64,000 bases of DNA from a virus (IMGVR_UViG_3300034782_000041:10407-74406), one strand, 5' to 3'. Numbered from the stretch's first letter, positions 1-64,000 are shown. Numbers and translations are program-made. The notes: generated by a model not told the origin, from the letters alone.

Positions 1-157
1 ATACGCGCTCGAATTCCGTAACTTCGTCCGTGAAGCGCGACAGATCGAACGCGAGCGCCAAGCGCGTGATGAGCAGCTAAGCGCGTGATCGCGGGCGCGA
101 TCTTGTTCGGTGCTCCAAGTTCCTGTAGGCTAGACCTAACACGACTCGGAGCTAACA

Positions 158-1243
158 ATGCTGACTGCGAATGTTGTCTCGTTTGGGCGCCCAGCGGCTG
201 CCGGATGCACTCCTTGTGGTCTAGGCCAGACCGACACCGTCGAGCTTCCAGAAGAGGTCGTCGATAGGCTCAGCTACCTTTCCCGTGCAGGCGACAAGAT
301 CTGGAACGCGCATGAGTACCTCACCATCGTCAGCAGCGTGTTGGGAGGCCTACCCACTGAGCTGGGCAAGCAGTACAATGACTCCCTAGGTCAGGTTGCG
401 CTTCCCATCGAGCTGGCTTTCGCTGAGCGCAACGGCGTCGAGGGCGTTATCCCTGAAGCGCCAAACCTCCCCGACACGGTCGCGGTAGTTTCCGAGACGA
501 CCGACTCCGGTCTGGGTGTAGCGTTTCTGAACGGCACCAACGACCTACCCAACTTCATTCCCAGCTCGCAGCTCCGCTTCGTTGCACGCAACGGTACCGT
601 CCGGGACCTCTCCGGTACCATCATGCGCAACCAGCAGTACCGGTTCGACGCCGCACAAACAGCAGCGCTCTATGGTCTTGATGGGGGCCGTGGATACGGA
701 CGTGGCCGCACTTCCACCTACTACAATTCTGGTCTCGGCATAGTCGTTACGGGACTCACTGTGGCTGTGGTTTCCATTCTCGCAGTCGCGTTCATCGGAC
801 ACGTCATACAGCGGATCTCCGAAGCGCACTACACTGCCGCGGCTGACAAAGCAGCTGCGTACGCTGACGCACAACGAGCCGACGCCCAAGCACGGCTAAC
901 CAACGCTGTGATGGGCGCGTACAGCGACAGCCTCACGAAGTGCGCAAATCGAACCATGAGTGCGTCCGAGCTGGCGAAGTGTATGGAGAAGGCTGGAGAA
1001 GCCGCCGCCAAAGCATCCAAAAGCGTACCCGAGGTACCTGCACCATCAGCGAGATCCCGAGCTGGCAACCAACTAGACAAGCAGATTCTCGTCTGGGGCG
1101 CTACGGCCGCAGCTATCGGCGTAGGTATTTTCCTCTTCCGCAAGTACAAGAAGCAGAAAGAGACTCGCAGTGAACGTCCACCGAGGGCACGAGCGCGGAT
1201 GCCAGAAGTGCCCTCTCGATACGCTGCCGACCTAGTCATGTAG
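158..1243 (+). CDS. hypothetical membrane protein (two predicted transmembrane helices)
   Basis: 361-aa ORF with GGAG ribosome-binding site at 148-151; hydrophobic segments GLGIVVTGLTVAVVSILAVAFIG and ILVWGATAAAIGVGIFLF; no recognisable catalytic motif. Confidence 0.5.
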   Translation: MLTANVVSFGRPAAAGCTPCGLGQTDTVELPEEVVDRLSYLSRAGDKIWNAHEYLTIVSSVLGGLPTELGKQYNDSLGQVALPIELAFAERNGVEGVIPEAPNLPDTVAVVSETTDSGLGVAFLNGTNDLPNFIPSSQLRFVARNGTVRDLSGTIMRNQQYRFDAAQTAALYGLDGGRGYGRGRTSTYYNSGLGIVVTGLTVAVVSILAVAFIGHVIQRISEAHYTAAADKAAAYADAQRADAQARLTNAVMGAYSDSLTKCANRTMSASELAKCMEKAGEAAAKASKSVPEVPAPSARSRAGNQLDKQILVWGATAAAIGVGIFLFRKYKKQKETRSERPPRARARMPEVPSRYAADLVM

Positions 1244-1249
1244 GCCAAC

Positions 1250-2065
1250 ATGCTGACGGCTTACTATCTACGCGGCGACGACTACGTGCCAAGCTGGGCG
1301 CAGGAATGCCATCCGTCGGTGGCCGCCTACCTTGATGAACCCGAGATTCTCATCGAGAAGTGCTTGAACTGTAGCTGGAACGACCCACTGTGCACGTCAT
1401 TGTCTGTGTCGTCTTCCGATATTCCAGGTTTCCCGTGGCCGCAGTTTGGCACGTACAACATCATCAACTGCATCTCGCAGCTGATTAGCCGTTTGATGTC
1501 GGAGGTCGATGCAAGCAGCTCGGCGGTACGAATCAAGAAGGCTGTCTCGGTCGTTGGTCGTTTCGTCTTGGAGGCACCACGCATCTTCGACATGTCGAAT
1601 GCCGAGATCAACAAGACGGTCAACTACGCGAGGTTTGCTGCTGCTGCTGCGTTGGCGAACAAAAGCTTCGGCGGACTTTACGATACGCTTACTGTAGAGA
1701 CCGCAGTCTCCGCGCTCGAAGTCGAAACGGATCCACTGGTGGCAAAACAGCTCGTTGACGCCATCGGTAGGAACCTTGACAAGACCACTCCCGAGCTTCT
1801 CCTGAGCCGCGGCCTGAATGCGCTTGAACGCGCGAGCATCCTCGGTGAGAGTCTGGGCAGCGACACTGCTACGGCTGCGCGAGCCTACTACAACGCGCTC
1901 AAAGGGCTTCGTGAGCCACCTACCAACGGCGACGTTGAAAACGGAGGCAAGGACACGGACAAAGGCCCTGCTGGACCTTCCCGTGCATTGCGTACCGTTG
2001 CCGTCATTTCAGGCATAAGCGCGATGGCGCTTGTCGTCGCAGCCGTTTGGTACAGCGACCGCTAA
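1250..2065 (+). CDS. hypothetical protein with C-terminal membrane anchor
   Basis: 271-aa ORF starting 7 nt after the upstream stop; C-terminal hydrophobic stretch TVAVISGISAMALVVAAVWY. Confidence 0.45.
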   Translation: MLTAYYLRGDDYVPSWAQECHPSVAAYLDEPEILIEKCLNCSWNDPLCTSLSVSSSDIPGFPWPQFGTYNIINCISQLISRLMSEVDASSSAVRIKKAVSVVGRFVLEAPRIFDMSNAEINKTVNYARFAAAAALANKSFGGLYDTLTVETAVSALEVETDPLVAKQLVDAIGRNLDKTTPELLLSRGLNALERASILGESLGSDTATAARAYYNALKGLREPPTNGDVENGGKDTDKGPAGPSRALRTVAVISGISAMALVVAAVWYSDR

Positions 2066-2122
2066 CACGGTGACTTGATGCTCAAAGAAATACCGTGGAC
2101 GGAGAAGCTTCGCTGAAGGAAT

Positions 2123-2386
2123 TTACTGAGCGTGCAGTACTAGCTTTTCGCAGCCTAGCGCCAGCTTCAAACCGTAGTCGATGTGTCCCTGAGCGCAACG
2201 ATCAACGAGCTGTACTTGCGCGAGCAACACAGGACCCTTACCGAGCTTTGCACGTTCCTCGCAGGTTGCGCGCCAGACGGCTAGAACCTCCTGCTCGAAG
2301 TCACGTGGCTGTTTTCGTGCCTCTGTTTCGAGTACAGCCTGGATACGCGCCGCGGGTCGATCTCCGGTAATCCTAAATACGGTCAT
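2123..2386 (-). CDS. hypothetical small protein
   Basis: 87-aa ORF, first of a chain of abutting minus-strand small ORFs with ATGA-type start/stop overlaps (2386/2383, 2637/2634). Confidence 0.35.
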   Translation of the reverse strand: MTVFRITGDRPAARIQAVLETEARKQPRDFEQEVLAVWRATCEERAKLGKGPVLLAQVQLVDRCAQGHIDYGLKLALGCEKLVLHAQ

Positions 2387-2637
2387 TCCATGTCCTGAAG
2401 CATCAGGCTATCCGGGTCAAGATCTGCGCACTCGCGACAATGATACCAGCCGTCGCCTTGGCAATTCCCCTGTGAGCGTTCGCCGGGATGAAAACACGGA
2501 TGCTCAGCTTCACCGTTGTCGAGGCGCCACTGTCGTTTGCCGCGCTCGAAGATGCAGATTGGGCGACTCTCATCCTGGCTACGTTGATGGTACCGCAGGT
2601 GCTGCCGTACTACTTCGTAGGCCGATTCGTCGCTCAT
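2383..2637 (-). CDS. hypothetical small protein (Cys/His-rich)
   Basis: 84-aa ORF, start overlaps the downstream stop; CxxxxH and CRECADL motifs. Confidence 0.35.
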   Translation of the reverse strand: MSDESAYEVVRQHLRYHQRSQDESRPICIFERGKRQWRLDNGEAEHPCFHPGERSQGNCQGDGWYHCRECADLDPDSLMLQDME

Positions 2638-2855
2638 ACCCAGCCGATCTGCTCAGCTTTCCACAGAGGGATCGTGATGAGTCCTTGAGTGCCGACAGTG
2701 CTATCACACGTCAGCTCGCTGTCGTCTTGCAGAAGCGAGAACGGCACCCATGCTTCGATGTCACCGTCCGTTGCAAGCATTGCAGCAGCACTCATAACTT
2801 TGATCTCCACGTAGATTTCTGTGGGTTCACTGCTTCCCATTTTCGGTTCCCCCAA
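2634..2855 (-). CDS. hypothetical small protein
   Basis: 73-aa ORF in the same abutting chain. Confidence 0.3.
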   Translation of the reverse strand: MGEPKMGSSEPTEIYVEIKVMSAAAMLATDGDIEAWVPFSLLQDDSELTCDSTVGTQGLITIPLWKAEQIGWV

Positions 2856-3057
2856 GGTTGAGTACGGGTTGGTTGATAGCGCCTAGCATGTGGCGCAGCT
2901 TGTCATATAGCTCCTTCACGTCTTTTCCATCAGGCACGAACGGACGCTCGCTGATCGCGTCTGTGTCTTGATCTACTTCATGAAACGCGAACCGCTCCTG
3001 GCCATCGATTACTGATCGCACGACGCGAACATTCCAGAGCATTAGAGCCATGATCAA
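2827..3057 (-). CDS. hypothetical small protein
   Basis: 76-aa ORF in the minus-strand chain. Confidence 0.3.
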   Translation of the reverse strand: MIMALMLWNVRVVRSVIDGQERFAFHEVDQDTDAISERPFVPDGKDVKELYDKLRHMLGAINQPVLNLGGTENGKQ

Positions 3058-3061
3058 ATTC

Positions 3062-3415
3062 TCACTTCGGGCGGTTGTGGTTTCGCATCTCGTCTATCGA
3101 GCACACGCCGTAGCTCCACAGGACTCCCTGGACGAACCCTAGCCACCGAGCAACCTTCTCTTGGGCAGCCTGAGCAGCATAAAACTTCTCTGGTGGAACC
3201 TCGGCAAAGGGCTCCAGCATCTTGCGCATCTCGCCCAGCATCCACAGGACGTGACGGTACGCGGTGGCTTGCTCCCACAGCTTCGCCCTGAGCAGCTCGG
3301 TGCGGTTCGGGTCAACCTTGAGGAGCTGGAACGTGTCGGCGCGAGCCGCAGGCCCGAAGTCCTTCAATAACTCCTCGTACTCACCGAGAATCGAAAGTAG
3401 CTGTGACCTATTCAT
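3062..3415 (-). CDS. hypothetical protein
   Basis: 117-aa ORF, non-repetitive helical-looking composition. Confidence 0.45.
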   Translation of the reverse strand: MNRSQLLSILGEYEELLKDFGPAARADTFQLLKVDPNRTELLRAKLWEQATAYRHVLWMLGEMRKMLEPFAEVPPEKFYAAQAAQEKVARWLGFVQGVLWSYGVCSIDEMRNHNRPK

Positions 3416-3469
3416 GCTTGCTACACCCTCTCATACTGCTCTGACATAGCTGGATGCTAAAGTGTACGA

Positions 3470-3838
3470 ATGAGCTACTTCGATACGCACCTGCACGCCC
3501 ATGAATCGCTACGGCTGAAGTTCGCTGCGCTTCGCCGCGAGCCCTTCTTCGATCTCGTCATCGACAGTTGGGACGACGCGTTTGAACGCGACGACGAGGA
3601 CCGTTGCGAGCAGATTGAGCAGCAGCTCATTTGTGTGTTGGAGGAACGTGGACTGCCGTTGCCGGCAGGCACTTGTACGTTCTGCGGCAAACCTGCCAGC
3701 GAACTGCGCCGCAGCGGCGTGTGCAACGCATGTCAGGCTGAGAAAGAACGAGAACGCAACGCGCCGAAATCCCCTTCGATTCGAGCAGAAACACTCAAGT
3801 GCTATCTCGGCGGTTTGATAGCGCGCGACGTTCAATAG
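3470..3838 (+). CDS. hypothetical protein with C-terminal zinc-ribbon-like motif
   Basis: 122 aa; CTFCGKPASELRRSGVCNACQ (CxxC...CxxC). Confidence 0.45.
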   Translation: MSYFDTHLHAHESLRLKFAALRREPFFDLVIDSWDDAFERDDEDRCEQIEQQLICVLEERGLPLPAGTCTFCGKPASELRRSGVCNACQAEKERERNAPKSPSIRAETLKCYLGGLIARDVQ

Positions 3839-3963
3839 TTCAGCGTGTAGATCAGCGCTGTGACGTCTCCCAGCAATGGAGTTGATGGCACGCACAATTT
3901 CTGCTACAGATCAAGGGTCAATGCCGCCTGCCCGGTGGCTTAGCGCATCGTCCCTGGACCTCC

Positions 3964-3999
3964 GGCGCCCCCTACTCCCCCCCAAGGGTGGGGGGCGCC
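3964..3999. terminator. GC-rich hairpin between convergent genes (candidate bidirectional terminator)
   Basis: GGCGCCCCC(3964-3972)...GGGGGCGCC(3991-3999) inverted repeat with inner C7/G7 run; sits between the stop of 3470-3838 (+) and the stop of 4009-5076 (-); no U-tract. Confidence 0.4.
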
Positions 4000-4008
4000 C
4001 ACTCACCT

Positions 4009-5076
4009 CTAGTCGTCCTCGGGTGGCACAGCTTTGAGTTGTGAGCGCTTCTGAGGCGTCGCTGGCAGCTCCTGAGACTCTTCCAGTTCTTCTCCTAGCT
4101 CCTCGTAGGGCGGTTCGTACGTGTAGTCTGGCGGTGCTACTCCAGGCATTCCAGCAGCGACGAGCCCTGCACGGACCCTGTTGGACGCGACCTCGCCGTT
4201 GAGATCTGGCATAAACCCATCTGGTATACCCAGCCCGGATTGATCATCGCCGTCGTTGTTGGTTACGGGCCGATTACCACCGTTTCTACTACGAGCGAAG
4301 CCGGTGATTTCCATGACCTCTCTGGACATACGGATAGGAGTACTAGCGGTGTCCGGTGTCTGTTTCTCTTCATCAGACGGGAAATTGAGCCGTGCAGCGC
4401 CACGTTCTGTGCCGGCACTACGTACGGCATTGTCGTACGCGATGGCTGCTGCTTCGGGATCGTCGAAAACACCGAGCTGCCGCGTTGCACCATCGCGCGT
4501 AATACAAGCACGCCAGCGTTTGCCGTAGGGATGTACGCCAAAATAACCTGAGGCAGTGGCGTACGGGCCCTTTGTTGGAGGTGCTTTGTCCTCCGCGTGG
4601 CTGGCAGTGTCTTCGCTAGAATCGGGAAAGTTGAGTCGATGACGCCGTCCAACCTCACCAGCACGGACAACAGCATCGTACGCGATGGCGGCCTCTTCGG
4701 GATCGTCGAAGACACCAATGCGCTGTACTGCGCCGTCACGTACGATGCGAGCCATCCAGCGCTTGCCGTAGTTGTAGACGCCAAAGTAGCCCGAGATGGT
4801 GTCATATGGCCCCTTGCGAAACCCTGTTTCAGTTGTCTCGGCTGCCTCTGTATGCTCCCCTACAGGTTCCGTCTCGTTCGTAACTACCTCGTCGCCGGCT
4901 TTGTCGGCGTCACTGATTTTGCCGGCCTTCAGCCGCGTGAGAATCGCAGCGACCTCACCAGAAGGTGTTCGGAAGTTCAATTTCGCCCGTTCTTGTAGGT
5001 AGCTGAAGAGATCGTCCCCAATACTCACGTGCCTAGTCATGCCGGAATCCGTATCACGCCTGTTTTGGCTACACAA
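4009..5076 (-). CDS. DNA-binding protein with two tandem AP2/ERF-type (AP2-integrase-like) domains
   Basis: Two internal repeats GYFGVYNYGKRWMARIVRDGAVQRIGVFDDPEEAAIAYDAV and GYFGVHPYGKRWRACITRDGATRQLGVFDDPEAAAIAYDNAV match the AP2 consensus (YRGV..GKW.A.I.....LG.F...EEAA.AYD). Confidence 0.6.
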   Translation of the reverse strand: MCSQNRRDTDSGMTRHVSIGDDLFSYLQERAKLNFRTPSGEVAAILTRLKAGKISDADKAGDEVVTNETEPVGEHTEAAETTETGFRKGPYDTISGYFGVYNYGKRWMARIVRDGAVQRIGVFDDPEEAAIAYDAVVRAGEVGRRHRLNFPDSSEDTASHAEDKAPPTKGPYATASGYFGVHPYGKRWRACITRDGATRQLGVFDDPEAAAIAYDNAVRSAGTERGAARLNFPSDEEKQTPDTASTPIRMSREVMEITGFARSRNGGNRPVTNNDGDDQSGLGIPDGFMPDLNGEVASNRVRAGLVAAGMPGVAPPDYTYEPPYEELGEELEESQELPATPQKRSQLKAVPPEDD

Positions 5077-5620
5077 GCGATTTTTGACGGACGATTGAAA
5101 TGCGCCGAAATTTTTTTGTGGGGTGGAACGCAGACCTCATCGACAGAGAACTTTGACGCACTGTACCAACCCTAAGATCTAATGGACCTTGATCTCCATG
5201 AGATCACTCCAAAAGACACCCAAAAAAGTTAGAAGTAGAAGGGGTGTATTACCCTTGTCTGGAAGTTGCTCAAGACATTAGTATGAGCATCTAATTCGAT
5301 GTAATTATTAGTGTGTTGAGTAGGTTTTATATAAGGGTAAGGGAGGGATCTAACCCTTGTGGGTCGAACCAAACTACGTACCCGAAATTCCACGGGAATA
5401 AGTCCCTTAGAAGTCCCTTAGAAGGGGGTTAGAAGGGGTTAGAGGTAGGCAGATCCCTATTGGGGGCAGCATCCCCCCACACGCTCGGTAATCCAGGCCT
5501 TCGTAGCCTGGGTGTGTTGTCCCCCGCACTGGGGCTCGTTGTCCAACGCGGCCCACAAGCACTTCGTCAATTTCAGGTCTCCAGTGGAGACAATACTCCC
5601 CTGGTGGTAGGCTAAGGGCC
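5077..5620. promoter_or_regulatory. AT-rich divergent intergenic control region with periodic direct repeats
   Basis: Markedly lower GC than flanks; lies between divergently oriented genes (4009-5076 minus, 5621 onward plus); contains TTAGAAG x4 at 11-12 bp spacing (5401-5444) and a GGGGG-cagcat-CCCCC hairpin (5462-5477). Confidence 0.45.
5401..5444. repeat. four direct repeats with core TTAGAAG at ~11-bp (one helical turn) periodicity
   Basis: agtcccTTAGAAgtcccTTAGAAgggggTTAGAAggggTTAGAgg read directly from sequence. Confidence 0.6.
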
Positions 5621-6152
5621 ATGCCCATCATCGTCGAGATTCGAGCAGCTGAAGGCGGCCAAGACGCGCGCCTGGCAGCCCGAAGCGGTTATCGACGAGC
5701 GCCCAGGGATGGTGATCGCCCGCGTGCGGGGCGTCCAGGCCGCACAGCGGTTCCAGGATGAGCCCGGTGGCCATAGGTGGCAGCGCAAGCCCCCCATCGA
5801 GAAGCGGGGCCGCACGCATACCAGGACGGTGACGGTAGCGGTCTTGCCCGAGCCCACCGAGGTCGAGCTGCGCCTGGACTCCAAGGAGATCGAGTGGACC
5901 GCGACCCGGGGAAGCGGAGCAGGTGGTCAGCACCGGAACGTGACCGCGAGCGCCGTCCAGGTTCGGCATCGACTCTCCGGCCTCATGGTGAGGGTCGAGA
6001 GCGAGCACAGCCAGCACATGAATCGTCAGGCCGCGCTACAACTGCTCAGGGCGCGGTTGTGGGAACAGGCCCGCCAGGCAGCAGGAAAGGCCAGAGCGGC
6101 TGACAGGTCTCGATTGGGTAGCCATCGAGCTAGCATTCCGGGGACAGATTGA
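5616..6152 (+). pseudogene. class-I peptide chain release factor (RF1/RF-H-like) remnant lacking domain 1; frameshifted, PxT replaced by PPI
   Basis: Frame beginning ATG 5621 encodes MPIIVEIRAAEGGQDARLAA (matches RF1 domain-2 start ..LEIRAGTGGDEAALFA); homology then continues in the +1 frame (PEAVIDERPGMVIARVRG..GGHRWQRKPPIEKRGRTHTRTVTVAVLPE..RGSGAGGQHRNVTASAVQVRH..ESEHSQHMNRQAALQLLRARLWEQ) with a GGQ motif; about 16 aa missing at the frame junction and the last ~30 aa of RF1 absent. Confidence 0.55.
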
Positions 6153-6183
6153 CCGCAAGGTGACACGATTCTAACCTCGGTGA

Positions 6184-6516
6184 TCACGTCTCAGCGATCA
6201 GCTTCAGACGATTCATCTCAAAGTCGTAAAGTCGAATCTGACAACCGCGTTTGTACCGTGCGAGCTGGCGAAACTTGCGTACAGCTCGGGCATAGTCGTC
6301 GTAGATACACCCTTTCGACTGTTTGCCTGGGCAAGTTAGCTCCAGGTAGTACATGACCAGCACTCTACCAGTTCCTTCCCGTTTACTACAAGGCGCGCTC
6401 AACCTCGCCCGGCTAGTACTATTGCCCCCGCCAAAGTGCCTTGTTTGATAGGATAACCCGATGGCGAAGAAAGAAGCGACTGGGGTAAAAGTCCGCAAGG
6501 CCAAGAACCCGGACAT
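6184..6516 (-). CDS. hypothetical protein
   Basis: 110-aa ORF. Confidence 0.4.
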   Translation of the reverse strand: MSGFLALRTFTPVASFFAIGLSYQTRHFGGGNSTSRARLSAPCSKREGTGRVLVMYYLELTCPGKQSKGCIYDDYARAVRKFRQLARYKRGCQIRLYDFEMNRLKLIAET

Positions 6517-6778
6517 GGAATTTCAAGTCGAGTCCAAGTGGGGAATGCGCTACGTCAAGGCTGTGCACAAGCCGACGGGACTGCCAATCTCAGCACCAGC
6601 GCACGGCCTAAGTGTCTCATCGGCGGCCGAATGGATTTGTCTTATGGACACTGCGCTCGCGCGGGTAGACTTCGACGACCGCGATAAAGCAATCACGGCG
6701 ATCCAGTCAGTGAACGAGTGCTTCACGCGTAAACCGAGCTGCCCAACGGCGCTACGCAAGTGCGTGAAGAAGTGGTGA
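6461..6778 (+). CDS. hypothetical protein
   Basis: 105-aa ORF; start overlaps the divergent upstream gene. Confidence 0.4.
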   Translation: MAKKEATGVKVRKAKNPDMEFQVESKWGMRYVKAVHKPTGLPISAPAHGLSVSSAAEWICLMDTALARVDFDDRDKAITAIQSVNECFTRKPSCPTALRKCVKKW

Positions 6779-6781
6779 GTC

Positions 6782-6985
6782 GTGGAAAAAACATCGACTA
6801 GCACGCTGCTCAACTACGCTATCGAGCAAATACAAATACACGCTGAGCGGCTCGCTGAACATGAAGCTGATCCCGAGGTTGTAGAGGCCGCAGAAGCGCT
6901 GGCCGAACGGGCGAGAAGTGTACTTCGTGAAATCGCAGCGTTCGGTGACCTCCTCGGCGATGTTCTGTGGATACGACCTCTGTGA
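6782..6985 (+). CDS. hypothetical small acidic protein
   Basis: 67-aa ORF starting 4 nt after the upstream stop. Confidence 0.3.
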   Translation: MEKTSTSTLLNYAIEQIQIHAERLAEHEADPEVVEAAEALAERARSVLREIAAFGDLLGDVLWIRPL

Positions 6986-6997
6986 TAAGCTGAGCGC

Positions 6998-7264
6998 ATG
7001 AAACGTGCGCTGACCGCTGTGGTTCTCTGCGTGGCCTTCGCAGGCTGTCCCCTCTGGAATGTCGCTACAGAGAAGAAGGATGGCTGTGAGCCAACTGCGA
7101 CTCGCTGCAATGGCAACGTCGCGGAGATTTGCGGTAGCGACAAGCGGTGGGACACGAACATGGACTGCTCGGAAGTGACTGGGCCCGATGATCAGAAGTC
7201 GTTCGTCTGTTGTAAAACGCCAGACGGCCACACATGTCTACCGAGCTGCGAAGGAGAACAGTGA
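6998..7264 (+). CDS. small secreted cysteine-rich (lipo)protein
   Basis: N-terminal signal peptide MKRALTAVVLCVAFAGC (lipobox-like AFAGC); 10 Cys in 88 aa. Confidence 0.45.
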   Translation: MKRALTAVVLCVAFAGCPLWNVATEKKDGCEPTATRCNGNVAEICGSDKRWDTNMDCSEVTGPDDQKSFVCCKTPDGHTCLPSCEGEQ

Positions 7265-7470
7265 TGGCCAGATACTTTGTCTTCACCAATCACCCAGCTT
7301 ACCCGAGCCGCCGCCGTTGCTACGTAGACGCAGTTCGGTTCGGCAAAAGCCGTACGGCTACACTTGACTGGTTGCCGCCAACAGTCGGCAAGCTTCGTGA
7401 GGTCGAGGCCAAGAACAAGAAGGAAGCGATCCGCAAGAGCGGCTTGCGTTGCTCTTCGATAAAAGGATAG
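7234..7470 (+). CDS. hypothetical small protein
   Basis: 78-aa ORF. Confidence 0.3.
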   Translation: MSTELRRRTVMARYFVFTNHPAYPSRRRCYVDAVRFGKSRTATLDWLPPTVGKLREVEAKNKKEAIRKSGLRCSSIKG

Positions 7471-7691
7471 ACATGACCTACTACATCGTCCGGGATGAGC
7501 TATTCAAGCAACGCCGTGATGCTGTCAAAGCCGCACGGCGTGTCACACGCTACGAAGGCGGTGCTGCTCTGATCTTCCGAGTTCGCGACGGACGCAAGCA
7601 AGTCGATTCGATTTGTGGACACGTTCGCGGACGGTTCCTTTGCGAGCTACCCAAGAAGCACGCACGCTCGTGGCCCATGCAAGGAGCTTGA
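7449..7691 (+). CDS. hypothetical small protein
   Basis: 80-aa ORF. Confidence 0.3.
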   Translation: MLFDKRIDMTYYIVRDELFKQRRDAVKAARRVTRYEGGAALIFRVRDGRKQVDSICGHVRGRFLCELPKKHARSWPMQGA

Positions 7692-8038
7692 TGATCGAGT
7701 GGTCGGAATTCGCTGCTGACGGACGAAAGCTCGACCGAGCCAATGGCGAAGTCTGCCCATGCGGAAATCCACCTGACGCGCACGTCCATGTCTGGCGTGT
7801 CCACTGTCCATACTGCACGATTGTCTCGACGACGGGTTGGCCATACCCAGAAGGACCTGGGTTCTATCAGCTCCCCGAACACGAAGACATCTTCACGCAC
7901 CGTTGGGGCGGCGGTAACTTCATCACAGCTAACGCACTACGCAATCCTCAACAAGGATACTCGACTTGTCCTGGTTCTGGGCTTACGGTTCCCGCGGAGT
8001 TCGTTGTCGAGCACCTAATTGGAGATCGAGATGGCTGA
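7613..8038 (+). CDS. hypothetical protein (Cys/His-containing)
   Basis: 141-aa ORF; VCPCGNPPDAHVHVWRVHCPYC motif. Confidence 0.35.
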   Translation: MWTRSRTVPLRATQEARTLVAHARSLMIEWSEFAADGRKLDRANGEVCPCGNPPDAHVHVWRVHCPYCTIVSTTGWPYPEGPGFYQLPEHEDIFTHRWGGGNFITANALRNPQQGYSTCPGSGLTVPAEFVVEHLIGDRDG

Positions 8039-8630
8039 TCCAAAGCCTGAGCTGGTCAAGAAGTTCTGGGACTACATGAGCGGCTGCTACGATTCGCGGA
8101 TCGTGAAACGCTCGAACGCGTGGGAGATGAAGATCGTAGCCCGCTTCCTATCCCTGATCCGTGCGATGGACGTAGACACGTTCATGAAGAAGTTCGCCAC
8201 AACGCTTGGCAGCCGCATCTACATTCCATTCGAGCCTGGTGACCAGAACAACAGCGAATGGTCTTTGTGGGAGCAGATCGTAGTCGGTGTCCACGAACAT
8301 CAACACGTCTGGCAGTACGACCATGAGGGTCGAACGTTCATGTGGAAGTACCTGCTGCGGTCGTCGGGCCGCGCACACTACGAAGCCGATGCCTATCGAT
8401 GCAACATCGAGATGCACTACTGGCGCTACGGCAAGATGCCTGACGCACATCGATTGGCTGAGATGCTGAAGGCCTACAAGTGCAACGCAACGGACATCGC
8501 GGTTACAGAAAAGCAGTTCAATCTGAGCATCAAAACGATTGAGACGGGCGCAATCGTCAACGACGCCAGTCGTAAGGCGATTCGCTGGTTAGAGCATAAC
8601 GCACCTACACTGCGCGAAGCGCGCAGCTAG
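8019..8630 (+). CDS. hypothetical protein
   Basis: 203-aa ORF; His-rich stretch VGVHEHQHVWQYDHEG. Confidence 0.45.
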   Translation: MEIEMADPKPELVKKFWDYMSGCYDSRIVKRSNAWEMKIVARFLSLIRAMDVDTFMKKFATTLGSRIYIPFEPGDQNNSEWSLWEQIVVGVHEHQHVWQYDHEGRTFMWKYLLRSSGRAHYEADAYRCNIEMHYWRYGKMPDAHRLAEMLKAYKCNATDIAVTEKQFNLSIKTIETGAIVNDASRKAIRWLEHNAPTLREARS

Positions 8631-8692
8631 ATCTAAGCAGAATCTAGCTGGCGCACGCCGCCGGTAGCGTTTTCCCGCCATTCAATGTTAGA

Positions 8693-10465
8693 GTGTTGTT
8701 GATCGCGTCCGCGATCTCAGGATTGCCGATGACAACACTCAAAAACATCATCCGTCTTACTGCTGCTGCCCCTGGCGTAACCACAGTCGCGCATGGGCTC
8801 AACATCGACGGCGTCAGTGTACGTCCCGACAAGTTGGAGACCTCGACCAGTGGGTCGTTTACGGTCTCAGCTGACGCAACGAACCTCACCGTGATCAACC
8901 AGGGTGGCGTAAGCGCTGATATCGACATCTACGTCGAGCACTGGCATACCATCGAGCGCGTGTTCGGCGCAGCAGGGACGACCGAACTGGCACCGCAACC
9001 GTTTCAACCCGGCGCGGGAAGTGGCGGTGCTGATCCTGGGGTCAACACGGTGCGGTTCGCGGATGATGGTGCACTCATCAACGTCTACGTCGATGGTGTC
9101 AACGGCAGCGATGACAACGATGGGCTAACCGAAGCAACTGCACTACAAACCATTCCTACTGTCTACCGCAAGTTCCCAATGATCACGTTGGAAAACTCTC
9201 GCGTCCGTGTGCATCTCGCAGGTGTTGGCGGCTTCGGTGCGAATGCGACAGCTCCACTCACATACGAGATCTGGACGATCTTGATTGGTGGGGGGGAAGG
9301 CTATCCTCGCGGCAACACCTACCAGTACATGGGACCCGAGATGGTTCCTGCAACGCCGACAACTGGCCCTGCGATTGCTGCGCTAGACAATCCTCCAGCC
9401 GTACAAATAGCTGGCGGTAGCGCGTCAGCTGGCGGTACACGGTCTGTGCGGTTCGATTTCACCGGAGCTGCTCCAGGTTGGACCGTCGATGATCTGCAAG
9501 GCAAGTATCTTCGGATCACGCGTGGTGGCGTGAAGGTCACGTGGGAGATGCCTATCTCGCGCAACACGGCAGATACAATCACCGTTCGCGTGACCGCGGT
9601 GGATACCATCATCCTCAACACCGACATAGCTGAGATCGTCGAGCCAGGAGCCAAGCTCGAAACATCTGGCGGAATTCCGACACCAGCGGTTTGCGGCGAT
9701 GGAGGATACGCGAACGCAAGCGAATCGTTGGGTGCATCGTTCGTCAGATGTAGCTTCCCTGGCGGCTTGTCGATCCTACGCGCGCAGTTTGCAACCTTCG
9801 ATCGCTGCAACCTCGACGAGGTTGGATGGGGGTGCTTCACCGACTCAAGTGTCATCAACTTCTTTGGCTGCACTGGAAGGTCTTTTTCCTTCATCGGAAC
9901 GAGTGTGGGTACGTATTTTTCGTGTATGCCGATCGAGACCAGCGCAGCGGATCCTATCCCAGGAAACAACCGTAAATTCGGTATCGAGTTGGCTTCGTGT
10001 GGTCAGTACGGACGGATAGAAATGCTCAGTCGAGGCAATCCAAACCATTTTCATGTGTGGGTTGGCCTCGCCATGGATTACCCAGAACTCTATGATGGAT
10101 TTGGCATCTTTGTACGTCACGAATCGCAACTCGTCTTGCATCGACGTGGTGTTGCCACCGGATGGCAAAAGCCTGCTATCCAAGGTCAGATCGATGACAC
10201 TGGGCCTGCCATCTTTGTTGTAGATGGAGGGCGGGCGTTGTTGCAAAGCAACGTGACTACTCCAGGTGTCGTCTCTGTCTACTGCAATGGTGGCGGGAAT
10301 CCTCTTCACATCGATGACGGCGCCGGGCTTTCCTGCGACTACGGTAACGGTGTTGGTGATTGGGAGGAAGCAGTAGGATACGACGGCTGTCTGTGGCAAG
10401 CACCGGCAGCTGGACTCAACGCTGACCCGGTCTCTGTCATTCGCGTCAACAAGTACAAGAACTAG
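8693..10465 (+). CDS. putative tail fiber / receptor-binding protein (N-terminal domain A)
   Basis: 590 aa; Gly/Thr/Val-rich beta-rich composition; N-terminal ~100 aa (..IYVEHWHTIERVFG..LAPQPFQPGAG) paralogous to the N-terminus of 10769-11479. Confidence 0.5.
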   Translation: MLLIASAISGLPMTTLKNIIRLTAAAPGVTTVAHGLNIDGVSVRPDKLETSTSGSFTVSADATNLTVINQGGVSADIDIYVEHWHTIERVFGAAGTTELAPQPFQPGAGSGGADPGVNTVRFADDGALINVYVDGVNGSDDNDGLTEATALQTIPTVYRKFPMITLENSRVRVHLAGVGGFGANATAPLTYEIWTILIGGGEGYPRGNTYQYMGPEMVPATPTTGPAIAALDNPPAVQIAGGSASAGGTRSVRFDFTGAAPGWTVDDLQGKYLRITRGGVKVTWEMPISRNTADTITVRVTAVDTIILNTDIAEIVEPGAKLETSGGIPTPAVCGDGGYANASESLGASFVRCSFPGGLSILRAQFATFDRCNLDEVGWGCFTDSSVINFFGCTGRSFSFIGTSVGTYFSCMPIETSAADPIPGNNRKFGIELASCGQYGRIEMLSRGNPNHFHVWVGLAMDYPELYDGFGIFVRHESQLVLHRRGVATGWQKPAIQGQIDDTGPAIFVVDGGRALLQSNVTTPGVVSVYCNGGGNPLHIDDGAGLSCDYGNGVGDWEEAVGYDGCLWQAPAAGLNADPVSVIRVNKYKN

Positions 10466-10474
10466 GAGCCGTCA

Positions 10475-10759
<285 letters not shown>

Positions 10760-10768
10760 GGTCTCTTC

Positions 10769-11479
10769 GTGGCAACCCAACTGAAAAACATTCTAGCGTT
10801 CAACAATGTTGCTGCCGGCGCGTTTGCAACGCTACCACACTCGCTCAACTACAAAGGTTTGGGCCTGGTCCCGGACAAGCTTCAGCTTGACAACGCCAAC
10901 TTCGCGTACATCTCAGCAGACAACGCGAATGTGACCGTGCAGAACAACGACGTTGCACCGGCTAGCTGCAATGTCCTTGTGGAGCACTGGCACACGATCG
11001 AGAGGACCTTCGGCCCGGATTCGGTCGTCGCGCTGAGCCCACAACCGTTCGTGCCGGCTATTGGAGGTGGTGGTGGTGGCGGCGGCACAGACCGCTACTC
11101 TCCGCCTGAGAAGTGGTACCAGGAGAACATTCCTGGAGGACAAGCGAATGTGGATCTTTCCGCGCTTGTCAGCGTCAGCTTCGACACGATCAAGATGATT
11201 CGCGCAGGTAGTATCGTTGGGCTGTCTACGCGTTTCACGCAGGCGATCACCGACGCCAACGCTGGCTCAGCTATCATCACCGTGACCGTCAATGGAGCGT
11301 CAGGGACATTATCGATTTCCCACGACGCTGGTTCCAATCCTACAGGTGGAGAGGCTACACAAGCACCGGCTGTAGACACTTTCGTAGCAGGTGATCTACT
11401 CGGCGTGGAGATCACAACGCTGGCTACGTTTGCACCAACAACCAACAAAGTTGAGGCATGGCTCGACTTGCAGTTCTAA
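10769..11479 (+). CDS. putative tail fiber paralog (domain A + poly-Gly + domain C)
   Basis: 236 aa; N-terminal VLVEHWHTIERTFG..LSPQPFVPAIGGGGGGGG shared with 8693-10465; C-terminal ~110 aa about 70% identical to the C-terminus of 11497-12117. Confidence 0.5.
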   Translation: MATQLKNILAFNNVAAGAFATLPHSLNYKGLGLVPDKLQLDNANFAYISADNANVTVQNNDVAPASCNVLVEHWHTIERTFGPDSVVALSPQPFVPAIGGGGGGGGTDRYSPPEKWYQENIPGGQANVDLSALVSVSFDTIKMIRAGSIVGLSTRFTQAITDANAGSAIITVTVNGASGTLSISHDAGSNPTGGEATQAPAVDTFVAGDLLGVEITTLATFAPTTNKVEAWLDLQF

Positions 11480-11496
11480 CCAGAAAGGTCTGAGAG

Positions 11497-12117
11497 ATGA
11501 GTATTGCACGTAGAGGCGGAGTAGACAGCGTTATCCTGCTGAGTGGGAGCGCTGGCAACGACCCGGGTGTGTACGCTGGAACGGCCGATCCCAGCGCTGG
11601 TGGTGGTGTTGCCGCGAAGGAAGGCTCTGTCTATCTTCGGTACGGCGCGGGTGCCGGACAGATCTGGTACAAGACCGCCGCAGCTGACACGGGATGGACG
11701 CAAAGCGATCCGTCAGCATCTGCGACCGTTCGTGAGATTCCCAGCGAGAAATGGGTCCAGAACAACGTCGCAGCCAGCCAGTCGAACGTCGATCTCAGCG
11801 CGCTTGTTTCGACGAGTTTCGACACCTTCAAGGCGATTCGTGCCGGAAGCATTGTCGGGCTTGCAACCAAGCTCACGGAAGCCATCACGGATGCGACCGC
11901 CGACAGTTTGATCGTCGCTGTGACGGTCAATGGCGCGACTGGCACGTTGGCCATCTCGCACAACAGCGGTGGCAACGCATCGGGTGGCGAGGCGACGCAA
12001 GCTAGCGGCATCGACACGTTCATCGCCGGTGACGAACTGGGCGTCGAGCTGACGACGCTGGGCACGTTCGCTCCGACGACGACCGATCTCGAAGCTGCGA
12101 TCGAGCTTGAGTTCTAG
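11497..12117 (+). CDS. putative tail fiber paralog (domain B + domain C)
   Basis: 206 aa; N-terminal ARRGGVDSVILLSGSAGNDPGVYAGTADPSAGGGVAAKEGSVYLRYGAGAGQIWYKT shared with 12127 and 14056 ORFs; C-terminal shared with 10769 ORF. Confidence 0.5.
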   Translation: MSIARRGGVDSVILLSGSAGNDPGVYAGTADPSAGGGVAAKEGSVYLRYGAGAGQIWYKTAAADTGWTQSDPSASATVREIPSEKWVQNNVAASQSNVDLSALVSTSFDTFKAIRAGSIVGLATKLTEAITDATADSLIVAVTVNGATGTLAISHNSGGNASGGEATQASGIDTFIAGDELGVELTTLGTFAPTTTDLEAAIELEF

Positions 12118-12126
12118 GAGCTGTAA

Positions 12127-12768
12127 ATGGCGCAAGGTAGACGAGGGGGCGCGGACTCATACCGCGTCTTGAGCGGCGGCGCAGGCGATCCGCGTCTACT
12201 CGCCGGAGAGGCAGATCCTAGCGCCGGTGGCGGGGTATCTGCGCCAGAAGGTTCGCTTTACCTTCGCTACACCGCTGCGGCTGGACAAGCGTGGTGGAAG
12301 TCCGGTGCTGGAGACACTGCTTGGACGCAGGTAGGTAGCGGCGGGGGCGGCTTTGGTACGTCCGGGCAAACCCTCATCAATACAATCCGTGCCGGGGATG
12401 TCGAAAGCCACGACAGCGCGACGCCATTGATCGTCAGCCAGTTTGCATTCGATCCGTCAGAGTACGTGCTCACGGGCTGCACGCGCAGCCTAGTGTTTCG
12501 CGCTGTCGCTGCCAATGGCGGCGGGGCTGCACAGACTAAGGCTCGGGTCTACAACCTCACTGACGGTGAGTATGTGGGCTCCGGGCTGACGTTCGTCAAC
12601 GCAGCTTCTACGAAGCAGCAAGAGACGCTGACCATCGGAGCGGGTGCAGGCGAAGTCGATGATAGCGAGAAGCTCTACGAAGTGCATATCTGGGTTGTTG
12701 CGCCCGGAGCCGGAGAAACCATCGAGTTGGGCAGCGCAGAGCTGCGCATGATCAACACGATCAATTAG
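12127..12768 (+). CDS. putative tail fiber paralog (domain B + unique C-terminal domain)
   Basis: 213 aa; N-terminal MAQGRRGGADSYRVLSGGAGDP..ADPSAGGGVSAPEGSLYLRY paralogous to 11497 and 14056 ORFs. Confidence 0.5.
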   Translation: MAQGRRGGADSYRVLSGGAGDPRLLAGEADPSAGGGVSAPEGSLYLRYTAAAGQAWWKSGAGDTAWTQVGSGGGGFGTSGQTLINTIRAGDVESHDSATPLIVSQFAFDPSEYVLTGCTRSLVFRAVAANGGGAAQTKARVYNLTDGEYVGSGLTFVNAASTKQQETLTIGAGAGEVDDSEKLYEVHIWVVAPGAGETIELGSAELRMINTIN

Positions 12769-12776
12769 AGGTAAGC

Positions 12777-13784
12777 ATGGCGCTTCCGACGAAAGAAAAG
12801 ACCTGGCAGTACGGTACTGCTGGTGACCCCGACGCTTTCCTGAATTACACCATCGCTGGTACAGCGAATGCTCGCGAGACAGCTCAACGAGCACTCTGGT
12901 GGATCAAAGAGTGCTTGATAGGGTTCTCGAATGCTCCCTGGACGGTCGTTGGGTCGTGTGATGCGTCTTCGTTCGCGATGGACGGCACTGACTACTGGGT
13001 GGATTACGAAGACATCGTTTTCCAGACTGATGCGAACGACTACTCCTGGATCGTTTTGAAGCAAACCGGGATCGCGGCCAACTTCCAGATCTGTATCGCT
13101 GCGCTCACTGCCAACGCAACGTATCCCCGGATCACGTTGGTGGTTTCGCAGAACGCCGGGTTTACGGGTGGAGGTCTTTCTGATCGACCTACTGCCACAG
13201 ATGAGCGTGTGGTTCTTGACGAAAGTGATTGGTTCTGGATCTCCAGCTCGACCAACTCTGATGGTGTGATCGATGTGATGGAGTCCACGGATGGAGAATG
13301 CACACGCGTCGTGTTCTGCGGGAGCAACGCTGCGGTTGCGTTGCTTCTAATCGATAAGCCCAAAAACCCGGATGCGAACTGGACGAATCCGTGGGTTGTC
13401 GGCCACAAACGAGGTAACCAGGGCAGCGATCAGCTTACCTATTCCAGCTTCAACGACAACGACGAATTCTATGGTCAGTTTACGGGCGTGGACACTACGT
13501 ACTATCTCGCCACGATTGGCTTCAACAACGCCATGATCGGCGAGCAAATTGGTGGTGCAAACGAAGTAGAAAACGCCTACGAAATCTATCCGATCTGGCT
13601 CTACTGCCCTACGGCGTCACGTAAAGGAACGCACGGACAGCTATACGATCTCTGGTTCAGTGCTGCGGATGGCGTTGTCACTGGAGACACGTATCCTCTC
13701 GCTGGCGGAATGACGTTCGCACAATTCAGCGAGATGGTGTTTGCCTGGGACGGTGCAACTGTTCCAGTCATTACCGGAAGCTAA
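12777..13784 (+). CDS. hypothetical virion structural protein
   Basis: 335 aa, embedded in the fiber cassette, Asn/Thr/Gly-rich. Confidence 0.4.
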   Translation: MALPTKEKTWQYGTAGDPDAFLNYTIAGTANARETAQRALWWIKECLIGFSNAPWTVVGSCDASSFAMDGTDYWVDYEDIVFQTDANDYSWIVLKQTGIAANFQICIAALTANATYPRITLVVSQNAGFTGGGLSDRPTATDERVVLDESDWFWISSSTNSDGVIDVMESTDGECTRVVFCGSNAAVALLLIDKPKNPDANWTNPWVVGHKRGNQGSDQLTYSSFNDNDEFYGQFTGVDTTYYLATIGFNNAMIGEQIGGANEVENAYEIYPIWLYCPTASRKGTHGQLYDLWFSAADGVVTGDTYPLAGGMTFAQFSEMVFAWDGATVPVITGS

Positions 13785-13795
13785 GAAGCCTAGTC

Positions 13796-14053
13796 ATGGC
13801 TGACGTAGATGGATTCAATATTGACGCCCCGGCGGGCTTTCCGAAGTGGAGCCAGAAGGGCGGCAAAATAGGCTTCGAGATCCCGGTCGATCAACCAGGC
13901 AGTGGCGGTTTGACGTACCGCATGCGTGGTTATGACACGACGCTTACACAGATTGTGTTCTGGTCCTCGGACCACGTGGATTCAACGGCCGCTGATTACA
14001 GCGGTCCAGGACCGGTTATCGACATTGTCGTGCAGGATATTCTTGGAGCATAG
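13796..14053 (+). CDS. hypothetical small protein
   Basis: 85-aa ORF between cassette genes. Confidence 0.35.
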   Translation: MADVDGFNIDAPAGFPKWSQKGGKIGFEIPVDQPGSGGLTYRMRGYDTTLTQIVFWSSDHVDSTAADYSGPGPVIDIVVQDILGA

Positions 14054-14055
14054 TC

Positions 14056-14751
14056 ATGGCAGAAGGTAGACGTGGTGGCGCGAACAGCTACCGAGTGATC
14101 TCGGGCGGTGCAGGCGATCCGTTGGTTCTTGCAGGCACCGCGGATCCGACTGCTGGTGGTGGTGTTGCTGCACCCGAAGGTAGCTTCTACATGCGCTACG
14201 TCGCAGCCGGCGGCGAGTGCTATCTCAAGACCGGCGCGGCCGACACTGCCTGGACGAAGATCGATCCGACTGCCGGTGCAGCTCCTGCGTATGGGATGCT
14301 CTACACAGCAGATCAAGCAGGCACGAACTACAACTTCAGCGGCAACGAGAATACCTGGACGAAGCAAGCCAGCGGGCTCTGGGAAGCGGAGGGGCCAGCT
14401 AGCGGTTGCTCCGTAGATAAGGATACGGGGGAGGTCACGCTTCCAGCGCGCGACGCCAACTGGCTCGTGACCTACCAGCTCACCTTCGACAACGCCAACA
14501 ACGTGACAGCCTGGGGATGCGAGTTCGCGGTGTATCTGAATGCTGCGCAGCAAGCTCAGTCGGTCGTTAGCTCGGGTGGCCCAGCAAGCTGGGACAGCAC
14601 CTATGACGATCCACGAATCACGATCTCCAGCACATCGATTGTGGAGGCCGGCGCGTCAGACGTGATCTCGCTCTACGCGTTCCGCATCACCAGTCTAGTG
14701 TATCCCAGCGATGTCTTCGCAGCGCAACTCACAGTCACGGAGCTACGATGA
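14056..14751 (+). CDS. putative tail fiber paralog (domain B + unique C-terminal domain)
   Basis: 231 aa; N-terminal MAEGRRGGANSYRVISGGAGDPLVLAGTADPTAGGGVAAPEGSFYMRY paralogous to 11497 and 12127 ORFs. Confidence 0.5.
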   Translation: MAEGRRGGANSYRVISGGAGDPLVLAGTADPTAGGGVAAPEGSFYMRYVAAGGECYLKTGAADTAWTKIDPTAGAAPAYGMLYTADQAGTNYNFSGNENTWTKQASGLWEAEGPASGCSVDKDTGEVTLPARDANWLVTYQLTFDNANNVTAWGCEFAVYLNAAQQAQSVVSSGGPASWDSTYDDPRITISSTSIVEAGASDVISLYAFRITSLVYPSDVFAAQLTVTELR

Positions 14752-15038
14752 AAAAACGTCAGCATGTCAACGTCTGCGGTATCCGTGTTCCTGTTATGCA
14801 GGTCAAAACGTATGGCGGCGGCCACATCTACCCTACAGCACGTGACATAGGCACTCACGCAAAAGTCAGCCGCGCAACCGCGCAGAAGCTTGCCAACTCA
14901 GTAGGTGCTCGTCGTCTTCCTCCTCCTGGTTACGAGACGAAGCTCTGCCAGAGCACGTGGCTCGTCAACCGGGCAGGCCGCTTTGAGGTAGATCGTCGAG
15001 CATCGGGGGGCTTGCAGGGCCGAAGAGGTCGCCGCTGA
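14748..15038 (+). CDS. hypothetical protein
   Basis: 96-aa ORF; start overlaps upstream stop (ATGA). Confidence 0.35.
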   Translation: MKKRQHVNVCGIRVPVMQVKTYGGGHIYPTARDIGTHAKVSRATAQKLANSVGARRLPPPGYETKLCQSTWLVNRAGRFEVDRRASGGLQGRRGRR

Positions 15039-15039
15039 C

Positions 15040-15414
15040 GTGCGTCAGTTCGCGGGCATCTTCCTTGTCCGTGACGACGGGGCGATCCTGCTCGCCAGGC
15101 GCTCACAAAACGTCTCGGAGCCCGGATGGTGGTCGATCCCCGGAGGCGCGGTCAAACCCGGTGAGGACGTTGTAGCAGGCGCGCTGCGCGAATTCTGTGA
15201 GGAGATGGGTAGCGTTCCGCCACTACAGCTCGCGAGCTGGCATCCGGTGCGAATCCCGAAAGGCGTTTTCACGACTGTCATAGCTACGATTCCAACCAAC
15301 GCGGGGCTGCATTGGCGGCCGCGTCTCAACTGGGAACACGACCATTGGGGCTGGTTTCATGTAGACCAACTACCACGGCCGCTACACCCAGGCGTGAAGC
15401 ATTTCATTCGCTAG
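15040..15414 (+). CDS. Nudix hydrolase
   Basis: Nudix box GGAVKPGEDVVAGALREFCEEMG (G-x5-E-x7-REuxEExGu). Confidence 0.65.
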   Translation: MRQFAGIFLVRDDGAILLARRSQNVSEPGWWSIPGGAVKPGEDVVAGALREFCEEMGSVPPLQLASWHPVRIPKGVFTTVIATIPTNAGLHWRPRLNWEHDHWGWFHVDQLPRPLHPGVKHFIR

Positions 15415-15438
15415 CTCACCGGTGCTAGACTGGGGCTA

Positions 15439-15867
15439 GTGTACGTTCTAGGTTTCACGGACACGCAGATCGAAGCTCTCTACAAAGCTGAGAGCTGGAA
15501 TGCTGAAGAGCAACGTGGGATGCTCGAAGACGCAGCACGTCCAGGAGGCTTTGAGCGTATCTACAGCATCTACAAGCTGGCTGGCGGCAAGCGTGACCGT
15601 GAAGGCTACTTGATCTACTTTGCTGACGCTGCCCGGGATCGGGGCATGCTCAGTGAAGCGTTGGCAATGCTACGCCAAGCATCGAACGCAGAGCTGGCGT
15701 CGATGCACTATCGCTCCGAGACATCACTTCGCGGCCTAATTGAGCAGGTGCAACAGGAGCGCAGCATGTATACTGGCCGACTCAAGCTCGTAACAGGCTT
15801 GGGCTTCGTTGGTATCATCAGCGCGAGCATCGCTTACACGACGGCGCTCTACTACCGCGACCGTTAG
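15439..15867 (+). CDS. hypothetical protein with C-terminal transmembrane helix
   Basis: 142 aa; LVTGLGFVGIISASIAYTTALYY hydrophobic tail. Confidence 0.4.
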   Translation: MYVLGFTDTQIEALYKAESWNAEEQRGMLEDAARPGGFERIYSIYKLAGGKRDREGYLIYFADAARDRGMLSEALAMLRQASNAELASMHYRSETSLRGLIEQVQQERSMYTGRLKLVTGLGFVGIISASIAYTTALYYRDR

Positions 15868-15876
15868 GGGGGAATC

Positions 15877-16095
15877 ATGGAGACCATCTCAACGTACTGC
15901 GAATGCAGTTGCCATACCGGTGTTGATCACGGCCCCGACCATCAGTGTCTTCCTGTCTGCGCACGCTGCGTGTTCTGCGGGCGTCCAGTGAAGCTCATCT
16001 TCCTGTCAGAACATCAAGCGCAATGTGCTGCACGCTTGGCGCTCTCGCACGTCGAGCAGCGAGTTGCTCTACGGCATGCTGCCGCAGCATCGTAG
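15877..16095 (+). CDS. hypothetical Cys-rich small protein
   Basis: 72 aa, 8 Cys. Confidence 0.3.
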   Translation: METISTYCECSCHTGVDHGPDHQCLPVCARCVFCGRPVKLIFLSEHQAQCAARLALSHVEQRVALRHAAAAS

Positions 16096-16295
16096 TTGTG
16101 GCATCGCTGTCAGTGACCTGTACTCGCGCAAGCGCTTCTAGGCTCTGATCGGACAGCGAATCCAGCACCGCACACACAGCCTCCTGCAACGTCCTCGCCA
16201 CTGACCATCTCCTATCGCCTCCACAAAGCGTACCACAAGCCTACGGCATTCTACGCCCCTTCTTCTATCTCCTGGATCTCCTGGCTAGTCCCCAA

Positions 16296-16550
16296 CTATT
16301 TGCGGCACATCGGCCGCGTACGTAGATGCGCGGCTTCTGCCTTCGCTGTATCGAAAGCGTCTTCCTTGTCATCGGTGAAGTAACCGCCGTCCTTACCGCC
16401 CACCGTTCGACCGTTGACAACTGACCGCACGATGAATTCATCCAACTCGGAATCGCGGTAGACACCTACCGAGCACTTCGCACCAACACGAATAGTATGG
16501 ATCTTTCTACGTGCCATCTTTGTTCCTCGCGTCGCTGTCGGGAGATTCAT
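16296..16550 (-). CDS. hypothetical protein
   Basis: 84-aa ORF. Confidence 0.35.
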   Translation of the reverse strand: MNLPTATRGTKMARRKIHTIRVGAKCSVGVYRDSELDEFIVRSVVNGRTVGGKDGGYFTDDKEDAFDTAKAEAAHLRTRPMCRK

Positions 16551-16601
16551 TGTATCGTATCACCGAAAGCGGAGTCGCACAAAGCTGACGCTGGATTGGC
16601 A

Positions 16602-17027
16602 CTACCGTAGGCCTGCCAAAGCCTCCCAGAGGTCATTGCAGCCGTGCCTTAGCTGTTCGAGCTGCTCCCGCTCCTCCTTCGTGAAGTCGAACACATAGCC
16701 GTACGTCTCTGCGAGCAGGTCGCGAGCTATGCGAACCATCACCCGGGCTTCAACACGGCGGCGGGCTCTGTTGTCACTTACGTCGCTTGGCGTAGCACGC
16801 CTTCGTTCCAGGACGTCTACGCCCTTACTGGTGATCCAGCAGCACTCACTGTCTGTGCCTGCCAGACCCTTCTTGACCAAGCTTGCCATGATGCCGCCCG
16901 CGCTCGGGCCGAAGCTTTCACATGCGCAGTCCACCCAGATGGGATCGTTCACGGGTTCACGCCCGTCGTGGTACTCGCTGTCAAAGATCGCGTTCAGGAG
17001 ATCAAGTTCGTTTTTCGTTACGTCCAT
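16602..17027 (-). CDS. hypothetical protein
   Basis: 141-aa ORF. Confidence 0.4.
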   Translation of the reverse strand: MDVTKNELDLLNAIFDSEYHDGREPVNDPIWVDCACESFGPSAGGIMASLVKKGLAGTDSECCWITSKGVDVLERRRATPSDVSDNRARRRVEARVMVRIARDLLAETYGYVFDFTKEEREQLEQLRHGCNDLWEALAGLR

Positions 17028-17035
17028 CGCAGCTC

Positions 17036-17317
17036 CTATTTGCGGTCGTCGCCTTTGATCCGTGTGATGAGATACCTAGCTACTCGATCTCGGTAGTGCG
17101 GGTCGGGAATCGTGAACGTGTCAGTGTGCGTGCCATCGTCCACAAGACCACACTCCCTGAGTGCCCTCGGCCAAGACTCCTCGAAGTCACGGCCACGGAA
17201 GGTGTGGCTGAATAGGCCTTTCGTGACGGCAACGAGGCCGGAAGGCTTCTGCTCTTCGATTACGGTCTTTAGTTGGCGCACGAGTTTTTTGTAGTCGGGA
17301 CGATTCAGCATCTTCAC
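17036..17317 (-). CDS. hypothetical protein
   Basis: 93-aa ORF. Confidence 0.4.
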   Translation of the reverse strand: MKMLNRPDYKKLVRQLKTVIEEQKPSGLVAVTKGLFSHTFRGRDFEESWPRALRECGLVDDGTHTDTFTIPDPHYRDRVARYLITRIKGDDRK

Positions 17318-17323
17318 CCTCGC

Positions 17324-17515
17324 CTATGCACCGTTGTAGTAGAGGATGTTCCCGCAGGCGCGGCACTGTATAGTGACCCAGTTCGAGGACTCGTCCTCCT
17401 CGTCGAATGAGCCGACTTCGGCTTGGATCCTGATCGATCCGCACTTGCAGCGGATGGGGTGGACGCCTGTGCGGCCTACCTTACGGGTCTTCTTGACGTT
17501 TTCTCGGTAGAGCAT
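17324..17515 (-). CDS. small zinc-ribbon protein
   Basis: 63 aa; CKCGS..IQCRACG (two CxxC pairs). Confidence 0.35.
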   Translation of the reverse strand: MLYRENVKKTRKVGRTGVHPIRCKCGSIRIQAEVGSFDEEDESSNWVTIQCRACGNILYYNGA

Positions 17516-17524
17516 CTTGTCCTC

Positions 17525-19822
17525 CTACGCAGCCGGGCAGCGCCCGATCTGACGGTGATATTTGCGGCAGATGGCGATGGCCAGCGCCCACTCAGTCTCC
17601 GTGAGGCCACCCTCGGTGCGAGCTGCGAGGGCATGCCCAAGCCAGCCGTCAGCCTTGTTGTAGCCGACGTTGTTCTCGTGCTTCGCATAGTCGGGGTCGA
17701 GCTGAGCAAGGGTCACCAGACCGCGAGCAGCCCAGCGCTCACGCTCATTGGCTGCCTCGCGCCGAGTTGTGTCCTCCTCTACAACTGTGACACCGCGATT
17801 CTGCGCCCGCTGACTGACGATTGCGGTCCATTGGGCCTCACGGCCTTGGGCCCGCCGAGTAGCGTCCTGCTGGCTCAGCTCGGCGAGAAGGGCCTGGAGG
17901 GCGGCCTCGTAAGCCTCGGGGCTGAGCCCCTCGTCATCGTCGGTCTGGGCGCTGACGGCGCTCAGGGCCGCGCTGAGGGCTTCCTGGAGGTCCTGCTCGT
18001 CAGTCTCGTCAGCCTGCCGCCGGGCCTCATCCACTGAAGCTGTGATCAGGTGCTGCTTGGCCACTAGGATCTCGTAGAGGCGCTCGTCGAGGGCATGCTC
18101 GGCGACCAGGTCAGTGATCAGGACGCCGCGGTCCTGGCCGATACGGTGGATACGATCCTCAGCCTGGACGTTGAGGCTCGGAGTGAAGAGCCGATCGACG
18201 AAGATGGCATGCGAGGCGCGGGTCAGCGTAATGGCGACGCCGCCAGCCTGAATCGTGCAGGCCACGCCTCGCAACGAGCCAGCTTGGAAGGCATCCTCGA
18301 CCCGGCTGCGCTCCTCGGGGGAGACGCTACCGGTGATGACGGCCCAGCCGTCGCGTTGGCCGAGGGCTTCAACCGGAGCGCGGTGCGCGGAGAAGACCAC
18401 GACCGGCTCCTGAGCTTCTTCGTACTCGGCTACCAGGTCGAGGAGATGGGAGGTCTTCGCGACGGCGAGCGCGTGGCGTGCCTGCGAGAGCTGCTCGAAT
18501 GCTGCGCCCGAAGCCGCAGTTTGCTCGGCCAGCTCTTCGGCCGATTCAAGATCCACGCCGACGGACTCCAGTGCAGTCAGCGCCGCATCACACGCCGCGC
18601 GCGTGGCCCGGTCGAGCCCGTTGACGCTGATCTGCTGGTAGCGTTTGGCCGGCAGGTCAGTAAGCACGTCGCGTTTGAGCCGGCGGAGCTGCACGTTTTT
18701 CAGCAACTCGGCGGCTTCGTCTGTCGGGTGGCCCCACTCGTAGCCGTACCGTCCACGATGGCCGTTGAACGCGCGACAGAATCCGTTCCAGGAGCCGAAA
18801 GCTTCGGTCAGGCCACCAGCCACTAGGAGCGACCACAGCTCCGGCGGGCGATTGAGGATCGGCGTTGCGGTGAGCATCCATGTGCGCCCGCTGCGCTTGC
18901 GCGCAAGGTCAGCGATGGCACGAAACTTTTTCGAGCGCTGCGCTTTTGCGGACTTCACCGCGTGGGCTTCGTCAGCGATGACGACGACACCCTCGGGGCA
19001 GTTTGCGATCAGGTCGCCGGGGAGAGTCGCAAACGGCTGCGCTTTGCCGTCAGCGTCCTTCTTGATAGTGCCCGGCAGGATATCGTAGTTGACGACCACG
19101 ACCTCGCCGGTACGTGGCCACCGAAACGCGTTTTTGCCCTTCTTGCCCTTACAGACGACGACCGCGAGGTCGGGGCGCCACTTCGCCACTTCGCGCTTCC
19201 ACACGCCCTTCGCGACGGCGGGCGCGACCACGAGGATCGGCGCCTCGGCGGGGGCAGCGAGCAGCGCCTGTAGAGTTTTGCCGAGTCCCATGTCGTCAGC
19301 CAGGAGACCGCAGACGCGGCCCGCGAGCCATGGGATGCCCGTACGCTGATAGTTAAACAACGCCTGGCCACGCCGCTTCAGTTCGGTCTCGATGGCCGTC
19401 ATGCGTTCGTCGGCGGCGCTCAAGTCCGCTGACTGCTGCGAAGCACGGGCTTGCAGCGTAGCCTGGAGTGTCGGCTCGACCTCGACTTTGACACCGTCGA
19501 TGCCCGTGAGCCGACTGATCAGCTCCGGGATGTGGTCGATCTTGCAGGTGGTTACCCACCTGTCGCCAGCCTTGCGGGACTGGCACAGTCCGCGCGTGGC
19601 CTCGCGATATGCTCCGAACGCGCCGTCCAGGCGGTCCACGAGGACCACTTCGGCGCCGTCCCGATGGCTACGCAGCTCGATGCGCTTCGAGCTGCCCGGA
19701 AACGGCAGGCAGCTCTGGCAAATCGTTTTCCAGGGCGGCCCCTGGAGGGTGCCCTGGTCGGCCTCGACGTGGGCCCCGCAGCGGGCGCAGTCGGAAGCGT
19801 AGCGATTCGTTCGGTGTCTCAT
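17525..19822 (-). CDS. SNF2-family DNA-dependent ATPase/helicase with N-terminal zinc-ribbon
   Basis: N-terminal CARCGAHVE..CQSCLP; helicase motif I LLADDMGLGKTLQAL; DEAH box VIADEAHAVKS; C-terminal helicase motif QAEDRIHRIGQ. Confidence 0.75.
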   Translation of the reverse strand: MRHRTNRYASDCARCGAHVEADQGTLQGPPWKTICQSCLPFPGSSKRIELRSHRDGAEVVLVDRLDGAFGAYREATRGLCQSRKAGDRWVTTCKIDHIPELISRLTGIDGVKVEVEPTLQATLQARASQQSADLSAADERMTAIETELKRRGQALFNYQRTGIPWLAGRVCGLLADDMGLGKTLQALLAAPAEAPILVVAPAVAKGVWKREVAKWRPDLAVVVCKGKKGKNAFRWPRTGEVVVVNYDILPGTIKKDADGKAQPFATLPGDLIANCPEGVVVIADEAHAVKSAKAQRSKKFRAIADLARKRSGRTWMLTATPILNRPPELWSLLVAGGLTEAFGSWNGFCRAFNGHRGRYGYEWGHPTDEAAELLKNVQLRRLKRDVLTDLPAKRYQQISVNGLDRATRAACDAALTALESVGVDLESAEELAEQTAASGAAFEQLSQARHALAVAKTSHLLDLVAEYEEAQEPVVVFSAHRAPVEALGQRDGWAVITGSVSPEERSRVEDAFQAGSLRGVACTIQAGGVAITLTRASHAIFVDRLFTPSLNVQAEDRIHRIGQDRGVLITDLVAEHALDERLYEILVAKQHLITASVDEARRQADETDEQDLQEALSAALSAVSAQTDDDEGLSPEAYEAALQALLAELSQQDATRRAQGREAQWTAIVSQRAQNRGVTVVEEDTTRREAANERERWAARGLVTLAQLDPDYAKHENNVGYNKADGWLGHALAARTEGGLTETEWALAIAICRKYHRQIGRCPAA

Positions 19823-19975
19823 CTGCCTCTCCTTCGTCCCCTCGGGGACCGTCAGGAGTATGACGCTACGCGGGCGGGAATATTCGATTCGCAGACGCGA
19901 TTTTTCTTACACGACAATCAACAACGATTCTGCACGGTTAGGACTCTATTGCGTTGGGTTAGCCGCGGAAGGTAC

Positions 19976-20059
19976 AGGAGTCGAACCTGATCCCGTCAGG
20001 GACGCACCGGTTAGCAGCCGGGCTTCGCGCCACCACGAATTTACCTTCCAGGGCGAAAG
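19976..20059 (-). tRNA. tRNA-Ser(GCU), type II
   Basis: Hand fold of reverse complement: acceptor GGAAGGT/ACCTTCC, anticodon loop CUGCUAA, long variable arm, T-loop TTCGACT. Confidence 0.6.
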
Positions 20060-20069
20060 CGGAAGCGGA

Positions 20070-20152
20070 GGGAATCGAACCCCCAAGGCATATGCTCGCT
20101 CGGGTTCAAGCCGAGTGCCGTCACCTGTCGGCTAGCGCTTCCAAAAGTGGTT
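20070..20152 (-). tRNA. tRNA-Ser(UGA), type II
   Basis: Acceptor GGAAGCG/CGCTTCC, anticodon stem CTCGG/CCGAG loop CUUGAAC, long variable arm, T-loop TTCGATT. Confidence 0.6.
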
Positions 20153-20286
20153 CGGAGAACGATGCGCTCGGTTTGTTTAGCGTGTTGCCATTACACCACC
20201 GGTAACCCGGGTTGGAGTCGAACCAACATCTCTCGCTCCTCAAGCGAAGTAACCGAATGCTTTACTACCGAACCGGCGGAGAACGA

Positions 20287-20372
20287 GTGAGTCGAACACT
20301 ATGCGCAGCTGCGCACGCACCGGTTTCCAACCGGGCTCAGGTCCACACCTGATTCATTCTCCAACTGCATGC
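20287..20372 (-). tRNA. tRNA-Ser(GGA), type II
   Basis: Acceptor GGAGAAT/GTTCTCC (G-U at 7-66), anticodon loop UUGGAAA, variable-arm hairpin GCGCAG/CTGCGC. Confidence 0.5.
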
Positions 20373-20405
20373 GGAAGGCAGAGGTCTCGATCCCCAAGCT
20401 TGCGC

Positions 20406-20954
20406 TCACGCTGCTTTCGAGGCAGGCCCAGGCCCCGCCTGGTTTACCTTCCATGTCCATGCACGCCACGCCTCGGGCATGCCGGGCGTCCACGTCACTG
20501 TGATGTGTACGTCAGGCAGCTTCTTTGGCTTCACCGGCTTCGATCGTAGTCGCATGCCGGCTTGTTGTGGCGTTCGTCCACCCTTCTGTTGGTTGCACGC
20601 TACGCAACAGATGACTACGTTCTCCCAGGTCGTTTGCCCGCCGAGCGTTCGCGGCACAACGTGATCATAGGTAGCCTCCAGACGTGGCACTTGATCTCCA
20701 CAGTACTGGCACCTTCCGTGATCGCGTGTGTAGACGTTCTCGCGTGAGAACTTCACGACACGCTTCTTTCGTCGCATCCGCGTGATGAATCGAACGACGG
20801 ATGGCATCTTGATCGAGAACGTCACCGACCGGATGTTTCTGTCGGTGTATTCATCCACGACCTCTACCTTGCCAAGGAAGAGCAAAGTGATTGCACGTTG
20901 CCAGTGGATCCGCGCCACGGGCAAGTAGGACTGATCGAGAACCAACGTGTCCAT
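20406..20954 (-). CDS. HNH homing endonuclease
   Basis: CQYCGDQVP..DHVVPRTLGGQTTWENVVICCVACNQQKG (HNH with CxxC/CxxC zinc site); inserted inside the tRNA array. Confidence 0.75.
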   Translation of the reverse strand: MDTLVLDQSYLPVARIHWQRAITLLFLGKVEVVDEYTDRNIRSVTFSIKMPSVVRFITRMRRKKRVVKFSRENVYTRDHGRCQYCGDQVPRLEATYDHVVPRTLGGQTTWENVVICCVACNQQKGGRTPQQAGMRLRSKPVKPKKLPDVHITVTWTPGMPEAWRAWTWKVNQAGPGPASKAA

Positions 20955-20981
20955 GACTCGCTCCTTTCTGGTTGCTGTCCG

Positions 20982-21061
20982 TGCTCAGAGAGGGACTCGA
21001 ACCCTCACGCCGAAGCATCCGCTTTTGAGACGGACGTGTATGCCTATTCCACCATCTGAGC
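20982..21061 (-). tRNA. tRNA-Leu(CAA), type II
   Basis: Acceptor GCTCAGA/TCTGAGC, anticodon stem TCCGT/GCGGA loop CUCAAAA, 11-nt variable arm, T-arm GAGGG-TTCGAGT-CCCTC. Confidence 0.6.
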
Positions 21062-21067
21062 TTATCG

Positions 21068-21146
21068 TGCCCGAGGAGAGATTTGAACTCTCACGCCGAA
21101 GCAGCTGGGTTTAGGCCAGCCGTGTATGCCCTTCCACCACTCGGGC
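21068..21146 (-). tRNA. tRNA-Leu(UAA), type II
   Basis: Acceptor GCCCGAG/CTCGGGC, anticodon stem GCTGG/CCAGC loop CCUAAAC, T-loop TTCAAAT. Confidence 0.6.
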
Positions 21147-21150
21147 GTCG

Positions 21151-21224
21151 TACCACCGGAGAGACTCGAACTCTCAACACCTCGGTCCTTAGCCGAGACC
21201 CTCTTCCAATTGGGGCACGGTGGC
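21151..21224 (-). tRNA. type-I (short variable arm) tRNA with anticodon AAG (leucine CUU family), A73
   Basis: Acceptor GCCACCG/CGGTGGT (G1-U72), D-arm CCCC-AATTGGAAGA-GGG, anticodon stem CTCGG/CCGAG loop CUAAGGA, 5-nt variable region. Confidence 0.45.
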
Positions 21225-21226
21225 AG

Positions 21227-21297
21227 CTCCGGCTCAGGGACTCGAACCCCGATACCACGATCCAGAGTCGTGGGTCCTACCGTTAGACGAAGCCGGA
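21227..21297 (-). tRNA. tRNA-Gln(CUG)
   Basis: Acceptor TCCGGCT/AGCCGGA, anticodon stem CACGA/TCGTG loop CUCUGGA. Confidence 0.55.
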
Positions 21298-21301
21298 ATG
21301 G

Positions 21302-21372
21302 TTCGGGGTCTGGGACTCGAACCCAGATTGCTCGGGTCAAAGCCGAGTATCTTGCCATTGGATCAACCCCGA
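21302..21372 (-). tRNA. tRNA-Gln(UUG)
   Basis: Acceptor TCGGGGT/ACCCCGA, anticodon stem CTCGG/CCGAG loop CUUUGAC. Confidence 0.55.
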
Positions 21373-21376
21373 GTAG

Positions 21377-21450
21377 AGCGGACGATGGGACTCGAACCCA
21401 TACGACGAGGTTGGAAGCCTCGCATGCTGGCCGTTGAACATCACGCCCGC
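21377..21450 (-). tRNA. tRNA-Gly(UCC)
   Basis: Acceptor GCGGGCG/CGTCCGC, anticodon stem CGAGG/CCTCG loop CUUCCAA. Confidence 0.55.
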
Positions 21451-21454
21451 TTTG

Positions 21455-21525
21455 TGCCCCCGGAAGGACTCGAACCCTCGTAGCCTGATTAAAGGTCAGG
21501 TATGACACCACTTCATCACGGAGGC
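21455..21525 (-). tRNA. tRNA-Lys(UUU)
   Basis: Acceptor GCCTCCG/CGGGGGC, anticodon stem CCTGA/TCAGG loop CCUUUAA. Confidence 0.55.
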
Positions 21526-21528
21526 GAG

Positions 21529-21602
21529 TACCTGTGGTCAGACTCGAACTGACACTGTACGCGTTCTGAGCGCGCTCCCTCTTCCAATTGGGGTACACAG
21601 GC
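21529..21602 (-). tRNA. type-I (short variable arm) tRNA with anticodon CAG (leucine CUG family), A73
   Basis: Acceptor GCCTGTG/CACAGGT, same D-arm as the AAG tRNA (CCCC-AATTGGAAGA-GGG), anticodon stem GCGCG/CGCGT loop CUCAGAA. Confidence 0.45.
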
Positions 21603-21727
21603 AAAAGATGCAGCCCATCGCCCGATGGAGACCTTCTCTCCAATCCCTTAGAGCCCGTGAATCGATCCACTAGGGACGGTCACTACAACCGCCCTGCCGA
21701 AACTTCGACTAGCTGTGGCCGCATCAG

Positions 21728-21800
21728 TACCGGTCCTGAGAATCGAACTCAGCGCGTCCTGCTTGTAAGGCAGGTCCCACCCCCAGGTGAGCTGACCGGC
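21728..21800 (-). tRNA. tRNA-Val(UAC)
   Basis: Acceptor GCCGGTC/GACCGGT, anticodon stem CCTGC/GCAGG loop CUUACAA, T-arm CTGAG-TTCGATT-CTCAG. Confidence 0.5.
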
Positions 21801-21804
21801 GTGG

Positions 21805-21875
21805 TCGCAGCGGAGGGAATCGGACCCTCACGGTCTCGCTTATGAGACGAGCCGCCTAACCCGTAGGTCGCTGCG
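21805..21875 (-). tRNA. tRNA-Met(CAU), elongator-type, T-loop UCCGAUU
   Basis: Acceptor CGCAGCG/CGCTGCG, anticodon stem CTCGT/GCGAG loop CUCAUAA; could alternatively be Ile2 (lysidine) tRNA. Confidence 0.5.
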
Positions 21876-21878
21876 TGG

Positions 21879-21950
21879 TAGCGGGGGCTGGAATTGCACC
21901 AGCGTGGTCAGGCTTATGAGACCTGACAGGTAACTAGCAACCTCCCCGCA
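21879..21950 (-). tRNA. second CAU-anticodon tRNA (Met/fMet/Ile2) with non-canonical T-loop UGCAAUU and 1-72 mismatch
   Basis: Acceptor TGCGGGG/CCCCGCT (U1.U72), anticodon stem CAGGT/GCCTG loop CUCAUAA, T-arm GCTGG-TGCAATT-CCAGC. Confidence 0.4.
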
Positions 21951-21954
21951 AAAG

Positions 21955-22022
21955 CGCCTCCATCAGGAATCGAACCCGAGTAGCTGCTTTAGAAGAGCAG
22001 CGCCTCATCCATGAGTAGAGGC
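21955..22022 (-). tRNA. tRNA-Arg(UCU)
   Basis: Acceptor GCCTCTA/TGGAGGC, anticodon stem CTGCT/AGCAG loop CUUCUAA; compact D-arm. Confidence 0.5.
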
Positions 22023-22025
22023 AAG

Positions 22026-22093
22026 TACCACTGGACGGAGTCGAACCATCTCTTCAGGTTTAGGAGACCCGAATCTGTTCCACCAGCAGTGGC
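22026..22093 (-). tRNA. tRNA-Arg(CCU)
   Basis: Acceptor GCCACTG/CAGTGGT, anticodon stem CGGGT/ACCTG loop CUCCUAA. Confidence 0.5.
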
Positions 22094-22097
22094 ATCG

Positions 22098-22166
22098 TGC
22101 CTCTACGAGGAATCGAACCTCGTCTTCCGAGTTCGTAGCCCGGAGTCCGGCTCCACCGGCAGAGGC
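22098..22166 (-). tRNA. tRNA-Arg(ACG)
   Basis: Acceptor GCCTCTG/TAGAGGC, anticodon stem CCGGG/CTCGG loop CUACGAA. Confidence 0.5.
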
Positions 22167-22173
22167 GAATCAG

Positions 22174-22245
22174 AGCCCAAGGACAGAATCGAACTGTCAT
22201 CTCTCGCGTACCGGGCGAGTGCTCTCTCCATTGAGCTACGAGGGC
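22174..22245 (-). tRNA. tRNA-Thr(GGU) (two acceptor-stem mismatches, C33)
   Basis: D-arm GCTC-AATGGA-GAGC, anticodon stem CTCGC/GCGAG loop CCGGUAC, T-arm GACAG-TTCGATT-CTGTC; acceptor GCCCTCG/CTTGGGC has mismatches at 5-68 and 6-67. Confidence 0.4.
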
Positions 22246-22249
22246 GTCG

Positions 22250-22321
22250 TGGACCGCCGGGGAATCGAACCCCGATCTTCTGGGTGCAAACCAGATGTGT
22301 TCCCGTTATCACTAGCAGCCC
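22250..22321 (-). tRNA. tRNA-Ala(UGC) with G3-U70
   Basis: Acceptor GGGCTGC/GCGGTCC, D-arm GTG-ATAACGGGAA-CAC, anticodon stem TCTGG/CCAGA loop UUUGCAC, A73. Confidence 0.55.
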
Positions 22322-22325
22322 TTAG

Positions 22326-22345
22326 GCGGGCCTTCCACCCGCTCG
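22326..22345. repeat. intergenic hairpin repeat copy 1 (GCGGGCCTTCCACCCGCTCG)
   Basis: 20-nt motif with GCGGG/CCCGC stem, identical copy at 22662-22681; both sit in tRNA spacers. Confidence 0.55.
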
Positions 22346-22418
22346 TGGACACCGTCGGGATCGAACCGACCACATCCGGCTTGCAAGGCCAGATCGCCCC
22401 CTTGGTACATGGGTGCCC
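22346..22418 (-). tRNA. second tRNA-Ala(UGC)-like copy with G3-U70 (weak D-stem)
   Basis: Acceptor GGGCACC/GGTGTCC, anticodon stem CTGGC/GCCGG loop CUUGCAA, T-loop TTCGATC. Confidence 0.4.
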
Positions 22419-22585
22419 ATAACGACGAGGAACTAACCCCGCCGACACGTTTTTGTCTCCTCCTCGAACAGAGGCGTCCCTCCTCAGAGGCCAATACTGG
22501 AAGCTCCCAGCAAGTCCGCAGCTAGCTAAGCCCGACTACGCTGTCTGTTCGCCCAGCAGCAAGGCAGGTACGTGCTCCTGCATTG

Positions 22586-22657
22586 TGGACCAACTGGGAA
22601 TCGAACCCAGATCTCTGCCGTGCGAAAGCAGCGTGTTCCCTTTATCACTATTGGCCC
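22586..22657 (-). tRNA. tRNA-Ala(CGC) with G3-U70
   Basis: Acceptor GGGCCAA/TTGGTCC, D-arm GTG-ATAAAGGGAA-CAC, anticodon stem CTGCT/GGCAG loop UUCGCAC. Confidence 0.55.
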
Positions 22658-22661
22658 TTGT

Positions 22662-22681
22662 GCGGGCCTTCCACCCGCTCG
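22662..22681. repeat. intergenic hairpin repeat copy 2 (GCGGGCCTTCCACCCGCTCG)
   Basis: Identical to 22326-22345. Confidence 0.55.
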
Positions 22682-22704
22682 GAGACGCGTCCGTCTCTTG
22701 GCCG

Positions 22705-22777
22705 TGCCACTCCTCGGTAACGCTCCGAGCCCTCCGGCTTTTCAGGCCGGCGCTTCCACTTGGTTAGCTTGGGTGGC
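22705..22777 (-). tRNA. tRNA-Phe(GAA) with non-canonical T-loop AGCGUUA
   Basis: Acceptor GCCACCC/GAGTGGC (one mismatch), D-stem GCT/AGC, anticodon stem CCGGC/GCCGG loop CUGAAAA, T-arm CTCGG-AGCGTTA-CCGAG. Confidence 0.45.
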
Positions 22778-22788
22778 AAACGGATTTG

Positions 22789-22859
22789 TAGCCCAGCTAG
22801 GAGTTGAACCTAGATCACTCGCTTATAAGGCAAGCGCCCTGCCGTTGTGCTACTGGGCC
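22789..22859 (-). tRNA. tRNA-Ile(UAU)
   Basis: Acceptor GGCCCAG/CTGGGCT (G1-U72), anticodon stem CTTGC/GCGAG loop CUUAUAA, T-arm CTAGG-TTCAACT-CCTAG. Confidence 0.4.
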
Positions 22860-22931
22860 AACAAATGCGGGCCTCGCACCCGCTCGGAGGTGACGGTTTA
22901 GGGCTTCGCTTTCGCGCCACACCTCTAGCCG

Positions 22932-23003
22932 CGGAGCTGACGGGAATTGAACCCGCCTCGCCGGTTAGACAGACCGGTAGCCTCACCAGATGCTTACAGC
23001 TCC
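22932..23003 (-). tRNA. tRNA-Asp(GUC)
   Basis: Perfect acceptor GGAGCTG/CAGCTCC, anticodon stem CCGGT/ACCGG loop CUGUCUA, T-loop TTCAATT, G73. Confidence 0.6.
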
Positions 23004-23045
23004 AAACGCGAGCGTGCTCCCTTGTTACACCACGGCGCGGCGACC

Positions 23046-23069
23046 GCAACCGACAGGAATCGAACCTGC
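23046..23069 (-). other. orphan tRNA 3-prime half (acceptor strand + T-arm) without room for a 5-prime half
   Basis: ACAGG-AATCGAA-CCTGC T-arm signature preceded by 7-nt acceptor-like strand; only 28 nt before the next tRNA. Confidence 0.3.
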
Positions 23070-23097
23070 ACTTCCCGCTCTAACTATGACTTCTTGG

Positions 23098-23169
23098 GGT
23101 GAGCGAGAAGAATCGAACTTCCATCACGCGGGCCACAACCGCGCGCTCTGCCATTGAGCTACGCCCACC
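23098..23169 (-). tRNA. tRNA-His(GUG) with G-1 and C73
   Basis: G(-1)+GTGGGCG/CGCTCAC acceptor, D-arm GCTC-AATGGC-AGAGC, anticodon stem CGCGG/CCGCG loop UUGUGGC. Confidence 0.65.
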
Positions 23170-23174
23170 ATCAG

Positions 23175-23245
23175 TTCCCCCGGACAGAGTTGCGCTGTCA
23201 TCTCTCGCTTATCAAGCGAGTGCTCTCCTGTTGAGCTACAGGGGA
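23175..23245 (-). tRNA. tRNA-Ile(GAU) with non-canonical T-loop CGCAACU
   Basis: Acceptor TCCCCTG/CGGGGGA, D-arm GCTC-AACAGG-AGAGC, anticodon stem CTCGC/GCGAG loop UUGAUAA, T-arm GACAG-CGCAACT-CTGTC. Confidence 0.5.
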
Positions 23246-23249
23246 TCAG

Positions 23250-23321
23250 TCGGAGTGGCTGGGATCGAACCAGCGATCTCATGGTCCCGAACCATGCGCG
23301 ATACCGCTTCGCTACACCCCG
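23250..23321 (-). tRNA. tRNA-Pro(CGG)
   Basis: Acceptor CGGGGTG/CACTCCG, D-stem GCGA/TCGC, anticodon stem CATGG/CCATG loop UUCGGGA. Confidence 0.55.
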
Positions 23322-23322
23322 G

Positions 23323-23395
23323 TCGGAGCGACAGGACTCGAACCTGCATGCTCTTGGTCCCAAACCAAGCGGGTTGCCAAATACCCTACGCTCCG
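23323..23395 (-). tRNA. tRNA-Pro(UGG)
   Basis: Perfect acceptor CGGAGCG/CGCTCCG, D-stem GGGT/ACCC, anticodon stem CTTGG/CCAAG loop UUUGGGA. Confidence 0.6.
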
Positions 23396-23399
23396 GTTG

Positions 23400-23471
23400 T
23401 GACCCCGCCGAGAATCGAACTCGGATTGCTGGCTTGAAAGACCAGCTGCTTGACCGTTAGCAGACGAGGCC
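23400..23471 (-). tRNA. tRNA-Glu(UUC)
   Basis: Acceptor GGCCTCG/CGGGGTC (two G-U), D-stem TGCT/AGCA, anticodon stem CTGGT/GCCAG loop CUUUCAA. Confidence 0.5.
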
Positions 23472-23515
23472 AGAGGACGTGTTTTCCCTCGTCACTGGGA
23501 ATGCTTGCTTTGCGG

Positions 23516-23586
23516 AGGCTTCGGTGGGAGTCGAACCCACGATACAGGTTTTGCAGACCCGTGCCTTGCCACTTGACTACGAAGCC
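23516..23586 (-). tRNA. tRNA-Cys(GCA)
   Basis: Perfect acceptor GGCTTCG/CGAAGCC, anticodon stem CGGGT/ACCTG loop CUGCAAA, T-arm GTGGG-TTCGACT-CCCAC. Confidence 0.55.
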
Positions 23587-23588
23587 AG

Positions 23589-24098
23589 TCAGGTCAGGGG
23601 CATCCCTCTGTACTCCGCTACGGCACGAAGGAACGCCTCCCCCCTATCTCCAGTGTGCTCCTGTCGATGGCAATTGGAACACAGGAGTTCGCATTTCAGA
23701 ACTTCCTTCTTGACTACAGCCCACGCTCGGTTGCTGTTCTCGCTGATCTGAAAGTCCTTCTTACCGTTGTGGTGGAACTCAAAGGCTGCTGGACTCCCTG
23801 AGAAACCACAGCGTTGACACTTTCCGCCAAGGAGGGTTATAGCCGCAACCTTCACCCGATATCGCCTAATCCTAGATCGACAGGTGTAGCATACATCCCC
23901 TTTCCCGGGGACTAGCTTCCCTGAGCACAACCTACACCTAGTCGGCTTACGTCTTATATCGTGGATGTGGATCTTCTTCCGATTGTTAGCCCCAAATGGG
24001 GAGCAGGAAACGCAGTACCTACGACTCGACAGGTTCCGCACCTTCCCGTCTATGACTATTCGAGTAGGAAACTCTTCGTGGCACTTGGCGCATTCCAT
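23589..24098 (-). CDS. HNH endonuclease (second copy inside tRNA array)
   Basis: CQRCGF..FEFHHNGKKD..LLCSNCHRQEH (HNH with Cys4 zinc site); stop codon 2 nt from the tRNA-Cys 5-prime end. Confidence 0.6.
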   Translation of the reverse strand: MECAKCHEEFPTRIVIDGKVRNLSSRRYCVSCSPFGANNRKKIHIHDIRRKPTRCRLCSGKLVPGKGDVCYTCRSRIRRYRVKVAAITLLGGKCQRCGFSGSPAAFEFHHNGKKDFQISENSNRAWAVVKKEVLKCELLCSNCHRQEHTGDRGEAFLRAVAEYRGMPLT

Positions 24099-24156
24099 AG
24101 CTCTAAGGTACCTGAGAGTACGATCCTGCGTTAGTCAACGAGGGCCTTTCCTTTGA

Positions 24157-24230
24157 CTACCAGTAGCTCCCTCGATCCGACTTGAACGGATAACCCCCTG
24201 GTTAACGGCCAGGTGCTGCTACCAATTGAG
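24157..24230 (-). tRNA. tRNA-Asn(GUU)
   Basis: Perfect acceptor TCCCTCG/CGAGGGA, anticodon stem CCTGG/CCAGG loop CCGUUAA (C33), T-loop TTCAAGT. Confidence 0.5.
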
Positions 24231-24234
24231 CTAC

Positions 24235-24306
24235 GAGGGATCAGAGCTGGTGGAGGGAATCGAACCCCCAACCTACTGCTTACAAGGCAGTTGCACTTCC
24301 CTTGTG
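24235..24306 (-). tRNA. tRNA-Thr(UGU)
   Basis: Perfect acceptor GCTGGTG/CACCAGC, D-stem GCAC/GTGC, anticodon stem ACTGC/GCAGT loop CUUGUAA. Confidence 0.6.
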
Positions 24307-24313
24307 CTACACC

Positions 24314-24399
24314 AGCGAGCTAGTGGGGAACGGTGGAATCGAACCACATGCCCAAATGGGAAACGGTTTACAGCCGCTCGCCGGACCATCCAGCCTTAT
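24314..24399 (-). tRNA. tRNA-Tyr(GUA), type II
   Basis: Acceptor GGGGAGC/GTTCCCC, anticodon stem AGCGG/CCGTT loop CUGUAAA, variable-arm hairpin CCCA-TT-TGGG, T-loop TTCGATT; D-region irregular. Confidence 0.45.
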
Positions 24400-24403
24400 G
24401 ACG

Positions 24404-24474
24404 CTCCCCGCGGTGCCTCTGGAAGGAATTGCACCCTCATCAACGGGGTAAGAACCCGGTATTCTCCTGTTGAA
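24404..24474 (-). tRNA. tRNA-Lys(CUU) with non-canonical T-loop UGCAAUU
   Basis: Perfect acceptor GCCTCTG/CAGAGGC, D-stem GTTC/GAAT, anticodon loop UUCUUAC, T-arm GAGGG-TGCAATT-CCTTC. Confidence 0.4.
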
Positions 24475-24487
24475 CTACAGAGGCAAG

Positions 24488-24575
24488 ATGATCCTCCGAT
24501 GAGAAGGATCATGTACTGTCTTCGTCATCGTCAGCTATTCGATTACCAGAGGCTCGATTCACAAGCTATCGAGCC
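24488..24575. other. two strong 8-bp hairpins in a tRNA-free spacer of the array
   Basis: ATGATCCT-ccgatgaga-AGGATCAT (24488-24512) and GGCTCGAT-tcacaagct-ATCGAGCC (24551-24575). Confidence 0.45.
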
Positions 24576-24598
24576 AACATTCCAGAGAACGTTCGCGG

Positions 24599-24670
24599 AG
24601 CGGGCGACGGGAATCGAACCCGCCAGGGCCTGCCTGGCAGACAGGTGTCACGCCTTGTGACTTCACCCGC
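24599..24670 (-). tRNA. tRNA-Gly(GCC)
   Basis: Acceptor GCGGGTG/CGCCCGC, D-stem GTCA/TGAC, anticodon stem CCTGT/GCAGG loop CUGCCAG. Confidence 0.55.
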
Positions 24671-24686
24671 GTATTTCTTTCAGTGG

Positions 24687-24757
24687 AGCCGACGGACAGA
24701 GTCGAACTGTCATCCCCGCTTTACGAAAGCGGTGCACTACCGTTGTGCTACGAAGGC
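24687..24757 (-). tRNA. tRNA-Thr(CGU) (two acceptor-stem mismatches)
   Basis: D-stem GCAC/GTGC, anticodon stem CCGCT/AGCGG loop UUCGUAA, T-arm GACAG-TTCGACT-CTGTC; acceptor GCCTTCG/CGTCGGC mismatched at 4-69 and 5-68. Confidence 0.4.
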
Positions 24758-24771
24758 AGGTCTATGAATGG

Positions 24772-24838
24772 CGGGCCGCCGAGGAATCGAACCCCGCTGG
24801 CCGGATTTGGAGCCCAGCCTGATCCCAGATCGCAACCC
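24772..24838 (-). tRNA. tRNA-Trp(CCA)
   Basis: Acceptor GGGTTGC/GCGGCCC (two G-U), anticodon stem CTGGG/TCCGG loop CUCCAAA, G73; compact D-arm. Confidence 0.45.
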
Positions 24839-25060
24839 AGAAACCAAGAAAGCCAGGGAGACCTTTGTCTGCCCTGGCTTCCTAGTGTGGTCATGTTCTC
24901 TAGTTAGCCAGGGCGTGTCCTCCAGAGATTGGCCTGAATATCGTACGAGGACACGACGCTAAACGCACATGTACCCAGGCCCAACCCTTTGGGCTTTGGT
25001 TCGTGGTGCGTTTGGGTCGCGGCTAACATCACTCTCAGAATACAGGTACTCTACAAACTG

Positions 25061-25543
25061 TCAACCGTTTTCTCGCTCGATCGCAGGCACACCATAGGTC
25101 GCGAGGTTCTTGTTCTTGTAGCCGGCGACGGACGTGATTTCAAGCGCACTCTCAGCCCACCAAGGCAGATCGAATTCAAGCGCGCTGGCCTCGTCGGCAA
25201 ACTCGACTTCCAGAACGAAGAGGCCGGCTAGCTCACCAAGATATTCGTCCACCTCAAGCGTGTGCGTGTCGGTCTTGATGATTCGACGAAGCTTACGTAC
25301 GCGACGTCCCTCGGTCTGACGCCAAAGTAGATCAAACACCCAACGAGGTACCGTCGTGATCCATTCACGGCGCGCGAGGTTTCCGTCGTCCTTGACGGTG
25401 AGCACAGAGTGTACGCCGCCCTCTTCGCGAATGCGTAGCTCGCCAGGTGCAACGAACACGTAGCCCTGCACGATGGTGATAGGCGTCAGCGCCTGGACCT
25501 CAATCGGCAGGTGGGGGAGTAGAAATTTCCGCTCGATCTCCAT
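25061..25543 (-). CDS. CYTH-domain protein (triphosphate tunnel metalloenzyme / class IV adenylyl cyclase-like)
   Basis: N-terminal EIERKFLL signature of CYTH, followed by alternating acidic/basic beta-strand pattern (ELRIREEG..REWITTV..LEVDEY..LEVEF). Confidence 0.55.
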   Translation of the reverse strand: MEIERKFLLPHLPIEVQALTPITIVQGYVFVAPGELRIREEGGVHSVLTVKDDGNLARREWITTVPRWVFDLLWRQTEGRRVRKLRRIIKTDTHTLEVDEYLGELAGLFVLEVEFADEASALEFDLPWWAESALEITSVAGYKNKNLATYGVPAIERENG

Positions 25544-26198
25544 CTTCCTCTTTCACCACGCATTCAGCGGGCACGGGTTGACAAAGCCCGTAAGCGAACT
25601 CGTACTGATCGATATCCCAGGCGGCTTGAAATGCTAGCCGCAGCTCTTCTGTAGGCTCTACAGTGTCGTCCAGTGCGTCATGGAAACGCCACTTGCACGC
25701 GATGCCAGAGACCTCTTCGTAGTCTGCCGCGGATTGTAGTAGCGCCTCAGCGGTCGCACGTTCGAGCATGATGTTTGGTACAGCGCCTCCGCCAGTTGAG
25801 TTCGCGGCCCACTTCTGTACGATAGTACACGCAAGGTCGGCGATTTCGCCCGCAGCGTGCCAAGCCGCATCGTCCAACTGGTAACCAGCGTGTTGCGCAT
25901 CTTCGCCGTAGTCCCGCGCAGCGTGATAGATCCACGAAACAGGATCGCTGCCGTCATAGTCGTCATGCGTGACGGCCCACTCACGGATGGTGCCATTCAC
26001 GTAACTTTCGGCGAACTGTAGCGCGCACTCCACCGTGCGTGCAGCATTCAACGCAGCCTGGTTTTTCACGGGCTGCGATCCCCGCTTTAGTTGTGCCATG
26101 CCTGGCATGACGTGCCGTGCAAGTGCCACCGCGCAGGCAGCAGCGTTGCGAGTGTCACGCCAAGGAAACATGAACCAACGGTGGATGTCACCGTCCAT
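25500..26198 (-). CDS. hypothetical protein (start trimmed to internal Met)
   Basis: Six-frame ORF extends to 26372 but its first ~58 codons are Arg/Ser-rich and overlap the upstream gene; MDGDIHRWFMF.. start at 26198 abuts the upstream stop at 26188. Confidence 0.4.
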   Translation of the reverse strand: MDGDIHRWFMFPWRDTRNAAACAVALARHVMPGMAQLKRGSQPVKNQAALNAARTVECALQFAESYVNGTIREWAVTHDDYDGSDPVSWIYHAARDYGEDAQHAGYQLDDAAWHAAGEIADLACTIVQKWAANSTGGGAVPNIMLERATAEALLQSAADYEEVSGIACKWRFHDALDDTVEPTEELRLAFQAAWDIDQYEFAYGLCQPVPAECVVKEEDGDRAEISTPPPAD

Positions 26199-26862
26199 TC
26201 TTCTCCACCACCGCTGACGCCGCACCCAAGACGATCTGGAAAGCAACCGCGTGAGCACCGATCCGCCAAGCCGCGGCTGCCGCGAGCCTTTCTGTAGGCG
26301 GGATGTTCGTGACGTCATCAGTGAGTGCGAGCCAGTCACGGATGCGCCACCTGATTTCGAGGTCCGAGGCATTGTCTTCTGTGATTGTAGCCCACGCGTC
26401 AGCAGAACCCAGGTACGACACTCTGCGCGGCTCCGTAACTTGCTGCGTGCAAAGGATCAAAGCTGCGCGATTCACCAGCTCTATGTAGGTGATGGAGTTA
26501 TACGCGTTATCTCCAAGCATAGGATAGCTAAGCGTCTGTGCTGAGCCTGTGATTTTGCCCCACCGAGCTTGGAAGCGCCTACGGTCGGCTTTGGTCCAAA
26601 CTTTCTTCGCCGCGCGGCTCGTCGCACGTGCTGCGCGTCGATACTTCGTCGCGGTCGAGCGAAGTAACACACTGGGATGTGCAGAGTCGGATTCCTGAAT
26701 TCCCTGTTCGTAGATCAGATCTGCCAGGTCTGCCAGGTAGCCCGCGACGTGGTTAGGGTGATTCCAGCGCAGTAACGGATCGTCGCTCTGCGCTGCGAAG
26801 ATCGCGGCGAGCGTAATGGGATCCTCTTCAGGATTGTCGCTGCCCGACCCGAGACGCGTCAT
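26188..26862 (-). CDS. hypothetical protein (start trimmed to internal Met)
   Basis: Six-frame ORF extends to 27027; N-terminal 55 codons overlap 26828-27136 gene out of frame; MTRLGSGSDNPEEDPITLAAIF start chosen. Confidence 0.4.
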   Translation of the reverse strand: MTRLGSGSDNPEEDPITLAAIFAAQSDDPLLRWNHPNHVAGYLADLADLIYEQGIQESDSAHPSVLLRSTATKYRRAARATSRAAKKVWTKADRRRFQARWGKITGSAQTLSYPMLGDNAYNSITYIELVNRAALILCTQQVTEPRRVSYLGSADAWATITEDNASDLEIRWRIRDWLALTDDVTNIPPTERLAAAAAWRIGAHAVAFQIVLGAASAVVEKNGR

Positions 26863-27136
26863 GTGCGGGCCTTGTCGGTTCGGGTTTCCGTTCCAGCTCA
26901 GGGCGCGCAATCGGCGTGCCGTCCTCTTTGATGGGCCAGAAACGCAGCCCGTCGTACGCACCCCGACGTATGTACTGAACGAACATTTCCAACGGGCGGG
27001 CCCAGAGCTGTTCTGGGTTTTCCACATCGTGATAGACGACGAGCTTCATGTGGTGCGCCTCGGAGTGTGTTGCGGTGCCTAGTACGCGGACGCGGCCGCC
27101 CTTGAAGTGTTGGTAGAGACCAGGTTCGATAGTCAT
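26828..27136 (-). CDS. DUF1653-like protein
   Basis: YQHFKGGRVRVLGTATHSE..KLVVYHDVENPEQLWARP pattern resembling DUF1653. Confidence 0.4.
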   Translation of the reverse strand: MTIEPGLYQHFKGGRVRVLGTATHSEAHHMKLVVYHDVENPEQLWARPLEMFVQYIRRGAYDGLRFWPIKEDGTPIARPELERKPEPTRPAHDASRVGQRQS

Positions 27137-27149
27137 GTCAGCTCTCTTT

Positions 27150-27542
27150 CTAGGACGCTACGTCGCGTAGCTTTCGCATGGTTTCGATGATCGGCTCAGG
27201 CGCTTGGCCTGGCGCGACTACACAGATGAAATTCGGGAACTCGTTGACGTCGTCGATTTGGCCCGCAGGGGTCGAGACGAGGTGCCGTAGAGTCTGCTCA
27301 ACACGCCCGTCTGGGTGGTGCAGTACGACCATGGCCAACCCGATGACGGGAAACGAGATGACCTGTCCTGGACGTTCCATGTCGTCGTAGCAGGCTGTCC
27401 ACCCCGGAAACACAGGAATGACGTTCTGCACGATGTACGCGCCAGGCGGTAGTGGCGGTTGAGGTTTTGGTGATGACCGCACGTCCGCTTTCGGTTCCGC
27501 TTTCGGTTCCGTCTTCTCGCCCAAATCAAACATGTCTTCCAT
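27150..27542 (-). CDS. hypothetical protein
   Basis: 130-aa ORF. Confidence 0.4.
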   Translation of the reverse strand: MEDMFDLGEKTEPKAEPKADVRSSPKPQPPLPPGAYIVQNVIPVFPGWTACYDDMERPGQVISFPVIGLAMVVLHHPDGRVEQTLRHLVSTPAGQIDDVNEFPNFICVVAPGQAPEPIIETMRKLRDVAS

Positions 27543-27547
27543 GCTGC

Positions 27548-27880
27548 TTAGATATCAGATCGGTGTGACAGCGACCGATATTCGACGGGTTGGTTGATGC
27601 TATTCGCGTGATCGATGCCAGCTTGCATACCTGGGGCGATGCCACGGTCCGTGTATACCACAGTAGCTGCCGCGGCACTGCGCCACGCGAAGCCCGCTTC
27701 GATTCCTTGTCGGCGCTCAGCAGGGTCGTCGTCGTTGAGCACGCCTGGCTGTGTGTAGATAGCATGGGAGGCGAACGGGGCTTCCCCACGTTGGAGGCAG
27801 TCGTGGAGCGCTGCGCGTAGGTAAGTCAGGTTGGCGTCTACGTCGCCTGCGTACGGACTCTCAACGATCACACGTCGCAT
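27548..27880 (-). CDS. hypothetical protein, possibly nucleoside 2-deoxyribosyltransferase-like (DUF4406-like)
   Basis: IVESPYAGDVDANLTYLRAALHDCLQRGEAPFASH resembles the N-terminus of DUF4406 proteins; weak. Confidence 0.3.
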   Translation of the reverse strand: MRRVIVESPYAGDVDANLTYLRAALHDCLQRGEAPFASHAIYTQPGVLNDDDPAERRQGIEAGFAWRSAAAATVVYTDRGIAPGMQAGIDHANSINQPVEYRSLSHRSDI

Positions 27881-28458
27881 CAGATTTGATTCCTTTTGTC
27901 ATGCTGTCTCTGGCGCATACGTTGCAGCCGTTTGTAGCTGCGAAGATCCCGCCGGTCGTATGTCAAGACGATGCGAGCCCACCCATCGTGGTCGAGCAGC
28001 TCAGCTGCCTTCGGGGTGAGATCTGCGATACCACGCCACTTGCCTACAGGACAACGGCCTGTTGGACACACGGCTCTACTAGGGCGCTCATAGGCGTGGT
28101 GCTTGACGTACCAGAACGCTTCACCGGTCGGCTGATGTGAAATCGCACCCCACGGCCCGGCATCGACAACGACGGCACGCAGAGATTTCCCGGTCTCCAG
28201 GTTGGTCAGGTGTACGACAGCACCACAATCCAACTGTCGATGTGCAATACCTATGTCGTGCTCGGGATCAACCGGCCGTTTGCGTCCATGCTCGTCGTAT
28301 AGGCAGCGCGTAGGTCCGCTGCCCCAACGATCTCCCGGGTAGCCAAAGATGGTGGCGATGCCCACAGCTCTTTTGGTGAACCTCTTGGTCGGCGTATTGC
28401 CATACGTGGAGGAGGTTGTCCACAGGAGAGCTGTTGCTAGGTATAACGTCTTCTGCAA
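27880..28458 (-). CDS. secreted RlpA-like double-psi beta-barrel protein (possible cell-wall lytic factor)
   Basis: Signal peptide MQKTLYLATALLWTTSSTYG; GIAHRQLDCGAVVHLTNLETGKSLRAVVVDAGPWG matches RlpA-like motif (AAH..LP.G..V.VTNL.NGRSV.V.V.DRGP). Confidence 0.5.
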   Translation of the reverse strand: MQKTLYLATALLWTTSSTYGNTPTKRFTKRAVGIATIFGYPGDRWGSGPTRCLYDEHGRKRPVDPEHDIGIAHRQLDCGAVVHLTNLETGKSLRAVVVDAGPWGAISHQPTGEAFWYVKHHAYERPSRAVCPTGRCPVGKWRGIADLTPKAAELLDHDGWARIVLTYDRRDLRSYKRLQRMRQRQHDKRNQI

Positions 28459-28466
28459 TTGTCCGC

Positions 28467-29060
28467 TCAGATAATGCCCTGCATGAGCGTGTTGTAGTTG
28501 AAGTCAGTCCCGAGTGCGTCAGTGATGCTGATATAGGGAAGTGCCATGCCAAGTAATTCATTGACGCAGATGTATGTGTACTGTGGGACTTCCATTGTGC
28601 CTTCAACAAATTCGCGTCCGAGATCGGTGATCTTGTAGAAACCAACACGAGGTGAGCCGTCTGGGCGTGTGCCTGTTTTCGCGGTAATCAGCTGCCAGTG
28701 ACATAGCTTCGCGTAGTCACCTCCGTGCCAACCAGCTTTCTTACCCGGGGGTATTTGTTGCGCTGCGAGATAGCTAGGGACGTGCAGCCAAGTGTTAGCC
28801 CAATTGTTCCGCCAGTAGAACCTGTAAATGTAGATCAGCGCTGCTGCCATCGCGTCAGTAATTGGACGTTTGTACACTTTGACTCGCCGACCACAACACG
28901 GACAGCTTGGTAGCTTGGCTACAGGCGCTACCGCACGTAGGAACTCGCGTGCGATCGACAGACTCTTGAAGCGCTGATCGAGGTACGCGTCACGGGCTGG
29001 GTCGAGGGCGTGGCCACTCCAGTCTACCCCAAAGCTGTTTACGCGTTGTCTCATAACCAC
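28467..29060 (-). CDS. hypothetical protein with CxxC motif
   Basis: 197 aa; LPSCPCCGRRVKVY. Confidence 0.4.
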   Translation of the reverse strand: MVMRQRVNSFGVDWSGHALDPARDAYLDQRFKSLSIAREFLRAVAPVAKLPSCPCCGRRVKVYKRPITDAMAAALIYIYRFYWRNNWANTWLHVPSYLAAQQIPPGKKAGWHGGDYAKLCHWQLITAKTGTRPDGSPRVGFYKITDLGREFVEGTMEVPQYTYICVNELLGMALPYISITDALGTDFNYNTLMQGII

Positions 29061-29485
29061 CTCTTCTCTGGGTCCGGCACAGGAAATGCGCTATCTGTCG
29101 TCGTCGCATGAGCGTACGCGTCGAGGGCCGTGCGTAGCCGTAGACATACCAGACAGTGACGTTGCAGGGTTCCCGCCCAAACTCTGCCTATCCCAAAACA
29201 CACGGGACAGCGCTTCACGAATTCGCGGGCAGCTTCTTCGACACTGCTGTAGTAGGGTCGAAGCACGCGTAGAACTCCTGGTGCATCGAGCTTTGCCATG
29301 CCGTTGGGATCGGCACGGTTGAGAAGGTAAAGCGCTTTTGAGCAGTCTTCGCAGACCAGACAGAAGCAGGGTTGGTAGTCACCGCTCTGTCGAACCTTGC
29401 CTACGCCGTGACAGGCAGGACAACGATCCATGTGTTCGAGGAGCGCGTTGACTAGCTCGTTGGCTATCTCTCGTGTAAGTGCCAT
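29051..29485 (-). CDS. hypothetical Cys-rich protein (two Cys4-like clusters)
   Basis: CPACHGVGK..CFCLVCEDC and CPVCFGIGRV..CLVCLR. Confidence 0.4.
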   Translation of the reverse strand: MALTREIANELVNALLEHMDRCPACHGVGKVRQSGDYQPCFCLVCEDCSKALYLLNRADPNGMAKLDAPGVLRVLRPYYSSVEEAAREFVKRCPVCFGIGRVWAGTLQRHCLVCLRLRTALDAYAHATTTDSAFPVPDPEKRWL

Positions 29486-29541
29486 GTGTTTTGCCGGTGC
29501 ACGCAGCAGCTTCTTTTAGACGCCCTGCGTGCCATCGAAAA

Positions 29542-30093
29542 CTACGCGCCAATTTTGCTCAAGTATCGATCCACTTCGACGAGCAGCGCACGGCCCTCCT
29601 CGAAGAGCCTCTGGTCGGATTCAGATTCGCAGGCCTTTACTGCCAGTAAGCAATGCGCCGCCTTGGCGATCTTGCCCTTGATATCGAAAACGGCTTGCTC
29701 AGCATCATATGCGCGGCGTCGTGCAATTTCTCCGTTGACGATGCCTTGCTTCTGCTTCATGAAACCGAGCGCCTTGCGGGCTCGTTGCCACCAGTCGAAG
29801 TCGTCCACCAACTGGCTCGCGTCATCAAGGCTGATGCTGTAGCGGCCGCTAAGCGCTTCTGCGAAACGATCCAAGTCGAATGCTATAGCTGGGCCTAGCT
29901 CGCGGGCGACCTCACGTACGACTTGCAGCTCGTAGCTTTCTGTTTCAATTTGTGCTTGCAGAGCAGCGACTGCGCCCTGGATCTCCTCGTTCAGGCCTCG
30001 CAGTTCGTAGGTTTTCAGAGTCCGCACGGTGGCTCCGAATGTGTGCGTTCGCTGCGTCTGCCACCACGGTCGATCTGTGTGTGCCTCAGGCAT
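29542..30093 (-). CDS. hypothetical protein
   Basis: 183-aa ORF. Confidence 0.4.
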   Translation of the reverse strand: MPEAHTDRPWWQTQRTHTFGATVRTLKTYELRGLNEEIQGAVAALQAQIETESYELQVVREVARELGPAIAFDLDRFAEALSGRYSISLDDASQLVDDFDWWQRARKALGFMKQKQGIVNGEIARRRAYDAEQAVFDIKGKIAKAAHCLLAVKACESESDQRLFEEGRALLVEVDRYLSKIGA

Positions 30094-30559
30094 CTATGAG
30101 TTCTCTTGGGTTGATGATTTCTACAGGGCGCTGTACGGAGTTCGCGTATAGTACTGCGTCTGCTGTTCCTCCAGGGCCGCCGTGCCATACTGCTACGAGA
30201 ATCTCGCAGCGGTCTACAAGCCAGCGGTTGCGTGCGTCGAATTTCCAACGGGCAAAACCTGGCTCCGATACGTAGACTACCTCATGCGCCTCGGCGAGTA
30301 GATCACGATAGTATTGTTGAGTCTGAACGGGCCACCGACTTTCGTGGCCTGCAAACGGGATCGCGGCAACGAATGGGATATTCAACGCAATGCACGCCGC
30401 TGCGAAGTACTGATCCACACCGAGCGCCATGCCTGTGATGCCCTCACTTGCGCATCGATTTACCAGCGTGTATTTCAGCTCTGCTATGATCGGCGCACGA
30501 AGTGGTTCAAGGCCTGTGCCAAGCTTCTGGGGCCGATGGCCTGTGACACCTACGATCAT
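30086..30559 (-). CDS. SLOG-type Rossmann protein (DUF1273/YpsA-like)
   Basis: N-terminal MIVGVTGHRPQKLG characteristic of DUF1273/SLOG family. Confidence 0.35.
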   Translation of the reverse strand: MIVGVTGHRPQKLGTGLEPLRAPIIAELKYTLVNRCASEGITGMALGVDQYFAAACIALNIPFVAAIPFAGHESRWPVQTQQYYRDLLAEAHEVVYVSEPGFARWKFDARNRWLVDRCEILVAVWHGGPGGTADAVLYANSVQRPVEIINPRELIDA

Positions 30560-30632
30560 GAGCGCGTACCATAGCAGACGAGGGTGACAAGAGACCGAGG
30601 CCAGTCCAGGTGGGCTGGCCCCGGCCTCAGCG

Positions 30633-39671: not shown

Positions 39672-41057
39672 ATGGCAAGACAGGGCGGGATGACGCCTAC
39701 AACGGCACCTGACACCCAAAACTATGGTATTGACGGGATCGCGGACGCGATCAAGACGACGCAGGACGACGTTTACTGCGTTGTCTGCGGTACTCGTTGC
39801 ATCGCGACCGGTGCTGAAGGCATCTTCGAGCACGACGCCGACGCACCCTGCATTGCTATCCTAGTAGATGCAGCGGGAGAAAGCCTCGATCGTCAGTACT
39901 TCATTGCCGATGATGGTTTCATCTATGAGGTCACGCAACCGGTCGTTGATGCAGCACCGGTACCTCCCGAGGACGTTATCGCGGACGCGACTGACTCACC
40001 TGACGTTGCGTCTGAGATCGCAGACGGGATTTCAGACGTAGACGAAGACGAAGACTACGAAGACGAACTACCGGTGCTTCCTTCGGCGCCACCGCCGCCC
40101 AAACCCAGGAAGCGGCGGACAAAGAAAGCCGACATAGTGCCGTCGATATTGCCGGCAGGTGCGGCTACCGCGGAAGATGGCACGTTGCTCTTGCCTACCG
40201 AACGTGATCTCACCATCACGCCGCTGGACAAAGGCCTACATCAGGTTTTCAAGGCGTACGAGGTGCCGCGGTTGGGTGGCGCGTCGGGCGACCTGGGTTG
40301 GTCAAGCTTCTCGACGTACCAGCGCTGCCCCTACCTCTTCAAGCGGCTATACATCGACGGCTTGCGGTACGTAGAGGAACGTCCACCAAACTATATCGAG
40401 ATCGGTTCAGCGGTTCATGCCTTCCTCGCGGTGTACTACCAGCAATTCATTGATCCAGCCTACCCGCTCACGCCTGAGATTCTGAACAAGGCGTTGCTCG
40501 ACGCGGGTTGTGATGCCGCAGTTCTGATGGAAGCGTGGCGCCTTTGGGCAGGCTACGCGCTCTTCTACGAGCAAGACTTCATCACACCGCTTGCAGTCGA
40601 GTACCACGTGGTGGACTCAGAGACAAAAGAGTCAGCTCGCTACGACCTGATTGCCAAAGTTGAAAAGGCGGACTCGCGTTTTCCTGCTGGAACGTATGTG
40701 GTCGAACACAAGACGACTGGCAGGTTCGATACTGCCACACTCGATGGTTGGCAGAACGACGGCGAGGTCATTGGCCAGATCATGCTTTGGCAGCGTCTCA
40801 AGCTGACCCGCAAATTCGGCAAGCTGACCGGCGTGATGATGAACATCATTGGTAAGCAGCGCCAACAACAATTCCACCGTACGCTTGTCGTTCCGCAGCG
40901 CTGGCAAATAAAGCAGCACGCGAACGACTTGCGGATGTGGCAAGGGATGCGGCTCTTCATGATGGCCGGCGGTATCTTCCCCCGAGCGCGTGCTAATTGC
41001 GTCAGCCGCTACGGCATGTGCAGCCAGTGGGATCACTGCGCGCATCGGGAGGGCTAG
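39672..41057 (+). CDS. PD-(D/E)XK nuclease of the Cas4/RecB family with Fe-S cysteine cluster
   Basis: N-terminal Cys (STYQRCPYLF), YVVEHKT (E-x-K), C-terminal CVSRYGMCSQWDHC (C-x6-C-x5-C); acidic D/E-rich N-terminal extension. Confidence 0.55.
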   Translation: MARQGGMTPTTAPDTQNYGIDGIADAIKTTQDDVYCVVCGTRCIATGAEGIFEHDADAPCIAILVDAAGESLDRQYFIADDGFIYEVTQPVVDAAPVPPEDVIADATDSPDVASEIADGISDVDEDEDYEDELPVLPSAPPPPKPRKRRTKKADIVPSILPAGAATAEDGTLLLPTERDLTITPLDKGLHQVFKAYEVPRLGGASGDLGWSSFSTYQRCPYLFKRLYIDGLRYVEERPPNYIEIGSAVHAFLAVYYQQFIDPAYPLTPEILNKALLDAGCDAAVLMEAWRLWAGYALFYEQDFITPLAVEYHVVDSETKESARYDLIAKVEKADSRFPAGTYVVEHKTTGRFDTATLDGWQNDGEVIGQIMLWQRLKLTRKFGKLTGVMMNIIGKQRQQQFHRTLVVPQRWQIKQHANDLRMWQGMRLFMMAGGIFPRARANCVSRYGMCSQWDHCAHREG

Positions 41058-41382
41058 CGTGCCGTTCGGCGGACACACCTACGATCCCGCGCTCGATCAA
41101 ATTCGTTTGACGGGACAACTCGGCCGTGTGTTGGCTCTCATGCGCGACGGCCAATGGCGTACGTTGAACGAGATCTATCGTGTCGTAGGTGGTAGTGAAG
41201 CAGCTATCAGCGCGCGACTACGAGATTTTCGTAAACCCAAATTTGGCGGCCATCAGGTAGACGCTCGGCGCCGTACCCAAGGACTGTGGGAATACCGTCT
41301 CGTACTAGCCGACGCAGACATCGCGCGGTTGGATCAACGTATCGCTGTGGGGGGCGAGACATGGGCACTACCAAGCAGCTGA
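40990..41382 (+). CDS. hypothetical protein, possible winged helix
   Basis: 130 aa; RTLNEIYRVVGGSEAAISARLRDFRK. Confidence 0.35.
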   Translation: MLIASAATACAASGITARIGRASVPFGGHTYDPALDQIRLTGQLGRVLALMRDGQWRTLNEIYRVVGGSEAAISARLRDFRKPKFGGHQVDARRRTQGLWEYRLVLADADIARLDQRIAVGGETWALPSS

Positions 41383-41618
41383 TTGCACTGTCAATCGACG
41401 AAGTCGAAGAGGGTGTGGAGATTTGCCGGGACGAAGCCTGCCCCATTATAGAGATACACGCTGCGCACCCAATCATACCGTCTATGCGAGGACGTGCACC
41501 AAAAACCTGCCCGCAGTGTTTTGCATCGATACCGGTAGGTCAAGGCGCACGGTGTCTAGCTTGCGGCTGGGATCGACGCAACTCCTTCATACGCACACCC
41601 ACGAAGAAAGGGAAATAA
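41361..41618 (+). CDS. small zinc-binding protein, paralog of 43162-43728 N-terminal domain
   Basis: EEGVEICRDEACPIIEIHAAHPI plus CPQCF..CLACG; start trimmed to MGTTKQL. Confidence 0.4.
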   Translation: MGTTKQLIALSIDEVEEGVEICRDEACPIIEIHAAHPIIPSMRGRAPKTCPQCFASIPVGQGARCLACGWDRRNSFIRTPTKKGK

Positions 41619-41622
41619 CCGA

Positions 41623-42456
41623 ATGCGTAAGATCGATTTGGACGATCCGATCCAGGCGCAACGTATCACGTGTCTGTCTTACGGTGCGATGCGCTCCGGG
41701 AAAACGCGCTGGGCGGCAAGTTGGCCCAGACCGTTGTTCCTATCCGAGGCTAGTGAAGGTGGCTGGACGACGGTCATCAATATGGACCCCGGAGCGCTTT
41801 GGGAACCAGAGCGCCGTCCACGCGTTTGGGCCATCGAGCGGATCGCCGACATGATGGAAGCGATCGGCGATGCAGATTCGTTGATTCGTGCTGGTGAGGT
41901 TCAAACACTCGTCGTCGATTCACTGACCTTCTACAACGATTTGCTTCTCGACACGCTCACGCGAGCAATGTCGAAAAACGGCAGCATGCCTGACATGCGG
42001 CGAGTGTACGGTTCACTCGGTGCCAACTTACGCTCGCTGCGAGTGCAGATTCACAACTTGCCAGTGAACGTGTTGTGGGTCTGCCTAGAGAAGACACCCG
42101 ACAGCGACAACCCCATCGGCACACCCATGATCAGCGGTCAGCAGGCGATGAAGTTCGCTGCGGGCACTGACTACATTCTCTATCATCGGGCTTACACGTT
42201 ACAGGACGGCTCACTACAGTTCGAGATCCGTACGAAGCGTTGGCAACAGTACGCCGCAGGTGGTCGTGACGAAGGTGCGTTGCCTGACCCGCTAGGGTAC
42301 TGGACTACCACTGAAGAGGATCCCGACAACGAAATCTTCGTGCCGGACTGTACCTATCGAACCTTCGCCGAGGCGTTGAACCTCACTCCAATGCCCATGC
42401 AAGCCCCTACAGGCCAACCGGTCGGCGCTAGTGCCGCCGTGACGCAACAGCAGTAA
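41623..42456 (+). CDS. RecA-like ATPase of the AAA_24/Sak4 type
   Basis: Walker A SYGAMRSGKTRWA near N-terminus, ~277 aa, immediately upstream of a DUF669-like gene (conserved Sak4-DUF669 pairing). Confidence 0.45.
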   Translation: MRKIDLDDPIQAQRITCLSYGAMRSGKTRWAASWPRPLFLSEASEGGWTTVINMDPGALWEPERRPRVWAIERIADMMEAIGDADSLIRAGEVQTLVVDSLTFYNDLLLDTLTRAMSKNGSMPDMRRVYGSLGANLRSLRVQIHNLPVNVLWVCLEKTPDSDNPIGTPMISGQQAMKFAAGTDYILYHRAYTLQDGSLQFEIRTKRWQQYAAGGRDEGALPDPLGYWTTTEEDPDNEIFVPDCTYRTFAEALNLTPMPMQAPTGQPVGASAAVTQQQ

Positions 42457-42483
42457 CAACCAATCAGTCCATAGGAGAACCAT

Positions 42484-43071
42484 ATGCCGCAACAGAACGA
42501 CAACAGCAACGACTCAAGCTACGTCGAGTACATCGACATGGGTCTCGGCGATCCCAACCTGGAGGGGTGGGACGGCCGGAGCAGCCGAATCGATCCAGGC
42601 TTCTATGACCTGGAGGTTACCGAGGCTGCGATGGGCGTGAGCGGGAAGGGAAACCCTACCCTACGCTTGACCTACCGGGTGATCTCGGAAGGTCCGATGC
42701 AGGGCCGCACCACGCGACAGAGCTACGCGATTCTGCCCGACAACGATGGAGCGCGTCGCCGCATGAAGAACCTGATCGACGCCCTCGGGGTGGAGACCGA
42801 CGAGAACCACCGGTTCGCGCCCGCGAGCATGGTCGGTACGCAGATGCGCGCCGAGGCCATCATCGAGCCCTACACGGACTTCGACTCGCGCACCGGACAG
42901 AACGTGACCAAGGAGGCTGTCAGGATCGTGGGCGAGGAGCCCCTCATGGTCGAGGAGGCACCAGCGCCACAGCAGCGTCAGGCGCCCGTACAGCAGCGTC
43001 AGGCGCCGCAGGGACGCCCTGTGGCGCAGCGTCGGCCAGGCAACAACCAGGGCCCACAGGTCCGTCGGTAG
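42484..43071 (+). CDS. DUF669-like single-strand DNA binding protein (T7 gp2.5-like)
   Basis: 195 aa, genomic pairing with Sak4-like ATPase, Q/P/R-rich acidic-free tail (QRQAPVQQRQAPQGRP). Confidence 0.4.
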   Translation: MPQQNDNSNDSSYVEYIDMGLGDPNLEGWDGRSSRIDPGFYDLEVTEAAMGVSGKGNPTLRLTYRVISEGPMQGRTTRQSYAILPDNDGARRRMKNLIDALGVETDENHRFAPASMVGTQMRAEAIIEPYTDFDSRTGQNVTKEAVRIVGEEPLMVEEAPAPQQRQAPVQQRQAPQGRPVAQRRPGNNQGPQVRR

Positions 43072-43161
43072 CTGTTTCGCGTCCTGACGGGAGGCACGTA
43101 GTGACGTAGTGCCTCTCGTCAGGACTGAACTCTGGGCAGTTGATGAATACAGGACGAAGAG

Positions 43162-43728
43162 ATGAAACGGTCGAAGTCATGCTCGCGAAAGAAGCGAGCG
43201 CGTTCAAAGTCACGCTCACAGGAGCGCTATGACAATGTGATCGCAGCGCGCGCCCAGCGTGCGGCGGTTGTTGAACTCGACGAATTTTACGGAGGTGTTC
43301 GGATCTGTCGCGACGATCGTTGTCCGCGGGTTGACATTCATGCAGCACACCCTATCGATTTTCAGGGTGCCGAGGACCCGCTCTACGACGCGGCGTACCC
43401 GCATTGCCGTGAACGTCACGGGGAGACGTTGTGCGAGGTCATCTACGACCACATTCCCGTACGTTACTGCAAGCCATTCCAGGACCTGTACAGCGATGTC
43501 CTCGAAGACTACGGTCAGGTGAATGCGCGAGCAGTTTACCGCGCACTCAAGACACTTCTCCTCCGCGAACAGATCATCAGCGTCACGTTGCCGCCTACCA
43601 AGGAACGTAAAACCAAACGGCCGCCAGGTGGATACGTCCGAAGCAACAGTCCGTTGCTAGCGGACGCTGACGGCCGCGATTTCCTGATCGATACATTGGC
43701 GGAGACACGCCCGACGAGCTGGGCATGA
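43162..43728 (+). CDS. hypothetical zinc-binding protein, paralog of 41361-41618
   Basis: FYGGVRICRDDRCPRVDIHAAHPI shared motif. Confidence 0.4.
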   Translation: MKRSKSCSRKKRARSKSRSQERYDNVIAARAQRAAVVELDEFYGGVRICRDDRCPRVDIHAAHPIDFQGAEDPLYDAAYPHCRERHGETLCEVIYDHIPVRYCKPFQDLYSDVLEDYGQVNARAVYRALKTLLLREQIISVTLPPTKERKTKRPPGGYVRSNSPLLADADGRDFLIDTLAETRPTSWA

Positions 43729-43731
43729 TCA

Positions 43732-46700
43732 ATGCGGTTACGTCCGCAAGGACAGAGTCCTGTTCTACGTGCAGGACCTGCACCGATGATTCGTGGGCGC
43801 ATCGAGGGCGCGCTGTGTGAAGATTGTCCACTAGCCAGAAATAGACAACCTAACCAACCTGTTGTTGGGGAGGGGTCAGCGACGCCGGAATGGATTGTCA
43901 TTGGTGAAGGTCCGGGTCAGCACGAAGCTGCTTTAGGCCGTCCGTTCGTTGGCGCTAGCGGGCAGTTGGTCAACAAAGCACTCACAGCCGTTGGGCAAGA
44001 TCGGCGCCGCTTGTGGGTGTCTAACGTTACGTTGTGCCGACCGCCACCAGAGGCTGACGACAACTTGAAAGAAAAGGCCCGCAAGTGCTGCGAGCCACGT
44101 TTTACCGCAGAGATGGTTGAGCGCCCAGGCCTTCCTGTGCTCGCCCTCGGTGCTGTGGCAACTCGCGCATTCCTCGGGCGCAACACTTCGATCCAGGCGT
44201 TGGCGGGCTCCTATCATCAGGTCAACGCGGACGGTTCAGGCTACCGCGCAGTCATCCCAACGATTCACCCTGCGGCAATCCTCCGCGGGGGCGCCGGAAT
44301 TGGCGGCGCGCACTCGCCAGACATTGCTTTCTGGAATCTGATGTACGACGCAGCGAAGGTGAAGGCCATCGCTGCCGGACGCGATATCGTCTTCCGCGAG
44401 GAGGACATCGTCGTCGAGTACGCTGACGCCAGACGCGCCGAGATGCTTATGCGTCGGATGGTGCAAGATGCTCGCAGAGAGCGCATGGTAGCCTGCGACA
44501 CCGAGACCTACGTAGACAACGAGCAACAGCATTCTGCACTACAGCCCATCAACGCAAAGTTGACCGCCATCGGCTTCGCTACCCCAAAGTGGGGCCTTTC
44601 GATAGCATGGAACATCGTCACACCGATGGCCAAGCGCCTCATGGCTGCGCTTATGGCCGATCCGCTTGTTCGTGTCGTGTTCCACAACTCGATATATGAC
44701 CGTGGTGTTTTGAAACGGCATGGAATGCCCGTACACGGTCCAGTCGATGACACGTTGCTCAAACACCACGCAGCCTTTCCTGGCCTTTCGCACAACCTGC
44801 AACGCGCGGCTACGCAGTACTTCGCGATCACGCCGTGGAAATCGGAGTTCCGTGAAGGCAAAGACACGGTTGAGAACCTCGTAATCTATAACGCCAAGGA
44901 CACACTAGTTACCGCACGCCTCGACGAGCCCCTCGATATCGCCATCGCGCGCACACAGTCTGCGAAGTGCTACGAGATTGATCTTCTGTGCGCAGAAGCC
45001 GCGGAATGGATGTACGACGCGGGCATCCCGGTTTCACAGGAGGTGAATCAACAGCTCTACGATCAGTTCTGGCAGAACATGCAGCGGGCGCGTGCAGAAA
45101 TCGAAGAGAAGGCTAACAACCCTGAGATCCGCGACAAGCTGCTTGATCGCATCGCGGCAGAGCAAGCCAAGCGTGTTCGCAAAGGGACTGCGGCCAAACA
45201 GGACCCCGAACGCTACGAGGCCCGACAACAGGTTCGCTTGGACGAAATTCGGATCGCCGCAGACAGAGGCGCTTGGAAGTGGCAAATCAATTCGTCGGCG
45301 CATCTTGCTGGTTGGTTGAAGGTCCACGGGCTTGATGTGCCCCTGACCAAAAAGGGTGCGGCCAGCATCACGAAGGCGTGGCTCAAAGATCACGCGGACA
45401 AGCACCCAGCCATCCAAGCACTCTACGCGTGGCGTAGCGACAAGGAAAACGAAGCGCTCCGTAAGATCGTTGAGGACGACGCTGCCCGGCCTGAGATCCA
45501 GGAAGAGCTATGGGTTGGCATTGCAGCCGAGCAAGCGAAGTTCGCACGTAACCCAAAAGGTAAAGAGCCAGATCCGGAAGACTATCGGGAGCGACAAAAG
45601 GTACGCCTGCAAGAGCTGCTCGATTCCATCGATAAAGCTACGTGGGAGTGGAACGTTGGCTCCTCGGATCACATCGTTGGTTATCTAAAGGCTCGTGGAG
45701 TGCCGCTCTACTTCCTGACCGAGAAGGGTTCGACGTCCACGAAGAAAGAGATCCTGGAAAGCTTCGCGCACATCCCCGAAGTACGTAGCCTGTTGGACTA
45801 CCGCGAGAATCAGAAACTGTTCTCTACCTTCGTCTACGCGCTCTTTGATCGATATGACGAACAGGGCAACATCGTCAAGTACGGCTATGCAGACGCGAAC
45901 AGTCGCGTGCATCCGCGGTGGAATGTCCATCGGATCACAGGCCGATGGAGTGCTGAAGATCCAGTCTGCCAGAACGTGCCGAAAGCTGACGCGAAGAAGG
46001 GGCGCCCAAATCTCCGCAAACAGTTTGAAGCACGCCTTGGACGGATCCTTGTTGGCTTCGACTTCGCGCAGCTAGAAGCACGAATCATCGCACTTCTTTC
46101 CGGCGATCCATTCCTGTGCGCGATCTTCAACGACGGGAAGGATATCCACAGCGAGTTCGCACGCATCGTTTGGCCCAACTTCGACGAGTTACCTTATGAG
46201 CGCCGCAAGGTTCTCCGCGATACGGTCAAGCGGCCCGAGTATGGGGCATTCTACGGAGGGTCGATCGACACGCTCTGGAAGAACGTGGTCAAGGACTACC
46301 CGGACGTAAAGCAGGCTGACATCGCGCGGATGGTCGCGTTGATGACCGCGCGGATGCCCGGCGTTACGGCGTGGCATCAGAAGCTTCTGCGAGACGTTGC
46401 CCAGCCACCGCACGAGCTGCGGTCGGCAATCTACGGTCGGCGACGGTGTTTCCCTCTGGGCAACGCTGACATGAACGACGTGTACAACTTCCCGGTTCAG
46501 TCGACTGGAGCTGACATCATGGCCACTGGGCTCCTCCGTTTGATGCCAAAGCTACGCAACGAATACTCTAACGCTGACCCGATCATCCAGATCCACGACG
46601 CCATCGTTTTCGAGTGCGACGAGGCTGACGGCGACCGCTTGATGACTGACGTCAAAGACTGCTTCGAGCAGACTCACACACATAACGGCGTCACGATTCA

Positions 46701-46746
46701 CTTCTCGGTAGACCCTGCGAAAGGCCGGAGCTGGGCAGATGTCTAA
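43732..46746 (+). CDS. family A DNA polymerase with N-terminal family-4 uracil-DNA glycosylase-like domain
   Basis: UDG4 motif GEGPGQHEAALGRPFVGASGQLVNKAL; 3-5 exo motif VACDTETYVD; pol motif A DFAQLEARIIA, motif B RRKVLRDTVKRPEYGAFYG, motif C IQIHDAIVFECDE. Confidence 0.8.
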   Translation: MRLRPQGQSPVLRAGPAPMIRGRIEGALCEDCPLARNRQPNQPVVGEGSATPEWIVIGEGPGQHEAALGRPFVGASGQLVNKALTAVGQDRRRLWVSNVTLCRPPPEADDNLKEKARKCCEPRFTAEMVERPGLPVLALGAVATRAFLGRNTSIQALAGSYHQVNADGSGYRAVIPTIHPAAILRGGAGIGGAHSPDIAFWNLMYDAAKVKAIAAGRDIVFREEDIVVEYADARRAEMLMRRMVQDARRERMVACDTETYVDNEQQHSALQPINAKLTAIGFATPKWGLSIAWNIVTPMAKRLMAALMADPLVRVVFHNSIYDRGVLKRHGMPVHGPVDDTLLKHHAAFPGLSHNLQRAATQYFAITPWKSEFREGKDTVENLVIYNAKDTLVTARLDEPLDIAIARTQSAKCYEIDLLCAEAAEWMYDAGIPVSQEVNQQLYDQFWQNMQRARAEIEEKANNPEIRDKLLDRIAAEQAKRVRKGTAAKQDPERYEARQQVRLDEIRIAADRGAWKWQINSSAHLAGWLKVHGLDVPLTKKGAASITKAWLKDHADKHPAIQALYAWRSDKENEALRKIVEDDAARPEIQEELWVGIAAEQAKFARNPKGKEPDPEDYRERQKVRLQELLDSIDKATWEWNVGSSDHIVGYLKARGVPLYFLTEKGSTSTKKEILESFAHIPEVRSLLDYRENQKLFSTFVYALFDRYDEQGNIVKYGYADANSRVHPRWNVHRITGRWSAEDPVCQNVPKADAKKGRPNLRKQFEARLGRILVGFDFAQLEARIIALLSGDPFLCAIFNDGKDIHSEFARIVWPNFDELPYERRKVLRDTVKRPEYGAFYGGSIDTLWKNVVKDYPDVKQADIARMVALMTARMPGVTAWHQKLLRDVAQPPHELRSAIYGRRRCFPLGNADMNDVYNFPVQSTGADIMATGLLRLMPKLRNEYSNADPIIQIHDAIVFECDEADGDRLMTDVKDCFEQTHTHNGVTIHFSVDPAKGRSWADV

Positions 46747-47092
46747 ACCTGCGCAAATGACTTTCTGTACCGCAGCTTCGGGCTACTTCGCGATCTATGA
46801 GGACCACGACGCCACGCAGCCACGATTGCGGAACGTGGTCGGCTGGGTGACGTGTGTCGGGGAAGTCAAGGCTTACGTGTTGGACTCCTACACTGCGACG
46901 CTTGTCGCTGCGGATTCGTTGCCCGACTTCGTCAGCCTCATCGGACCAAATCCGCAGTCTGATCACAAGGCTGGCGCTACCCGTATCGTAGCGGAAGCTG
47001 AAGTGCATCGAAACGCTGAGCTAGTCAGGGAGGCTCGTTTGCGGCGTCGAGCAGGGTGGTCACACCCACGTGCTAAAAGAACGTTACCATGA
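46739..47092 (+). CDS. hypothetical protein
   Basis: 117-aa ORF. Confidence 0.35.
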   Translation: MSKPAQMTFCTAASGYFAIYEDHDATQPRLRNVVGWVTCVGEVKAYVLDSYTATLVAADSLPDFVSLIGPNPQSDHKAGATRIVAEAEVHRNAELVREARLRRRAGWSHPRAKRTLP

Positions 47093-47712
47093 CTGCTACT
47101 CCCTACATCGTCTTCGAGGGCATCAATGGCTGCGGCAAGACCACGATCTCAACAGCGGTCGTAGCTGCAATCAGAAACCGCGGCGGCGCAGTCGCGCATC
47201 TACGACAGCCTGGTAGCGTCTCCCAAGCTGGTCAACTCATCCACGAGGTGTTCTCCGGTCGTGTTGTCTTCGAGCCGAAGGCGATGCTGTGGCTCTTCGC
47301 AGCCGAGCTGGCCGATCTTGAACCTCGCGTAGAAGCGATGCGCGCAAAGGGTGTCATGGTTGTCTCCGACCGTCATACGATGTTCTCGTCGTTCGTCTAC
47401 CAAGAGCCGATCCATGGCTACGACGTTGTAGACACAACCATGCGAGCGATTGAGCCAGCGCCGCCAACACATACGTATCTGATCGACGTCTCCGCTGAGG
47501 TTGCACTGGAACGTCAGGCGAAGCGTACCAAGAACCGCAATACGTTCTACGAGCCGACGGAAGTCGAGAAAATAGATCAGCTTGCGGCTCGCTACCGCAA
47601 GCTTCCTGACTGGGTGAGTTTTTGGGCTCGCAGCATCAAAGTCCTCGACGGATTGCAGCCCGTCGAGGAGAATGTCGCGCGAGTGCTTGCTGATCTACGA
47701 TTGGGGGAATGA
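47089..47712 (+). CDS. tmk: thymidylate (dTMP) kinase
   Basis: P-loop IVFEGINGCGKTT at N-terminus, ~200 aa, typical Tmk length. Confidence 0.6.
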   Translation: MTATPYIVFEGINGCGKTTISTAVVAAIRNRGGAVAHLRQPGSVSQAGQLIHEVFSGRVVFEPKAMLWLFAAELADLEPRVEAMRAKGVMVVSDRHTMFSSFVYQEPIHGYDVVDTTMRAIEPAPPTHTYLIDVSAEVALERQAKRTKNRNTFYEPTEVEKIDQLAARYRKLPDWVSFWARSIKVLDGLQPVEENVARVLADLRLGE

Positions 47713-48233
47713 TGTCGGACATCTTCATAGATCTTGATCGCACCGGCGCTTGGTTCGTCTTCTACACGCCGTACAATCCCGTCTTCATCTCCGAGCTGAA
47801 AGCGCGCATTCCACCACCGAACCGTCGTTGGGTCTCGGAGGAGCGTGCCTGGTGTGTATCACGTACCTACTGGGATACAGCGCAGGAGCTGCTGCGCAAA
47901 CACTACCCAAACGGGCAGTTCCAGCTAGGAGAAATGGCACAGGCTGCGGACATCTTGGTGGAGCCTGACGCTGGAGATGTAGTGGTGAGCGCACAAGATT
48001 ATGCCGTCCTCGGGTTGCGTCCCGACGCACCTGACTGCGTCGTGCACGCTGCCTACCTGGCGCTCGCTGCGAGCTGGCAAAGCGTTGATGCTCCAACGCT
48101 TATCCATGCCGGGTTTCACTCCCTTGACAACACCAACAGTGCGTATCTCCGTATTTGCGCTTCGCGACACATACCGAGAGAGCCGCCGCCTGACATGGCA
48201 GCATTGCTCACCCTACGCGCGGAACGGCAATGA
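47709..48233 (+). CDS. hypothetical protein
   Basis: 174-aa ORF. Confidence 0.4.
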   Translation: MMSDIFIDLDRTGAWFVFYTPYNPVFISELKARIPPPNRRWVSEERAWCVSRTYWDTAQELLRKHYPNGQFQLGEMAQAADILVEPDAGDVVVSAQDYAVLGLRPDAPDCVVHAAYLALAASWQSVDAPTLIHAGFHSLDNTNSAYLRICASRHIPREPPPDMAALLTLRAERQ

Positions 48234-48234
48234 C

Positions 48235-50256
48235 ATGAATCTGATCGACGAAACATTCTGCCGCGGTGGCTATCTGGCCCGTCAAGCGCCTGACGATTAC
48301 GAAGTACGTGATGGGCAGGTCGCGCTCTCACACAAGGTGCGTGCGGCGATGGAGCAAGAGTGCGTGTTGCTCACAGAAGCACCCTGTGGCTCCGGGAAGG
48401 GCTTCGCCTATGCCGTGCCAGCCATTGAACGCGCACAGCAGGAAGGGAAACGTACGGTCATCGTCACGGCCAATATCGCGCTGCAATCGCAGCTCATAGA
48501 GAAGGACCTTCCAGCACTCGCGACCGCATTACCAGGAGACTTCACCTTTGCTCTCTTGAAGGGCCGTAGCAACTTCTACTGTCCTGAGAAGGCAACCAGA
48601 ACGGATGCTGCACGAAGTGTGTGGGGTCCTAGATTCGGTCAGATGTTCGGTTTGACGAGCGAACAGGTTAAGCGGGTCGAGGCGGGGCTAGCGTGGGGGC
48701 AAGTGACGCCGACCGGCGACCGTGAGAGCTTCCCCGACGACGTAGTAGCGCCCGCGTCGGAAGACGGTGTATGGCACTTGCTGTCCGCAGGCGAAGGCGA
48801 ATGCCTTGGCAACGGCTGTAGCTTTGCGCGAGAAGGGAAGTGTTGGGCCAACAATCATCGCACAGCAGCGCAGCAAGCTCAGATCATCGTCACCAACTAC
48901 CATGTGCTCTACGCACACGCGAAGATCTGCGGTTGGAGCGCATCCCAGGGCATCTTGCCGCAGATCGACAATCTAGTTCTCGACGAAGCTCATGAGGCCG
49001 CACGCATCGCACGTGAGTTTTTCGGTATACGAATCTCTTACGCGCGTTTTAGGCGTATCGCTGAGTTGCTCAAACACAGTCTGGCCTTCTCCGATAGGCA
49101 AACGACGCGTTTTGTCCAGAGCGGTCAGCAACTCATAGCGGCCATCGAGGACTACTACCACACGATGGAGTATCGTGCGTGGCAATACATTCATCGCCCC
49201 AACACAGTAGACGTCGAGTACACGTTGAACGTGCTGGAAACCATCGGAGATCAGGTTTCGTCCATCGCGGCTGATGCAGAGCGCTCAAAGGATTACGAAA
49301 CATATAACAAGGCAATGGTAGCTACACGGCGAATCGTGGCGTTGACTACTGACGTTCATGAGGTCTTCCGTGAGCCGAGCGCCGACAAGGTCTACTGGAT
49401 CGAGGTCAGCAAAGATCATCCAACGCGTGTTGAAGGGCGCTACCTGGACGTCGCCGACGTATTCCGATCATCGGTTCGCCCGCTTACGCAGTCACTTACG
49501 TTGACGTCAGCCACGCTGACAGCGGCAGGAAGCTTCGACTTGGTGCGGAGCGAGTTGGGTATATCCGATGCGATGACGTACATCGCTGAGTCGCCGTTCG
49601 ACTTCCATGCCAACACACGCCTAGTGGTGATGAGCGAAGAGGAGATCGTACCGGCGAGCAAAAACCGGGAAGCGTTCAACGAAGCTACGTTGCCGGTCTA
49701 CGAAGAAATCTTCGATTTCTGGTCTGGTCGAATCCTTTGTCTGTTCACGGCAAAAACAGACCTCGATTGGTTGCATGCCAAACTCGCGAATCAGGGTGAG
49801 CGCAACGTTTTCAAGCAGGGTGATGCACCGCGTCCGCAGCTCGCGCAGTGGTTCCGCGAAGATCCTCAATCGATACTGATGGGAGTTGACAGCTTCTGGA
49901 CAGGCATCGACGTACCGGGCCCGAAGGCGATCATCATCCACAAGTTGCCCTTTCCCTACCCAGACGTCGTACTCAAGGCAATCCAGAGGCGACTGCCGCA
50001 GGACGTCTACTTCAAGCAACGGTACTACCCCTGGATGATCACGAAGCTCAAACAAGGATGCGGACGTCTGCTTCGTCGAAGAGGAGACTACGGATTCATC
50101 GTTTGCATGGATCGCCGCATGACCGACAAATGGGCCTACGCTAGCTTGATTCGTCGTAGCCTCCCCTTCGGCGAACCGATCCGCACGGACGAACTCTACC
50201 TCCTCGAACCCTTCCTGAAGCAATATGATGACCAGGCTGAAGCCGTTGCCGTCTGA
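48235..50256 (+). CDS. DinG/XPD-family (Rad3-like) Fe-S helicase
   Basis: Start ATG 48235 directly after upstream stop (tgacATG); Walker A TEAPCGSGKG, DEAH box LVLDEAHEAA, Fe-S cysteines CLGNGCSFAREGKCW, C-terminal motif VI GIDVPGPKAIIIHKLPFP. Confidence 0.7.
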   Translation: MNLIDETFCRGGYLARQAPDDYEVRDGQVALSHKVRAAMEQECVLLTEAPCGSGKGFAYAVPAIERAQQEGKRTVIVTANIALQSQLIEKDLPALATALPGDFTFALLKGRSNFYCPEKATRTDAARSVWGPRFGQMFGLTSEQVKRVEAGLAWGQVTPTGDRESFPDDVVAPASEDGVWHLLSAGEGECLGNGCSFAREGKCWANNHRTAAQQAQIIVTNYHVLYAHAKICGWSASQGILPQIDNLVLDEAHEAARIAREFFGIRISYARFRRIAELLKHSLAFSDRQTTRFVQSGQQLIAAIEDYYHTMEYRAWQYIHRPNTVDVEYTLNVLETIGDQVSSIAADAERSKDYETYNKAMVATRRIVALTTDVHEVFREPSADKVYWIEVSKDHPTRVEGRYLDVADVFRSSVRPLTQSLTLTSATLTAAGSFDLVRSELGISDAMTYIAESPFDFHANTRLVVMSEEEIVPASKNREAFNEATLPVYEEIFDFWSGRILCLFTAKTDLDWLHAKLANQGERNVFKQGDAPRPQLAQWFREDPQSILMGVDSFWTGIDVPGPKAIIIHKLPFPYPDVVLKAIQRRLPQDVYFKQRYYPWMITKLKQGCGRLLRRRGDYGFIVCMDRRMTDKWAYASLIRRSLPFGEPIRTDELYLLEPFLKQYDDQAEAVAV

Positions 50257-51097
50257 GTTGCCCGAGCGTGCGCATGCGAAGCCCATTGTCCGGTGGGTAG
50301 GCGGCAAACGCTGGCTCGTGCCCATTGTTTCAGACGTGGCCTACGCGCATCTGCAAAGCACTGGTGGACGGTACATCGAGCCCTTCCTTGGAGGTGGCGC
50401 AGTCGCAGCAGACCTCGGGCTACCCAACATGCTGCTCGCAGATCTTTGTGAACCGCTGATCAATGCCTTCGAGCAACTGTGTCGCAACCGAGACGTTGTG
50501 CTCTGGTCGCTCAAGAACTATCGACGGCGTGGGACGGACGCAGACGCGTACTACAAGATCCGCGCGGAGCATCCCCAAGGGAAGGTTCAACGCGCGGCCT
50601 GGTTTCTCTACATGAACGCGACTGGCTTCAACGGCGTCTACCGCGAGAACTCGAAGGGCGAGTACAACGTGCCGCACGGATCTCGGAAGTCGCAGAAGCC
50701 ATCATTTCTCACGCAGACGAAAGCAGATCCTTTCATCGCTGCCATCCGTAGCTCTGAGCTTACCGCTGCGGACTTCCGTCAGGTGATTCGCCGTGCTGGC
50801 GCCGGTGACTTCTTGTTCGTGGACCCGCCGTACTACGGCGTCTTCTCGAACTACCTCAAAGAAGGTTTTAGCGTCGGTGACCATGCAGCTCTCGCCGACG
50901 AGCTACAGGATGCTGCAAAGCGCGGTGCCGCATTCGTTGCAGCCAACAACGATCTACCTGAAGTACGCAAGCTCTATCGTTGGGCACACCTTACGCGTAC
51001 AGGCGAGCTTCGCCGTGTGAATTGCGACGCGAAGAAACGTGGCAAAGTCGCTTGTTTGCTCATCACTTCACATCGAAACGTGCTGCGACAGCAGTAG
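50225..51097 (+). CDS. DNA N6-adenine methyltransferase (Dam-like)
   Basis: RWVGGKRWL N-terminal motif, SAM-binding FLGGGA, catalytic DPPY. Confidence 0.7.
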   Translation: MMTRLKPLPSELPERAHAKPIVRWVGGKRWLVPIVSDVAYAHLQSTGGRYIEPFLGGGAVAADLGLPNMLLADLCEPLINAFEQLCRNRDVVLWSLKNYRRRGTDADAYYKIRAEHPQGKVQRAAWFLYMNATGFNGVYRENSKGEYNVPHGSRKSQKPSFLTQTKADPFIAAIRSSELTAADFRQVIRRAGAGDFLFVDPPYYGVFSNYLKEGFSVGDHAALADELQDAAKRGAAFVAANNDLPEVRKLYRWAHLTRTGELRRVNCDAKKRGKVACLLITSHRNVLRQQ

Positions 51098-51150
51098 CGA
51101 TTTGATCGGATCCGCGATCAACGACTTGACTCGGTCTTGGGGTCCGTGAC

Positions 51151-51420
51151 ATGTTGGATCACACAAACCCTAACGAGGTCGCGAAGTTGGCGGAAAAGAA
51201 GAAACAGGGCCCCATCGGAATGCAGTGCGTGAAGTGGCACATGCGCAATGGGAAGCCCTGGCGCTGCGCTCGCTTCCGGCCGCCAGAAACGCCGACGGCA
51301 AGCAGTCCGGCAAAGCCGAAGTCGAAACCGAAGCCAAAGCGGCAACGCAAAGCGAAGCAACGCAAAGCGAAGGTTGTGGCTACGCGCAAGCCCTCTGCGA
51401 CGAAGGCAAAGACCAAGTAG
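51151..51420 (+). CDS. small highly basic protein (Lys/Arg-rich tail)
   Basis: 89 aa; C-terminal PAKPKSKPKPKRQRKAKQRKAKVVATRKPSATKAKTK. Confidence 0.4.
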   Translation: MLDHTNPNEVAKLAEKKKQGPIGMQCVKWHMRNGKPWRCARFRPPETPTASSPAKPKSKPKPKRQRKAKQRKAKVVATRKPSATKAKTK

Positions 51421-51429
51421 GAGGTCAAG

Positions 51430-51540
51430 ATGGCACGCAGATGCAAATTCGGGAAGCTGAAGAAGCCGTATCGCGATTCGAGCGGTCGGATGCACTACTG
51501 CAAGAAGGCTCGCAAGAAGAGTCGTCGGCGCCGCAAGTAA
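51430..51540 (+). CDS. 36-aa arginine/lysine-rich peptide (protamine-like)
   Basis: MARRCKFGKLKKPYRDSSGRMHYCKKARKKSRRRRK; strong ribosome-binding site taGGAGGtcaag 4 nt upstream. Confidence 0.4.
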   Translation: MARRCKFGKLKKPYRDSSGRMHYCKKARKKSRRRRK

Positions 51541-51588
51541 CGCGCTGATCACCTATCATCACCGGAACGCAACCACGAGGGAGACATC

Positions 51589-51693
51589 ATGGCACGTCGT
51601 CGTAGACCAAAAGTCGCTACCTGCGCCAAGAAGTGCAAAGGCAAGAAGATGCGCGCATTCCGCGCGTGTGTTCGTCGCTGCGCCAAGAAGTAG
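51589..51693 (+). CDS. 34-aa arginine/lysine-rich peptide (protamine-like), paralog-like
   Basis: MARRRRPKVATCAKKCKGKKMRAFRACVRRCAKK; ribosome-binding site GAGGGAGA upstream; shares MARR start and Cys spacing with previous peptide. Confidence 0.4.
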   Translation: MARRRRPKVATCAKKCKGKKMRAFRACVRRCAKK

Positions 51694-51782
51694 GTCAAGC
51701 GTCCAACGACGGAAGGCGGCGTACGGGCCCTAGGCTCGCGCGCCGTCTTTCGTTTAGGGCTCAATCAGTATAGTATTGGTGT

Positions 51783-52199
51783 ATGCGCAAGATCGGTTCG
51801 ATTGGCGACGTCAACCCCATCGAGTACGGTGGCGGGTACATCTTCAGCGCGCCGGATATTGACGGTCCGTGGGTCGAGTACTACTACGGGATGGAGTCGG
51901 AGCTGCCAAACGTAGAAGAGGACCCCGAGGACGTACCTCACCTTCTGGCCACCGTCTACCGTGTCGATCTGCATAGCAACGCCCGCGAGTTTCTCAACTG
52001 GTACGACTGGATTGATTGGGAAGACGTTGCTGACTCCACAGGTCAGGACGTGGACGTGTATCGACCTTCGCGCTTGAAGTCAGTGCGTGACCGCGCATTC
52101 GCGATTTGGGACGCCGCCAGTCATTACGGCTGGCACGAATTCGATCAGTATCCGCTTCAGCTGACCCTCGGCGAATTGATGCGCCGTTGGGCCTACTGA
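51783..52199 (+). CDS. hypothetical protein
   Basis: 138-aa ORF, Trp/Tyr-rich. Confidence 0.4.
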   Translation: MRKIGSIGDVNPIEYGGGYIFSAPDIDGPWVEYYYGMESELPNVEEDPEDVPHLLATVYRVDLHSNAREFLNWYDWIDWEDVADSTGQDVDVYRPSRLKSVRDRAFAIWDAASHYGWHEFDQYPLQLTLGELMRRWAY

Positions 52200-52215
52200 G
52201 GAGAAAGAGCCCGCG

Positions 52216-52533
52216 ATGCTTACACAGACCCACTGGAAAGAGACGTTCGAGTACGAGCCCTGGAATCCAGCACAGCGAGGCGTCGTTCACTACACGGGCC
52301 TTCCTGGCGGCTACTCGACGTTCTACTACAACCAGATTCCCAACACGACGACCCTCGTCGGGCCTGAGTTGCCGCGCTACATGGATCCGCAAAGCGGCGA
52401 GACCATCACGGTTGTGCCCCCCGTTTTCGGGCAAGCAGAGCAAGGCTACAGCGCGAAACGCTTGGCGCTCTACGCTGCGCTTGCTGCCGTTATCGGTGCG
52501 GGCGCCGGCTACCTCGCCTCGCGCGTGGTTTGA
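52216..52533 (+). CDS. hypothetical protein with C-terminal transmembrane helix
   Basis: 105 aa; LALYAALAAVIGAGAGYLASRVV. Confidence 0.4.
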   Translation: MLTQTHWKETFEYEPWNPAQRGVVHYTGLPGGYSTFYYNQIPNTTTLVGPELPRYMDPQSGETITVVPPVFGQAEQGYSAKRLALYAALAAVIGAGAGYLASRVV

Positions 52534-52775
52534 ATTGGCAGAGGATGCGTCAGGGCGAGAAGTGTGCCCCCAGCTGGGCAATGAGACTCAACACAAAACG
52601 GCGCGATGGTTTCTACGAGATCACGTATGGAAACACCTATTGGCAAGTCGAACGGGTTGGGCGTGAGTGGAAACGTAGGCAATGGTACGGGCCCATCTTG
52701 GGTTGGGGCATTGCGACAATGCATCCCACACTGAGAGATGCGAAGGAGTCCATAGTTGATGAGGGGTGGGGGTGA
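52530..52775 (+). CDS. hypothetical protein
   Basis: 81-aa ORF, ATGA overlap with upstream. Confidence 0.35.
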   Translation: MNWQRMRQGEKCAPSWAMRLNTKRRDGFYEITYGNTYWQVERVGREWKRRQWYGPILGWGIATMHPTLRDAKESIVDEGWG

Positions 52776-52846
52776 TGGACAGACCCGAGCAGTATCCCTA
52801 CGGCTACTGGCTCGAAACCCCGGCCAAGAAGCACAGGAGAAGGTAA

Positions 52847-53350
52847 ATGCCCAGCGTCTTCACTCTGGAAGGCCCCAATCTGGCCCTGCTGGGGCCAAAT
52901 CCGGGCGCCTACGCGTTCGTTGACTGGGCGTCGTCTGTGGGCGCTGCTCAGCCAACGCCCCTCAGAGGCGATTCTGAGCCCTCTCCGAGCCCTCTGAGCC
53001 TCCGATTGGCACTTGCCCTTGGGGCCGTAGGAATCCTGGGTGCAGCGGTGGGTTTTGGGCTCTGTCAGCGACGACGTCAGCACGGGCTCGCCGCTACCCG
53101 TGGACAGGCGCTTCCAGGATGCTCCGATTTGGGTCGAATCAAGGGACTCTTCGCTGACCGACTAACACCCAAGCGAAAAGCCCAAGAGATGATCCTGTGC
53201 CAAATCCACAGCCTAGAAAGCGATAGCGATTGGGCTTATTACGAGGAGATGGACGGTATGACCCAACGCGAGGTGGAGTTGGTCAGCGATCAGATCACGA
53301 AACAACGTGACCGCATCGCGAAGCTGTTCAGGTACGATCCCTGGGCGTAA
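52847..53350 (+). CDS. hypothetical membrane protein
   Basis: 167 aa; hydrophobic segment LALALGAVGILGAAVGFGL. Confidence 0.4.
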   Translation: MPSVFTLEGPNLALLGPNPGAYAFVDWASSVGAAQPTPLRGDSEPSPSPLSLRLALALGAVGILGAAVGFGLCQRRRQHGLAATRGQALPGCSDLGRIKGLFADRLTPKRKAQEMILCQIHSLESDSDWAYYEEMDGMTQREVELVSDQITKQRDRIAKLFRYDPWA

Positions 53351-53369
53351 TTGATTTGGGGCACAATCG

Positions 53370-53654
53370 ATGACACCAGCTGAGATACAGAAGTACGCCG
53401 CCGAGCGGTATAGAACGGCTGCGCAGCAAGCCCACAAAGGTGCGTGTCGTTGGGCGAAGAACGCCTTCGAGGACGCTTTCAGGTATCAGCGGATGCTACG
53501 CGAGAGCTACATCGGCGACACGTTGTTTCGCTACATGATCAACGCAGACCGCGCCTACGCGAAGAACTGCGGTGACGGTGAGCACCTGATGCCGCCGCAT
53601 CTAGGCAAGCGCAAAAAACGGGATCGCCCGGCCTATCGGCTCTACCGCTACTGA
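53370..53654 (+). CDS. hypothetical protein
   Basis: 94-aa ORF. Confidence 0.35.
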   Translation: MTPAEIQKYAAERYRTAAQQAHKGACRWAKNAFEDAFRYQRMLRESYIGDTLFRYMINADRAYAKNCGDGEHLMPPHLGKRKKRDRPAYRLYRY

Positions 53655-53667
53655 CGGAAGGCATGAG

Positions 53668-54021
53668 ATGACCTATCGAAGCAAGCCGCGTCCAGCGCAT
53701 CCGATAACAAAGGCCAAGATCGCTGACTTGGCGTTGGACATGATCGCGCACTCGTACCGCACCTACAATTCGATGCGCGCTGAAATGGAAAAACGCGGTG
53801 TGCGCTACAGCAGCCACGAGCCGTGTTGGAGTGTTGGTGAGGTCACCGACATGTTGCGCCAGCAATCAATGCCAGCCGACTTCGAGTTCGCGTCGAAACG
53901 CCGACAGCGAACGATGGTACGTATCGTGTTGGAAAAGCTGCGCCGCGAGGGACGACTATCGTCTTCGATAGGTAGCGTGCCGGGCCGTAGACGTGAGATA
54001 CGCTGTTACGAGCCCGCGTAG
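53668..54021 (+). CDS. hypothetical protein
   Basis: 117-aa ORF. Confidence 0.35.
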   Translation: MTYRSKPRPAHPITKAKIADLALDMIAHSYRTYNSMRAEMEKRGVRYSSHEPCWSVGEVTDMLRQQSMPADFEFASKRRQRTMVRIVLEKLRREGRLSSSIGSVPGRRREIRCYEPA

Positions 54022-54163
54022 AGAATTGCAGCGCGGTCGCCAACCGACATCTGCACGAGCTTGCGCTTGCACCCCTATCACATCCTGCACATCCCGTACA
54101 TCCCACACACCGCCCATGCGCGGACCGTAGCACCCGGATGTGACACCGTGATACCGTAGTGCG

Positions 54164-54511
54164 ATGAACGCACGTATCGAGCTGCTATGCGTGAACATCC
54201 GCCACGGAGCGACCTACGCAGAGGGGTGCGCGGCAGCAGCTACGCAGATGATGTGGCAACGGGCTGACACAATCGCGAGCCAGTATCAAGGCAGCGTCCA
54301 GTGGAGCTACCACGACGACGAGGGAATGACCTACGGCGATGCGTATGCCTACGTTCCGGTGCGTCACCTAGAGGCTGTACTAGACGCGTTCGACGCCGAC
54401 CAGGTCACCTATGACTACGTGGATCTCCCTCGTAGAACGCCGCAGGCTTTCGCTCAGCGGATTGTCGCGCGCTATCCACGCGGCTCTGGTGTGCGTGTCA
54501 CCACTCGCTAG
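54164..54511 (+). CDS. hypothetical protein
   Basis: 115-aa ORF. Confidence 0.35.
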   Translation: MNARIELLCVNIRHGATYAEGCAAAATQMMWQRADTIASQYQGSVQWSYHDDEGMTYGDAYAYVPVRHLEAVLDAFDADQVTYDYVDLPRRTPQAFAQRIVARYPRGSGVRVTTR

Positions 54512-54563
54512 TCGGGATGGCTGGAATCGCACCAGCCCCCGAGGCCCAAACGGAATTGGCGCC

Positions 54564-56024
54564 TTACTCGACCCAGGTCAGGACGCTCTTTGCGCGAGTC
54601 ACCGCAACGTAGCGGATGTTGTCCTCTTCGAGGGCAGTACCAACAGGACGGAAGGTGCTCGACAACAGGAATGCGCGGTCAGCTTCGAGGCCCTTGGCCT
54701 TGTGAACCGTACTGCACACGATCTTCGGCCGGTGGCCGTTCGAGTCCTCAAACAGCTCGTCGAGACGGGTCTTCAGCTCCTCGACGTTGGCGAGACCTTC
54801 GGCCAGCAGACGAAGGGTTTCAGCCTTGTCCTCGATAGTCTCGACACGCGTCTCGGCGTTCTTGTCGCTGCTCTTGCGAGCACGGGCGACCTCGCGCTCC
54901 TCCCAGGCCGTGAGCTTCTCCAGAAGGCTCGCGATGGACTTGCGGGCAGGGCCCGTTGCGAGCTTCTTGACCAGGGCGAGCAGCCCGGCGCCGATGTCAC
55001 GGCCCTCGATGCGGGCACGCTTGCCGAGGCGCAGGCACTTGAGGCAGACGCTCACGAGCGGCGCGTTGGTGCGGCTCAGGATGAAGTCACCCTCGACGGC
55101 CGTCTCAGCAAGCTTGGTCTTGGGGAGCGTGGTGATCTCGCCCTCGGGCGCGGTCGGCGCGGCCTCGTAGTCGGGAACGAGCTGAGCGGCCTCGGCCACG
55201 ATGACCTTGCCACAGCGATAGGTCGTGGTGAGCTTCAGCTCGGCCGCGTTCAGCTCAGCCTTGAGCCGGCTGATGCTCTCGGAGTCGGCGCCGCGGAAGC
55301 CGTAGATGGCCTGACGGTTGTCGCCGATGACAGCGATGCGGCCGCCGCGCTTGCAGGCCTTCATCGCGAGCGTGATCTGGGCGGCGTTCATATCCTGGCA
55401 CTCGTCGATGATCACGAGGTTGTACCAGGCGCGGGTGAGCTGCCGACGCACGGGGATGAACACCATGTCGTCGAAGTCGATGCTGCCGTCGCGGTCACAA
55501 GCCTTGTCCATCGCCTTGAGGGCGTGGCGCTCGACATAGGCGAGGTCGTAGCCGTCGCGCTCCCACTCCTCATCGGGTACGCAGTCATGGTCGTACGCGA
55601 TGTCGGTCAGGTCGCCCATCTTCTCGGCGAACGGCGCCATGCCCTTGCCACGCGAGGCGAGCTTGGCGACGAGCGACACGATGTCCTCGGGGACGTCCTG
55701 GCCGCAGACGTCGCGCGCGATCTTGTAGCCGCGCTGCCCGTCCACGCGGAGGCGACGGTCGTACTGGCGGAGGAATGCGAAGCCGAGCGCGTGCAGCGTC
55801 TTGGCCTCTGCATTGCGGTTCGTGATCTTGGTCTGAAGCTCGGTCGCGATCTTCTTGTTGAAGGCCGCGAACAGGATGCTGCGCTCGGGGGCGCGGTTGG
55901 CGCCTTCGAGCACGGTCGTGGTCTTGCCGGTGCCCGCGCGGGCGACCACCACCAGGTTGCCGTGCCCGTGCTCGAACCAGCTGAAGATTTCTTCCTGTTG
56001 TTCGCTCCAGTTCCAGGTTCCCAT
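54564..56024 (-). CDS. superfamily-1 DNA helicase (UvrD/Dda-like)
   Basis: Walker A VVARAGTGKTTTV near N-terminus, motif II VIIDECQDMN, 486 aa. Confidence 0.7.
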   Translation of the reverse strand: MGTWNWSEQQEEIFSWFEHGHGNLVVVARAGTGKTTTVLEGANRAPERSILFAAFNKKIATELQTKITNRNAEAKTLHALGFAFLRQYDRRLRVDGQRGYKIARDVCGQDVPEDIVSLVAKLASRGKGMAPFAEKMGDLTDIAYDHDCVPDEEWERDGYDLAYVERHALKAMDKACDRDGSIDFDDMVFIPVRRQLTRAWYNLVIIDECQDMNAAQITLAMKACKRGGRIAVIGDNRQAIYGFRGADSESISRLKAELNAAELKLTTTYRCGKVIVAEAAQLVPDYEAAPTAPEGEITTLPKTKLAETAVEGDFILSRTNAPLVSVCLKCLRLGKRARIEGRDIGAGLLALVKKLATGPARKSIASLLEKLTAWEEREVARARKSSDKNAETRVETIEDKAETLRLLAEGLANVEELKTRLDELFEDSNGHRPKIVCSTVHKAKGLEADRAFLLSSTFRPVGTALEEDNIRYVAVTRAKSVLTWVE

Positions 56025-56136
56025 CTCGTCTCCTTCGCCCCTCGGGGCCGTCTTATAGTGAGACGAGGTACACGACCGGATATTCTAATCGCGGACGCGA
56101 TTCGTCTTGAAAATATATCGTAGCAGTTTTGGCAGG

Positions 56137-56547
56137 TTACGGCCCTGGATAGAGGATTCTTGACGGGCCTGGCCTGCGTGTCCAACCGACGGCAAAGGAT
56201 CCGAGCGCGGCAGCTACCCCGACCGCTGTCGCTACGCCGATTGCAGTCTTTCGGCTGTAGCGCTTCTTTTGACCTACGCGGGCGAGCACTGCTTGCAGCT
56301 CTGCCGCGGGCCCGAGCGACGTCCGTGCTCCAACAACCGTCGTCGGAAATTCGGGGATGCTGACGCGGAATTCCTTGTTGAGCTGATCGATGAATATCGA
56401 CGAAACCCAACCGCGGCCGTTCTCGATCCAGAATTCATGGGGTGCCACATTGAGTTCGTAGACGAACACGTTTGCACTCGGTGGTAGTGCCTCTACGAAT
56501 GCGCGGAACCGTTGGAGAGCTTCAAGGGCAGTAGTGGACGCGGGCAT
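56137..56547 (-). CDS. hypothetical protein
   Basis: 136-aa ORF. Confidence 0.35.
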   Translation of the reverse strand: MPASTTALEALQRFRAFVEALPPSANVFVYELNVAPHEFWIENGRGWVSSIFIDQLNKEFRVSIPEFPTTVVGARTSLGPAAELQAVLARVGQKKRYSRKTAIGVATAVGVAAALGSFAVGWTRRPGPSRILYPGP

Positions 56548-56559
56548 AGTGCCAGCGTA

Positions 56560-57246
56560 TCACATCATGGCTGCCTCAACGAACTCCTTGAAGTACGGCA
56601 GGCGTAGCAGCGTTTCGCAGATTCCGCCGGGGCCACTCCACTCGGGCATTCGGTGGTTGTGCCGCGACCGGTACATCGCAAGGCCGGTCTCGTATGAGAA
56701 CGAGTAGGTGGCCATCTGCAAGAAACCTTCGGGAAGCCGGCGCTTCATGTGAGCGAGCAACGCGACGCCTTCGTAGTCTTGGCCGTTGGCGGCGTGATAC
56801 GCGCGGTGTTCGCGGTAAGCTGCGCCCATCGCGTTTTGTTCCCCCAATACGTCAGCATTCACGTCGCTGTCCTGGAAGTCACTGGGTTCCAGATCGCGGC
56901 TGCCAAGCTTGTGCATGGTCGAGCAACTGTTCCGCACTGTCGCCACTTTGTAAGTGTCCAGCTCTTGCCAGACACAACGCGGAATTGTGATGTCCCACCA
57001 GACCATGATCTGACGCAGAAACTTGCGGTGGTCGGTACCTGCTTTGATGAGCTTGCAGGCGCGCTGCATGTCCTTCGGCCCAATCAGCGGGCGCTCCGGG
57101 CAAGTGAGGTGAGCAAACATTTCTTGTTCTCTCTCCTCCCAATACTGATTGAACTGCGTGTCGGACTTGTCCCAGCTGTTCATCGGATTGCGCATGCCGC
57201 GAAGGGCCGCCTCGAAACCATACACGTGAATCCGTTCAATGTTCAT
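56560..57246 (-). CDS. hypothetical protein with weak Thy1/ThyX-like architecture (divergent motifs)
   Basis: 228 aa; N-terminal IERIHVYGFEAALRGM resembles ThyX start (I.vLdkGfVeLvd.MG); RSRHNHRMPEW near C-terminus; canonical RHR..S.RY motif not found. Confidence 0.3.
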   Translation of the reverse strand: MNIERIHVYGFEAALRGMRNPMNSWDKSDTQFNQYWEEREQEMFAHLTCPERPLIGPKDMQRACKLIKAGTDHRKFLRQIMVWWDITIPRCVWQELDTYKVATVRNSCSTMHKLGSRDLEPSDFQDSDVNADVLGEQNAMGAAYREHRAYHAANGQDYEGVALLAHMKRRLPEGFLQMATYSFSYETGLAMYRSRHNHRMPEWSGPGGICETLLRLPYFKEFVEAAMM

Positions 57247-57462
57247 CTAGCTTCCCTCTGTGAGTTGGTTGATTCGTCGCGACAGATACCACTGCGCCTT
57301 CTGAAGGTCTTCTAGCTCGTTTCCTTTGTGGCGTGCGCGCGCAACGTACTTCACTACGTTGCCTTCGTGAAAACCTAGCTGCCAGGCCTCGATCGCGTCG
57401 ATGACTTCGATGCGACTGAACGCGTAGTGTGCTGGATGGTTCACTGCTTCTTTCGGCGTCAT
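57247..57462 (-). CDS. DUF3310-like protein (start trimmed to avoid tRNA)
   Basis: PAHYAFSRIEVIDAIEAWQLGFHEGNVVKYVARARHKGNELEDLQKAQWYLSRRI matches DUF3310 pattern; the six-frame ORF N-terminal 20 codons translate the adjacent tRNA. Confidence 0.45.
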   Translation of the reverse strand: MTPKEAVNHPAHYAFSRIEVIDAIEAWQLGFHEGNVVKYVARARHKGNELEDLQKAQWYLSRRINQLTEGS

Positions 57463-57473
57463 CGATCCTCCGG

Positions 57474-57546
57474 TACACCCGGAGGGAATCGAACCCCCAC
57501 CTTGCAGCTCCACAGACTGCACGCTCGGCCTTCGAGCTACGGGTGT
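57474..57546 (-). tRNA. isolated tRNA with anticodon GUG (His-like) but no G-1
   Basis: Perfect acceptor ACACCCG/CGGGTGT, D-arm GCTC-GAAGGCC-GAGC, anticodon stem GCAGT/GCTGC loop CUGUGGA, T-arm GGGGG-TTCGATT-CCCTC, A73. Confidence 0.45.
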
Positions 57547-57570
57547 GTGGTCTGCGACGCTACCACACGG

Positions 57571-58629
57571 CTATGACACACGTAGAATCTCCAACACGTC
57601 AGCTGGCGTGAGACAAAACCATTCGGTTCGTTCGTCACGGGCTTTCTGGTCGGCGTATCTCGCGTGTAGATATTTCTCTTGTTCTCGCGTTCCGGGGATA
57701 GTGCCTAGCAGCCGCAGCGTATCAGCGTTGCCGGTCTGTAGTGCGGCTAGCCGCTTCGCAGGTGTACTATCCGTCCATCCGATTTTGACACGCCCACGCC
57801 CATCCTGGATGAGATAGATAGCACCTGTGTTGTCATCCTCGGATTGAAACATCGTCGCCCAAGCGTCTTTCGCGTGACGCGCATAGAGCAAGTGCTCGAA
57901 CGCGTCTGGGCAGGACTCAGCGCGATCAAGCGGATCGCTTTCGTGGTCGTCGATCCTTTTTTCGTCAACTTCCGTCAGCCGGTAGTTGATGATCCCAAAA
58001 GTGTCCCACCGGTTGGTGCGCCTCGGCCAGGGTATATGACACAGCGGCGGCAGTGTCCACAGGCGACGGTTATCGTACGTTACTTGCTCGGGTCGAAACC
58101 AAGGAGGCAAACTCGACGTGTAACGTGACAAGTCAACGACGTGCTCATCGTTGCGGAGATCGGGGTGATCACGGAGTAACGTATCAACGCGTTTGACAAT
58201 CTTGTCGTGATACTTACGAGCAGTGTCACGTAGGATTAGCGCTTGGTCGCCTCCGAGTGCAATGTGCAATCCGAGATAGAGCACAATCTGTTCGTGGACG
58301 TCCGACGTCGTGCATGTCGAGAACCAGTCTACGACAGGACGTGGGATCAATGTCACGTAGATCGTACCCGTGTCATGTGCTGTCTTCGGATCGAAGAACG
58401 TTCGCGTGACCACAGCCTGGTGGAGGCGTTCTAACGCAAGTACACCGGCAATGTTGTTAGGACACGCTACGACACTTGAATCCGATTGGCAGCGGAGATG
58501 ACAGACCTCTCCCCACTCTTTCCGGCCATCGAGCCGCGCGGTAGGCACATAGCCCTGCCTACGCCAATACCGGAAGCTGTGCAGGTCATCGAATGGTGGC
58601 CGATCTAGGTCACAGGGTGATGTGAGCAT
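57571..58629 (-). CDS. protein with C-terminal T5orf172 (GIY-YIG superfamily) domain
   Basis: C-terminal GAIYLIQDGRGRVKIGWTDSTPAKRLAALQTGNADTLRLLGTIPGT..EKYLHARYADQ..RTEWF matches the T5orf172 domain; start trimmed from 58872 to MLTSPCDL. Confidence 0.5.
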   Translation of the reverse strand: MLTSPCDLDRPPFDDLHSFRYWRRQGYVPTARLDGRKEWGEVCHLRCQSDSSVVACPNNIAGVLALERLHQAVVTRTFFDPKTAHDTGTIYVTLIPRPVVDWFSTCTTSDVHEQIVLYLGLHIALGGDQALILRDTARKYHDKIVKRVDTLLRDHPDLRNDEHVVDLSRYTSSLPPWFRPEQVTYDNRRLWTLPPLCHIPWPRRTNRWDTFGIINYRLTEVDEKRIDDHESDPLDRAESCPDAFEHLLYARHAKDAWATMFQSEDDNTGAIYLIQDGRGRVKIGWTDSTPAKRLAALQTGNADTLRLLGTIPGTREQEKYLHARYADQKARDERTEWFCLTPADVLEILRVS

Positions 58630-58664
58630 GGCCTGACTATACTGGCCAGGCCTGACGTATTCTG

Positions 58665-59162
58665 TCAGGTCGCCGAAACCTCCTTGCAGATGTTGCACAA
58701 CTCCTCGTCGAACATAGGAGTTTCCCACACGTACGGCTTGCGGCGCCCGTTCTGCGTGACCTCCTCGTAGCGTCGTCGTTGTACGGCTTCCTCGTCGAGG
58801 AACTTGCGGAGAAATGCTGCTTGGTCGTCGAGCGTGTCGATGACCGAGCTGGCGAAGAGATACTCGGTCCACTTGCGTTCCTGGCCGGGCCCGAGCCGCT
58901 TCTGGTATGTGAGAAAGTCAGCGTCCTCGAACCGGTTGCGTGCGCGCATGGCCTCGACATGTTGCTGCGCTACGGATCGCCAGCCGCCGTGGTACTTCTG
59001 ATAGCTCTGGCAGTGGAGCTTTCCCCGCATGTGCGAAATCATCATGCAGAGGACTGTTGCTTTGCGTCCGCTGGCCTGTTTGACCGCAGCTTTCAGGCGG
59101 TCTCGCACTGCACGTCGTTGGGCCCATACATCTTCGGTAATCTCTGCTGTTGCTTGCATCAT
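58665..59162 (-). CDS. hypothetical protein
   Basis: 165-aa ORF with balanced composition. Confidence 0.4.
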   Translation of the reverse strand: MMQATAEITEDVWAQRRAVRDRLKAAVKQASGRKATVLCMMISHMRGKLHCQSYQKYHGGWRSVAQQHVEAMRARNRFEDADFLTYQKRLGPGQERKWTEYLFASSVIDTLDDQAAFLRKFLDEEAVQRRRYEEVTQNGRRKPYVWETPMFDEELCNICKEVSAT

Positions 59163-59208
59163 TGCTTACGTCCTTTCAGTCATTGGCTTCTTTTGGTAGA
59201 TTGAGTAC

Positions 59209-59436
59209 ATGGCAAAGCGGAAACCCAGCTGTTGGTTCGTCGTCTCCTACTACGCAGGCGACCGCCCAGGCGCCAAACCGAAGCCTCGCGGTTTCGTCCG
59301 TGGCACCATGGGCAAAGCGGCCGCACAGAGACTCGCTGCGTCGTTGCAGCGTAAAGAGGGCGGGCAAGCTGCAAACGTCGTCGTCGAGGCGTACAGCTGC
59401 GACCGTGCACCCAAACTTTTTGACCTGCGTATCTAG
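59209..59436 (+). CDS. hypothetical small protein
   Basis: 75-aa ORF MAKRKPSCWFVVSYYAGDRPGAKPKPRGF. Confidence 0.4.
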   Translation: MAKRKPSCWFVVSYYAGDRPGAKPKPRGFVRGTMGKAAAQRLAASLQRKEGGQAANVVVEAYSCDRAPKLFDLRI

Positions 59437-59446
59437 CGTTGGGGCG

Positions 59447-59929
59447 ATGTCGTATCCTCAGAAATGGCTCCACGGGCGGCGTGGTTCGTTGCTGGGAGCC
59501 ATCGCGCGCTACGGCTCGTTGTTCTTGACGAACGACTTTGACTTCGCAGAGGGGTACGGAGACGTCTACGAGATCACACTGTGCCCAGGGTTGATGGTTT
59601 TTGATACGTCGGATCGGACGGAGGTCGCGTCCGTTGTCCGTGCGCTCTGGCAGGATTACCGCTCGGACGTACTCGATCCTGAGCTTGATGGTATTTTCCG
59701 ACAGTTTAGGCGGGAGCGACGTGCCCCCTCCGAAGTGTTCGAGATACTCGAAGAAGAGATCGCGCCACACCAGATCCGAGGAAATTCGATATACGACTCG
59801 CAGTCCTTCCAACAATGGTTGACCGCGCGTGGGGTCCAGCTCGTGCTTTTCTGGGATGAAGACACAGCGCTTGTGCTCGATGCTCAACATGCAGTGTGCC
59901 ACTACGAGCTGGCTCCAGAGGATTGGTAG
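59447..59929 (+). CDS. hypothetical protein
   Basis: Start trimmed to MSYPQKW within the 59150-59929 ORF; upstream portion is low-complexity Ser/Ala and overlaps 59209-59436. Confidence 0.4.
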   Translation: MSYPQKWLHGRRGSLLGAIARYGSLFLTNDFDFAEGYGDVYEITLCPGLMVFDTSDRTEVASVVRALWQDYRSDVLDPELDGIFRQFRRERRAPSEVFEILEEEIAPHQIRGNSIYDSQSFQQWLTARGVQLVLFWDEDTALVLDAQHAVCHYELAPEDW

Positions 59930-60376
59930 CGTCATCGCAACAGCTCCAACCGGCTGAGCGCCCGCCGCACCCCACGACGGTTCTCGACTGGCAACACACC
60001 GATGGCCGTGGCTGCGCCGCAATACGGCGGGTCAGGTTCTCGGATGACAACGTGGGGGATGGCAGCTTGGTCGAGCCGATACGCAGCCCATTCGAGCTGG
60101 GCTTCGTCCTCGGCTGCTAGAATGACAGCGTAGACGACCGGCTCGGTACCGTACGGTCGGGGGAGTTTCAGCGACTCTCCAGCAGCGTGCGCGAGCTGGG
60201 CTGCGAGGTCGCCGAGCGGTAAGTCACGTCGGACTACGACGTAGTGGGTGAGACTAACGCTGTGGTCGTGGCTGCATGATCTTCATCGTGCGGATGACTG
60301 TTTAGTTTGTCAAGCGTTTTGCAGGCTCAGACAGCTCAACACAGATGATGTCACACCGAGCTGGTAGAAACAGGGT

Positions 60377-61114
60377 ATGCGTATTCTGGTACTAGATGTC
60401 GAAACCACAGGCCTCAAAGCTGGCCGTGACGCGCTCCTCGAAGTGGCTGCGGCTGTCTTTGACTCCGAAGTCAAAGCTATGATTTGGGCCTACTCGACCA
60501 TCATGCCGATCCAGGTCGAGAACCCCATAGTGAAGATCAACAACATCACCTCGGACATCTTGGCTGCGGCTGTCAACCTGTACGCGTGGCGGCCTGTGTT
60601 CTGTGACGTGGATGGACCACTCGCCCCGATTCTGCAACTCTGCGATTCGGGTGCGGTGGACGTCTGCACAGCACACAACCGAAAGTTCGACCAGGCGTTC
60701 ATCGACGCACTTGCAGAAGATCCTCCACTGCTACGCAGTCAGGACCGCACGCCCATTCCATGGTTCTGCACGATGGACCTCACCTATCCCCATCAGCAGA
60801 AATCGAAGGCGCTGCGTTACCTGGCAGTTGATCACGGTATCCCGATCAGCAACCAGCTTCACCGCGCGCTCTCAGATGTACTCCTGACCTGCGAGCTGCT
60901 TACACACGTCGAGGACCTTGATGAGCAGATCGTCGAGGCCATGAAGCCGCGAGCTGTTTTCCAGGCGCTCGTTTCCTACGACGACCGCGAGCTAGCTAAG
61001 AAGGCCGGCTTTCGGTGGAACAAGGACATGAAGCGCTGGGAGAAGGAGCTGCCGCACGACGCAGCCATTGACCCAACCAGCAATCGTCCATTTCGCATTC
61101 AGGTTGTTGCCTAA
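60377..61114 (+). CDS. DnaQ-like (DEDDh) 3-5 exonuclease with C-terminal extension
   Basis: Exo I MRILVLDVETTGL, Exo II TAHNRKFDQAFI, Exo III HRALSDV (H-x4-D). Confidence 0.65.
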   Translation: MRILVLDVETTGLKAGRDALLEVAAAVFDSEVKAMIWAYSTIMPIQVENPIVKINNITSDILAAAVNLYAWRPVFCDVDGPLAPILQLCDSGAVDVCTAHNRKFDQAFIDALAEDPPLLRSQDRTPIPWFCTMDLTYPHQQKSKALRYLAVDHGIPISNQLHRALSDVLLTCELLTHVEDLDEQIVEAMKPRAVFQALVSYDDRELAKKAGFRWNKDMKRWEKELPHDAAIDPTSNRPFRIQVVA

Positions 61115-61166
61115 CCCACGGTTAACGTAGCGATGGTGTCGCGAAAACGTCGAGAGGAACAGAAAA

Positions 61167-61397
61167 ATGAAGCATGCACGAGATGACTACAACCGAATTC
61201 AAGATCCGACGAACGCGATCCCGGAGAACGAACCTGTGTTCCTGATTCGAGGCCAGGACGCTGTGTCCGGTGATGCTGTACGGCACTGGGCGAAACTCAA
61301 CGACGAACGCGGCGGTGACCCAGAGCTGTCCCGTCGCGCTCGTGAACAGGCGACGAAGATGGATGCCTGGCCAAAGAAGAAGCCGGCCGATCTATAG
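61167..61397 (+). CDS. hypothetical small protein
   Basis: 76-aa ORF. Confidence 0.35.
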   Translation: MKHARDDYNRIQDPTNAIPENEPVFLIRGQDAVSGDAVRHWAKLNDERGGDPELSRRAREQATKMDAWPKKKPADL

Positions 61398-61499
61398 GCC
61401 GACGATTCGTTGCCCGGCGGCCCCTGACAGAGAGACCGGGGGACAGCAAGAAATTCGATCAGAGACGCGATTGGCAGCGGTTTCGAGTTAGACTAAACC

Positions 61500-61892
61500 A
61501 TGCCACGACAACCGTTAGCCAAGATCCGGCCGGGCATCTATGAAACCGGCGTTGGGCCCTACGTGGCCGACCTGGATGTAGACGTCATCTTTTGGAGGCG
61601 TGAGAAAGACAAGTGGTCAGGCGAGTGGCAAGAACGCCAAGTGCCGGCAAGTTGGTGGCCCGGACGGAACATCCGGCCAATGCTTTCGATCGACGTCTAC
61701 ATTGACTGGTACTACCACCAAGTCATCGAGAACGATTGGGACGAAGAGCGCGAGTTGCTCACAGCTATCGGCGAAGAGCTGGGGCTCGACCCACGCAAGC
61801 TGTCGTTTGGGCACGGGTGGATGCCGAGCAAGTGTGGTTGGGTACGCGCCGTTGACTATTCGGGCAAGTTCGAGCCAATCATCGAGGCCTAG
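61500..61892 (+). CDS. hypothetical protein
   Basis: 130-aa ORF, Trp-rich. Confidence 0.4.
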   Translation: MPRQPLAKIRPGIYETGVGPYVADLDVDVIFWRREKDKWSGEWQERQVPASWWPGRNIRPMLSIDVYIDWYYHQVIENDWDEERELLTAIGEELGLDPRKLSFGHGWMPSKCGWVRAVDYSGKFEPIIEA

Positions 61893-61949
61893 TGCGGCCA
61901 GCTAGAATCGTAGTAGAGTGAAGATCGCAGACGCGATTTCTACGAGGCT

Positions 61950-62276
61950 ATGATGGCAAAAAAGCAAGAATTCACGATTACCCGCGGCTGGCACAAAGTG
62001 TCACCGAAGACGATGAAGCAGCGCCGGCAGCTCTTCGATCGATGCGGCCGCAAAGCGTTCCTCGATCCGAAGAACCTCAGCTTCCCTATCATCGCCAAGA
62101 GTGGGCCGTGCGTGGTGGACTGTCAGGGGCTCCTCGCAGCCAAGGGCCGAGCGGCTCAGATGGTGACGCGGTCCAAGAACGCGGGCCGCAAGAAGGACGC
62201 GGCCAAGTACGCGCGTATCGCGAAGAAGGCCGAGCAAAAAGGCGTGCGCAACAGCTGCGCCTGGGCTGGCCACTAG
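61950..62276 (+). CDS. hypothetical basic protein
   Basis: 108-aa ORF; Lys/Arg-rich C-terminus. Confidence 0.4.
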   Translation: MMAKKQEFTITRGWHKVSPKTMKQRRQLFDRCGRKAFLDPKNLSFPIIAKSGPCVVDCQGLLAAKGRAAQMVTRSKNAGRKKDAAKYARIAKKAEQKGVRNSCAWAGH

Positions 62277-62288
62277 TGTCACACCCGG

Positions 62289-63389
62289 TTGCTATGGTGT
62301 CTCCATACGGAGGAAATCATGGCAACCCGCTCGCCCCTCAAAGACAAGACTCTCGGCGATCTGCTTGCGCCGATCAGTGACCGCAGCAACGACGTAGCCG
62401 AGCTAACGACGACGTTGACAAACTACTGGGCCTACGATCTCTACGCCCGGAAGCCAGGTCCGGCGCTCCTCGACAACGGTGTGCTATCCCCAACTGACCT
62501 CGACCTGAGCTGCTTCCTGGCTGCGCTCGTTGACCGCCGCGCGGTCATCAATCTACCCACCTACCGGAATCGCCGGCCCACGACGAAGAAGTCCACCGAG
62601 CACGTCATCTCGAAGGACAACCGACACGGACACATCGTTGGTCTGCGCTCGAACAAAGACGTCTTCAGCTTTGGTGTGTTGGTCAAGGACATGAACGTGA
62701 TGACGTCCGCTGACGACGTGCAGGACGTTGGCGCCTTCCGCAACTTCATGATCGTTGATATCGACGGCACCTGGCATTCAGGTTGGAAGACCATCGAGTT
62801 CGTTCCCACCGCGAAGGAGAACGACTGGATCAACGACAAGAAGCTCTGGACCGGCAACAAGATCGTCTTCAAGAACTTCGTCCACCCGAACCGCTGGCCG
62901 AGCTTCTACGGCAAGTACTACCTCGCAACAAAGGTCCTTATCGCACGCATGGAAGAGGAAGCACGCGCGCTGCGTGCCTGGATCAAGGAACGTCGCGTAG
63001 ACGAGCCCAAGAAGGACTACGTCAAGCCAGAGGTTACCGAGATCGGTCCGGCCGAGAAGGTCGTCGTGACCGCGTTCGAGGCTATTGTGGACGTCCAACC
63101 GGGCCTCCACGGCAAGTTCGGGAAGCCCCGCTCGATGAACAACGCCACCCAGCGACTCAAGCAGATCACAGACGCGCTACCGGCCCTCAGGTTCGCTACA
63201 CGCGCGACCGAATTGGCCTTCCACCAACACGGCCCGGACCCACGCCCAGCCTGGGTAGGAGGCGTATGGGAGGATTGGAAGCCGAAGGGCGGCCGCACGG
63301 TGTGGCAACGGCTTGTACTGCACCCTAGCAACGTCGCGATCCGTTATCGTACGCGGGATAAAACCGAGACAGTCGCAGCCAATCCGTAG
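62289..63389 (+). CDS. hypothetical protein
   Basis: 366-aa ORF. Confidence 0.45.
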   Translation: MLWCLHTEEIMATRSPLKDKTLGDLLAPISDRSNDVAELTTTLTNYWAYDLYARKPGPALLDNGVLSPTDLDLSCFLAALVDRRAVINLPTYRNRRPTTKKSTEHVISKDNRHGHIVGLRSNKDVFSFGVLVKDMNVMTSADDVQDVGAFRNFMIVDIDGTWHSGWKTIEFVPTAKENDWINDKKLWTGNKIVFKNFVHPNRWPSFYGKYYLATKVLIARMEEEARALRAWIKERRVDEPKKDYVKPEVTEIGPAEKVVVTAFEAIVDVQPGLHGKFGKPRSMNNATQRLKQITDALPALRFATRATELAFHQHGPDPRPAWVGGVWEDWKPKGGRTVWQRLVLHPSNVAIRYRTRDKTETVAANP

Positions 63390-63407
63390 ACGTGATACGT
63401 TAGTCGA

Positions 63408-63710
63408 ATGAGACTCGGTGCACCGGCGTACGAACACCTCCAGAACGGCAAACAGGCAGTCAAAGAAGCTGCGCAAGAGCTGAAACGTGCCCGCGATGCA
63501 GTTGCCTGCAAAGAGGCTGCGACCGCGTTTCTTCTCAGCGCCAACCGAATCGGTAAGGCGCTATCGGAGTCACGCGCGGCGAAGGCTCAGGTAGGTCAGC
63601 TCAGCAAAGGCCAAGTGACACAAGCCAAGCGTTTGTACAGCGCCGCGGTGAAGCTGCAACGCCGTATCATTCTCTTTCACGCGAGTTTCACAGACCGATG
63701 CTTGCGCTAG
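63408..63710 (+). CDS. hypothetical protein
   Basis: 100-aa ORF. Confidence 0.35.
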   Translation: MRLGAPAYEHLQNGKQAVKEAAQELKRARDAVACKEAATAFLLSANRIGKALSESRAAKAQVGQLSKGQVTQAKRLYSAAVKLQRRIILFHASFTDRCLR

Positions 63711-64000
63711 TCACCACTGAAGAACAGCGTCGGGCAGAGATTGCAGCCGTTGCTGTGAGTCTCGGCGCCGGGCTCATCGTGGGGCTGCTAGCGCAGGTGC
63801 TAGGCGCGCGACCGCTGCCTACAGCACTGGCTACCGGAGCGACAATCGCAGCCAGCAGCGTCGTCTTTATGCGCATTTGACGACGCGCTACCATATTCTG
63901 GTTGGAGTTGATAGACTGGCGACATGGCACGCGCACAGTACCCACGGTGTGTATTCTTCGAGCCGCAAACGGGACTGATCCGTAAAAGGGAGCCCCGACG

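Follow-up and report, generated by a model that had tools for sequence, protein, structure and literature searches.

The viral contig IMGVR_UViG_3300034782_000041:10407-74406, a stretch of 64,000 nucleotides referred to here as the window, carries a large tRNA gene array in which a number of genes possess a T-loop without the T-Psi-C signature. This raises the question of whether these genes are being lost, or whether they encode working tRNAs in which the elbow is put together in a different manner. The usual elbow has a U54:A58 pair, a turn made at Psi55 and a G18 that enters the T-loop and bonds with Psi55. To our knowledge, U55 (as Psi55) and G18 are regarded as present in nearly all tRNAs, the known exceptions being specialised molecules. 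We consider it likely that three members of the array, tRNA-Lys(CUU), tRNA-Ile(GAU) and tRNA-Phe(GAA), are genuine tRNAs of the phage and probably work, with an elbow that is different but recurrent.

All tRNA genes of the window lie on the minus strand and two HNH endonuclease reading frames interrupt the array. ARAGORN with default settings identifies 32 genes in the array. Ile(GAU) and Phe(GAA) are contributed by the Rfam tRNA model, and a relaxed ARAGORN threshold brings in Tyr, Arg(ACG), two genes with the Met anticodon CAU (CAU#1 and CAU#2) and Ser(CGA). As the default ARAGORN set lacks both CAU genes along with Ile(GAU) and Phe(GAA), automated annotation would under-report the tRNA set of the phage. 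In a whole-window Rfam scan at the gathering score, Phe(GAA) is also not called. The T-loops are of the canonical TTC[G/A]A type in about 35 of the ~41 array genes. The array and the genes with unusual loops are as follows:

19965-24845, minus strand: array of about 41 tRNA genes in which all 20 amino acids are represented (ARAGORN and Rfam tRNA model)
20371-20452, minus strand: weak Ser(CGA) candidate (relaxed-threshold ARAGORN only)
21802-21875, minus strand: CAU tRNA-like gene #2 (relaxed ARAGORN and direct reading)
21876-21950, minus strand: CAU tRNA-like gene #1 (relaxed ARAGORN and direct reading)
22704-22777, minus strand: tRNA-Phe(GAA), Rfam 36.0 bits over model positions 1-71, cloverleaf
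23174-23245, minus strand: tRNA-Ile(GAU), Rfam 59.9 bits over positions 1-71, MFE fold a cloverleaf
24412-24484, minus strand: tRNA-Lys(CUU), Rfam 59.5 bits over model positions 1-71, cloverleaf

The non-canonical T-loops described in the initial annotation are real, with relaxed-threshold ARAGORN and direct reading returning exactly the same loops. tRNA-Lys(CUU) has the T-arm GAGGG-TGCAATT-CCTTC, with the T-loop UGCAAUU at 24427-24433 and A73 as discriminator. Its D-loop AACAGGA (24465-24471) is read as A18, G19, G20 and A21; this register of A-G, with three bases before it and two after, is the modal one both for GG in canonical tRNAs and for AG in tRNAs with a G at position 55 (G55 tRNAs). 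The T-stem GAGGG/CCTTC is the same as that of the canonical tRNA-Lys(UUU) at 21454-21525, and the two form a paralogous pair in which a common T-stem is combined with D-loop AGTGGTG and T-loop TTCGAGT in Lys(UUU), and with AACAGGA and TGCAATT in Lys(CUU). tRNA-Ile(GAU) has the T-arm GACAG-CGCAACT-CTGTC, with T-loop CGCAACU at 23188-23194 (C54, G55) and D-loop AACAGGA at 23226-23232. The T-arm of tRNA-Phe(GAA) is CTCGG-AGCGTTA-CCGAG, with T-loop AGCGUUA at 22718-22724 (A54, G55, U58). Its D-loop, ACCAAGUGGA at 22755-22764, also holds a GG; the covariance model aligns A-G-U of this loop to the consensus G18-G19-U20, and position 18 reads A when judged by this alignment and by analogy. The acceptor stem of Phe(GAA) has a single C6/A67 mismatch.

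All three genes give end-to-end matches to Rfam RF00005 above the 29-bit gathering score, those of Lys and Ile (~60 bits) being as high as those of canonical array members. As these matches use the T-arms described, there is no alternative fold with a canonical T-arm. The three possess two linker bases, D-loops of 7-10 nt and variable loops of 4 nt. With canonical tRNA (RF00005) they share the cloverleaf, standard stem lengths, 7-nt anticodon and T-loops, G53:C61, C56, a purine at 57, G19 and A73, but differ from it in having U55 replaced by G, G18 by A, U54 by C (Ile) or A (Phe), and A58 by U (Phe). From T54-Psi55-C56, C56 alone is retained among the variants, position 55 being C in CAU#2 but G in CAU#1 and the three Rfam-matched genes, and position 54 being C in Ile and A in Phe. 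From G18-G19, G19 is kept, and A18 is assigned by register in Lys and Ile and by model alignment in Phe. With G in place of U55, Psi55 is impossible in Lys, Ile and Phe, and with no U54 in Ile and Phe, m5U54 is impossible there. The altered recognition by TruB and TrmA that the initial annotation had suggested thus stands at the level of the sequence, there being no U55 for TruB in four genes, and for TrmA no U54 in Ile (C54) and Phe (A54).

Both CAU genes share variant loop types. CAU#1 has the T-arm GCTGG-TGCAATT-CCAGC, with T-loop UGCAAUU at 21892-21898 as in Lys(CUU), and encodes ACCA; it has a U1/U72 mismatch, A at position 8, C at position 14, the D-loop UAGU and a broken D-stem in which only one of the four canonical-register pairs is formed. 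Similar G55-type Met tRNAs, likewise mismatched at 1-72, are present in viral contigs and in Reyranella. CAU#2 has the T-arm GAGGG-TCCGATT-CCCTC (T-loop UCCGAUU at 21818-21824), a perfect 7-bp acceptor stem, encoded ACCA, one linker base, a 5-nt D-loop (CGGGU) and a 4-nt variable loop. The UCCGAUU loop is also found in a tRNA-Pro of a viral contig (L010). Neither CAU gene has an Rfam tRNA match, even at E <= 10, and with their defective D-arms the two may be degenerate genes. D-arms, anticodon arms and acceptor stems had all been described as good; for the D-arms this holds with Lys, Ile and Phe and fails with both CAU genes. The Ser(CGA) candidate has the T-loop AUCGAGA and mismatched D and anticodon stems, and overlaps the 3' end of an HNH ORF (20406-20954). 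AUCGAAA T-loops occur in viral-contig tRNAs for Glu, His and Ile, and these, like AUCGAGA, have A54 and are of the eukaryotic-initiator type.

The codons used by the phage were counted in ten long ORFs of the window. AAG is found 170 times versus 78 for AAA, ATC 230 times versus 56 for ATT and 21 for ATA, and TTC 148 times versus 44 for TTT, and Lys(CUU), Ile(GAU) and Phe(GAA) read the most-used codon of each family in these ORFs. Phe(GAA) and Ile(GAU) are also the sole genes in the window for their anticodons. The three variants are presumably expressed, aminoacylated and used in translation.

Covariation between the D- and T-loops was analysed in a sample of 503 unique tRNAs called by default ARAGORN in the window and in IMG/VR viral contigs, which was partly collected by T-arm pattern and in which counts rest on ARAGORN loop boundaries. 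A D-loop GG is absent from 45 of 49 G55 tRNAs versus 16 of 447 U55 tRNAs (Fisher p = 1.8e-45, for sequences that are not phylogenetically independent), with A-G replacing GG in 43 of those 45. The four GG-containing G55 tRNAs have an in-register A-G, their D-loops being AGGAGAA, AGGTAGTA, AGGAGACCA and AACAGGA of the window. The numbers of D-loop bases flanking A-G in G55 tRNAs are distributed as for G-G in U55 tRNAs (3+2, then 3+3, 4+2 and 4+3), and GG is likewise absent from 26/28 G55 tRNAs whose T-arm was not picked by the search pattern. The Watson-Crick tertiary pair 19:56 served as a positive control, and all ten U56 tRNAs (10/10) carry D-loop G-A. U58 occurs exclusively with A54 (15/15, p = 2.9e-24, in the same phylogenetically non-independent sample). 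A54/U58 tRNAs with U55 retain GG, while both G55 A54/U58 tRNAs of the sample (Ile of contig L003 and His of contig L092) have A-G, and Phe(GAA) of the window, which lies outside the ARAGORN-default calls, has the same combination of A54/U58, G55 and A-G. The window variants obey both couplings, 18/55 and 54/58, and the paired states recur at 25 loci and in about 20 anticodon types. This coupling of G55 with an A in the G18 slot, and of A54 with U58, backs the earlier proposal of altered tertiary contacts between T-loop and D-loop. The paired changes and the full-length Rfam matches also agree with its view that Lys, Ile and Phe appear functional and not decayed.

A class defined by U/C54-G55-C56-R57-A58 and a D-loop A18-G19 has both of its features in Lys and Ile; CAU#1 has the loop with its UAGU D-loop, and Phe has G55 and A-G-U but A:U at 54:58. 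No second natural CGCAA tRNA besides Ile(GAU) was seen in the 503-tRNA sample, the C54 form being rarer still. In the elbow proposed for this class, G55 would act as the turn-maker, in a GNR-type turn or 'G-clamp', and the D-loop adenosine A18 would take the intercalating slot of G18, with the outer G19:C56 pair retained. The closing 54:58 pair would be U:A in Lys, C:A in Ile and a reversed A:U in Phe. Since G19:C56 is kept, partners that read the elbow (RNase P, the ribosome and the CCA enzyme) should still fit. Such a design would represent the YGNRA T-loop with adenosine intercalator, as in FMN and cobalamin riboswitches, moved into a tRNA, and it is by this analogy, together with the 18/55 covariation, that the three-dimensional geometry of the A18/G55 elbow is predicted. 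In the motif, T-loop positions 1 and 5 form a trans Watson-Crick/Hoogsteen pair, the turn follows position 2, and the intercalator lies between positions 4 and 5 and bonds to G2.

T-loops are built from a U:A handle and a UNR or GNR turn, with the closing pair being U:A in 92% and C:A in 4% (PMC2615604). Those of FMN and cobalamin riboswitches are UGNRA in 88.7% and CGNRA in 10.9%, with (UGHAA)UU as the loop that functions best, and the intercalator, bonded at the sugar edge to the position-2 G, is an adenosine in 99.96% (bioRxiv 10.1101/2022.12.26.521914). The YGNRA pentaloop is present in the window as UGCAA (Lys, CAU#1) and CGCAA (Ile), and the full UGCAAUU loop of Lys and CAU#1 fits the riboswitch-preferred (UGHAA)UU. 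AGCGU of Phe lies outside YGNRA but fits an A-G-Y-R-U variant, which works in a class-II cobalamin riboswitch (PMC6158498). Judging from the covariation, the likeness extends to an adenosine of the partner loop in the intercalating slot. The window motif differs from that of the riboswitches in being located in a tRNA T-arm, in having the D-loop as partner and G19:C56 as the next pair, and in being known from sequence alone. GNR-type T-loops of rRNA and RNase P are grouped with these riboswitch T-loops as the nearest motif. A reading of GCAA as a GNRA tetraloop on an extended T-stem was rejected, as it would leave U/U or C/C to close the loop, along with a bulge; it is also opposed by the D-loop covariation, which favours the T-loop fold.

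The loops are not idiosyncratic to this phage, as might have been supposed, but fall into recurrent classes that are present in cellular genomes too. In Patescibacteria-type metagenome-assembled genomes, 17 distinct tRNA-Arg(CCU) genes adjoin tRNA-Pro(CGG); 16 of the 17 combine AG[T/C]AGA[T/C/A]A with TGCAATT, and one combines AATGGACA with TTCGATT. These orthologues possess compensatory changes in the acceptor and anticodon stems. The same elbow design is found in tRNA-Thr of Woesearchaeota and in tRNA-Met of Omnitrophota and Reyranella, while the annotated tRNA-Met KIKIMORA_03010 of the cultured Brevundimonas phage Kikimora has the T-loop TGCGAAT and the D-loop AGTCCAGTA. Nucleotide and pattern searches of phage, IMG/VR and metagenome sequences found no orthologous array. 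When the 5-kb array was compared by megablast with 50,697 phage records, a 73-nt Ala tRNA was the sole match, and a sensitive blastn search of these records with Lys(CUU) and Ile(GAU) as queries gave none. Back-translated patterns of a neighbouring SNF2 helicase had no match in IMG/VR, and the best homologues of this helicase (60% and 49% identity) are on contigs without an array nearby. The Lys anticodon-arm pattern had one match, in an unrelated viral contig, and D-arm plus anticodon patterns for Ile and Lys had none in two metagenome scans. A Myxococcota contig (L176) with a G55-type Phe and Ile(GAU) was considered as a distant relative and rejected, with same-anticodon identity to the window of only 0.5-0.7 and a different gene order.

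It appears unlikely that the variant genes are decaying pseudogenes, with odd loops that are mutations toward loss in a fast-turnover phage array. Some decay does occur in the array, given clearly degenerate members such as CAU#1 with its broken D-stem, CAU#2 and Arg genes with tiny D-loops and Tyr with acceptor mismatches, as well as an orphan T-arm at 23040-23094; furthermore, two of the five variant genes are without an Rfam match and Phe has its one acceptor mismatch. However, Lys and Ile score equally with canonical members, and paired 18/55 and 54/58 changes are not expected from random decay. The paired states recur at 25 loci and also in the conserved Arg(CCU) orthologues of cells, where stem changes are compensatory. 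Phe and Ile are also the only window genes for the most-used Phe and Ile codons of the phage. The idea that the variants are tRNA-like RNAs outside translation, or decoys or primers, is very improbable, even though tRNAs lacking U55 are often specialised, examples being staphylococcal tRNA-Gly (PMC13443448) and tRNA-Pyl (PMC1851642). The former, in its non-proteogenic form, lacks G18, G19 and U55 and feeds cell-wall synthesis (PMC13443448). Its NP1-3 members are natural bacterial tRNAs, poorly modified, which resemble the window variants in being without U55 and G18, but differ in the loss of G19 (U19 in NP2), weak EF-Tu determinants, a short anticodon loop, restriction to Gly(UCC) and exclusion from translation (family features from PMC13443448 and PMC4574755), whereas the window genes keep G19, C56 and 7-nt anticodon loops with the anticodons CUU, GAU and GAA. 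tRNA-Pyl likewise has G55, U54:A58 and purine 57 and no T-Psi-C or G18G19, with a core of one linker base, a 5-nt D-loop, a 6-bp anticodon stem and a 3-nt variable loop, and a CUA anticodon (PMC1851642). It lacks the 19:56 contact that Lys, Ile and Phe keep, and these three are not of its type. CAU#2 alone is partly like this core, sharing the single linker base and 5-nt D-loop, while its CAU anticodon and 4-nt variable loop differ. Phe shares A54 for T54 with the T-loop of eukaryotic initiator tRNA (A54, A60) but has it with U58 and G55, and not in the A54/A58/A60 pattern. A role outside translation is further opposed by the A73 and standard stems of Lys, Ile and Phe, by the otherwise empty slots of the 20-amino-acid set that they occupy, by the T-stem common to Lys(CUU) and Lys(UUU), and by a class that covers all amino acid families, including apparently single cellular Arg(CCU) genes.

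Another explanation addresses the reason for using the design, and does not conflict with the alternative elbow as such. The elbow may be an adaptation to conflict with the host, evading nucleases or toxins that act on the T-loop or elbow, or giving independence of host TruB and TrmA, which we regard as doubtful. G55 tRNAs are readily found in viral contigs, with >30 clean tRNAs among the first 120 pattern matches listed, and are interspersed among canonical ones in arrays; they make up 4 of about 41 genes in the window versus 1/167 in contigs unselected for T-loop type. T-loop-cutting toxins also exist, one example being a Burkholderia CdiA-CT that cleaves between positions 54 and 55. Against this, the design is present in ordinary single-copy cellular tRNA genes (Patescibacteria, Woesearchaeota, Omnitrophota), and so is not confined to phages. 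Next to the array, no gene for tRNA repair, tRNA modification or nuclease inhibition was recognised, nor any tRNA-modifying, tRNA-repair or CCA-adding enzyme among the window reading frames tested.

What the alternative elbow offers is a natural double-mutant series, in which ordinary-looking tRNAs for many amino acids swap positions 18 and 55 jointly, both in phages and in a number of uncultured bacteria and archaea, and which ties the tRNA T-loop to the riboswitch-type T-loop. It predicts a tRNA set that works without Psi55 and, in some members, also without m5U54. As a speculative extension, which we hold to be rather unlikely, the A18/G55 elbow, whether or not combined with the A54:U58 swap, could be a largely unrecognised second architecture for fully functional tRNAs of every amino acid family, favoured by phages because it does away with the Psi55/G18 contact. 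If so, phage tRNAs would be independent of host TruB and would escape those nucleases or sensors of the host that recognise the T-loop or elbow, and the occurrence of the design in Patescibacteria and DPANN archaea would reflect the same pressure or exchange with their viruses. No published account of an A54/U58, A18/G55 or G55 T-loop class of tRNA was found in the open-access literature, which does not prove novelty.

Two minor features noted earlier in the array are also present. G3-U70 is seen by direct sequence reading in all three Ala tRNAs (3/3), and G1-U72 is indeed recurrent, being called in 6 of about 41 genes.

The tRNA array of the window contains 32 genes at positions 19965-24845, every one on the minus strand, when called by ARAGORN at default settings. 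A relaxed ARAGORN threshold brings in Tyr(GUA), Arg(ACG), two genes with a CAU anticodon (CAU#1 and CAU#2) and a weak Ser(CGA) candidate, while Ile(GAU) is added by the Rfam tRNA model (59.9 bits) and Phe(GAA) by a more permissive scan with that model (36 bits). The combined approaches give a total of about 41 genes, covering all 20 amino acids. The array is interrupted by two HNH endonuclease ORFs, and the first shares sequence with the weak Ser(CGA) candidate, possibly a tRNA that insertion of the HNH gene disrupted. The neighbours of the array are phage replication genes (SNF2 helicase, family A DNA polymerase, primase and other helicases), and metagenomic contigs as long as 620 kb carry homologues of the SNF2 helicase, so the window fits a large phage. 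No close relative was found in the public phage collection, nor did several search attempts find an orthologous array.

tRNA and endonuclease genes of the window discussed in the text
24412-24484, minus strand: tRNA-Lys(CUU), T-loop UGCAAUU
23174-23245, minus strand: tRNA-Ile(GAU), T-loop CGCAACU
22704-22777, minus strand: tRNA-Phe(GAA), T-loop AGCGUUA
21876-21950, minus strand: CAU#1, T-loop UGCAAUU
21802-21875, minus strand: CAU#2, T-loop UCCGAUU
22788-22859, minus strand: tRNA-Ile(UAU), Rfam 58 bits
20406-20954, minus strand: HNH endonuclease ORF interrupting the array
23589-24098, minus strand: HNH endonuclease ORF interrupting the array
57472-57546, minus strand: second tRNA-His(GUG), called by ARAGORN, isolated, 33 kb from the array

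About 35 genes of the array have a TTC[G/A]A T-loop, and the exceptions are exactly the five genes listed by the initial annotation as lacking the T-Psi-C signature, the same loops being recovered by relaxed ARAGORN and by direct reading of the sequence. Lys(CUU), Ile(GAU) and Phe(GAA) match the covariance model from end to end using the described T-arm, with no alternative fold carrying a canonical T-arm, and for Ile and Phe the cloverleaf is also the minimum-energy structure. The initial annotation had regarded the D-arms, anticodon arms and acceptor stems as good and the genes as apparently functional. CAU#1 and CAU#2 too have good acceptor, anticodon and T-stems, but the D-arms of these two are defective. 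For three of the five genes (Lys, Ile and Phe) its interpretation is largely correct. CAU#1 has a broken D-stem with A at position 8 and C at 14, so that the usual U8:A14 pair is gone, together with a U1/U72 mismatch, in which it resembles tRNA-Met genes found elsewhere that combine G at position 55 (G55-type) with a 1-72 mismatch. The compact D region of CAU#2 partly recalls tRNA-Pyl. Both genes encode an ACCA end, and neither has an Rfam tRNA match.

Among viral contigs fetched for sharing the Ile or Phe anticodon arm, a choice blind to the T-loop, 17 of 167 unique tRNAs have non-canonical T-loops. These are spread over many phage arrays and include the recurrent types AUCGUUA, AUCGAAA, AGCAUAG and UCCGAUU, with AUCGAAA (A54, A58, A60) resembling the loop of eukaryotic initiator tRNAs. 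A scan of viral contigs with the T-arm pattern GGGTGCAATTCCYTC matched at least 120 contigs; among the matches listed, more than 30 are tRNAs with a clean cloverleaf, drawn from many anticodon families, and most of them encode the CCA end. In a pooled sample of 503 unique tRNAs (ARAGORN default calls), the D-loop GG is absent from 45 of 49 tRNAs with G55 (43 of these 45 have A-G in its place) and from just 16 of 447 with U55 (Fisher p = 1.8e-45 for the 18/55 association). The remaining four G55 tRNAs, which do have GG, keep A-G in register (AGGAGAA, AGGTAGTA, AGGAGACCA and AACAGGA of the window). Since the counts of D-loop bases on either side of A-G in G55 tRNAs are distributed as those on either side of G-G in U55 tRNAs, A-G sits at positions 18-19. 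The search pattern placed no constraint on the D-loop, and GG is also absent from 26 of 28 G55 tRNAs whose T-arm lies outside it. ARAGORN seems to favour canonical features, and on that assumption detection bias would oppose the association. The 19:56 Watson-Crick tertiary pair, already known, served as a positive control and covaries in this sample, with G-A in the D-loop of 10/10 U56 tRNAs. These ten, with T-loop UUUGA, come from viral-contig loci L008, L009, L044, L109 and L121, and have 19:56 switched from G:C to A:U.

A second rule links positions 54 and 58, as U58 occurs with A54 alone (15/15, Fisher p = 2.9e-24). A second recurrent class of phage tRNA, with T-loop AUCGU(U/A)N, has A54/U58 swapped while retaining U55 and an ordinary GG D-loop; it spans Asp, Lys, His, Ile, Val, Phe, Gln and Asn tRNAs at loci L004, L005, L010, L011, L013, L034, L049, L056, L057, L099 and L129.

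Lys, Ile and Phe of the window conform to both rules, and at the sequence level this covariation supports the altered T-loop/D-loop contacts suggested in the initial annotation. The D-loop reads AACAGGA in Lys(CUU) and Ile(GAU), compared with AACGGTA in canonical array members and AACAGTA in other G55 tRNAs. Reading A-G as 18-19 leaves three bases before and two after, the commonest register, while reading G-G leaves one base after, which is rare. In Phe(GAA) the Rfam model places A-G-U under the consensus G18-G19-U20, and in its loop, AGCGU, G55 occurs together with the A54:U58 swap, as in L003 Ile and L092 His (both AGCAU), each with A-G in the D-loop. Within the window, Lys(UUU) and Lys(CUU) have the T-stem GAGGG/CCTTC in common and similar acceptor stems, but both loops differ at once, AGTGGTG with TTCGAGT in Lys(UUU) and AACAGGA with TGCAATT in Lys(CUU).

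Structural surveys describe the T-loop as a U:A trans Watson-Crick/Hoogsteen pair with a UNR or GNR turn, the closing pair being U:A in 92% and C:A in 4%; the second loop base, when G or U, acts as a clamp on the opposite backbone and also touches the base that is intercalated (PMC2615604). T-loops of FMN and cobalamin riboswitches are 88.7% UGNRA and 10.9% CGNRA, with (UGHAA)UU the most functional full loop, and adenosine makes up 99.96% of their intercalating bases, bonding to the sugar edge of the G at loop position 2 (bioRxiv 10.1101/2022.12.26.521914). UGCAAUU of the window conforms to (UGHAA)UU, and CGCAACU to CGNRA. A class-II cobalamin riboswitch is active with an A-G-Y-R-U pentaloop closed by A:U (PMC6158498), matched by AGCGU of Phe. 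The most economical reading by analogy, the geometry of which we infer, is that a riboswitch-type T-loop would build the 18/55 contact, with the D-loop adenosine of Lys and Ile available at the intercalating position and the outer G19:C56 pair kept. The T-loop sequences imply that these variant tRNAs offer TruB no substrate, and that Ile and Phe offer TrmA none.

The A18/G55 design is not restricted to phages. A longer T-arm pattern, applied to a single genome from each prokaryotic species, matched 26 loci. In Daviesbacteria, Levyibacteriota and other Patescibacteria-type metagenome assemblies, tRNA-Arg(CCU) adjoins tRNA-Pro(CGG) and combines D-loop AG[T/C]AGA[T/C/A]A with T-loop TGCAATT in 16 distinct sequences, the acceptor and anticodon stems showing compensatory changes. 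The single Arg(CCU) orthologue with AATGGACA carries TTCGATT, the same double switch inside one orthologous gene whose context implies ordinary cellular use. The G55-type design is also present in Woesearchaeota tRNA-Thr, Omnitrophota and Reyranella tRNA-Met and a Myxococcota contig array, and in a cultured case, the annotated tRNA-Met of Brevundimonas phage Kikimora (T-loop TGCGAAT, D-loop AGTCCAGTA). The Patescibacteria contig L168 has a G55 T-arm pattern match at 6580-6600, without an ARAGORN call, beside a canonical Arg(CCU) at 6623-6696, and this genome may carry both versions side by side.

The paired changes argue against decay of the variant tRNAs, and use of Lys, Ile and Phe as working tRNAs is suggested indirectly by sequence features. 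Rfam scores of Lys and Ile reach those of canonical genes, while Phe and Ile(GAU) are the sole genes for their anticodons within the window. All three match the codons preferred by the phage in ten long ORFs of the window (AAG 170 vs AAA 78; ATC 230 vs ATT 56 and ATA 21; TTC 148 vs TTT 44). A staphylococcal non-proteogenic tRNA-Gly without G18, G19 and U55 is excluded from translation (PMC13443448, PMC4574755), whereas the window tRNAs keep G19:C56. tRNA-Pyl also has G55, but with a compact core in which the 19:56 contact is absent (PMC1851642), unlike the window variants with their G19:C56, standard dimensions and ordinary anticodons. It is possible that the elbow (T-loop/D-loop contact) design is adaptive, evading nucleases that recognise either the T-loop or the elbow, or freeing the phage from host TruB. 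This is weakened by the presence of the design in ordinary cellular genes, and also because no gene for tRNA repair or modification could be recognised among the reading frames near the array. No description of this A18/G55 class was found in the open-access literature, and a recurrent covarying alternative elbow appears to have been little noticed so far.

Other elements were observed in the array. The hairpin GAGCGGGTGGAAGGCCCGC occurs on the minus strand at 22326-22344, 22662-22680 and, with two mismatches, 22867-22885, each copy preceding a tRNA gene by 4-8 nt (Ala UGC, Ala CGC and Ile UAU); three matches were obtained in 0/100 shuffles. With a stem of 5-6 bp and a loop of UGGAAGG or UGCGAGG it resembles a T-arm of the G55 (UGNRA) type standing on its own, and may represent either a signal for processing or the remnant of a tRNA. 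Val(UAC) and Leu(CAG) are separated by a 124-nt spacer (21603-21726, minus strand) with a closed fold (-50.4 kcal/mol), in which a terminal stem of 9 bp encloses a hairpin resembling a T-arm, GUGGAUCGAUUCAC; it has no Rfam match and might represent a tRNA that has been interrupted or some other small RNA. Between His and Asp (23040-23094, minus strand) there is an orphan T-arm of canonical type, GCAGG-TTCGATT-CCTGT, which has no full cloverleaf around it and is probably a tRNA fragment; a 94-nt 'Val(CAC)' called there by ARAGORN overlaps His and looks spurious. The UAU anticodon is rare in bacteria, and tRNA-Ile(UAU) would read AUA, the rarest Ile codon (21/307 in the sampled ORFs), directly and without need of lysidine.

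Outside the array, an 868-aa ORF (30633-33239, minus strand) without a PHROG match resembles the Major Vault Protein, matching its shoulder domain (E = 3e-30) and the vault repeat domain, which is unusual for a phage. The isolated tRNA-His(GUG) adjoins an ORF (57571-58872, minus strand) with a T5orf172/MUG113 (GIY-YIG-like) domain.
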